49,345 nucleotides of DNA from Chiloscyllium plagiosum (lineage: Eukaryota), in contig NC_057757.1 in the NCBI RefSeq assembly GCF_004010195.1, positions 5,078,416 through 5,127,760 on the forward strand, given 5' to 3'. Every line of letters starts with the position of its first letter. Position 1 is the stretch's first letter. Both the position numbers and the translations under genes were made by a program. Positions 1 through 49,345 of this stretch are shown in pieces. Under the pieces are notes generated by a model. That model was not told the origin of the DNA and searched no databases. It saw only the letters and a list, made by a program, of their open reading frames with translations.

Positions 1-1131
1 GATGGGCCAAATGCTCTGCTTCCATACTGTAGGGATTCTATGATTATGAACAGTGCCATAAGGTAAAGTTGCAAATTCACTGATCTACAAAGAATTGATT
101 GTTGCATGAAAGTTTGAAAAGGTATTATAATACGGGTTCCATAGTTATGAGCTAAGCATGGAAGGAATGTCAACTTTGGTTCCAATCATTACCCCTGCTA
201 GCACAAAGCACATTTTGGGTGAGCCCTCTATTAGCTTGCTAACTTCCAAATTTTCAGTTTAGCAGTGAAGAACTGGGGGAGGGGGTGGAAATACCCTGGA
301 GGGTTGCAACACAGTTAGAATTGGTATTTTCAGGGGAGCAGGGACAAAAACCATTGTTTTCATCATGTATCACTATTTTATTATTAGCAATAAAAAGACC
401 ATTTGACACCTAAATGTACAAAGCTCATGGCTTCAGTGTAGATAACACCAAGCTTTGGATGGAGAATGAGCGGAGAGGCTTTGGACTTGGAGAGTGCAGT
501 CCAGGTCTGATAAGAAAGTTTTGCATTACTCGTAAATGATAAATGGAAGTTTAATGCAGACAAGTTTGAAATAAAGCATAAGAAGCATCTGCACTCCATG
601 AACAAAAAACAAAAATAATAGTTGCTGAAAATTTAATGTTTAGCAGATTGTACAGAACGTAAACAGTTGACTTGGTATCTGGACCATGCTGGTGTTTTTA
701 ATTTGAAAGAGTCTGCTCCTTTTATATCGCACTATCAGTATATCCTTCTGTTCTTTTTTCCCTCCTGTTTATACAGTTTCCGCCTAAAATGCTGTACACC
801 TGAACCATTCCCTATAGTAGAGTGCCACTTTGTCACCATTCCCTGGGTAAAGGAACAGAAGCATAAAAAGATCAAAATGCTAGAAGAGTTACTCCAGTTG
901 GGTCAGTTATTTAACTGTGAAGACCAATGACTGGAACCAGTCTAGCAATGAAACTAAAAGGACTGAATGGGTATTGTTACCTAGTGCCTCACAGTGGAAG
1001 GGACTGATGAACAAAGCAAATGGGCCATGGATTCAGTTGCCAGATCGACAAAGGATAAGTTTGTGTTTTGGAGGGATGAAACGAAATCTCTGAGCCTGTG
1101 ACTAATCATTGGGCTTTTTTTTTTACTGTAG

Positions 1132-1244
1132 GTCCCTGTTGCGAATCATTGGGGAACCTCCCCCATTTCCGTATTACAGTGAGTTTGAGAAGGCTATGAA
1201 TAGTCCTGGAATAAAGAGTTCTTTCTCATCCCTGCATGCTGGAG
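1132..1244 (+). CDS. SAP25: SAP25-like gene, internal coding exon A (phase 2 to 1)
   Basis: Branch-like TGACTAAT, T-tract and TAG acceptor at 1130-1131; donor GAG|GTAAGA at 1245. Only one frame is open: SLLRIIGEPPPFPYYSEFEKAMNSPGIKSSFSSLHAG. Phase fits exon B. This exon has no recognised similarity to mammalian SAP25. Confidence 0.7.
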
Positions 1245-1708
1245 GTAAGAGAATTGATGAAATTACAGGGAGGTAACAGTGTTTTGGTTATTGCATCAGG
1301 AAATCGCTTTAATTTTAACACGTTTATATCTTTTTCAAGCAAGGCACTTAGAAACATTAATGCAATCAGGCAGAGTGAACTTTTGTCTTTTTTTTGAAAG
1401 ACTTGACATTGTGGATGCTGAAAGGATACTCGCCCTTGTGGGAGAGATTTAGGACTAGGGGATACAATTTCAAAATCAGGAGTCTTCCATTTGAATCAAA
1501 GATGAAGAGGATTTCTTTCTGTCTTTAGAATACCCCCCCCCCCCCCCCCAGTCAGCCGTGGTAACAGGATCATTGAATATTTTAAAAGCAGAAGTTGATT
1601 GATACTCCTGTTAATCAACAATTTATAGTTATTGTGGAAATGTGAAGTTGAGGTCAGTCAGATAAGCCATGACCTTATTGAATGGGGGAGTGGGCTCAAG
1701 GGGCCTGA

Positions 1709-2035
1709 GGGCAGCATGGTGACTCAATGGTCCACACTGTTGCTTCACAGCCCCAGGGACATTGGTTTAATTCAAGCCTTAGATGACTGTGTGTGGAGTT
1801 TGCACATTCTAGTGCTCTGGTTTCCTCCCACAGCTCGTGCAGGTTTGATGGATTGGCCATTCTAGATTGCCCATAGCATCAAAGGATATGCAAGCTAGCT
1901 GGGTTAATCTTGGGAAATACATGGTTACAGGAATAGGGTAGGGGGTGTATCTAGGTGGGATGCTCCTGAGGATCGGTGTGAACTCTATGGACTAAATGGC
2001 CTGCTTCCGCACTGTAGGAATTCTATGATTCTATG
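1709..2035 (+). mobile_element. tRNA-derived elasmobranch SINE (HE1-like), diverged
   Basis: A-box/B-box-like head, TGTGTGGAGTTTGCACATTCT core, CR1-like tail ending ATTCTATGATTCTATG. Confidence 0.75.
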
Positions 2036-2178
2036 AATAGCCTCCTCCAGTGCTGTGACCTGCATGTTTTTATCAACTATTGACATCTGACTGATTTGAT
2101 GTGTATGCCCAATATTTTATCATTCTATACTTTAAAGGCTGTACGGAACTCTGGAATTAATGCTTCCTTTCAACCTAG

Positions 2179-2300
2179 GAGGAGAGACAGTCCACAATCA
2201 GCTTGCTGCATTGTCATCGGACAGAGATAAATCTTCTTCATTTAACAATGTGGGAGATGCAAGCACATCCAGTTCAAGGAATGCTTCCCAGTGCAGAGAG
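2179..2300 (+). CDS. SAP25: SAP25-like gene, internal coding exon B (phase 1 to 0)
   Basis: Acceptor CTTCCTTTCAACCTAG|GA; donor GAG|GTTTGA. Open Ser-rich frame GGETVHNQLAALSSDRDKSSSFNNVGDASTSSSRNASQCRE, bridging the phases of exons A and C exactly. Confidence 0.65.
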
Positions 2301-3457
2301 GTTTGAACTTTACTTTTACAGTATCACTCTCTCCACCTGTCAACCCCCACCCCCACCGCTTCACGGGCCCACGCGTGCACTTGTTCCAACTTGGAACCAC
2401 CGGTTTTCAGGCCTACACCAATACCACTTTGTAATTGATTTGCCCCTCCCTCCCTTCCTTTCTAGGGAAGCTGCCTGCTTCACAGCAACTCTCCCTAAAG
2501 AATAGGAACTGATAGAAAATCTTAGACAAGGAAATGTGTTCTGTGGCAGTCTGTCCCCTAAAAAATTCAGACTGTGATACCAGAATGTACCTGCCATAGA
2601 TCTCTTCATTAGTTACTTGTGAGTATGTGGACTCAGTGGGGAATGCAATCATTTATATTTCCATGGCAGGCACTTGAAATGCCATCTCATCCTTTTGATG
2701 GAATGCTAATCGACTTGCTGTATGTTCCCAGTATTTAGTTTTGGTGTGCTGTTTGCTTGGCTAAACAGGGTGTTAAGAGTCAGGAGTCGGTTACAATAAC
2801 AGGGGCCATGAGCCAGGGAGAGAGAGAGCCTCCTGTTGGTTTGGGTGCATCAGAGTTGCAGATAGGCACAACCATTAATTGTCAGTTTTGGGATATCTTC
2901 TCCCCTTTGTGACTGCACTGCCACCAGTGGGTTAGGCTATTGATGGGACACTTAAAGTAACCAATGAACCTGCCCAAAGACAAAGTTATAGCGCAATGCC
3001 ATTATGCGTGCTGAACTGTCCAATGTTGTCCTGTGTGGTTATGCAAAACCACCGGAATCATGCAGGTTGTCTGTTCTCAGCTCCATTGGGGAGAGTGGAA
3101 AGGCCCTTCAGGGATAAAGTTGAATTATTCTGTGGGGCCCTGAGAGGAGCAAGAATGCAGTACCTGAGGCCCATAAGATTAGTTGGGTGACTGCAGCTCA
3201 TAGCACCCTCATCCAACATCCAATTCCTTTGAATAATCAGGTGGGACATCCACACGTAATACTGACCATTTTGACCAACTTTCAAACTGAATTTATACCT
3301 TACACCTTGTATTGGGTCATGGCAGCATTGAACAGATTCTGAATTTCAGAAAGCAAGATCTTTTCTGGGCCCTGAGCCATTAGTTAATCTCATGGTTCAA
3401 TTTGAAATCAACACACAGCTGTTTGAGTACTCACAGGTGTCTCTTCTCTTTGTTCAG

Positions 3458-3677
3458 GTGACACATTCAGGTGTTGTTGCTCCATTCTCCAACAGGACTC
3501 TATCACACCCATCTTTTCACTCCTTTTATGCTGCTGTTTCATCTCAGCAGTCACAGAGTGTCTTTGCTGAACTTGATGACTGCAGATTTAAGAACAAAGA
3601 TTCCACTGATTCCCACTCTAGGCCTGACCACACAGTGAAATCTGAAGCCAGCATCCTCCGTTCCCAAGAAATTCACA
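3458..3677 (+). CDS. SAP25: SAP25-like gene, coding exon C (phase 0 to 1)
   Basis: Acceptor CTCTTCTCTTTGTTCAG|GTG; donor CA|GTAAGT at 3678. Encodes PFSNRTLSHPSFHSFYAAVS, closely resembling the recalled human SAP25 motif SFSGRTLCHPSFWPLYEAAS. Confidence 0.8.
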
Positions 3678-4772
3678 GTAAGTAATGAGCTCTGTTGGAT
3701 TCCAGTCCAAAACAGTAATACAGGCATTACATATATTTAAAATCCCAGTACAAGGCATGGCTAAGCAACATTCTGTCATGCAATCCGAGATCTCTCTTGT
3801 CTAACTTTTTGCTTTACGTCTTTCTTCATCATTTGAATGTCAAAAGGCAGAAAAAGCATTTGTATGGAAGCTTTCACTTCCACAGGGCAAGCCCAAAGTT
3901 CTTCAAAATCAACAAATTACTTTTCAAGTGGTGTAGTTTCAACTTATTGTTTCACAAGGCATGGAGTCATTGGCAAGGCCAGGATTTATATCCCAGTCCT
4001 CACTGCCCTTGAACTTACTGGCTTCTTCATCCATTTCAAAGGCCAATAAAAAGTCAACCCATTTGTAATCTGGAGTCAAATGTCGGCCAGACCAGGTTAG
4101 AATAGATTTCCTTCCACAGGGCACAAGTGAAACTGATGGGTTTTTGTAACAATTAATTATTGTTGTCATAGTTGCCATCAGTGAGAGTATTTTCAATTCC
4201 ATATTTTGTTAATTGCATTTAAGTTTCACCAGCAGTAGCCTAGGCTTCTGATCCAGTGACCCTGTCAATATATCAGAATCTCCCCACTGTAGTTAGTGCT
4301 CTTGAGATTGTGGCAAGCAAACTGACATAGTGAGCTACTGTGAACAATAATTATTCTGTTTGGGTACTGGTGGTTCATGCCAATTCTGCGAATTTTGTCC
4401 CAAAACACACAACTTTGTTTCAAAATCTCACTACATCAGCTGGGGATTTCAAATTCAGTTAATTAAATTCGTACTTTAAAAAGATGAGCTCAGTAGAGGC
4501 AACGAAGGTGGCATTTTACAACAATCCAATAGTTTCACAATGTCTTTCGAGGAAGGAAAACTGCTATCGTTACCCGGTCAGGTCTACATGTGACTCCAGA
4601 CCTATAACAGTTGACCCTTGGCTTCCCTCTCACACCATGTAGTAAATTCGATTTAAGAATGTGGTTCACCACCACTTCCACAGGGCACTTTGGGATGGAC
4701 AATAAATGTTGGCACAGAAGATTTTATTTTAAAAACCGGTTTCATTTTTCTTGATTCTCATCTTTATCTTAG

Positions 4773-4825
4773 AACTTTTGCGAGGTGATATTACATGGAA
4801 GGTGTTATCTAAATGCCAATTATTG
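4773..4825 (+). CDS. SAP25: SAP25-like gene, coding exon D (53 nt, phase 1 to 0)
   Basis: Long pyrimidine tract and TAG at 4771-4772; donor TTG|GTGAGA. Encodes KLLRGDITWKVLSKCQLL (compare human PLLPRGQRVPLYLSKAPQQ). Phases join exons C and E. Confidence 0.75.
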
Positions 4826-5239
4826 GTGAGACTTAAATAAAAGGAAACATCTAGTGCACTGTTTCATCAACGTTCTGCTATTGTATTTCAGTGCCGGCCA
4901 TCCATCAATGTGAGTTTTTCTATACTGACCCAATGCTGCCATCTGGTTATCGGGTTTACAACCGTCTTTCACTTCCCACACGCCAGGTAATGTTGGAACA
5001 CTTGGAACATGTAGGCTGTTTAGATGCAGCATTTTTGCAATGGGTTTCCACTTGAACTTCAGTATATCCCCAATATTCATGTAAAGCACCTTGGGCATTT
5101 TACTACATTAAAGGCGCTATATAAATGCAAGTTGTTGGTGTCTTGAATGCTCCAGGGTAACGCTACTTGAGATAAAAATAATGTGCTGAAGAAACTCTGC
5201 GCATCAGGGGAGAGAAACAAATAATGTTTCCAAGTCCAA

Positions 5240-6105
5240 TCTGGTGGACACCGAAGGTTACCTCCAATTACAACGGGATCTTAACCAGATGGGCCAATGG
5301 GCTGAGGAATGGCAGATGGAGCTTAATTTAGATCAGTGTGAGGTGCTGCATTTTGGGAAAGCAAATCTTAGCAGGACTTGTACACTTAATGGTATGGTCC
5401 TAGGGAGTGTTGATGAACAAGAGACCTTTGAGTGCAGATTCATATCTCCTAGAAAGTAGATAGGATAGTGAAGAAGGTGTTTGGTGTGCATTCCTTGTCA
5501 GAGTATTGAGCACAGGAGTTGGGAGGTCATGTTGCAGCTGAACAGGACATTGGTTAGGCCACTTTTGGAATATTGTGTGCAATTCTGGTCTCCTTCCTAT
5601 TGGAAGGATGTTATGAAACTTGAAAGGGTTTAGAAAAGATTTATAAAGATGTTACCAGGATTGGAGGATTTGAGCTATAGGGAGAGGTTGAACAGGCTGG
5701 GGCTGTTTCCTCTGGAGCGTCAGAGGCTGAGGGGTGACCTTAGAGGTTTATAAAATTATGAAGGGCATGGATAGGATAAATAGACATGGTCTTTTCCCTG
5801 GGGTGGGAGTGTCCAGAACAAGAGGGCATAGGTTTAGGGTGAGAGGGGAGAGATATAAAAGGGACCTAAGGAGCAACTTTTTCACGCAGAGGGTGGTACA
5901 TGTATGGAATGAGCTGCCAGAGGAAGTGGTGGAGGCTAGTACAATTGCAACATTTAAAAGGCATTTGGATGGGTATATGAATAGGAAGGGTTTGGAGGGA
6001 TATGGGCTGGGTGCTGGCAGGTGGGACTAGGTTAGGTTGGGATATCTGGTCGACATGGATGAGTTGGACAAAGGGTCTGTTTCTGTGCTGTACATCTCTG
6101 ACTCT
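5240..6105 (+). mobile_element. CR1 LINE 3' fragment (RT C-terminus and 3' UTR)
   Basis: LQRDLNQMGQWAEEWQMELNLDQCEVLHFG; TRGHRFRVRGERYKRDLRSNFFTQRVVHVWNELP; stops and frameshifts. Confidence 0.9.
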
Positions 6106-7134
6106 TCAGAACTCTGCAGTTCCAAAGGAGTCATACTGGATTTGAAAAATAAACTGTTCTACTGTCCACAAACACTGCCAGACCTGCTGAGTCTCTTCAG
6201 CACATGATTTCATTTCAGATCTTAAGCTTCTGCAACTTTTTGACTTTTTAAAATTTAATGGTATTTGGGATTGACTTTGTGTTTTGGCTAGGTGGTAGCC
6301 ACCTCGTAGTGAAGTCTATAGCTCATTTGTCTCCTTTACATTAGTAATGTGGCCAATAATTTAGAAAAGAGACTGACCACAAAGTATCTAAAACATACAC
6401 TTGTGATTGGCCCTATTTTAATATGAAAATTGGGATCCTACAATGTAAATAGGACACCAGATGCCATTTAAAGTAGGAACTAATTTGACTGAATTTCCAC
6501 AGGGAAATGGAAGATATTCTCAAATCCGAGGTCAACAAAAATAATCTGGGCGTTCAGGGACCTGCCATGTGTTGCTGGCCTTGCTAGGAATCACTTCAGC
6601 CTGACTTCCAATGTTCACCCTGGCAGACTCCACCAAGACACTGTAAACGGCAGTTCTGGTTAATGTATGTGAGGGAACCTCAACAATCTGTCCAAGTCAA
6701 TGTCGACTTCCTTTTGCCCACATTAAAAGATACCACTACAGTGTTATACCTCTTAAACTGCTGGATGGAAATGAAGAAGCAAAAATATGGTTTTCAAAAG
6801 ATACTTGTTTAGTTTGAATTTAGAAAGTAAAATTTGTGCATTTCTTTGTATTACTGGAATCATCTCCCTGATCAAATAGGCAGAATTCCACTTTTGGGAT
6901 AAGAGAATTGTTTCAGCAATTTAATAGTGGGATCCATGCAATTTTCTCCAAGATAAAAGTTGATCATGATGTTTAAATATGTATGTAAGTTAACTCACTA
7001 AGCTTGAAGGTTTGTTTTCAGACATTTAGTCACCGTACCAGGTAACATCATCACTGAGAGTCTCTGGTGAATTGCTGGTGGGTATATATTTATAGATCTT
7101 GGTTTCTTAAGGTGGGTGATGTCAGTTCAGTTTA

Positions 7135-7410
7135 CTTAGTGTGGAAACAGGCCCTTAGGCCCAACAAGTCCACACTGACCCTCCAAAGAGCAACCCACCC
7201 AGACCCATTCCCCTGCATTTACCCCTTAACACTACGGGCAATTTCGCACATTTTTGGACTGGGGGAGGAAACCGGAGCACCTGGAGGAAACCCACGCAGA
7301 CACTGGGAGAATGTGCAAACTCCACACAGACAATAGCCTGAGGCAGGAATTGAACCCGGGTCTCGGGCACTGTGAGGCAGCAGTGCTAACCACTGTGCCA
7401 CCATGCTGCC
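7135..7410 (-). mobile_element. HE1-like SINE
   Basis: Minus strand GGCAGCATGGTGGCACAGTGGTTAGCACTGCTGCCTCACAGTGCCCGAGACCCGGGTTCAATTCC (A and B boxes). Confidence 0.85.
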
Positions 7411-8218
7411 CTGGTTCTGGTTCTTTTTTTCTCAAGGGAAGGGAAATAGGGTCTAAATTGATGTGTTTATTGATCAAGTTCTGATTAGAATGCCATGCCT
7501 CTAAGAATTCTCGTGCATGTCTTTGTTTAAATATCTTAAGGTTACTTTATTGCCTTGGTGTGGCTCCACTATTTGTTTTTCTCTTGCATTTTCATAATGT
7601 AGAAGTTACTGTATGATAATCTCTCAGCCCAGGGAAAGACCATTCAGGCCATTATACTTGGATCAACTCTTTTTGAAAAAGCTCCCTGCAGCCCTTTCAA
7701 TTTCCTTTCCACAGCTGCTATTAAATCCTTCATGACCATCAGGCAGCATGTTCCAGATCATGTAAAATGAAAATTCTGTACCTTTTGCTTTATTTTTGGT
7801 CAGTATCTTAAATCCGAATCCTCTGGAGACTGACCCTCTCTACCAGTGGAAAGTTTTTTTTTTCCCCTATACATTCTGCCAAAACCCTCCACAATTTTTA
7901 GCATTTCTATTATATCTTCCCTTTAATATTCTGCGTAAACAAAGAAGTTAACTTACCTGAAAGATACCTCCAGTTGCAGATGTCTGTTCAATTAATTGAA
8001 TTGTTACGCAGGAGATGTTACATGAGTTTCCTGTCTCCCACCCTAGTTACCAATTCTCCTTCTGATTAAGGGCTCTGCCAAGTCTGGACCTTTGGCTTTG
8101 AGATATAATTTTAAACCAAAGTGCTTGGGGGAAACCCAAACCCATCTTCATCCATTTGTCCTTAGCAAGAACTATGAATGATTTGTTTCCTCTTGTGACT
8201 GGAGTTGATAAAGAATTA

Positions 8219-8387
8219 GAGCTGAAAATGTGTTGCTGGAAAAGCGCAGCAGGTCAGGAATCCTGAGGAAGGGCTCATGCCCGAAACGTCGATTCCCCTG
8301 CTCCTTGGATGCTGCCTGACCTGCTGCGCTTTTCCAGCAACACATTTTCAGCTCTGATTTCCAGCATCTGCAATCCTCACTTTCTCC
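8219..8387 (+). mobile_element. Short Penelope-like (pLTR-derived) insertion with inverted repeat and 14-bp TSD
   Basis: TSD TTGATAAAGAATTA at 8205-8218 and 8388-8401; 40-bp perfect inverted arms at 8219-8258 and 8315-8354. Same CTGGAAAAGC.CAGCAGGTCAGGCAGCATCC family as other copies. Confidence 0.75.
8257..8296 (+). ncRNA. Minimal type-I hammerhead ribozyme motif
   Basis: GGAATC-CTGAGGA-A-GGGC-TCAT-GCCC-GAAAC-GTC-GATTCC: stem I 6 bp, core CUGANGA and GAAA, stem II 4 bp, vestigial palindromic stem III (ACGU), GUC cleavage triplet. Confidence 0.7.
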
Positions 8388-8439
8388 TTGATAAAGAATT
8401 AACCATGACTTAATTGTTAAAATCCAATTGATTCTGCAG

Positions 8440-9075
8440 GTGCTTCAAGGTTTACGGCTCAACACTCCTTCACCCATCATGTCTGCAAGTGTGGCTCCAA
8501 GTGTCCAGAGAGACAGTCACACTCCAGTCAGTCATGCTTCTCACTCTCTGAATAGATGCCAGGAGCAGAGCCGCCCTGTATCTACAGCAGAACGTGATGC
8601 CATCAGCACCTTGCTGGACCTTAGACAGTGTGGTCACATTGACAGCACAAGGACAGAAACCATGCAATGCACACTGAAGAGCAAATGTGTTCACCAGTCA
8701 AAGGATCACCAGGATATTGGAACAAACGGTGTTAAGTTACCAGCCAACCCAGGAGACTCTAATATAAAGGATTGTGATGTCCCCAAACAAAAGAACCCCC
8801 AGTTTAACAGCTGGAGCAAGACTTCAATGGAATCTTCTCCAACCACAGAGCTTTATAAAATCAAACATGTAGCCGAGTCTAAATGGGAACTCAAATATGC
8901 TGATTCCACTAAAGCATCCACAAAATCTGAAGGTAGACCATCAAGCACTTCCTCAGAGACCAAGATTAAAACTGAAAAGTTGCTGTGTAGCGGGAGAGAA
9001 TCTGTAGACTTTGTGGGCATTGTGCCAGACGTATCTCAGGAAAATGAAGTCAGCAGTTGTGACTTTCCTACTTAG
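8440..9075 (+). CDS. SAP25: SAP25-like gene, terminal coding exon E with Sin3-interaction-domain-like helix
   Basis: Acceptor ATTCTGCAG|GTG, then an open frame to TAG at 9073-9075. VLQGLRLNTPSPIMSASVAP resembles human MMGSLKLLPPPPIMSARVLP. VSTAERDAISTLLDLRQ (8578-8628) resembles the SAP25 SID (LSGPELIALTGLLQMSQ). AATAAA candidates lie near 9930 and 10087. Confidence 0.8.
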   Translation: MLQGLRLNTPSPIMSASVAPSVQRDSHTPVSHASHSLNRCQEQSRPVSTAERDAISTLLDLRQCGHIDSTRTETMQCTLKSKCVHQSKDHQDIGTNGVKLPANPGDSNIKDCDVPKQKNPQFNSWSKTSMESSPTTELYKIKHVAESKWELKYADSTKASTKSEGRPSSTSSETKIKTEKLLCSGRESVDFVGIVPDVSQENEVSSCDFPT

Positions 9076-11469
9076 CACAGCCAAGTCAAACAATTTGAAG
9101 ATATTGTAAAAGAAATTGGGCCACAGATAGATAAATGTAAGTTATCAAGCCCAAGTAGGACAGCAATGGCAGATAGAGGAAAAAGGTCTTCAGCCAAAGA
9201 TTTTACCCCATGTTGACAATATTTTAATTCAACTGTAGAAACTCAACATGGTAAAGTTCATTCTGCCCAGCTTGTCGAGTTATCCCTCATAGCTCCCATG
9301 TGGGTATTAGTGAGAGCCGGGGAAGATGGAACAGCTATATTCAGAACTAATCTGTGACACAGCTGAGACATAAAGGTGATTAAAATTTGAGGTCTTTCAG
9401 AAAGATACAGAAAGTGGCAGCTGGTGAATGATAATTGCACTGAAATGAATTCTATTGGTTTAATGACTGAGAATTCAATATTCAAGAAAGCAAATGGATC
9501 AGTAAGTAAAAATTAGAAATTATTTATGGTATTGAGAGTTCTGTTTGAGTTTATATCCCTGAGGAATGTGAAGCAGTGGGCTATTGGTTTTGAATTACCT
9601 TTTCTTGAGTTAGTTAGACTCCTTGAACGGGCTGCATCAGAAATAGTGAGGCAAATGTTCAGCCTCTCAATCTGTTTGGGTGAACAATAATGCAAAAGTT
9701 GAGCAACAGAGCTACAATAACAATGTGAGAAAACTTCAAAGCTTCACCGATGGAACAGGTGATATCTAGGGAAGTCTTGAATCCATGTTCGTGAGCTACA
9801 TTGGATTGCGAGCCAAGATTTTAACATGTTGAAAAGTTCAGGAGGACTTCAAAAATCATTTTTGAACTGATGGCTTTTGTAAACTGGCAAGCTTATTCAA
9901 AGTTAATCTTTGGATGGAGGAAGTGGTTGAAATAAAAAGTACCAATATTTGGTGCAGTGTAATGTCAGACTAATAGGAGAAACATCCCTGTTGTCCAGAT
10001 CACTAAACAGCAGTTTTTATGCAAAACTGGACAAAAGAATGGAAATCATTTCCCAAAATATTAATTGTTCTGCAAGATCTCATTTTAATAAAAATGGAAT
10101 TTCACATCTTTTAGCCACGATAAACCAACAGCAATATTGATGCGATTTAATTAAGTACACAGGAACTTTATCCATATATATAACAACATTTACAACACAG
10201 AGCTTCTAACGTTGGTGTCGGGATCCCAAGCAAGGATACAAGCTAAAGATTTGGAATATTGAGATCCAAAGCAAAATGGTGTGGAGTTTAGACCAACTTA
10301 CAACAGCTCCTGCTCTTACAGGATCTCATTCGGTTCTTACTGAGGGATTGCAACAATTTTCAATTAAAATTGAATCATAGTTGATGGGGATGAGGTTTGT
10401 TAGCATGACGTTACATCTTTAATCACACAAGTCTGCAATTTTGCATTACAATCTCAGGATTATGCAGGTTGTGTGTTTAAAATTTTGCTTTGTTTCTCAA
10501 TGTTGGGCAGTAAGGCCACAGTCGAATGATAATAGTGAGATTTTATGTGTGACAATATTTCACTCGATTTATAAAACAGTAATTTTTTTGGTGTAAATGT
10601 TTGCATCTTTATTTTAAGTGTGTACAATTCAGAGGATTCATGAGGAAACAATGCTAACCCTATTGCACCCAGCGGCAAGTGTGAAGAATAGATGATTCCA
10701 ACCGCTCACCCTTCCCATTTATCCAGGCTGAGGGACCAGCACAGATACAGACTATTTATACAACTCCTCCACCACCACCATGGCTGGAGTTTTCAGTGCT
10801 GGTGTGAGACCTCAGTTTGGGCTTTCCAGCTCAGAGGCAGGAATATGACCAATTGTGTAATCCTTGGTATTGTACGGCAGATAGGGTAAAACTAAACACG
10901 AATGTGTTATTTTAATTTTACCCATTGAATGCAAGTAAAATCTCATATGGCTATGCAGAGCCCTTTGCACATTTAGGAGTAACAAGTTTGCAAGTTGAAA
11001 CCAATCAGTTTGACAATGATCAGTATCTACAAATAAACATGTTTAAACTAATTGACAATGTAATTTTATTTTGTTCCTCTGATCCTTGGAGCTGTGCTGA
11101 CTCGTTATAGTCACATAGATCCAGGAAACATTTCAGAATCTCAAACAGCCACTTGCAGTCCTGGCAAATGAGTGTTGTTAGGAACTGACTAAAGTATCAA
11201 GCACGGTTAAGCCTGATCCTATCCCAGAAGTGCAAGTTACAACCAACCAAATGTATAATTTTGTCTCAAGTTCAAACCAGAACCACTGAATCCCAATTCA
11301 GCAACAGATGTGTTTGCACACAATAGCAACTCAGGTTAGCAGTTGCTAAGGCTAAGAGATACCAGGTAGAAGATGACAGAGATGTGATTCAACAATCCAG
11401 CAATATATGATAATGAAAAAGAGTTTCTGCATAGTCAGAGTGAGTAGTTAGGACCAAATTTTTAAAAAC

Positions 11470-12480
11470 CTCCTCAAAGGTATTAATTTCTAGGCTATTA
11501 CCTCAGCCACGTACAGATTGTCAATTGAGTAAATCAAAGGGATGAATGCGTGGCTCTAAGATTGTTGTGGGAGAAATAGGCTCTGGTTCATAGGGAACTG
11601 ACACCAGTTCAGGGGAGAATGGGATCGATACTGTTAGGACACCTCTTATACGTGAACCATGCTGATTCTAGCGGGCTGCATAACTTGACAAGTGGATGGG
11701 AACTTTAAACTAATAGTGGCAAGGGAATAAATTCGGGAGGATGAGGTAAATTAAAGAATAGAGTCAAGGCAAAAGAGAGAAGTAATAATAGGGGAAATAT
11801 AAACAGACCATGACCGGAAGGGACAGACTACAATTCCAACAGAAAAAAATTAAAGGGAAATAAAATAATATGATTGCATACAGTATTTGAACAAGATAAA
11901 TATAAATATGATCTGGTAACATTACATAGACATGGCTGCAGATTGAGATGGATTAGGTGCATAATATTGAAGGTACACATTGAAAGCAGGACAGCAAACT
12001 AGGAAATGTAAAGTGTTAGTTATTGATGGTATCATCACAATAGAGATGGATGACCTAAATTCAGGAAACCAAGGTGTGGAGACAATTTGGCTAGGAATAT
12101 GAAATGATAAAAGGCAAGAAATCACATGTGGAAGTGGTAGAAAGTGCCTTTAACAGTAATCACAAAATAGTTTAAAGCATAAAAGATGAAGTAATGGAAC
12201 GTGTCAAAAAGCTACATGGAAGATTTTGAGCTACATACAGACTGGAAAAATCAGATTGATAAATATAGCATAGGTGAGTTCAGAGAATGTTTTCAGAATA
12301 GTTTCTTAGAAAAGAATATTCAGGATCTAATCCCAGGGAGCAGGCTACACTAGATATGGTATTGTGTAGTGAGATAGGATTAATTCATGACCTCACTGAA
12401 AAAAACCCAGGTAGCAACTATTATAATATGATTGAATTTTACATTGTTTAAAGGAGAAGGAATGAGTCATTCTAGATGTG
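11470..12480 (+). mobile_element. Old CR1 LINE fragment (ORF1 end and ORF2 endonuclease region)
   Basis: Degenerate YDLV..TETWL and LDMVLCSEIG-like motifs in A-rich decayed sequence. Confidence 0.55.
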
Positions 12481-13008
12481 GTACTTTAAGGGGATATATC
12501 AGAATACACATAATGGATACAGGTACATCATAACAAGAAAGGGTATGATGGTGATCGTTGAAAAAAACCATCTGTTTCACTAATGTCCTTGAGGGAATGT
12601 GATCCACCATCCTCACCCTGTCTGACCTACATATGACTCCAGATTGTCAGCAATATCATTGACTGAACTGCCAACTGATGGTCTGGCAGGCCACTCAGAT
12701 CAAGGGGAATTAAGGACAGGTAACAAATGCTGGCCCTTGCAAAGAACAATAAGATATTCCTTTGATGTTACCCCACATTCACCCTTTCAGTCAGAAAGGC
12801 CTGCTCCTCGAATACCCCACCCCTTCATCTCATGGGACACAGAACCATGTTACATTAACCTTGGACAGGGAGCATGTTTTACTGAGAATTGTTTACTTGA
12901 AGCTTCAATTCAGCCAATTATCATGGCTGTTTAATAAATAGATCACAACACAGCAGACGGACATGACACTTGTGAACAGTAACAGTGTGCGGCAGTGAAG
13001 TTACTAGG

Positions 13009-13659
13009 TTACACACCTTTACACTGAGGGAGGCAGAAATTATAGAACGAATTCTGGTCAAACAAGTCCAGCTTCTTCCAAGCAACCCAGCCTTTCCTTT
13101 GGGCATATTCCTTGTCCAGGGTCTTCCCAGAATAATGGGGATCCAGGACGAGGAAGTAGTGGTTCTCTGTGCCTGTGCACATGCCCAGAATCCCCTTTGA
13201 AGCATTGTCATTGTCACCGCCCATCATGACAGGGGACCCCAGTGTGTCAAAGTGCAGGTAGAGCTCGTCGACTTTCTGCAAGAGCTCGCCCCCTCGCCGC
13301 ACATGAATCAATTTGCATGGGATGTCATAGAACTTGTCGATGCACAGCGCGATCTCGAAGGAGCCAATCCAGGTCTTGGAACCAATGAAGTTCGGGGGCT
13401 TATCCTCCATCTCCACCAGTGCCTCCTGCACTTCCTTCAAGGTAGGCACCTGGTGGTTCTTTATGTTCGTCTGCTGCAGAATAACCCAGGAGGAGAGAGT
13501 CTGCATCGTCCGGTAACCGCAGCCCCAGCCACAGTCGTCTGTCCCATCACAGCCGTAATGATAGTAGAGGTAATCACCACGGACCAGAGAGAGCCGCTGG
13601 ATTTCGGAGTGTGGCTCAGGGAGAGGGAGGCCAGAGTGAACGTTCTTCACCAACTCCAT
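13009..13659 (-). CDS. UFSP1: UFM1-specific protease 1 (peptidase C78), 216 aa, single coding exon
   Basis: YYHY...DDCGWGCGYRTMQT (catalytic Cys), WIGS, GGDNDNASKGILG (UFSP1-type rather than UFSP2 GGGVLAHTILG) and DPHY (Asp/His). ATG at 13659 is in strong Kozak context (aacATGg) with an in-frame TGA just upstream. Splice acceptor TTTTCTGCTTTCAAG| puts the exon start at 13682. Candidate ATTAAA near 12931-12936. Confidence 0.95.
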   Translation of the reverse strand: MELVKNVHSGLPLPEPHSEIQRLSLVRGDYLYYHYGCDGTDDCGWGCGYRTMQTLSSWVILQQTNIKNHQVPTLKEVQEALVEMEDKPPNFIGSKTWIGSFEIALCIDKFYDIPCKLIHVRRGGELLQKVDELYLHFDTLGSPVMMGGDNDNASKGILGMCTGTENHYFLVLDPHYSGKTLDKEYAQRKGWVAWKKLDLFDQNSFYNFCLPQCKGV

Positions 13660-14196
13660 GTTCAATCCTTGTGCAGTTCAACCTTGAAAGCAGAAAACTG
13701 CATATTATTTATAAATAATCTCTCAAATCCTGCAATTAGGCACGTCAAAAGTATTAAATTGGCTCCTGGTAATTAACAGTTTGCAAAACGAAACAACAAT
13801 TTGCAGAGACTTCCAATTCATAGGAAGCCCTCAAACCCATGTAAATAATTCAAGGAAGGGACTGGGTATAGGGGATGGAAGGCATTAATGTACAGTATGT
13901 ATAGCGCTGTGGCAATTCAAGCCTGACTTTCTGCAGCCATCAGCTATACAGTTGCTCAGAGGGTCTGCACTTGCTGGTCAGCGCACAGACGCAGTGACTT
14001 CTGATTCCTGAAGCTGTTGCCACAAGCACAGACCTTGGAGGTCTGCGCAGCAGCAAGAACAATGAGAGAGAACGTAAACCGTTCATGTGTCTGGCAGCAA
14101 TGCAGATAGAAAAGCAACATCTTGAAGGTCAGAGGGAAACAGCACTAGCTTGAGGGGCTGACCCTAGCTATATCCGGGTTCCTCCCACAGCCCAAA

Positions 14197-14512
14197 GAGG
14201 TTTAGCAGGCTGGGACTGTTTCCCTGGAGCGTCGGAGGCTGAGGGGTGACCTTATAGAGGTTTACAAAATTATGAGGGGCATGGTTAGGGAAAATAAGCA
14301 AAGTCTTTTCCCTGGGGTCAGGGCGTCCAGAACTAGAGGGCACAGGTTTAGGACTCTATAACTTTATATGCAGGTTAAGTGGACAGGCTATGCTAATTTG
14401 TCCCATGTCTAGGGACATGCAGGCCGGGAGTTTAGCCATGGGAAATACACGGTTACTGGGACAGGATCGTGGGTGGGTTGGTATGGACTTCCACACTGTC
14501 GAGATTCTATGA
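14197..14512 (+). mobile_element. CR1 fragment joined to partial SINE
   Basis: GGCTGGGACTGTTTCCCTGGAGCGTCGGAGGCTGAGGGGTGACCTTATAGAGG followed by SINE 3' half. Confidence 0.7.
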
Positions 14513-14889
14513 CGGGGGAGGATAATACAGGACTGGCATTTGCACATTGTGCCAATGCCAGTTCCTTGAAAAAGTTGACCAATTAGCACTGGCTCATTCT
14601 AATATTTCTCTCAATTTATCCAATGTCTTCACTTGACAATTAACAAGTGCATCGTGAATCCACCTCCACCTCCAATTCAGATAGTGTATTCCAGATCACA
14701 ACCAGATACATATCATTCCCAGCTCATGTCAACTCGCTCTCTGGCTGACCACCAAATTAACTTCAATTCTTCTGAAGATCAGTGAACTACGATGGGGAAA
14801 GGAATCCTCCAAGTCAATGACCCTCCTGCTGGCAACAGGCAACAGTTACAGGTTCTCCCTGTTTACTAATCCATAACTGCAAATTCAAC

Positions 14890-14996
14890 AACTGGGAGAA
14901 ATTCCTGATGAAGGGCTTAAGCCCGACACATCAACTCTCCTGCTGTTCAGATGCTGCCTGACCTGCTGTGCCTTTCCAGCACATTTTTCGACTCTG
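14890..14996 (+). mobile_element. Penelope-like pLTR fragment (degenerate hammerhead)
   Basis: CCTGATGAAGGGCTTAAGCCCGACAC...GATGCTGCCTGACCTGCTGTGCCTTTCCAGC. Confidence 0.6.
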
Positions 14997-15710
14997 CAAA
15001 TTCAACAGCCAGGCAAAGACATAAAACATCAAAAGGCAGATGCACACGATTATGCAGCACTTCCAAGGAAAAGTGAGTGAGAACCAAGGGAATAGGAACT
15101 GAAAATTTTATCATTCCTTTGTCCACACTCTTGATTGTGCACTCCCATCACCAAACAAACAGCTCATACTATACGTTTACTCATGAATTGGATGCCGGTG
15201 GAAGTAGTTGGTCAGGTTTACCTCATCCCGAGCCATGCAGCCTCATTTCCTCTGGTCCTTGGCAAGAGGCGATTAATGGACCATTAAAAAAGGGAGAGTG
15301 AACAAACACTAACCAATTAAGAACTTACAGCCACACTTCTGCAGCTGAGTAAATGATATACAATGTGGTCAGTGTTTACCATTCTGGCATCCAATGGGAT
15401 ATGAGAGCAGTTACATAAGTAAATCAACGAAGCTAATTAGGGATCGCGGTTTGACTTAATTTCCTTTATAACTAGGAAAGGAATGATGAGCAACAGACCC
15501 CAATGCTGGACATGAGATGCTCAACATATATGCCTGTTTTGTGCACTTACAGGTAAAACAAAGGCAAAAGCAGAAGCAGGAGCTTTTTATAAAAAAGAGT
15601 TTATTGGAAGCTTGATTGTTTTCAGGTACTGGGCAGTGCTAAGTAAATTAATGTGAAACACTTTGCAAATTATCAATTCAGTCCAGCACGCCTGATAAGA
15701 CTATGGTCGA

Positions 15711-15827
15711 CTGCACACACACACCATGGGTGCTGGGGATAAAATAAGCACTACCGCACTTAGGTGGTAGTGTGGGGGTTAAAGGGGGAAAAAAAGGAAA
15801 AAAAAATAATCAAAAAAAGAAAAAAAA
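15711..15827 (+). mobile_element. 5'-truncated poly(A) retroposon with 11-bp TSD and 3' stem-loop
   Basis: TSD ACTATGGTCGA at 15700-15710 and 15828-15838; A-rich tail; hairpin CACTACCGC-ACTTAG-GTGGTAGTG. Confidence 0.75.
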
Positions 15828-16165
15828 ACTATGGTCGATCTGGTTGTGAGCTCCTCTCTATTTTCCTGCCTGTTCCCATTACCCTTTGATTCCTTTGTTA
15901 GTCAAGAAGCTATGTAGCTCTGCCTGAAAAATGTTCAATAACACAGCCCCTACCACTCTCTGGGGAAGAAAGTTCCACAGACATACAACCCTCAAATAGA
16001 TTCTCATCATTTCCACAATAAATGGGAGGCCACTTATTTAGAAACAGTGCCCCATAATTCTAGAATCCCCACACGAAGGGGAACATCCTCAGTATTTATC
16101 CTGTCATGTCCCCTTGAATTTTACATTTTAGTAATACCACCTCTCATTTCTTCTAAACTCTAGTG

Positions 16166-16340
16166 CAGAGTCAAGAGTGTGGTGCTGGAAAAACATAACA
16201 CATCAGACAGTATCCAAGGAGCAGAAGAATCAACGTTTTGGGCATAAGCCCTTCATCAGGAACCTTCCTGATGTGCTGTGCTTTTCCAGCACCACACTCT
16301 TGACTCTGATCTCCAGCATCTAGTCCTCACTTTGTCCTAG
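16166..16340. mobile_element. Penelope-like short element with inverted arms
   Basis: AGAGTCAAGAGTGTGGTGCTGGAAAA ... TTTTCCAGCACCACACTCTTGACTCT flank a degenerate minus-strand hammerhead (GCCCTTCATCAGG on +). Confidence 0.65.
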
Positions 16341-16544
16341 TTCCTTTCTAATGCACACAGACCCAAATTCTTCAACTTTTCTTAAGTCCCTCAGTCCCAG
16401 TTATCAGTCAAGTAGACCTTCTCTGAACTGGTTACAGTGCAATTGTGTCTTTTCTTATACAAGGAGACAACATCTAGAATATTTTGGATAAGATTTCACC
16501 AATGCTCTGTACAACTGCAACAAAATATTCTTTTTAAAAAAATA

Positions 16545-16880
16545 CATGGAACCATTACAGCCTGGAAAGAGGCCATTCAGTCTGTCAAGCCTGCACCAAC
16601 CCTCTGAACTGCATCCCACCCAGACCCACCCCCACCCTCTAACCCATAACCTACATTTGTCATGACCAATCCACCTGTCCTGCAATATCCCTGGACATTG
16701 CAGCAATTTAACATGGCCAAACCACCTAACCTGCACATCTTTAGACTGTGGGAGGAAACCGGAACACCTAACGGAAACCCATGCAGATACGGGGAGACAG
16801 TGCAAACAGTCACTCGAGGGTGGAATCAAACCTGGGTCCCTGGCGCTGTCAGGCAGCAGTTCTAATCACCACACCACCCT
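16545..16880 (-). mobile_element. HE1-like SINE
   Basis: Same family head and core on the minus strand. Confidence 0.8.
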
Positions 16881-18472
16881 CTTTACAATGAGGAAAATCA
16901 TTCTGGTCAGTGGTGTTACAGGGCTTTCCATTAATGTTGCCATAAGCCACAGAATTGGTGTGGCACACTCCTAGGCAAACCAGCAACTTCTTTTGGAAAA
17001 TACCACCTAACATGACATTTTAGAGAAACAAAAGTAGTCAGCTCTCCAATCCTCAAGAGGTCATGTCTGCAATTTGCTTTAAATATACTCTGTCAAGGAC
17101 AGAATAAATTGATGGCTTACTCAAGCCCAAGGCTTGGAAAAGACAGAATTTATAAATACAACTCTGGGTGAACAGTTGACACGCAGTTTATAAATGCAAT
17201 TTTGTTCATGCATACCGCCATCATTATAACACAAGCAACAAGACCAGATATTAATGAATAATAGCATAATCCTTGTAAAAAAAAAACCTTCCACTAATCA
17301 GATATTCCACTGTGCAGACACAACAGGTACCAACACCTGGATCTGTCACACAGTGTTGATATAGGTGCAGCTACACAGCAGCCAGTACTTGTCAAGGACA
17401 CCGGCTGAAGTACAGATCAAGGCTGAGTTTCTTGGCTCAGTAAATGGATCAATCATGGTGCGACTGGCCTTCCAAGGAGCGAAACACAAAACAAAAGCTA
17501 TTTCGAGCGAAGTTAAAGTTTCAAGTATCACTGTTTTCAAACAAGAACTGTTAATCAGAGGGTTGCACTGAGGGTTTCTGAGATTGATTCCTGGGAAGAG
17601 GATGCTGTCTTTTAAGAAGAGATAGGCAGGCACTCGAGTTGAAGGACAATCTCACTAAAAATACAAATATTTGGAGGCTTGAGAGTGTAGACACGGCCTT
17701 GCAAAGAGACTATTCCCTCCCCAGTCCATCTCCCCAATTGCAATATCTCAATCTAGGTGATCACAGCCTCAGACCATTTATTTCTTGAGTTCAGGAGAAA
17801 TTTCTTCACTTGGAGAGGATCTTGAATCTTTGTCTAACCTTTGAGTAGAGAATTGCAATCAGTTTTTTAGTGTATTCAAGATTGAGCTCCACCTCATCTC
17901 TAATTCTTCTTCAAAAACACAACGTTTACACCTAATTTCAGCGTTTAACTGAAACAAGTCTCCAGAAAGTTACAATCTCACTTTATTTTGAAAAGTTGAC
18001 ACAAACATGAACAAGTGAATATTAAACTCAGATGGACTAGCTTGCCTGGTCTGAAAGGACGTCTCCTGAGGAGAGAGAACTACAGATACGAAAATTTTAA
18101 GTCAGATAACATGCCTGGCACCTTATTAACATTTTGGAATAATTGCTCGTGAGAGAATGAAGATGGCTAACAGACTGATGAGGGAGGGGAGCTGTTTGTT
18201 TTGGAGGGTGATCGTCAATAGCCCAGGTCTGTCCCCCTCCCATTTCTGGAGACATTGAACAAATTTAAAGGTATAACAACAGAAGAAGTGGAACTGCTGC
18301 TGTCAATTGAGTTTGAGAGCTTTCCCCCTCCCCTCCCCTCCCTAGTTATGTCGCTCCCCGAGCTTAGAGCTTTCAATGTGCCGAACACACAACCACACAT
18401 CGCCAGCTCAGAGTCCCCTGTCCCCAGCTCGGAGCTCCCCCCTCCCCCCACCTCAGGCTGTCCCCAGCTCGG

Positions 18473-19413
18473 NNNNNNNNNNNNNNNNNNNNNNNNNNNN
18501 NNNNNNNNNNNNNNNNNNNNNNNNNNNNNNNNNNNNNNNNNNNNNNNNNNNNNNNNNNNNNNNNNNNNNNNNNNNNNNNNNNNNNNNNNNNNNNNNNNNN
18601 NNNNNNNNNNNNNNNNNNNNNNNNNNNNNNNNNNNNNNNNNNNNNNNNNNNNNNNNNNNNNNNNNNNNNNNNNNNNNNNNNNNNNNNNNNNNNNNNNNNN
18701 NNNNNNNNNNNNNNNNNNNNNNNNNNNNNNNNNNNNNNNNNNNNNNNNNNNNNNNNNNNNNNNNNNNNNNNNNNNNNNNNNNNNNNNNNNNNNNNNNNNN
18801 NNNNNNNNNNNNNNNNNNNNNNNNNNNNNNNNNNNNNNNNNNNNNNNNNNNNNNNNNNNNNNNNNNNNNNNNNNNNNNNNNNNNNNNNNNNNNNNNNNNN
18901 NNNNNNNNNNNNNNNNNNNNNNNNNNNNNNNNNNNNNNNNNNNNNNNNNNNNNNNNNNNNNNNNNNNNNNNNNNNNNNNNNNNNNNNNNNNNNNNNNNNN
19001 NNNNNNNNNNNNNNNNNNNNNNNNNNNNNNNNNNNNNNNNNNNNNNNNNNNNNNNNNNNNNNNNNNNNNNNNNNNNNNNNNNNNNNNNNNNNNNNNNNNN
19101 NNNNNNNNNNNNNNNNNNNNNNNNNNNNNNNNNNNNNNNNNNNNNNNNNNNNNNNNNNNNNNNNNNNNNNNNNNNNNNNNNNNNNNNNNNNNNNNNNNNN
19201 NNNNNNNNNNNNNNNNNNNNNNNNNNNNNNNNNNNNNNNNNNNNNNNNNNNNNNNNNNNNNNNNNNNNNNNNNNNNNNNNNNNNNNNNNNNNNNNNNNNN
19301 NNNNNNNNNNNNNNNNNNNNNNNNNNNNNNNNNNNNNNNNNNNNNNNNNNNNNNNNNNNNNNNNNNNNNNNNNNNNNNNNNNNNNNNNNNNNNNNNNNNN
19401 NNNNNNNNNNNNN
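18473..19413. other. Assembly gap in the first intron next to the CpG island, preceded by a GC-rich repeat start (TGTCCCCAGCTCGG)
   Basis: N run; repeated CCCCAGCTCGG motif at 18400-18472. Confidence 0.9.
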
Positions 19414-19640
19414 AGCTCCTTTACCTCGCATTTCCATTCTCCTGCCGCCGCCGGTGCCGCTGATAAAATGGCGGCCGCGCGCTCACGTGACTCGCCTTCC
19501 GCCCCGCCCCGCCCCTGCGCCACGTCGTCACCGTCAGCGCCCAGCTGAGGAGTACCACGTGACGCTTGGCTGTCGTTTCCCGCCAATGCCCTCCTCGTGC
19601 TCCTCCTCCTTTGGGATGGCACCGCACGGGCGTGCAGGGG
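19414..19640 (-). promoter_or_regulatory. CpG-island promoter and probable first exon of UFSP1 (donor at 19424/19425)
   Basis: The only CpG-dense stretch in the window. YY1 motif (AAAATGGCGGC, 19465-19475), E-boxes TCACGTGA (19483-19490) and CACGTGAC (19556-19563), GC boxes at 19500-19515, GCCACGTC (19519-19526), TTTCCCGCC/CCAAT (19576-19587). Minus-strand donor GAG|GTAAAG points toward UFSP1. Confidence 0.75.
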
Positions 19641-19875
19641 TATCATTGCATTGGGTGTGACACTCACTGACCCAACCCTATATCCCCCCACCCTCCACTC
19701 ACCTAGCACTCCTGCTTCTCAACAAAGAAGGCCAGTCCATGGCTCAATGATGGCATCGACTTGGGTTCTTCATGCCAACCTGTACAACACTCCAGGGTGG
19801 GGTTGTGGGGCCAGGACTCTTCTTGAGCTATTGGGAACAAAGGAACTTTGGCTTCCCTTTCTTTCTATGCCGCCT

Positions 19876-20190
19876 GTTAAGACAGAGCGTGGTAGTTGAT
19901 GGGAAATATTCATGCTGGAGTTCAGTTACTAGTGGGGTACCGCAAGGATTTATTGTGGGTCCACTGTTGTTGGTCATTTTCATAAATGATCTGGATGAGG
20001 GCATAGAAGGATTGTTTAGTAAAGTTGCAGATGACACTAAGGTCAGATGACTTGGGGATAGTGACAAAGGATGTTGTAGGTTACAGAGATACACAGGTAA
20101 GCTGCAGAGCTGGGCTGAGAGGTGGCAAATGGAATTTAATGTGGAAAGGTGTGAGGTGATTCACTTTGGAAGGAGTAACAGTGATAAGAA
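19876..20190 (+). mobile_element. CR1 reverse transcriptase fragment
   Basis: [26 protein letters not shown]...KVADDTK. Confidence 0.9.
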
Positions 20191-20949
20191 CATAAGTGTG
20201 ATAAGACCATGAGAAATAAAAGCAGGAGGAGGCCATTCAGCCACTCCTGCCTGCTTCACCATTCAATAGGATCACGGCTGATCCGACAGTCCTCACATCA
20301 ACTTCCTTTGATTTCCCGAATGGCCAAGAATCTATCTACCTAAGCCTTAAATATGCAAGGGATGGACAAGTTGTTGCCACATCAAAGGACTGACCAGTTC
20401 TATGCCAATGCAGCAGTCTAACACCAAAGTGAACTCGCGAGGGAGGGCTGTGATACTCCATAATGCCCTCTTTTAAATCAGACATTAAACTTCTAAAATG
20501 TGAAAAACAGCAGCTCCAAAGAAGAGGCAGATCTAACTTGGAACATTGCTGAGATTTTACAGCACATTCTGTTTTTATTTCAGATTTCCAGCATCCACAG
20601 CATTCTGCTTTCACTATAGGCATTAAATTTGCTTCTCATCACAAGTAGACTCGAGAATTTCAAGAGGTGTGGAGGGAACTTCAGAATCTACAATGCAGAC
20701 AGCCTTACTAGCAGAGATTGGCTAACTCAGCACAATCAGGCATTAAATCTGAGGATCTTAAAGCGGAAATAGACAAGTTATATAACACACCTTCCCCATT
20801 GGGTGTTGCCAATGCAGAATGCATAAAGAGTTAGATTTTAGCTCAATTAACCATTTTAAATATGTGTTCAATTTCAGATATAAACATACATACAGCTTGG
20901 CAAGAGCATAAATAAAATACGCAAAACAAAACACTCGGTGTTAGTTCCA

Positions 20950-21112
20950 GAGGAAAAAATGAGGACTACAGATGCTGGAGATCAGAGTCGAGAGTGTGGT
21001 GCTGGAAAAGCACAGCAGGTCAGGCAGTATCCGAGGAGCAGGAGAATTGATGTTCGTCAGGGCTTATGCCAAAAATGTCGATTCTCCTGCTCCTCAGATG
21101 CTGCCTGACCCT
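20950..21112. mobile_element. Penelope-like short element with inverted arms
   Basis: GAGGACTACAGATGCTGGAGATCAGAGTCGAGAGTGTGGTGCTGGAAAAGCACAGCAGGTCAGGCAG ... CTCCTGCTCCTCAGATGCTGCCTGACC. Confidence 0.65.
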
Positions 21113-21433
21113 CTTGACTCATTATTTCCAGAGGGACAGAATTGAAAATTAGGAAGGCTCTGCTAAGCCAGTATAAAGCCTTGGTTAGTCCACGCTGTGA
21201 ATGGAGTTCTGGTTGCCATTGTGATGATGCTGTGAATTTAAAAACGTTATTTTGTCCTGATTTTTTTTTGAAGAGTGGTTGTAAGCCAGAGCTGTGGAGC
21301 AGTCTACCAGAACGACTAAACAGTTTGGGAGGCCTTGTTTTTTTTAAACAACCTGAATTGGTGTGGCCAGCTCTCACAGATTAGGATTTCTGGATTTTGG
21401 TTTTTTCAGTAACATCAGAAGCTATTGGGATCT

Positions 21434-21559
21434 TATGACTTGGAGATGCCGGTGTTGGACTGGGGTGTACAAAGTTAAAAATCACACAACACCAGGTTAC
21501 AGTCCAACAGGTTTATTTGGAAGCACAGGCTTTCAAAGCGCAGCTCCTTCATCAGCTGG
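21434..21559 (-). mobile_element. Second short Penelope-like family copy with TSD TTGGGATCT
   Basis: TSD at 21425-21433 and 21560-21568. Minus strand reads CTGATGAAGGAGCTGCGCTTTGAAAGC (hammerhead-like). Shares AAAAATCACACAACACCAGGTTA with the 25129 and 29855 copies. Confidence 0.6.
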
Positions 21560-23264
21560 TTGGGATCTCAACGGAGTTGGAAGTTTCAGTGAATGTCTCC
21601 TGGTTGCTCCTGTCTCTGAATTTTCTCTTGATGTTTTTTTTTTCTCCTAGATTGGAGAACTGCATGTGAGAATCTGTGTCTGTTTTTTTTTCTTTCTTGC
21701 CAAAGGCTGTGTTTGTGGGATGTTACTGTATTAGAACAGTTAATTAGTAATAGTTACTGTACATATGTCTGTTAAGTTTTCCGATACAGTTATTCAAAAT
21801 TCCTCTTTCTTTGTTTGTATTTTAACTATAGTGTTAAAATAAATTGTGTTTTGCTTAACACGGAGAAGTTGGACTAGTCGCATTGCATCTGGAAAATGGC
21901 ATTTCGCATTTCCCTGTAAAAATATCAAAATGTTTGGGTCTAGCCTACCTTCTTAACATATTTTGAGGGGGTCTGGTCCCTAACACCATCTTATGAAAGC
22001 ATAAAGAGCCACTGGAGAATACATAGAGAAGATTTACAAGAACAATGCCAGAAATGTATGTATGACAGCAGATCTGTTTAGCGAGAAGATGGGGAGCGTG
22101 ACCCTTCAAGGTCGTCAATATGAGATAGAATAAAAAGCAAACTCCCTTGGGACTACTGTGGGATGTTGACATCACTAGCAAGACCAGCAATTGTTGCCCA
22201 ACCCTCATTGCCCTTCAAGTGGGTACCTCGTTGGATCATTTCAGAGGGCAGTTAAGAGTCAACCATGTTGCTGCAAATCCGGAGTCACATTTAGGTCAGA
22301 CCAGACAAGGATGGCAGATTTCCTTCCCTAAAAGGCATTAGTCAATATCATGAATTTTTTATGACAATAGTGTTGTCACCATTATTGAAACTGTCTTTCG
22401 ATTACAGATTTATAAATTGAATTTAAATTTCAGTAGTTGTTCTGTTGGGATTTGACTGAATGACCATAGAGCCTTAGCATGGGCCACTGGTTTTAGTAAC
22501 CTAGGGACAGTACCAGTACACCACCATATTGCCTGGTTGTGTAATTCAGAAGAAACCCCTTTGCCAGAGACAAGTAAAAATCCTGATGGCCACCTCTGCA
22601 TGCAGCTGCATCAAGCCAAACATAGACCTTCAGTATGCACATACCAAGTGTCGCTACGTACTGAGGTTTTACCTGTCCCCAGTGTTGTGATGGATGGGTC
22701 TGGCCTCATTGCTGCGGAATGCTGGAAGTAGTTCTGTTTCACCTGACCTTCATGGAGAAATTTGCAAAGCAAAATACCTTTGACCATAAGTCCATCAGGA
22801 AGTAGTCAGCACCTAGCATCCTCGAGACGTTGTTGGAAGAGGAGAGGCTGGATCCTGTCGGGATGTTCCCTGAGCATTTGACATAAAGCCTCATCCAAAA
22901 GGTACCATTGCTTGGCTGGTGGTGAGAAGGCCACTACCTGTGAGATCCTTCATTTATGCCCAGACTCTGTGCCACCATGCACTGCCCTCAAAGTGGCTGT
23001 TGGAGATTGGGGGGGGGGGGGGGGGAGGGGGGGTGGAGGATGGTGGATAGAGACTGTCACACATCTCCTTCTGGACTGTGCCTTTGCAAAACAGACCTGG
23101 AAAGAAATGCAGTGGTTTTTGTCAGGGTTTGTCCCGAGCTGCTCCGTGACATAGGACTCCGTGCTCTACCGTTGTTTCCCCAGGAAGCACGGCTGGAGAG
23201 CCATCAACTTGGTGAAAGCCATTCTTTGGTCCACCCAAAAATTGTTCGTCATTCAGAGCAAAGG

Positions 23265-23422
23265 ATCAAAGAGTGTTGTGCTGGAAAGGTACAGCCGGTC
23301 AGGCAGCATCCGAGGAGCAGGAGAATCGACGTTTCGGGCAAAAGCTCTTCATCAGGAATGTGCTTTCCAGCACCACACTTTGTGACTATGATTTCCAGCA
23401 TCTACTGTCCTCACCTGCTTCC
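23265..23422 (-). mobile_element. Penelope-like short element, hammerhead core on minus strand
   Basis: Minus strand reads CCTGATGAAGAGCTTTTGCCCGAAACGTCGATTC, with inverted arms. Inserted in a Tx1/L1-like LINE. Confidence 0.65.
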
Positions 23423-23504
23423 AGAGTAAGGAGTTGACCCTAACTGGGTGTTGCAGACTGGCATCTTCCAGGGTCCAGGACTACATGCTGAGGGACACAC
23501 TACA

Positions 23505-24170
23505 ATTTGATTTGATTTATTACTGTCACATGTACCAAAGTACAATGAACAGTTTTGTTTTGCATGCAGTACAGCGGATCATTTTCATACAAAGACACCA
23601 AGGTCATGGGGTGATTGAACAGAGCAAGGAATACAAAGTTATAGCTGCAAAGAAGGTGCACAAAAAGCAAAATCAACATGAGATTTGAAATTTTGAGATG
23701 TCCATCCAGAAGACTAATAACAGCTGTTCTTGAACCTATTGCTATGTATGTTCAAGCTTTTATATCTTCTGTCTGATGGAAGGGGCTTGAAGAGATTATT
23801 ACTGGGGTGTGAGAGGTTTTTAAGGGCTGCCTTACCACAGCAACGAGAAGTGTCGATGAAGTCAACGGATGAAAGGTTGGCTTGTGTGATCACAACTCTC
23901 TGTCGTCTCTTACGGTCCTGGGCAGAGCAGTTATTGTACCAAGCCATGATGCATTCACATAGACTGCTTTCTGTGGAGCATCTGTAAATGTTGGAGGGGG
24001 TCCTTATGGACATGCCAAATTTCCTTAGCCTCCTGAGAAAGAAGAGGTTGTTGCGCCTTCTTGATCATCGCATCAACGTGGGCAGTCCAGGGCAGGTTGT
24101 TGGTGATTGTCACTGCTAGGAATATGATGCTCTCGACCATCCCCACCTCAGCTCCATTGATGTAGATAAG
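23505..24170 (-). mobile_element. Rex1/Babar-type LINE 3' fragment
   Basis: IKKAQQ...; YRCSTESSLCECIMAWYNNCSAQDRKRRQRVV; LPSDRRYKSL; tail AATAAATCAAATCAAA. Confidence 0.7.
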
Positions 24171-25128
24171 GTCTGGGGCAGCCGCTGACAAGGCACAGTG
24201 GCCAAAGACCATCGCCTGAGATCTTTCAGCCAAAATTGAATGGGTGTGCGTTCAGTTATTGAAGCATGCCTCAAATATATGTAAGTCTAATCTTGCACAA
24301 GTAAAAGAGTTTGTTTACTGGATGGAGTCAAACTCCAATGTTTATTTGTTTCCTCATATTCTACTGTACAGAACCAAACTGCTTCAGTGACTCTGTGTGT
24401 GTGTGTGTGTGTGTGTGTATGTACGGAGATTATATTTATGAATAAAGTATATTTTGGAACTAAAGGAAAACCTAGTGATTAGTAAAACTGTGGCACTCAT
24501 TCCCATAGGAAATGGTTGAGGCAAATAACTTAGTTGCATTTCAGGGAACAAGGAGACTAGTTCATTATTAGAATTAGTGTAACAGATTTAAATGTGGGAA
24601 GCTGAGAGGGGCTCAAGTGGAGCACAAAAACCCAGCAAGGATGTTTTGGGCTGAATGGCCTCCTCCACTACCAGAGATCCTGTGCAGAACTGTGATAGAT
24701 TTTTGTGGGACGAGGAGCTAATTTGTGTTGATAAAGTTAGGGTGCAGATCAACCAGTGAATGGGGGAGCAGTTTGAGAGGTTACACCTGGTCCTGTGCTC
24801 AGACTGATAGGAGGCAGATAAATGTAATACCTGCAAAAGGACAATAAAACATGATTTGCACAGGCTTAGAAATGGAGTCGAGATGACTGAGAACATGATA
24901 ATCAGGCAAACACCTCGCATTGAGAAGGATTCTTTACATCAAACCCACTCTGATAAAACTTACTTAGCTTCCTCTATCCATCCTGTCCCAACCCACCCAC
25001 TCCCTCCTGCGTTGTTGTGCATGTTCGTGATTTTCTAGTTGTAAGTATGGAAAAATGGAAAAGGTAAGGCACAGGCAGAGGATATCCAGCCTAACCCAAC
25101 TTCCAGCCTTGCTCCCATATCCCTATAG

Positions 25129-25325
25129 ACATGATGTGGAGGAGCCAGTTTTGGACTGGGGTGGTCAAACTTAAAGATTACAGGTTATAGTCCAACAGGT
25201 TTATTTGGAAGTACTAGCTTTCAGAGCGCTGCTCCTAGTTACCTGATGAAGCAGCAGTGTTCTGAAAGCTGGTACTTCCAAATAAACCTGTTGGACTATA
25301 ACCTGGTGCTGTGTGATTTTTAACT
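25129..25325 (+). mobile_element. Second short Penelope-like family copy, inverted arms, 12-bp TSD
   Basis: TSD ATATCCCTATAG at 25117-25128 and 25326-25337; arms CAGGTTATAGTCCAACAGGTTTATTTGGAAGTAC / GTACTTCCAAATAAACCTGTTGGACTATAACCTG; CTGATGA...GAAAG core near 25243-25267. Confidence 0.7.
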
Positions 25326-25539
25326 ATATCCCTATAGGTTAGAGCACAGAAAGTGAATATCTAAGAACTTTTTAAATGCAGTGAGTGTTCCAGCCTCAAT
25401 CATCTTTTTGGACATTGGATTTCTAGATCCCCAACCTCTCAGTAAAACATTTCTCCTCAAATCTCCTCTAATCTTTATATTAAATTGCTTTAAATCTATC
25501 ACCAAAACTGATCTGGACCAGCCCCATAAATGTTATGGC

Positions 25540-26080
25540 TACCAAGAGTAGACTAGAGTGTCATGATTCTAAGGCAATTCACCTCCTGACTTCTGGAAGC
25601 CTGGCCAACATCCACAAGACATAAGTCAGGAGTGTGATGGAATATTTTCCATTTGCCTGGATGGATGCAGCTCCAACAACACTCAAGAAGCTCAACGCCA
25701 TCCAGGACAAAGCAACCCACTTGATTGTACCACATCCACCATTGACACATGGTAGCAGCAATGTGTACCATCAACATGATGCATTTTAGCAACTCACCCA
25801 GGCTCATTTGGCAGCAACTTCCAATCCCACAACCTCTACCATCCAGAAGGACAAGGGCAGCAGAGCACCAGCCCTTGCAAGCTCCCCTCTGAGCCACACA
25901 GTATCCTGACTTGGAAATACATTGCGTTTCTTCACCGTCACTGCATCAAAATCCTGGGACTCACTCCCTAGCTGCACTGTACCAAATGGACTACAGCATT
26001 TCAAGAAGGTAGCTCACGATCACCTTCTCAAGAGCAATTAGAGATTAATAAGCAATAAATGTTGGCCCAGCCAGTAACTC
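25540..26080 (+). mobile_element. CR1/L2-group LINE 3' fragment (second family)
   Basis: VRSVMEYFPFAWMDAAPTTLKKLNAIQDKA-like frame. Related pieces at 27676-28050, 29700-30440 (-) and 48410-48790 (-). Confidence 0.7.
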
Positions 26081-26587
26081 CCATGTGATGTTAAAAATTT
26101 ACCAGCTAATGACTCTCTCAGCTAAGGGAAACAGGTCCTTCCTATCCATTTTATTTCACACTATTCCAGATTGCAATTTTCTTTTAATTAAACCACTCAC
26201 TATTTAATGGAAAATTGAACAATGCTCATCTTCTTAATAACAGCTAAACCAATATCGTTTTACATAATTAAATATATCTTTATTAACCAATCAGGGTCTT
26301 GTACATCTCCAGGTTATAAAACAGGCAGGTAATTATAATGATAGATTGTGCTAATTGGCATCAATCATTCCTGGAATTCCACTGCTGTCGGGAATGGGAT
26401 TGAATCTACACTCAGATTATGTATTATGTAACTATTCCCTACTGGCTGTATTTCACTGGAAAAACTATCCTGCTTTTACTGGATGGCTTTAGCTGCAGTT
26501 ACTGTCATGACTTACATTTTTGTAAGGTGTCTAGACTGCTCTAGCATGTGGTTTTGTTTGTGACCGCTGCTTACCCGATGGGCCAAA

Positions 26588-27092
26588 GGGTCTTTGACCT
26601 CTCTGAACTAGATTAGAGCAGTGCTGGAAAAGCACAGCAGGTCAGGCAGCATCCGAGGAGCAAGAAAATCGACGTTTCGGGCAAAAGAACTGTCAACATG
26701 AATCACAGTAACCTCATCTCTTTGATATTCAACAGCATTACCATTGTTGAATCTCCAATTATCAACGTCTTGGAGACTGGGCAGGGGCTTAGTACTGATC
26801 AGAAATGTAACTAAACCATCTGCATAGGAAGGATGTGGAGGCACTGGAACGGGGGTCTTTGACCTCTCTGAACTAGATTAGAGCGGTGCTGGAAAAGCAC
26901 AGCAGGTCAGGCAGCATCCGAGAAGCAAGAAAATCGACGTTTCGGGCAAAAGAACTGTCAACACGAATCACAGTAACCTCATCTCTTTGATATTCAACAG
27001 CATTACCATTGTTGAATCTCCAATTATCAACGTCTTGGGGATTGGGCAGGGGCTTAGTACTGATCAGAAATGTAACTAAACCATCTGCATAG
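26588..27092 (+). repeat. Direct duplication, two ~240-bp copies, period 265
   Basis: 26588-26827 and 26853-27092 differ by about 5 substitutions, with a 25-bp spacer. Confidence 0.9.
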
Positions 27093-27204
27093 ATACTGTG
27101 GCTACATGTGCAAATCAAAGATTGGGAATCCTTCAGCGTGTAAATGACTTCCTGTCTCCCCAGAAGCCCATCATTCTCACCATCTACGAGACAGAGGTCA
27201 GGAA

Positions 27205-27675
27205 TATGCCTGGATGTTACTGGGACTTGAGGGTTTCAGCTACAGGGAGAGGCTGAACAGGTTGGGGCTATTTTGCTTAGAGTGTTGGAGGCTAAGGGAT
27301 GACTTTATTGAGGCTTATAACATCATGAGGGGCATGGGTAGAGTGAATAGCCAAAATCTTTTCCCCAGGGTAGGGGAGTCCAAAACTGGAGGGCATAGGT
27401 TTAAGGTGAGAGGGGAAAGATTTAAAAGGGACCTAAAGGACAACTTTTTCAGGCAGAAGGTGGTACGTGTATAGAATGAGCTGCCAGAGGAAGTGGTGGA
27501 GGCTGGTACAATTGCAACATTTAAAAGGCGCCTGCATGGGTATATGAATAGGAAGAATTTCAAGTGATATGACCAAATGCTGACAAATGAGACTAGATTA
27601 ATTTAGGATATCTGGTCAGCATGGACGGGTTGGACTGAAGGGTCTGTTTCTGTGCTGTACATCTCTATGACTCTG
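27205..27675 (+). mobile_element. CR1 LINE 3' fragment
   Basis: LEGFSYRERLNRLGLFCLE...GHRFKVRGERFKRDL. Confidence 0.9.
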
Positions 27676-29854
27676 ACTATCGAGGATGAAGCAGCCGACT
27701 CGTACGGCACCACATCCACAAACATCTATTCCCTCCACCACCGATGCACAATAGCAGCAGCGTGCACCAGTTCCAAGATGCACTGCAGAAATTTACCACA
27801 GCTCCTTCCATACCAAATTCCAAACTTGCAACTTTACAACCTAGAGAGAGAGAGAACAGCAGCGGATACATGGGAGCCCCAGCAATGACAGATTCCCTTC
27901 CAAGCCACACACCACCCTTCAGTGTCCCAGAACTCCCTTCCTAACAGTGCCACGCATTCTGCAACAGCTCAAGAAGACAGTTAACTACCACCTTTTCCAG
28001 AGGCAATTGGGGATGGGCAACAAATTCTGGCCTAATCAACAATACCCACATCCCACTAATTAACTCTGGGAAATAAACAGACTTCAGAATAGATTGACTG
28101 CTGTGAGTTTTTCTACCTATCTCTTAGTCATCAGTTGGCACACTGTTGTCAACAGATGTACTAGTGAGCTGGCCCTCAATTCACCAAAAGCCTTACTGAA
28201 AACGGGGTTGGTGAGCATTGTATTCACAATTTTGGCAGTTAGATTAATTAAACCATTCGTATAAATCTCCTTTGAGAGCAGTTGTATCAGGGGTCCATAC
28301 CAGAAAGCATTAATTTGTTGTTGTGACCAATTCCCTCTGCATGTCAACTCCGGGAAACAACTAAAAATCCTTTTGCCCCACCACTACCTTCAAGGATCTT
28401 GGGAATCCATACAGGAAAGCTAACACTGAATCAGTAAAAGGCTTTTCTAACGCATGAAAGTGTCAATTTATATTTTAAAAGTTATTACAAAACTCACTCT
28501 AACCACAACTGGTGATGCAAACAACAGTGTCCTTCAACAATCTCCAAAATTCAACAGATTTCTTCTCAAATCTCCCCTGATTTTTCTACCAATTACTTTC
28601 AATCTATCACCAAAACTGAACTGGATATCAATACTGTGGCTACCAAGTCTTTGTAATTCTGAGGCAATTCATTTCCTGAACCCCTCAAAACTACCAATGT
28701 CCAGTCAGCAAAAAAGATGACAATTCATAGGGTTGACCAGCAAGAGTAAGGGAAACGAGTAAGGGACTCATTTATCGTTAAGACTGTATAAGATAGGAGC
28801 AGGAGACGGCCATTTTGTCCCTTGTTCCGCCATTCTATATGATCGTGGCTCACTTGATTGTGGCCTCAATGCCACTTTCCCATCTGTCCTCCCATAAATC
28901 CTGAAAACTCCTGACCAGCAACAATCTGTTTAATTCAGCCTTGAGTAGAACCGATGACTCGGCCTCAACCAGACTCCAGAAGGTTCCACAAAGGAGAAGT
29001 TTGGAACTGTTTTGATGTTTGCTTACCATTGTTGGGTTAAAAATCCAGGACGTCACTCCATCACAGCACTATCTGGGTATCCCTAGCCCTCAAGGAATGC
29101 AGAAGATCAAGAAGGCAGCTCACCACACACTTCCTGAAGGGCAATTAGGACAGGCAATAAGTGCTGACCCAGCCAGCATTGCCCACATCTCCCGAACAAA
29201 TGAAACAATAATATTAACTATTCTCTGAGAAGAAATTTCCTCTAGCTCCATCGCAAATGGGAGGCTCCTTGTTTGAAAACAGTGTGGTACACTCTCCCAA
29301 CGAGGGGAAACAGCATCTACCCAGTCCAGTTGACTCAGAATCTTATGCATTTCAATAAAACCATCTGCCATTTTTCTAAACTCCAACAACAGTTCCTCAT
29401 AACCCTTCACCTCAGCAGTCAGCCAATTGAAGGTTTGCCAAACTGCAATTAGAAAGTTCTTGCATAGGTCCGATGGGCCGAATGGCTACATGATCCACCA
29501 TGACTGCTTGCAGCTCAGTCTTGCACAATTTGGATGCGCAGTTCACAATGCCATCATTTGGAAATCCTATCCTGAAACCTGGACTGATCATTGAATCAAA
29601 AAATCCCTCCCACCCCCTCAAAACAAAGTCTAAATTCCCAACTTTCTGTGGGGGTGTTTGTTACCTGTGTGAGAAGGTCAATATGACACAGGCATAGTGG
29701 ACTGGGAATCAGAGTTATTCACTGCAGAATTACCAATCTCTGATCTGTTCTTGTAGCCACAGTGTTTATATGGCTGGTCCAGTTCAGTTTCTGGGTCAAT
29801 GGTAGCCCCGTTGAGAGTCGAGGATTCTGGGACAACCATACCACTGAATGTCAA

Positions 29855-30045
29855 GACCTGGGGGGTACCGGTGTTGGACTGAGGTGAACAAAGTTAAAAA
29901 TCACATAACACCAGGTTTATTTGAAAGCACTAGCACCGTTCCTTCATCAGGTTAAACAACCACCTGATGAAGGAGCAGCGCTCTGAAAGTTAGTGCATCC
30001 AAATAAACCTGTTGGATTATAACCTGGTGTTGTGTGATTTTTAAT
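29855..30045 (+). mobile_element. Second short Penelope-like family copy with hammerhead-like core
   Basis: CACCTGATGAAGGAGCAGCGCTCTGAAAGTTAGTG near 29961-29995; inverted ends; imperfect TSD TGAATGTC(A/G)AG. Confidence 0.65.
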
Positions 30046-30614
30046 TGAATGTCGAGGGGGGGGGCGATGATTAGATTCTCTTTTGCTGGGAACGGGCATT
30101 GCCTCAGCACAGGTGTGGCATAAATGTTATTGGCCACCTATCAGTCCAGGCCAGGATATTGACCAGGTCTTGCCCCCTGTGGACGTGGAGTGCTCCTGTA
30201 ACTGGGGAATGGAACTGTACACTGCATGTGATCACCAGCCGAAGGTACCCACCCTCAGACCTGGTGGAAAGGCCGCTGATGGAGAAGCTGAAGATGGAAC
30301 CTCAACCTGAGCAACTCCTGCAGCAATGGGATGGAGCCAACTGACCTCCAACAACCACAACGATTTCCTTTTTGTTCAACCCATCCAGCAGAGAGTCGCT
30401 ACCGAATTCAATGATAGAATTTAGCTGCACTTTTGATCGAGAGCTGGATGGAGAAACAGTGTCACCGTGTGGCGAGACTGAGAACAGCAAGCACTACAAC
30501 AACATCTTGCATCTTAGCAGCATCTCCAACAGAATGGAGGGAGGAAAGCTCAGATTCCGACGGGCAAAGGCATGCTTGTTGACAGGGGAGGGGTGAAGTG
30601 GGAGATGTGACATT

Positions 30615-31285
30615 GGCGGCACCGTGGCTCAGTGGTTAGCATTGCTGCTTCACGGCACCAGGGACCCGGGTTCAATTCCACCCTCAGGAGACTCGCTGTG
30701 TGGAGTTTGCGTGCTCTTCCCATGTCTGTGTGGGCTTCCTCCAGTGTTTCATCCCACAATCCAAAGATGTGCAGTTTACGGTGGATTGGCCTCACTAATT
30801 GCCCATAGCGTCCAGGGATGTGCAGGTTAGGGTGGATTGGCCTTGCTAAACTGTCCCATAGTGTCCAGGGATGTGCAGGTTAGAGTGGGTTGGCCTTGCT
30901 AAACTGTCCCATAGTGTCCAGGAATGTGCAGGATAGGGTGGATTGGCCGTGCTAAATTGTCCCGTATTGTCCAGGGATGTGCAGGTTAGAGTGGATTGGC
31001 CGTGCTAAACTGTCCCATAGTGTCCAGGAATGTGCAGGATAGGGTGGATTGGCCACGCTAAGTTGCCCCATAGTGCCAAGGGATGTGCTGGTTAGGGTGG
31101 ATTGGCCACGCTAAGTTGCCTATAGTGTCCAGAGATGTGCAGGTTAGGTGGACTAGCCATGGGAAATGCAGGTTACGGGGATAAGGTAGGAGAATGGGTC
31201 TGGGTGGGATGCTCTTCAGGGGGTTGATGTGACTCAATGGGCTGAATGGTCTGCTTCCACTCCGTAGAGAAACTATGATTCTATT
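30615..31285 (+). mobile_element. HE1-like SINE with internal 53-bp tandem expansion
   Basis: Head GGCGGCACCGTGGCTCAGTGGTTAGC...GGTTCAATTCC; about 7 copies of GGTGGATTGGCC..GCTAAA.TGTCCCATAGTGTCCAGGGATGTGCAGGTTAG at 30780-31160; normal tail. Confidence 0.85.
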
Positions 31286-31500
31286 CCAGACACAGCATTG
31301 GGGGAACAGGGGTGGAGAGAGGGCAGCTGGGTGGAATGCAAGAGGTGAGTGACAGATTCATTTGCAACATGGTTTTCTCTGGCTTTTTCAGTAGTGGCTC
31401 CTGTCAATGGGAAGGCAAAGTGATCACTCTAGCAGTGTTCAATCAAGGCAGGGCTGGAGGGAGATTCCAACATCCAGGCATTGCCACGCTCCTTTAGCCT

Positions 31501-31620
31501 TCAGCTCTCCTTGGCACCTTCGTTGTGGATCAGGGTGATATTCTGAGGCAGGTCCTCCTCCTTGGAAAAGCTCCCCCTGGTAGAAGTCCCCTTCACACAG
31601 CTTTCAACCGCTGCCTTCAG
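31501..31620 (-). CDS. CLC chloride channel terminal coding exon
   Basis: Acceptor GCTTCTCTCCAG|CTG. Encodes LKAAVESCVKGTSTRGSFSKEEDLPQNITLIHNEGAKES then TGA (compare CLCN2 LRKAIEGSV). Confidence 0.85.
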   Translation of the reverse strand: MKAAVESCVKGTSTRGSFSKEEDLPQNITLIHNEGAKES

Positions 31621-31665
31621 CTGGAGAGAAGCACAAGGGAGTCACAGCGAGTAGCAGCACTCCAT

Positions 31666-33040
31666 GTGGTACAGTACTGGTGGGGACAGGTCTGTCACTG
31701 TATAACACTGGGGTACAGTACTGGTGGGGACAGGTCTGTCACTGTATAACGCTGGGGTACAGTACTGGTGGGGACAGGTCTGTCACTGTATAACACTGGG
31801 GTACAGTACTGGTGGGGACAGGTCTGTCCCTGTCTAACACTAGGGTATAGTACTGGTGGGGACAGGTCTGTCCCTCTCTAACACTGGGGTACAGTACTGG
31901 TGGGGACAGGTCTGTCACTGTATAACACTGGGGTACAGTACCGGGGGGGACAGGTCTGTCCCTGTCTAACACTGGGATACAGTACTAGTGGGGACAGGTC
32001 TGTCACTGTATAACATGGGGTACAGTACTGGTGGGGACAGGTCTGTCCCTGTATAACACTGGGGTACAATACTGGTGGGGACAGAGGTGTCACTGTATAA
32101 CACTGGGGTACAATACTGGTGGGGACAGAGGTGTCCCTGTCTAACACTGGGGTACAGTACTGGTGGGGACAGAGGTGTCCCTGTCTAACACTGGGATACA
32201 GTACTGGTGGGGACAGGTCTGTCACTGTATAACACTGGGGTACAGTACTGGTGGGAACAGGTCTGTCTCTGTTTAACACGGGTACAGTACTGGTGGGGAC
32301 AGATGTGTCACTGTTTAACACGGGTATACAGTACTGGTGGGGACANNNNNNNNNNNNNNNNNNNNNNNNNNNNNNNNNNNNNNNNNNNNNNNNNNNNNNN
32401 NNNNNNNNNNNNNNNNNNNNNNNNNNNNNNNNNNNNNNNNNNNNNNNNNNNNNNNNNNNNNNNNNNNNNNNNNNNNNNNNNNNNNTCTGTCACTGTATAA
32501 CACTGGGGGACAGGTCTGTCACTGTATAACACTGGGGTACAGTACTGGTGGGGACAGGTCTGTCACTGTATGACACTGGGGTACAGTACTGGTGGGAACA
32601 GGTCTGTCACTGTATAACACTGGGGTACAGTACTGGTGGGAACAGGTCTGTCACTGTATAACACGGGTACAGTACAGGTGGGAACAGGTCTGTCACTGTA
32701 TAACACTGGGGTACAGTACTGGTGGGGACAGGCCTGTCACTGTATAACACTGGGGTACAGTACTGGTGGGGACAGGTATGTCACTGTATAACACTGGGGT
32801 ACAGTACTGGTGGGAACAGGTCTGTCACTGTATAACACTGGGGTACAGTACTGGTGGGAACAGGTCTGTCACTGTTTAACACGGGTACAGTACTGGTGGG
32901 GACAGATGTGTCACTGTATAACACGGGTACAGTACTGGTGGGAACAGGTCTGTCACTGTATAACACTGGGGTACAGTACTGGTGGGGACTGGTCTGTTGC
33001 TCTGTAACACTGAGGTACAGTACTTGTGTGGATGGGTCTG
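31666..33040. repeat. 44-bp minisatellite array (spans assembly gap)
   Basis: Unit GGGGTACAGTACTGGTGGGGACAGGTCTGTCACTGTATAACACT, with more than 25 visible copies. Confidence 0.95.
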
Positions 33041-33787
33041 TTACTAAATACCTGATTAGGTTCTGTGAATTTATGTTCTATGATGTACGTGAACTTGGTG
33101 AGGAGGTGGAACAAAAGCCATTTGACATGTTACAGCTGGTAATGGGCTGGTAATATTGAGCTCCAGAAGCCTCTCGCACTGACCTCGATTGTTCGATTTT
33201 CAGGGATAGGACAGTCTAATCCCAGGTTGTGTGACACTCCAGTGCATCTCCACACAGGGAGTGCTGTGGAAGAATATCCGGCCAGCTGTGGAATTGCGTG
33301 TAATTTAAATTAACTGCAATACACCCTGATGCAGTCACAATCACCTCCGGCCATGCCTTGTCTGCAAACCTTTAGTTTGCTTTGTAAATTACTGTGTGAA
33401 TGTCCATCCTGATCATTAACTCTTGATCTATCTCCATTACGCTCCCAAAGATTTGATTCAAATATTTTACTTGTACTCATCAGGACTGATGCAAGAATAC
33501 CAAATATCAGCAGTAGCAATGAGTTCTACTGCATGAGAAAAGGGTACTAATTGGTTTGGCAGGTTAACTCAGGTTGATCGAGGCATACTGTGTAAATATT
33601 GCCCCCCATGCTTTTATTTAATTCAGAGAATGGAACTGGACATGGTCATTTTGCACAGGTCCCCGTGTAGGAACATTCACAGTTGTAGCAACCATATCAG
33701 ACTGTATTCCACCTGATGGTGTCGTTCAGTGGGTAGCACAATTGCCTCTGAGACAGGTGACTGAGGTTTGAGTCCCAATCCAGAGAC

Positions 33788-34635
33788 TCAGTTCTGGTCA
33801 CCCTGGATATTATTAAATTGGAGAGGGCTCAGAAAAGATTTACCGGGAAATTGGCAGGAATGGAGGGTCTGAGTTATAAAAATAGGCTGGGACGTTTTTC
33901 ACTGGAGCATAGGAGGGGTGACCTTATAGAGGTTGATAAAGTCATGAGGGGCATGGATAAGATGAATAGCACGGATGGGGGAGTTCTAAACTAGGAGGCA
34001 TAATTTTAAGGTGAGAAGGGAAAGATTTAAAAAGGACATGGGGGCAACATTTTTTTTAACACAGAGAGTGGTTTGTATGTGGAATGAGCTTCCAGAAGAA
34101 GTGGTGGATGCAGGTACAGTTACAACATTTAAAAAGGGGTGGCACGGTGGCTCAGTGGTTAGCACTGCTGCCTCACAGCGCCAGGGACTAGGTTCGATTC
34201 CAGCCTTGGGTGACTGTCTGTGTGGAGTTTGCACATTCTCCCCGTGTTTGCATGGGTTTCCTCCGGGTGCTCCGGTTTCCTTCCATGGTCCAAAGATGTA
34301 CAGGTTAGGTGAACTGGCCATGCTAAATTGCCCAGAGTGTTTGGTGCATTAGTCAGGGTAAATATAGGGTAGCGGAATGGGTCTGGGTGGGTTACTTTTC
34401 AGAGGGTCGGTGTGGACTTTCTGGGCTGAAGGGCTGTTTCCACACTGTAGGGGATCTCATTTAAAATACTTTTGGATCAGTACATGAATAATCGAGAGTG
34501 TGGTGCTGGAAAAGCACAACGGGTCAGGTAGCAGCCAAGGAACAGGAGAATCGACGTTTTGGGCATAAGCCCTTCATCAGGACTACTGGTTGGGCCAAAG
34601 GGTCTGTTTCTGTGCTGTATGACCCTATGACTTGA
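33788..34635 (+). mobile_element. CR1 3' fragment interrupted by a SINE and a Penelope-like piece (34490-34582)
   Basis: RERFKKDMGATFFLTQRVVCMWNELPEEVV; resumes after the SINE; tail CTATGACCCTATGAC-like. Confidence 0.8.
34135..34457 (+). mobile_element. HE1-like SINE inserted in CR1 with 9-bp TSD
   Basis: TSD CATTTAAAA at 34126-34134 and 34458-34466; intact A box TGGCTCAGTGG and B box GGTTCGATTCC. Confidence 0.85.
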
Positions 34636-35075
34636 CAACATTAGGGCTGACTGTCCTGGCTTGGAGTTGCTGCTCCTGCCTTTGGGATGACATTAAATGG
34701 AGGGCCCTGCCTAGTCTTTGAGATGGTTGTAAATAAACAATCCCCTGGCTGCTACTTGAAAGAAGAGCAAGTAAGTAGCCAATCCTGTACTTCTCGTTCA
34801 GCATCAGTCATGGCTTATCTTGTCAATATTGCACAGCTGTCTGCGGGATCTCACTGTGTACAAACAGCCTGCTCTGTTTCACACACTGCAGCAATAAACA
34901 CGCTTCAAAAGCACCTCATGGGTGGCCGCTGTAAAGCCCACTGAGGGCTCTATAGACTGTGAGAGGCGATATACAAGTGCAGGTTTTTCATTTTGTGAAC
35001 CTCTACAATCTTGAATCACAGTATCTGGGGAAAGTCCCTGAGGGATGCCGGATACAGATTGCTGCCTTCCCTTAC

Positions 35076-35162
35076 CTCTTTCAGAGCAACGACACCAACA
35101 AGTCTTCCAGTTGACGTCACGTAGGCTATCCTCAGTCCCAGGAGATTGAAGAGGTCGTAACA
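35076..35162 (-). CDS. CLC chloride channel exon, CBS2 core (87 nt)
   Basis: Acceptor CCTTTGATTTCAG|TGT; donor GAG|GTAAGG. CYDLFNLLGLRIAYVTSTGRLVGVVALKE aligns with CLCN2 [29 protein letters not shown]. Confidence 0.92.
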
Positions 35163-36014
35163 CTGAAATCAAAGGAGTGCTTTTATTCATTTATTTTTTT
35201 AAAAAGCAGATAAACAAAGTTCAACCATCACCCGAAATGAGCTTTGATGTTTGTCTCTCCAACACTTTTGTAGCTTCCATCTTATGTAACCCGTAATATA
35301 TATGTCTCTGCTGTGACATTCTGTCATATCAACTCCCATTCATCCATCATTCCTGACAGACCTAGACTGGCTTACCCCTCCCTGACTTAATCCCCTTGCT
35401 ACCTCTGCAATTTCTTCCATCTCCACTCCCCCTCCAACGAGATCTGTCCAGTTCTAGCCTAACAAACAGTCATCAATCCACCATTGACGGCCATCCCTTC
35501 AGCTGCCTGGGTGCTGAAATTTCCTTCTGAAAATTTTTCCCACTCTCTCTTCTCGTTGAAACCTCCTGCTTTTCACCACCTTTCCCGCCTGTTTCGGCAG
35601 ACAGCACTCCCTGTGAAGCACCTTGAGGATAGCTTCACAACATTAAAGGCGCTACATCGATGCAAGTCGGCATTGCTGTGCCTGAAGTTAATCAGTGATG
35701 GGTTGAAGGATTATGGGGAGCAGGCGGGAAAATAGAATTGATGCCAAGATGAGATCAGCCTTGACTGTATTAAACAGCACAGCAAGCTCGAGGGACTGAC
35801 TTGCCTACTCCTGGTCCTGGTTTCTATGTTCTTAATATTTACCCTAACAGACAAAACCCATTTATCCCCCAGTTACACTGACATTGTACAGTGAACTTAA
35901 AAAGACTTACAAGGGGGTGCCAGGCCCCCTACGGTGAGCGACACTGTGAAATAATTCTTTTTTGTAAAAATATTCTTTATTTATGAAATTTCTATAAGTA
36001 CAGCTCAAAACATA

Positions 36015-36750
36015 TGAACTGAAAACAGAAAATGCTGGTGATCACAGTGGGTCAGGTAGCATCCATGGAGGGAGAGCAAGCTAAGGCTTCGACCCTCGAT
36101 GACTCTTCGTCAGAGCTGGTGGGAACTGTGGTGGGGACAGCATTCCTGCAATAGTTCGGGGAGAGGGTGGAATGGTGAGAGAGAAAGGGTGTTGATAGTT
36201 CAGGTTAAGTGACTGGAATGTGAGAGTGGCAGAACAATGGTGAGTCTAAAGACTCGTAAGGACAGGTAGTCCCCCTGGGGTGGGGGGGGGGGGGGGGGGA
36301 GGGGAGAGAGGACAGAGCGTGCAACAAGCAAAGCCAGAAGAAAGGGAAGGAATGGGAGTGGGTTCACAATCTGAAGGTGTTGAACTCAATATTAAGTTCA
36401 GAAGGCTATAAAGTGCCTAGTCCGAAGATGAGATGTTTTCCTCTCAGTTTGTGCTGTGACTCACCGGAACACTGCAGCATGCCGAAGACGGACATGTGAG
36501 CATGTGAGCAGGACCCTGTGTTAAGATGACTGGCTACGGGAAGGTCGGGGTCCTGGACTGGAGGTGTTCTGCAAAGCGGTCACCCAGTCTGAGTTTGGTT
36601 TCTCCAATATAGAGTAGACCACATGGGGTGCAGTGAATGGAACGAGCAAGTGAATGGAAGAGGTGCAGGTGAAAAACCCTGCTTCACCTGGAAAGACTGT
36701 TTAGGCCCTTGGATGGTGAGCAGGGAGGAGGTAAAGGGGTACCTTCTGCA
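36015..36750 (-). mobile_element. Penelope-like element 3' fragment with GIY-YIG endonuclease remnant and pLTR
   Basis: Frameshifted minus-strand translation LTIQGPKQSFQVKQ ... IHCTPCGLLYIGETKLRLGDRFAEHL. pLTR-like end at 36015-36120 with CTGACGAAGAGTCATC. Confidence 0.75.
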
Positions 36751-37010
36751 GTTACAAAACATATCGACTTGGACATTGTGGAAAAGACAATAAAACTCTG
36801 CTTTCCTCAGTTGAGCAGAATGCATGCTATTGTGCCACGTTCCAACTGCACAACTGTACTTTAACTATAAGCGCACAGCCTGAGGGGTTCCAGACATTAC
36901 CAGCCCCTTGGGCCCACTAGGGCTCAAAGTGACCTTTCCCTCTCACACTTTGGCAGTGGCTATCCTAAGGTTTAGTTCGTCCCTCAGAATAAAGTCCTGG
37001 CCTTTGATAC

Positions 37011-37210
37011 TAGGTAATAACAATGACTGCAGATGCTGGAAACCAGAGTCTAGATTAGAGTGGTGCTGGAAAAGCACAGCAGGTCAGGCAGCATCCGAGG
37101 AGCAGGAAAATCATCAGGAATGAAGGGCTTTTGCCCGAAACGTCGATTTTACTGCTCCTCGGATGCTGCCTGAACTGCTGTGCTTTTCCAGCACCACTCT
37201 AATCTAGATT
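37011..37210. mobile_element. Penelope-like short element with ~65-bp inverted arms
   Basis: TCTAGATTAGAGTGGTGCTGGAAAAGCACAGCAGGTCAGGCAGCATCCGAGGAGCAGG and its near reverse complement surround GAAGGGCTTTTGCCCGAAACGTCG; imperfect TSD CTGGCCTT(T/G)GAT(A/G)C. Confidence 0.7.
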
Positions 37211-37454
37211 CTGGCCTTGGATGCTGCCAGAATGTAATACTTAGTTCAAGACAACTTCTGGCAGTTGGAGACCCACATGTTTCAGGAAGATTACAGACTG
37301 TTTTTCATTCAGTCGATGGTCCTCCAAAGCACAGTCGATGATTGTCTCCATGTGTGTCCTGGGGAAAAGCCCGTAGAGTTCTGCGTCACTAGCTATGTAG
37401 GACAAAATCGCAACAAAATCTCTCTCCAGACCTTTGCAAATACACATCCCAGAT

Positions 37455-38280
37455 GGAGATAGAACCATAGAGATGTACAGCACGGAAACAGACCTTTCGG
37501 TCCAACCCATCTATGCCAACCAGGTATTCTAAACTAATCTAGTCCCATTTGCCAGCATTTGACCCATATCCCTCTCAATCTTTCCTGCTCATATAATCAT
37601 CCAGACGCCTTTTAAATGTTGTAATTGTACCAGCCTTCAGCACTTCCTTTGGCAGCTCATTCCATGCATGCACCACCCTCTGCATGAAAAAGTTGCCCCT
37701 TATGTCCCTTTTAAACCTTTCCCCTCTCACCCTATGCCCCTCTAGTTCTGGACTCCCCGACCCCAGGGAAAATACCTTGGCTATTTACCCTATCCACACC
37801 CCTCATGACCTCTATAAGGTCACCCCTCAGCCTCCGACACTCCAGGGAAAACAGCCCCAGCCTATTCATGCTCTCCCTGTAGCTCAACCCTCCAACCCTG
37901 GCAATATCCTTGTAAGTCCTTTCTGAACCTTTTCAAGTTTAACAACATCTTTCCTATAGCAGAGAGACCAGAATTGAACACAGTTCTGCGATAACACGAC
38001 AGTTGCGTTCCTCCGTAATCTCGCACTGTAGAAAATTGCACTGTGGAAAACCATTATAGAAAATCGCAATGTAGCAGATCGCTAATAGAAAGTCATTATA
38101 TCCATTCAGTAGAAAGTTTGTGTTATCCAATTCGTTAATCGCATTATAGCTAACTCGGGTTAATGAAACTTGCATTATACGTGAACGACCCATATTCCAA
38201 AAGTGGCCTAACCAATGTCATGTACAGCTGCAACATGACCTCCAACTCCTACACTCAATGCATTAACCATTATCCTGCCT
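37455..38280 (-). mobile_element. CR1 LINE 3' fragment
   Basis: CVQFWSLCYRKDVVKLEKVQKGLTRILPGLEG on the minus strand; CR1 3' UTR near 37460-37570. Confidence 0.85.
37981..38192. mobile_element. Non-autonomous DNA transposon (Tigger/Tc1-mariner-like MITE) inside CR1
   Basis: Interrupts the CR1 at CAG|TATTCCAAAAGTGG; imperfect terminal inverted similarity GTTCTGCGATAAC / TTATACGTGAAC. Confidence 0.5.
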
Positions 38281-39096
38281 ACCTGCGACTCCACTTTCAG
38301 TGAACCATTCACCTGCTCCTCGTGGTCTCTTTGTGTGACAGTCTCTTCCCCCACCCCTGTAGCCACCTCGGTGGCACTGAGTGTCTGGGCATGCGTGAAG
38401 GATCTCACAGGTAATGCCCGTCTCACCACCAGCCAAACCATGTCTTGGTGCATGTTGCAAAGCTTTGGTGACGAGGAGTTCTGCCAAATGACTTCGACAG
38501 TCTGCCCAGGGAACAACCCAAAGGGATCCACCCTTGACATTTACGCCTCCCAGACTGAGAATAACAAAATGGTCAGGTCTTACAGCATACGACAGATGGG
38601 AGCAGTCAACGAAGGCGATCAACTCTTACGAGATAATGTAAGACATTGGCTGGGAAGTTGTGGGGGGGTTGGGGATATAAAGCAAGACTTACAGAGCATG
38701 ATCTTGTTGTAACATAGCAGCCATGATCGAGTGGTGGAGCAGGCTCAAAGGGCAGAATGGCCTAATTCTGCTCTTATATTTTATGGTCGTATCTTTTAAC
38801 AGGCAACAAATGGTTGGGGCACCATGAGGAATGGACAAATTGGTGACCAATGGCAGGAGAGTAAGGAGCTTGGGCGTTTGGGCACAGGTGGGTCACATGA
38901 CTGTGTTTCTAAGGGTGTGCCCCACTGATGTGGATGAGCTGAACATCCAGGTAGGTTGGGGAATGGAGGTCAGCACCATGTTGGCTCCTGTTCCACTTGG
39001 ACACAGTAAACCTACCTGCTCACTCAGTCAACAGGGAGCCAATCAGAGGAGCAGGGGATGGTTCAGATCAATCCACTCTTGGGACCGAGCTCTTAC

Positions 39097-39201
39097 CTCA
39101 TACAGGGTTTCTTTCTCCACGAGTCTGAACGGGGCTGGGTCAATGACACACTCATCCAGCTTCAGCACCTCCTGCAGCTGAGCGTATTCCCAATTCTCCA
39201 C
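39097..39201 (-). CDS. CLC chloride channel exon, start of CBS2 (105 nt)
   Basis: Acceptor TTTTCTGGGTGCAG|GTG; donor GAG|GTAAGA. VENWEYAQLQEVLKLDECVIDPAPFRLVEKETLYE aligns with CLCN2 [35 protein letters not shown]. Confidence 0.92.
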
Positions 39202-39339
39202 CTGCACCCAGAAAAGAAGATCAAACCTCATTTGTTTTAGAAAAGCACAGTCAAGTTTTGAGTCTGGGCCTGGAGGGGCTGGCCTATCAGAATCAACCAC
39301 AGCAATGTGTCAGAAACACACTGAAGTCAGCACTCAGGA

Positions 39340-39995
39340 ATAGGATGGTTTAGATAAAGCTTAGAGTAAAGGCCTTTCCACACTTTCACCATACTCCCAG
39401 GACAGCTACAGCATGGAGCTAGATACAGAGTAAAGCTCCCTCTACTGTCTCCCATCAAACACTCCCAGGACAAGGACAGCACAGGGTTAGATACAGAGTA
39501 AAGCTCCCTCTACACTGTCTCCCATCAAACACTCCTAGGACAAGGACAGCACGGGGTTAGATACAGAATAAAGCTCCCTCTACTGTCTCCCATCAAACAC
39601 TCCCAGGACAGGGACAGCACGGGGTGAGATACAGAGTAAAGCTAGCTCTACACTGTTTCCCATCAAACATTCCTAGGACAGGACAGCACAGGGTTAGATA
39701 CAGAGTAAAGCTCCCTCTACACTGTTTCCCATCAAACACTCCCAGGAACAGGACAGCACAGGGTTAGATACAGAGTAAAGCTCCCTCTACACTGTTTCCC
39801 ATCAAACACTCCCAGGAACAGGATAGCACAGGGTTAAGTACAGAGTAAAGCTCCCTCTACACTGTCCCTCATCAAACACTCCCAGAACAAGGACAGCACA
39901 GGATTAGATACAGAGTAAAGCTCCCTCTACACTGTCCCCCATCAAACACTCCCAGAAAGGGACCGCATGAGGTTAGATACAGATTAAAGCTGCTT
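39340..39995. repeat. ~70-bp minisatellite array
   Basis: Unit GGGTTAGATACAGAGTAAAGCTCCCTCTACACTGTYYCCCATCAAACACTCCCAGGACAGGGACAGCAC, about 9 copies. Confidence 0.95.
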
Positions 39996-40118
39996 CCACA
40001 CATGCCTCTGAGCAGATACAGGAAAGTAGAAGTGGGTTAGAGTATTAGTTTTGTCTCAGGCAGGTTGAAATGTAAGGGATAGAATCCATGGCACAAGGTT
40101 CTGGTCAGTCCTTAACTG

Positions 40119-40250
40119 GAAGAAAGTGAGGACTGCAAATGCTGGAGATCAGGGTCAAAGAGTATGGTGCTGAGAAAGCACAGCTGGTCAGGCAGCAGCC
40201 AAGGAGCAGGAGAGCCAACATTTTGAGCATAAGCTCTTCATCATGAATCT
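40119..40250 (-). mobile_element. Penelope-like pLTR fragment
   Basis: AGAAAGTGAGGACTGCAAATGCTGGAGATCAG...GGTCAGGCAGCAGCCAAGGAGCAGG...AAGCTCTTCATCA; flanking CTGGAAGAA repeat. Confidence 0.55.
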
Positions 40251-41759
40251 GGAAGAACGAGGTTCAATTCCAGGCACCATACCTTCAGGAGGGATTGGTT
40301 TACCCTGGAGAGGGTGCTGCTCAGAGGATAGCTGCACTGGGTCTAAGGGCAACAATGCAAGGATTCCATTCCCTTGAATGCAAAAGGTATGAGGGTGACT
40401 TATTTATGGTGGTTAAACAATTTCATTAGAATTTTTGTTTAATTCTGACACAGGATGTGGGCATTGGTGGCTGCACCAGAATTTGGTTTGGAATCAGCTG
40501 CCTCTTGCACCAGTACACCCACAGTACTATTGAGAAAGGTAGTTATTTCCTTTGGCAAGTGGGGGAGGAGGTCGAGGTGAGGGGGAATCGCCTTAAAATT
40601 GAAGCCAGGTCTTTCAAGGGTAGGATAAGGAAGCACTCGAAGTGTAATGGGAATCTGGAACTCTCTCCTCTCACAAAACAAAACATTGAGGCTGTTGAAA
40701 CTGTTAAAATGGAGACCGATCGGTTTTTATTGGGTAGCAAGATTCAGGGTTCCAATATCAAGACAGGTAACTGGAGCTACGACCAACATTCCCTCAAATT
40801 TTTCTTGTTGCTGCAGGAGTCTCCAAAGTCCTAAATGTTGGGCATGGAGCCTCCCAGCACGTGCTGCCTAGAGGGCATGTTAGCTAGAACCCCCAACAGC
40901 CATGGTCTAACTGAATGGAGGACTGAGCCTGAGGGGCTGAAAGGCCTCCTGCTCCTATGGAGGTCTGAGATTGGATGCAAGCAGATCCTTGATGCAGCTC
41001 TAAGGCTTGGGAGTGTAGGAGACTCCTTCGACCCAGCTCCCAACAACCTTACTAACCCTCTCAGAAGGCAAAATGGGTCTGTCTGTCTACCTGAGGTTAA
41101 ATTGGAAGTTATTAAATGGTTAACCTCCAATGATTCACTTGGGAGCACTGACATTTTCATTCTCATTGACCAATGTATTAATTCTCTTTAGTTTAGATGA
41201 TTGAGGAATACTCCTTTGTCTGTTAACCATAAAGAATCTCTCCCTATTCAAATTTCACAATATTTGGCGACTCATAACATGCCTGGCCCTGGTTTATCAT
41301 ACCCTGTTGTTGCTGGAGATTATGGGTGCTGATGTTAGTCCAGTCCCTCTCCCACTAGATGGCCACCTTGGCTTGGTCAGTACCACTGACCTCTCTGGGT
41401 TAGGGGGCTCTGAAATCTTGGGCTTTAGCATGTCGCACTCAGCTGCCATTCCACTACAGTGCCATGGGGGGGTGCTGTGTGATCCTTTCGGACCCTGTTA
41501 ACTTGGTCATGTGGTGTACGCATAATGTAGCTTTTGGCTCTATTGGAGGGAGAGACCTCCCACTGTCCTGGGCAATATTAATCAAATTCCTCCAAAGACA
41601 AAATGCATCATTCATTCCCACTTAATCCTTGTAGGATCTTGTTATGTACAACATTTGCTGCCAAGTTAGCCTCAGCAACAAAAGGAAAATGCTGTGATGA
41701 CATGAAAGGTAAATAAAAGTTAGCTCTTTCTTCACTACTGAATACAAAAACATCATTAC

Positions 41760-41798
41760 CTCCCATGTGGTCATCGTGTCCAAGACCTCCTCTCCGTC
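41760..41798 (-). CDS. CLC chloride channel exon (39 nt, phase 0 to 0)
   Basis: Acceptor CTTTTGTTCCAG|GAC; donor GAG|GTAATG. Encodes DGEEVLDTMTTWE (compare CLCN2 DADLEGEMSPEE). Confidence 0.8.
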
Positions 41799-42014
41799 CT
41801 GGAACAAAAGTCAAATTAAAAGCATTTATTGAGACAATGAGCATTGTTCAATCATTTAATATAAAGTTTAGGACTATGTAGAGGATTCCTCATCTCTGCT
41901 TTTCAGGGGGGGACATGTAGTTTGGACAAATTAATTGACCCAGCTGTTGGGAACCCATACATTTATGTATGATGAGAACTGGAAAACGGAGTTCTGGACA
42001 TTACTGGATTAGTC

Positions 42015-42515
42015 ATAGAGTCATAGAGATCTTGAGCACATTTGGAAAGTACTCATCAAAAACAATCACCTAACTATTCTAATTTCATTTTCAAGCACTT
42101 CCAATAGCATTGTATGTCTCAGCATTGCATGTGCACATTTAAATATTTCCTAAGTGTTATGAAAAGTTTCTGCCTTTACCACCATGACAAGCAGTGAGAT
42201 CCAGATACCCACATTCCCAGGGGATATGTTTCCTCATATCCCCTCTAAACATCCTGCCCCTTATCTTAAATCCATTCCCCCGGGCGTTGGTCCCTCCACC
42301 AAGGGGAAATATTCCTTCTTGTCTCCCCAGTCTGTGCCCCTCATAATTCCATACATCTCAAACACATTCACCCCTCGTCTTCTCTGTTCCAAGGAAAACA
42401 ATCCCAGCCTGTCCAATCTCTATTCATAACTGAAATTCTCCAGCCCAGGCAACATCCTGGTAAATCTCTCCAGATGGGCAACATCCTGGTAAATCTTCTC
42501 TGCACATTCTCCAGA
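42015..42515 (-). mobile_element. CR1 3' fragment
   Basis: LENVQRRFTRML on the minus strand; (CATAGAGT)n tail; small internal 29-bp duplication near 42448-42497. Confidence 0.75.
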
Positions 42516-42519
42516 GTTA

Positions 42520-42840
42520 TGGAATCCCTACAGGGTGAAAACAGACCCTTCAGCCCAACAAGTCCACACCAACCCTCCAAAGAGTAACCCACCCAGACCC
42601 ATTCCCCTACTCTACATTTACCACTGACAAATGCACCTAAACTACACATCCCTGAACACTATGGGCAATTTAGCATGGCCAATTCACCTAACCTGCACAT
42701 GTTTGGACTGTGGGAGGAAACCGGAGCACCCGCAAACACAGGAAGAATGTGCAAACTCCACACAGGCAGTCACCCGATCGAACCCAGGTCCCTGACGCTG
42801 TGAGGCAACAGTGCCAACTACTGAGCCACTGTGCCACCTC
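42520..42840 (-). mobile_element. HE1-like SINE
   Basis: Minus-strand GGTGGCACAGTGGCTCAGTAG head and family core. Confidence 0.8.
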
Positions 42841-43423
42841 CATCTTTGAACATGGGTGTGTGCGTGTGTGTAATGAAGGGGTTTAGTTTAATTTCCACAG
42901 TAGCTTAGCTGCCATCCAGTTTGCCACTTGTTTGACTAGTTCTGCTTATAGTAAATGTGCTATTTTTGAGTTTACTGGAAACGCCTGGTGAAAGTCTCTT
43001 GTTGTTCCAGTTAACTGTAATAAAGAGAAACAAATTGACCATTTGGGTGTTTGAATAAAAGATTTGCACTCTTGGTACAGCACGAGGAGAAGTGGGATTC
43101 AATTTCCAGTGTGATCCTCCCTTCAGAGATATAAGACTACCAAGAGGGAATTACCTGCTTTAGCCTTGTCTGATTGGTTGGTATGAGGAGCTCCATGGAG
43201 CGTATTGGTCTCCCGTGTTTTTAATGCATCGACCCCACGCCAGAGTCAATGGGCAGTGCAGGTGGCCCAACCAGTGCCCTACCCATACCTCACTGGGCAG
43301 CACTCCTCCCTCACCACCCTGTCATCGCCCCTCGCAGCAAATAGACCGATTTGCCAGATGGACGTTAAGACTCCTTCCTCCCTGCACTGCAGTCCCATTT
43401 GAATTAATATCCTCCCTCATTAC

Positions 43424-43492
43424 CACAGTGTAGCAACGAAACCTCTTCTGCTTGCTCGATTTTGATGGGCGATTTTCTTGAATCGTTTTGGC
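43424..43492 (-). CDS. CLC chloride channel, linker exon (69 nt, phase 0 to 0)
   Basis: Acceptor TTTTATCCTTGACAG|GCC; donor GTG|GTAATG. Encodes AKTIQENRPSKSSKQKRFRCYTV, whose basic KQKRFR patch recalls CLCN2 KLKRVRI. Confidence 0.7.
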
Positions 43493-43901
43493 CTGTCAAG
43501 GATAAAAGACTAGTGAGGATTTTTTTTTTTGAAAAACTACCCCTCTCCCCTATATTGATAGCCCTTGAGTCCTTTCCGTCTCTTGTCAGGAAGCCCAGCT
43601 TAGAAGGAGATTGGGAGAGTTACTTCCATCTCTGAGGTGTGCTCTGTTCTGTGCAGACTCACCCTCCGAGCTCCCTTTACACCGGTCTCAGAGGATTGTC
43701 CATCCCAGTAACTCAGTGAAAGCCAACGGAGCAGAAGACCTGTGCTCTACCTAACTGAGCCTTCGGGAGCAGGGTTCGGTATAACAACAGCTTGAGGAGG
43801 CCACTCCCATAGAAGTCCCTCTATCCTTTCCGGAGGCTCAGCAGAGAAGACAATTGAAGTTACTGGTTGAATGGGTCTAGGAAAAGCCCCTAGTGTCCTA
43901 C

Positions 43902-43966
43902 CTCTTCGTTCTCAATGTAGATGTTGTCTTCTCGGTTTAACTGCTGGGTCTCTGGAGGTTGGGCAT
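43902..43966 (-). CDS. CLC chloride channel, linker exon (65 nt, phase 1 to 0)
   Basis: Acceptor TCTTTATTGCAG|AT; donor GAG|GTAGGA. Encodes AQPPETQQLNREDNIYIENEE. Confidence 0.65.
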
Positions 43967-44639
43967 CTGCAATAAAGATTCAATAAATGTGGGGTGGGTG
44001 GCCTTTGTAATAATGTAGGACTGTGTTCAGTTCTGGTCAGCAAGCTTAAAGGGTTAATCAATGAGGTTCGATTACATAGACTGGGCTTGAGTTCCCTCAA
44101 GCTTTGAAGATCAAGTATGCGTCTAATTAAGGCATTTAGGATGATTGGCTTGGACAGATGGAGAGAAATTACTTCCTCCCTTTGAGGCAGTTCAGACTAA
44201 CAGGCAATATCTTAACACTCTTAAGCCGAGCCAACCAGGAATGATGCCAAAAAGCAGTTTGTTATTCAGAAGGGAGTGGGAATAGGGAGCTTCCTCTAAC
44301 CCTCCTGTATGTGGGTGCTGGAGGCTCAGCTGAAAATATCAAAATGGAGATGCACGTCAGGAGAGCTGGTTCAGACAGAACGGGCTGAATGACCTCCTTC
44401 TGGGAGATTGATGGAATGTAGTTGGGTGGAAGGGATATTAAGGGTTACAGAAGCTAGGTGGATACATTGAGCTAAAATACAGATCAGCCCTGGGATTATT
44501 GAATGAGAGAGCAGGCTGGAGGAGTTGAATGCTTCCCTGCCCCCCCCCCCCCGCCCCCCACCGTCCTGGTATTCTCATCACAGTCTTGAGATCAGGAATA
44601 ATTGTGGCTGGTTTTATCTTAAGAAGTTGTTATGAAGGG

Positions 44640-45260
44640 GTAAGGTGTTTTGGCTTTCATTAACAGGGGGATTAAGTTTAAGAGCCACGAGGTTAAAACC
44701 CTGGTTAGACTACACTTGGAATATTGTGTCCAGATCTGGTCCCCACATTATAGGAAGGATGTAGATGCTTTAGAGAGGGTGCAGAGGAGATTTACCAGGA
44801 TGCTGCCTGGATTGGAGGGCTTGTCTTATGAAGAGAGGTTCAGTGAGCTGGGGCTTTCCACACTGGAGAGAAGGAGGAAGAGAAGTGACGATGGAGGTGT
44901 ACAAGATAATGAGAGGCGTAGATAGAGTAGACAGTCAGAGACATTTCCCCAGGGCAGAAATGGCTGTCACAGGGGGTCATAATTTTAAGGTGATTGAGGA
45001 AAGGTCTAGGGGAGATGTCAGCAGTAAGTTCTTTACCCAGAGATTGGTGGGTGTGTGCAATGCACTGTCAGCAGTGGTAGTAGAGTCAGGGACATTAGGG
45101 ACATTTAAGCGACTGCTGGACAAGCACATGGACGGCAGTAAATTGAGGGGTGTGTAGGTTGGGTTGATCTTAGATTGATTAAATGCTCGGCACAACACCA
45201 TGGGCCAAAGGGCCTGTACTGTTTTATGTTTCATGTTCCATGTTCCATGTTCTATGTTCT
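44640..45260 (+). mobile_element. CR1 LINE 3' fragment
   Basis: KTLVRLHLEYCVQIWSPHYRKDVDALERVQRRFTRMLPGLEGLSYEER; (TGTTCCA)n tail. Confidence 0.9.
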
Positions 45261-45559
45261 AATTTGCCCAGTGGGTTGCTACACAGGGGTTGGTTAGCAT
45301 CAGTTAGCTGGACAGCTGGTGAGTGAACCTAACTGTGTGGGTTCAATTCCTATACCAGCTGAGGATACCAAAAAGGCCTCACCTTCTCAACCTTGCCCCT
45401 TGCCTGAGATATGGTGACCCTCAGGTTAAATCCTCACCAGTCATCTCTCTGTCCAATGACAGAGCAGTTCTACAGTTCTCTAAGACTACAGTGACTTTAC
45501 TTTAACAATTGGCCCTAGAGACCAGGCCCTACATCATTTGTTCTTTAAAATTTAATAAT

Positions 45560-46760
45560 AATCAAAGGCATTTGGAATACTGTGCTCAATTCTGGTCTCC
45601 CAGCTATAGGAAAGATGTTGTTAAACTTAAAAGGGTTCCGAAAAGATTTACAAGGATGTTGCTGGGTGAAGCTAAATAGGCTGGGACTATTTTCCTGGAC
45701 TGTCAGAGGCTGAGGGATGATCTTGCAGAGGTTTATAAGATCATGAGAGGCATGGATAGGGCAAACAGCCAAGGTCTTTTCCCCCAGAGTAGAGAAGTCC
45801 AAAGCTAGAGGATAAAGGTTTAAGGTGGAGGGGAAAGATTTAAAAGGGACCTAAGGGGCAATGTTTTCAAGCAGAATGTAGGTGGCGTATGGAACAAGCT
45901 GCTGGAGGAAGTGGTGGAGGCTGGTACAATTACATTTAAAAGGGGTCTGGATGGGTACATGAATAGGAAGGGTTTGGAGGGATATGGGCCAAATGCTGAC
46001 AATGGGATTAAATTTATTTAGGATGTATGGTCAACATGCATGATTTGGACCGAAGGGTCAGTTTCTGTGCTGTAGAACTCTATGATTCTATGACTTGTGG
46101 ATAGGTTGGTGGAATGGACGGAGGAGAGATAGATGTAATTTAGTGCAGAGAAGCTTAATTCTTCCCATTATTTTGAGCGACAAGATAAATAAAGAATACA
46201 ACTCCAAAGCGAGAGCAGGAGCAGAGGGATCTGGATGCGTACGTACATAATTCATTGAAGGTGTCAGGACAAATTGAGGGCACAGTTAGTAAAGCATACT
46301 GTATCCCTGGCTTCCTTAATAGAGGTATAGAGTTCACAAGCAAGGAGATTCTGTTGAACTGGTGTAAGACACTAGTCCAGCCTCAGCTCAGTATTGTGTA
46401 CCGTTCTGGGCATCACATTTCAAGAGAAATGCCAGGAAATGAGAGAAAGTGCAGAAAATATTGAGGAGACTGATTCCAGGGATGGGGAACTTCAGTCACG
46501 TGGACAGATTGGAGAAGTTGGGACTCTCTTCATTAGAGAAGGCTGAGAGCTGTTCAAAATCATACAGGGAGTGGACAGGGAGAGACCGTTCCCATTGGTG
46601 GAAGGATTGGGAATGAGATGGTCGCACTTTAGGGTCATTGCCAAAAGAAGCAATGGCGAGATAAGGAGAAACCTTTACACACAGTGGGTGGTTAGGGTCT
46701 GGAATGTACTGCTTGAGAGCGTGATGGAGGCAGACTCAGTCGAGGGGGGACGGGCACTAA
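45560..46760 (+). mobile_element. Two adjacent CR1 3' fragments
   Basis: 45560-46095 ends CTATGATTCTATGA; 46100-46760 is older (LNRGIEFTSKEILLNWCKTLV; NLYTQWVVRVWN). Confidence 0.8.
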
Positions 46761-47399
46761 ATGAATTGCCCATTTGGAGAGCTGTCGCTACTACAATGCA
46801 CCAAACGGATCCCTTCTGTGTTGTAACCACTCTGCGTATTTGAATGCATACTTTCAGTCTGACTCCAGTGCCTTTGATTGGTTGGTTGGCGTGTTGGTTT
46901 CATGTCCTCACTCCCTGGTGCATGTGGGGAGTGGGGGGGTTGGGAGTGCTGGGGGTGGGGAAGAAAATCCAAGGAGTTTCAGAGGTGCGAGACAGCAAAG
47001 GTGAAGGACAGATTGACAGATTGGATCCATGAGAGTCAGCAATGGAGCAGAATCAGAGAACTGTTCCAATCATTGGCACATCATCTTTGACATCAAAACC
47101 TTCAAGAAGATGGACTGGCAGGTAACTGGGGAGAGCAATGAGAGGCTGGAAGAGCATGGGAAAGGATAGGAGAATAGAATGTGAATTGAATAAGTCCCAA
47201 TACCCACCCCACCCCATCCAAGTTTTTAAAAATTCCTTCATGGAATGTGGGCGTCACTGGCTAGGCCCCAGCATTTATTGACCGTCCCTAATTGCCCCGA
47301 GGGCAGTTAAGAGTTAACCACATTGCTGTGGGTCTGGAGTCATATATAAGCCAGACCAGGTAAGGGTGGTAGATTCCTTAAAGGCATTAGTAAAGCAGA

Positions 47400-47725
47400 T
47401 AGAAGCCCTACAGTGTGGAAGCAGGCCATTCAGCCCTTCGAGTCCACCGGGACCCTCCAAAGAGCATCCCACCCAGACCCACCCTGCTATTTTTGTAACC
47501 CTGCACTTCCCAAGGTTAACCCACCTAGCCTGCACATCGCTGGACACCACGCAACAATTTAGCATGACCAATCAACCTAATCTGCACATCTTTGTGACTG
47601 TGGGAGGAAACCCACACAGACATGGGGAAAATGTGCAAACTCCACACAGACAATCACCCAAGGCTGGAATCGAACCCAGGTCCCTGGCACTGTGAGGCAG
47701 CACTACTAATCACTGAGCCACCCCA
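47400..47725 (-). mobile_element. HE1-like SINE
   Basis: Minus-strand GGTGGCTCAGTG...GGTTCGATTCCAGCCTTGGGTGA head. Confidence 0.8.
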
Positions 47726-48082
47726 AATAGGCTTTTAATACAGTAGTTGCTATGGTCAACATTAACTGAAACTACTTGTCAGTTGCAGTTTTTATTAAGT
47801 GAAGTAAACTCATCCAGAAGTTATGGTAGAATTTGAACACCCACCTCTGAATTACAAGTAACATGGCCACTGTACTATCATGCCTTGTACAAATACACCC
47901 ACAGGCACAGAAAGCAATGCAGACACATTTACACATGCACAGAACCTAATGTAAAAATTGAACATACAATACAGGAGTAAATGCAAAATTACCTGGGGAC
48001 CCAAGTCTATAGACACAATGCACAAGCATATCCCCAGGAAAGAATATAAATACATTCACAGATACGTATGTACATGACTCAC

Positions 48083-48116
48083 CTTCACAGCCAATTCGGT
48101 CAGAACATGAGTTATT
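48083..48116 (-). CDS. CLC chloride channel, CBS1-CBS2 linker exon (34 nt, phase 0 to 1)
   Basis: Acceptor TTTTATTTAATTCAG|AAT; donor AAG|GTGAGT. Encodes NNSCSDRIGCE(D). Phase matches the next exon. Confidence 0.6.
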
Positions 48117-49202
48117 CTGAATTAAATAAAACATTAGCAGAAACGTTAATTAGTTCTGATACAGCTTTGTGACTGACAGAAATCCTCATACGAAACACAC
48201 AGGTATAACTGCAGATAATTTATTTGTGACTGTGAAGTCTCCAGCCCCTTACGAACAATGTAATAATTTGTCAATCCATGTCCTTTAAATCAAAATTTGT
48301 TCCATTTCGTAAGTTTACTTTTTCAAAACTCAAAATCACCCAGCCCTGACAAAATTTTGTCTTAGTTAGACACAATTGCATTACCGGGAGGATAAACCTT
48401 TTTCAGGGTTTTAACTCAGTGATACTGAAGGAAGGGAGATATATTTCCAAGTCAGGATGGTGAATGGATTGGAGGGGAATTTGCAGGGTCTGGTGTTACA
48501 TCTATCTGCTGCCCTTTTCCTTCCAGATGACAGTGGCCATGGGGTTGGAAAGTGCTGTCTAGAGAGCTCAGATGAATTTCTGCAGTGCTTCTCAGAGATG
48601 GTACGCACTACTGCGACGGAGTTGGTGGTGGATCTAGTGTCAATCTAGCAGACTGCTTTGTCCTGAGTAGTGTTGAGCTTCTTGGGTGTTGTTGGAGCTG
48701 CCCCCATCCAGGCAGCTGAGGAGTATTCCATCACAGGCCTGACTTGTGCCTTGTCCAAGGTGGACCTCCTTTGGGGAGTCAGGAGGTGAGATAATGATGG
48801 GAGCTGTTGCCAAGGTTTGTGATGGGACCTAACCCTGTCCAGATAACAGTCCAGACAATACCATTGTTACACCTTGTTTGAGTGGCGATGCATGGGGTGC
48901 TTATTAACACACACCAGAGGATGGGGGAGGAGTAGTGGCTTCCATAATGTTATTCCTGTTATCTTCTGCTCTTTGGATTCAGATTAGTGGGTTGAATCCC
49001 TAGTGGAACAGAATGTACTCTCCAAAATAAGGCAAGTGGAATTCACGCACAGCCTTCAGTATTTTGTCAGGGAGGCTTTTTTTATGACACAAAACTGAGG
49101 CCACAAACAGAGCGGGCCCTGCACGGTCAAATGTCAGCCTTGTCTATTCCTTTCATTTTTGGGAAGTGACAAGGCTGTCTCTCTTCAACATGTGACCCCC
49201 GA

Positions 49203-49345
49203 CCCACCACCACCACCAACTCCAACACCACCAACTCTACCGCCCAACTCCACTACCACCAACTCCATCACCACCAACTCCACCACCACTAACTCCACTA
49301 CCACCAACTCCACTACCACCAACTCCATTACCACCAACTCCATCA
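49203..49345. repeat. 15-bp tandem repeat (ACCACCAACTCCAYY)n running off the window
   Basis: Directly visible. Confidence 0.9.

Follow-up and report, generated by a model that had tools for sequence, protein, structure and literature searches.

SAP25, an adaptor of the gene-silencing Sin3/HDAC complex, is best described from human and mouse (Pfam PF15476; PDB 2RMS; human isoform 3 of 199 aa), where a mostly disordered chain carries three short blocks, here termed B1, B2 and B3, followed by a type II Sin3-interaction helix (SID). Mutagenesis of the human protein has mapped sites for SCF-FBXO3 and for OGT/TET, and single-block mutants each lose one partner (PMC10942353). HEK293 cells are described as devoid of SAP25 (PMC10942353). 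The Tet1 SID and other type II ligands of the Sin3A PAH1 domain are short amphipathic helices of the same orientation class as the helix described below, according to the available text of two studies (PMC6168491, PMC7948954).

Here we report that a gene of the bamboo shark (Chiloscyllium), whose product databases label 'uncharacterized', is real and is SAP25, an ordinary member of this known family. The order B1, B2, B3, SID is common to shark, human and mouse, as are the type II SID, the mostly disordered chain, the key Thr/Ser of B1, the P-I-M-S of B3 and the LL of the SID. The shark protein differs in its length (about 502 aa versus 199), in an N-terminal arm of about 200 aa with a block confined to sharks and rays, in a longer B1–B2 linker and a tail of about 150 aa beyond the SID, and in having T-P-S-P where human and mouse have four prolines and Ile where they have the first Leu of LxxLL. 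We consider it very probable that the locus is the SAP25 orthologue and that its product works much as human SAP25 does, as a disordered adaptor. The exon chain, the family membership, the order and conservation of the motifs and the prediction of a mostly disordered chain come from the present analysis; every binding partner named below is proposed by analogy with experiments on the human and mouse proteins.

Gene structure

The gene lies in a window of 49,345 nucleotides, the whole stretch of DNA analyzed. Spliced together, five plus-strand exons bounded by AG/GT sites read through as a single open frame of 394 aa with a terminal stop, while the remaining two frames of the joined exons contain 34 and 9 stops. 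All 394 residues match residues 109–502 of a RefSeq bamboo shark model (P0112), which may share its assembly with the window and which is labelled 'uncharacterized', as had been anticipated from the sequence. The chain of exons also agrees with RefSeq models from several sharks and rays, and another shark protein, P0001, is identical to the window product at 386 of 394 positions. The first exon in the window (1132–1244) encodes residues 109–146 of the 502-aa model, with earlier exons to the left of the window; residues 1–101 of P0001 gave no tblastn alignment to the window at E ≤ 10, which agrees with the initial failure to locate the 5' end, and about 108 N-terminal residues are encoded to the left. 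The second exon (2179–2300, residues 146–186) is a poorly conserved Ser-rich linker, the third (3458–3677) carries B1 with RTLSHPSFHSFYAA at 3494–3535, and the fourth (4892–4986) carries B2 with CEFFYTDPMLPSGYRVYN at 4909–4962. The last coding exon (8440–9075) supplies 211 aa and a TAG stop, and comprises B3, the SID helix and a disordered tail of about 150 aa.

With the RefSeq model, the full-length protein is 2.5 times as long as the 199-aa human isoform, rather than twice the mammalian length as first estimated. Nor is such length peculiar to cartilaginous fish, since lungfish (552/587 aa) and salamander (538–590 aa) SAP25 are comparable, as are caecilian (469/506 aa) and gar (362 aa) proteins; all but the caecilian ones are named SAP25 in RefSeq, and pika SAP25 isoforms reach 355–390 aa. 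B1–B3 of these four groups are closer to the shark (FFYTDP..P.G.RVYN, TPPPIMS), whereas the shark N-terminal block was seen in none of them and the extra length cannot be aligned between groups.

Membership and range of the family

The Pfam SAP25 profile (PF15476) matched 6/6 shark homologues, P0001 included, at 45.9–54.4 bits against a cut-off of 27. It was the sole Pfam family at E ≤ 1 in each of the six, and neither a catalytic nor a DNA-binding domain was found in the Pfam scan of these proteins, unlike Tet1, an enzyme with one SID. Scanned one by one, the window exons all fell under the SAP25 cut-off, and the B1 exon alone aligned to profile positions 27–55 with E = 1.9e-4. A shark-only profile searched against 1.84 billion proteins gave 73 matches, 65 of them non-chondrichthyan; the 27 of these 65 that are named by source are all bony-vertebrate SAP25 or uncharacterized/hypothetical proteins, and named SAP25 was retrieved from newt, axolotl, turtle, lizards, frog, opossum, pika, lungfish and gar. 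Yak SAP25 was aligned by BLASTP at 30% identity over 121 aa (E = 1e-9), a region that spans B1–B3 and leaves out the SID. When a 22-sequence family profile was compared with the PDB, the single match was 2RMS_B, the mouse SAP25 SID (E = 0.003). The identity proposed by the sequence-only reading, the reciprocal retrieval of tetrapod SAP25 and the presence of the family beyond mammals, in sharks, rays and bony vertebrates, are all borne out by these results.

A further homologue search, which scored only the top 8000 candidates by shared words, yielded 21 proteins, from lizards, snakes and mammals where named, and none of the 21 was a human, mouse, chimaera or jawless record. From sequence, the minimum age of SAP25 would move from bony to jawed vertebrates, with no jawless match in this limited search. 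The description of SAP25 as a protein characterized in mammals was too narrow: it is already annotated by name in gar, lungfish, salamanders, frogs and reptiles, and Xenopus sap25 has been studied, as the available text of PMC9388080 indicates. The analysis names an 'uncharacterized' gene of sharks and rays and extends the known range of SAP25 to these animals; the Pfam match of their proteins had already been precomputed, and the current view of how the Sin3 complex works is unchanged.

The Sin3-interaction helix

The SID-type helix, STAERDAISTLLDL, is encoded at 8581–8622 (+). Its AISTLLDL segment (8599–8622) fits the type II PAH1 motif, given in the available text of PMC7948954 as small-hydrophobic-x-small-hydrophobic-hydrophobic-x-hydrophobic, and I346, L349 and L350 correspond to human L146, L149 and L150. 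The human peptide binds with a Kd of 63 nM (PMC13068551). With a SID matrix trained solely on non-chondrichthyan proteins, the helix scores 13.9–29.7 in 13/16 shark and ray records, compared with shuffle 99th percentiles of at most 5; the same 13 records satisfy the type II motif, Thr being counted as small, and the other three are truncated or have different ends. AlphaFold2 predicts a helix at residues 340–355, with a block pLDDT of up to 92. Together with the 2RMS_B match, these results uphold the earlier recognition of a SID-like helix. The strict LxxLL described for the mouse and human SID is replaced by IxxLL in the shark; Ile also occupies the first position in opossum, herring and moray, and Val does so in turtle, lizard and lungfish. 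Since several of these carriers are named SAP25, strict LxxLL does not define the family.

Conserved blocks and proposed function

Two of the three non-helix blocks coincide with mapped sites of human SAP25, so the earlier proposal that such blocks are functional elements is not wholly new (PMC10942353). By motif spacing, and via other mammals, B1 residues T200 and S205 map to human T35 and S40, which fall in the region needed for SCF-FBXO3 capture. The human fragment sufficient for FBXO3, residues 16–30, ends ahead of the conserved RTL..HPSF block, which is touched only by the 21–40 deletion and the four-site mutant (PMC10942353). B3 (8452–8484, +; LRLNTPSPIMS) aligns with human 110–119/P114–117, needed for capture of OGT/TET and Ajuba/WTIP (PMC10942353); human prolines 114–117 read T-P-S-P in bamboo shark, two of the four being kept, and T-P-P-P in horn shark and two batoids. 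B2 of exon 4, targeted by no published deletion in PMC10942353, is the best-conserved block of all, present in 65/65 distant matches and 14/14 shark and ray records, and is predicted to form a small β-hairpin plus helix (pLDDT 67–80); its human counterpart lies at about residues 80–100.

With two blocks located on mapped human sites, the shark protein is most probably a disordered adaptor tying Sin3A PAH1 to SCF-FBXO3 and OGT/TET. By this analogy, the helix at 8581–8622 would fold within the hydrophobic PAH1 cleft of Sin3A, tying the protein to Sin3/HDAC, B1 would recruit SCF-FBXO3, and B3 would recruit OGT with TET2/3; Thr/Ser phosphorylation in RTLSHPS possibly switches B1 recruitment off. 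B2 may be a further docking hairpin, for which USP11 is, as a guess, the best candidate partner, because human residues 50–130 bind USP11 independently of 110–119.

An unlikely alternative is that the protein is SAP25 and binds Sin3A, but that B1, B2 and B3 form one folded unit or serve another ancestral partner, the FBXO3 and OGT links being mammalian additions. The B1–B2–B3 order is constant throughout the homologues and the B2–B3 spacing nearly fixed, which together with the modelled B2 hairpin and helix would suit a folded unit; however, the B1–B2 spacing ranges from about 40 to 80 residues, the AlphaFold2 model is disordered for the most part, with a pTM of 0.30, and the human mutants lose their partners one at a time. 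In favor of mammalian additions, the mammalian branch is long (2.39), the Thr-Pro of B3 differs in mammals and most of the FBXO3-sufficient fragment lies outside B1. The alignment offers workers on the Sin3 complex a free mutagenesis guide, which narrows the FBXO3 and OGT regions to the few positions conserved among jawed vertebrates and draws attention to the exon-4 block.

The N-terminal block and additional sites

A 46-aa N-terminal block is seen only in sharks and rays, and its second half, SLLRIIGEPPPFPYYSEFEKAMNSP (1133–1207, +), lies in the first window exon. Bamboo shark and batoid copies of the 46-aa block share 72% identity, compared with 28–44% for the linkers. No relatives were found among the 65 distant matches or the 94 homologues (best i-E 2), in the PDB at E ≤ 10 or, as a usable match, in the Atlas, blanks that do not prove that relatives are absent. 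As a second, canonical SID the block was rejected: the register E-H-D-Y-L-R-S-L-L-x-I is present, yet the SID matrix gives -5 to -14, 6–76% of shuffles score equally well across 11 records, and Tyr occupies the required small-residue position.

More tentatively, the ancestral jawed-vertebrate SAP25 could have been a multivalent scaffold of about 500 aa that mammals trimmed. Sharks and rays may have kept or gained a fifth site, the 46-aa helix-PPP-helix block, whose LxxLL is invariant and whose conservation equals that of the SID, and whose partner could be a nuclear receptor or some other hub with a helical cleft. Elsewhere, many fish, lungfish and amphibian homologues contain two or three SID-type helices, among them lungfish, salamander, caecilian and sturgeon with their longer tails, compared with one in the shark; such helices could serve as a bridge between multiple Sin3 molecules or multiple PAH domains, and a single-SID SAP25 is perhaps not the rule. 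The universal exon-4 hairpin may likewise mark a partner site, again with USP11 as the candidate.

Among other structural comparisons, Foldseek with the low-confidence model gave 0 PDB matches at E ≤ 10, an uninformative outcome. A WASP-type PDB match of the last exon (3M3N, E = 0.002) reflected a brief RPVS..RDA resemblance that the family profile did not reproduce, and was taken as chance, and a weak Pfam match to 30K_MP_C_Ter (E = 0.06) fell in the low-complexity tail and was rejected.

Orthology and the neighboring gene

It is very improbable that the gene is not the SAP25 orthologue but a paralogue born of genome duplication. The absence of the 46-aa block from 94 other homologues and the weak deep nodes of the core tree would be compatible with it, but each named shark or ray species appears with one locus, isoforms aside, and the tree rows group by vertebrate class and form no second clade. 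The gene also adjoins a UFSP-type gene, as had been expected: a single-ORF peptidase C78 gene (13009–13677, −; Pfam PF07910, E = 3.4e-59) lies 3.9 kb downstream, tail to tail and outside the SAP25 gene. We take this neighbor to be of UFSP1 rather than UFSP2 type, and the human SAP25 region, 7q22.1, presumably also holds UFSP1.

A misplaced fourth exon

The sequence-only reading had proposed five exons and at least 380 aa; the five-exon frame stands, at 394 aa, and the fourth exon has to be replaced. The apparent choice, 4773–4825 (+), yields exactly 380 aa, and its LSKCQLL (4805–4825) lies in intron 3, outside the gene. Of the three ordered blocks reported, RTLSHPSFHSFYAA (3494–3535), VLQGLRLNTPSPIMSASVAP (8440–8499) and STAERDAISTLLDL (8581–8622) do follow one another on the plus strand, but the middle one had been given as a mis-spliced chimera, and the best-conserved block, that of exon 4, was missed. 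The 380-aa version scores below the 394-aa version against 14/14 shark and ray proteins, none of which contains LSKCQ, and among 94 non-chondrichthyan homologues a local score of at least 40 is reached by 4773–4825 in 0/94 and by 4892–4986 in 90/94. A genuine alternative 380-aa isoform is thus extremely improbable, for despite AG/GT ends and compatible phases 4773–4825 is one of 11 phase-compatible candidates within that interval, is unmatched in the 14 shark/ray and 94 non-chondrichthyan homologues compared, and would remove the best-conserved block of the protein.

Gene model

The three sequence anchors of the sequence-only reading, RTLSHPSFHSFYAA (3494-3535), VLQGLRLNTPSPIMSASVAP (8440-8499) and STAERDAISTLLDL (8581-8622), all occur on the plus strand of the window. 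Of the five-exon chain proposed there for a SAP25-like gene, four exons are retained (1132-1244, 2179-2300, 3458-3677 and 8440-9075) and the fourth is replaced by 4892-4986; the five plus-strand exons have AG/GT ends and, when joined, encode 394 amino acids and a stop in a single frame. The 380 residues given previously are regenerated when 4773-4825 serves as exon 4, and LSKCQLL, quoted as exon-4 sequence, sits at 4805-4825, upstream of the true exon. The 4892-4986 model outscored the 4773-4825 version in each of the 14 shark and ray proteins compared, none of which contains LSKCQ. Among 94 non-shark/ray homologues, the 4892-4986 exon attained a local score of 40 in 90 and the 4773-4825 stretch in none. 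Since it fails these comparisons, the earlier middle block is a splicing error by which, judging from sequence, the best-conserved part of SAP25 was lost. The 394 residues align without gaps or mismatches to positions 109-502 of RefSeq LOC122544338 (Chiloscyllium plagiosum), residues 1-108 being encoded by exons left of the window; because this record may share the window's assembly, the match confirms the annotation and not the transcript.

Family membership and taxonomic range

A search with the last exon retrieved six shark proteins of 502-651 aa, each with a precomputed match to Pfam SAP25 (PF15476) and each labelled hypothetical or uncharacterized, as had been anticipated; profile search enlarged the shark/ray set to 14 records. 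Pfam SAP25 scored 45.9-54.4 bits in all six proteins (cut-off 27) and was their sole family at E<=1, bearing out the proposed identity, and the bamboo shark gene is almost certainly a SAP25 orthologue. SAP25 is a known family, with names already given from gar and lungfish to mammals; new here are the corrected shark gene model and some testable leads. The literature listings searched contained no paper dealing with SAP25 of cartilaginous fish or with the phylogeny of the family; subscription journals and supplementary orthologue tables may list the shark gene, and sap25 has been investigated in Xenopus (PMC9388080, in the part available). In the ESM Atlas, SAP25 clusters ranked first (score 0.86) and third (0.85), scores that the tool grades as leads only. 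The second-ranked cluster for residues 186-360 of the shark protein P0001 is 'RIKEN cDNA 1700031F05 gene' (0.86; Pfam shares DMRT-like 43%, SAP25 13%), and a connection between these families is a lead only.

At E<=0.001, a shark-only profile searched against 1.84 billion representatives matched 73 proteins. Of these, 65 lie outside sharks and rays, and a source name was obtained for 27 of the 65. Matches named SAP25, which include the reciprocal tetrapod matches sought earlier, came from newt, axolotl, turtle, lizards, python, frog, opossum, elephant shrew and pika, and from lungfish and gar. Uncharacterized or hypothetical matches came from caecilians, sturgeon, eels, herrings, arapaima, a wrasse, a lizard and a frog, and the remaining 38 appear, from their motifs, akin to the proteins of frogs, lizards, mammals or teleosts. 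The 27 names, which come from limited searches, include no chimaera, jawless fish or invertebrate. The suggested origin in the jawed-vertebrate ancestor agrees with the shark/ray and bony-vertebrate members, the date being a minimum because the searches were limited. A tree of the SAP25 core (20 rows; jerboa and one further row, without the anchor motif, excluded) recovered sharks plus rays (97/96), ray-finned fish (96/99) and mammals (100/99); its deep nodes are poorly supported, and it shows no second clade. The wrasse protein P0081 (968 aa), with SAP25 blocks C-terminal to an unrelated 700-aa region, is probably a gene-model fusion.

The shark protein is about 2.5 times the human 199-aa form (isoform 3 in the part of PMC10942353 available), rather than twice the mammalian length. 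Nor is length peculiar to cartilaginous fish: among what are predicted models throughout, lungfish (552/587 aa) and salamander (538-590) proteins are also long, followed by caecilian (469/506), sturgeon (408) and gar (362), with mammals at 170-431 (15 records). The added residues are not alike: shark proteins have an N arm of ~200 aa and a tail of ~150, whereas lungfish and salamander tails are 250-310. In the N arm, 9 of 15 shark/ray records (1.7 expected by shuffling) and 24 of 56 others (7.2 expected) have a Trp with an acidic run after it; the records counted include isoforms and are not independent. We fairly infer that ancestral SAP25 was long and was shortened in amniotes.

Conserved blocks and predicted structure

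Between bamboo shark and batoids, identity is 0.69, 0.87 and 0.68 in the conserved blocks B1, B2 and B3 (exons 3458-3677, 4892-4986 and 8440-9075), and 0.72 both in the Sin3-interaction-domain-type (SID) helix and in an N-terminal block (N block, residues 98-143), against 0.28-0.44 in linkers and tails. Profiles of B1, B2 and B3 match 57, 65 and 61 of the 65 distant proteins, the shark SID profile just 8 and the N block none. On a SID matrix built from proteins outside sharks and rays, the shark/ray helix nevertheless scores 13.9-29.7 in 13 of 16 records, with shuffle 99th percentiles <=5. The single PDB match at E<=10 to a 22-sequence family profile is the mouse SAP25 peptide 2RMS_B (E=0.003), beginning at the shark SID helix, whose AISTLLDL matches the type II PAH1 motif as described in the available part of PMC7948954. 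AlphaFold2 (73-sequence alignment; mean pLDDT 54, pTM 0.30) places helices at 103-114, 121-131, 204-223 and 340-355, a short hairpin in B2 and disorder elsewhere.

Of 21 shark/ray records, 20 have the N block and the remaining one is partial; none of 94 non-shark/ray homologues has it. Its motif LRSLL reads LRPLL in one ray. As a canonical SID the block fails the SID matrix, and it has no match in PDB or the ESM Atlas. With isoforms counted separately and certain extra helices scoring near threshold, the 94 non-chondrichthyan records comprise 62 with a single SID-type helix, 18 with two, 8 with three and 6 lacking any. Sharks, rays and mammals have one; the 26 records with 2-3 include P0017, P0018, P0019, P0020, P0023 and teleost-like ones, those named being caecilian, newt, axolotl, lungfish and sturgeon, and their last helix often lies <=~25 residues from the C-terminus.

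Proposed function

According to the available part of PMC10942353, human SAP25 captures Sin3 through 131-168 and LL149/150; FBXO3 is lost upon deletion of 21-40 or S26/27/40D T35E, fragment 16-30 being sufficient; OGT/TET and Ajuba/WTIP are lost upon deletion of 110-119 or P114-117A; and USP11 is bound by 50-130, independently of 110-119. By motif spacing via other mammals, shark T200/S205 correspond to human T35/S40, T300-P303 to P114-117 and L349/L350 to L149/L150, and B2 falls at about human 80-100, within 50-130 and outside both deletions. Of the non-SID blocks, suggested earlier to be functional elements, B1 and B3 coincide with positions identified by mutagenesis in human SAP25. The human peptide shows coupled folding with a Kd of 63 nM (PMC13068551), and the type II orientation is described in PMC6168491, both as given in the accessible parts of these papers. 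From the mapped sites, the type II motif and the SID peptide data, shark SAP25 is best read as a disordered adaptor that would link Sin3/HDAC with OGT/TET and SCF-FBXO3. By analogy, the shark SID is predicted with high confidence to work, and OGT and FBXO3 docking is rather probably conserved; against FBXO3 docking, the sufficient fragment stops ahead of the RTL block, and against OGT docking, only two of the four human prolines are kept in bamboo shark. B2 is a tentative candidate for the USP11 site.

Neighbouring sequence

A peptidase C78 gene, a single intact minus-strand ORF (13009-13677; E=3.4e-59) with an ATG close to its 5' end, lies tail to tail with SAP25; we take it to be UFSP1, presumably the gene linked with SAP25 at human 7q22.1. 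Two minus-strand exons of a CLC chloride-channel gene (39097-39201 and within 35019-35168), from its C-terminal CBS region, match ClC-1, ClC-2 and PDB 2D4Z about equally (E ~1e-4 to 1e-5), exon 39097-39201 by itself matching 2D4Z weakly (E=0.18). This gene, oriented toward UFSP1/SAP25, has diverged from ClC-1 as well as ClC-2, and may be a paralogue; mammals are not known to have a CLCN gene at 7q22. Directly after a 940-base N gap, a GC-rich, CpG-bearing stretch (~19415-19660) with the word AAAATGGCGGC, presumably a YY1-type site, may serve as promoter for the UFSP1-type gene; a coarse 300-base scan flagged no CpG island there. The SAP25 introns hold repeat fragments (5190-6100, 7130-7410 and 8210-8390) that we take to be LINE/SINE-like, typical for shark introns.
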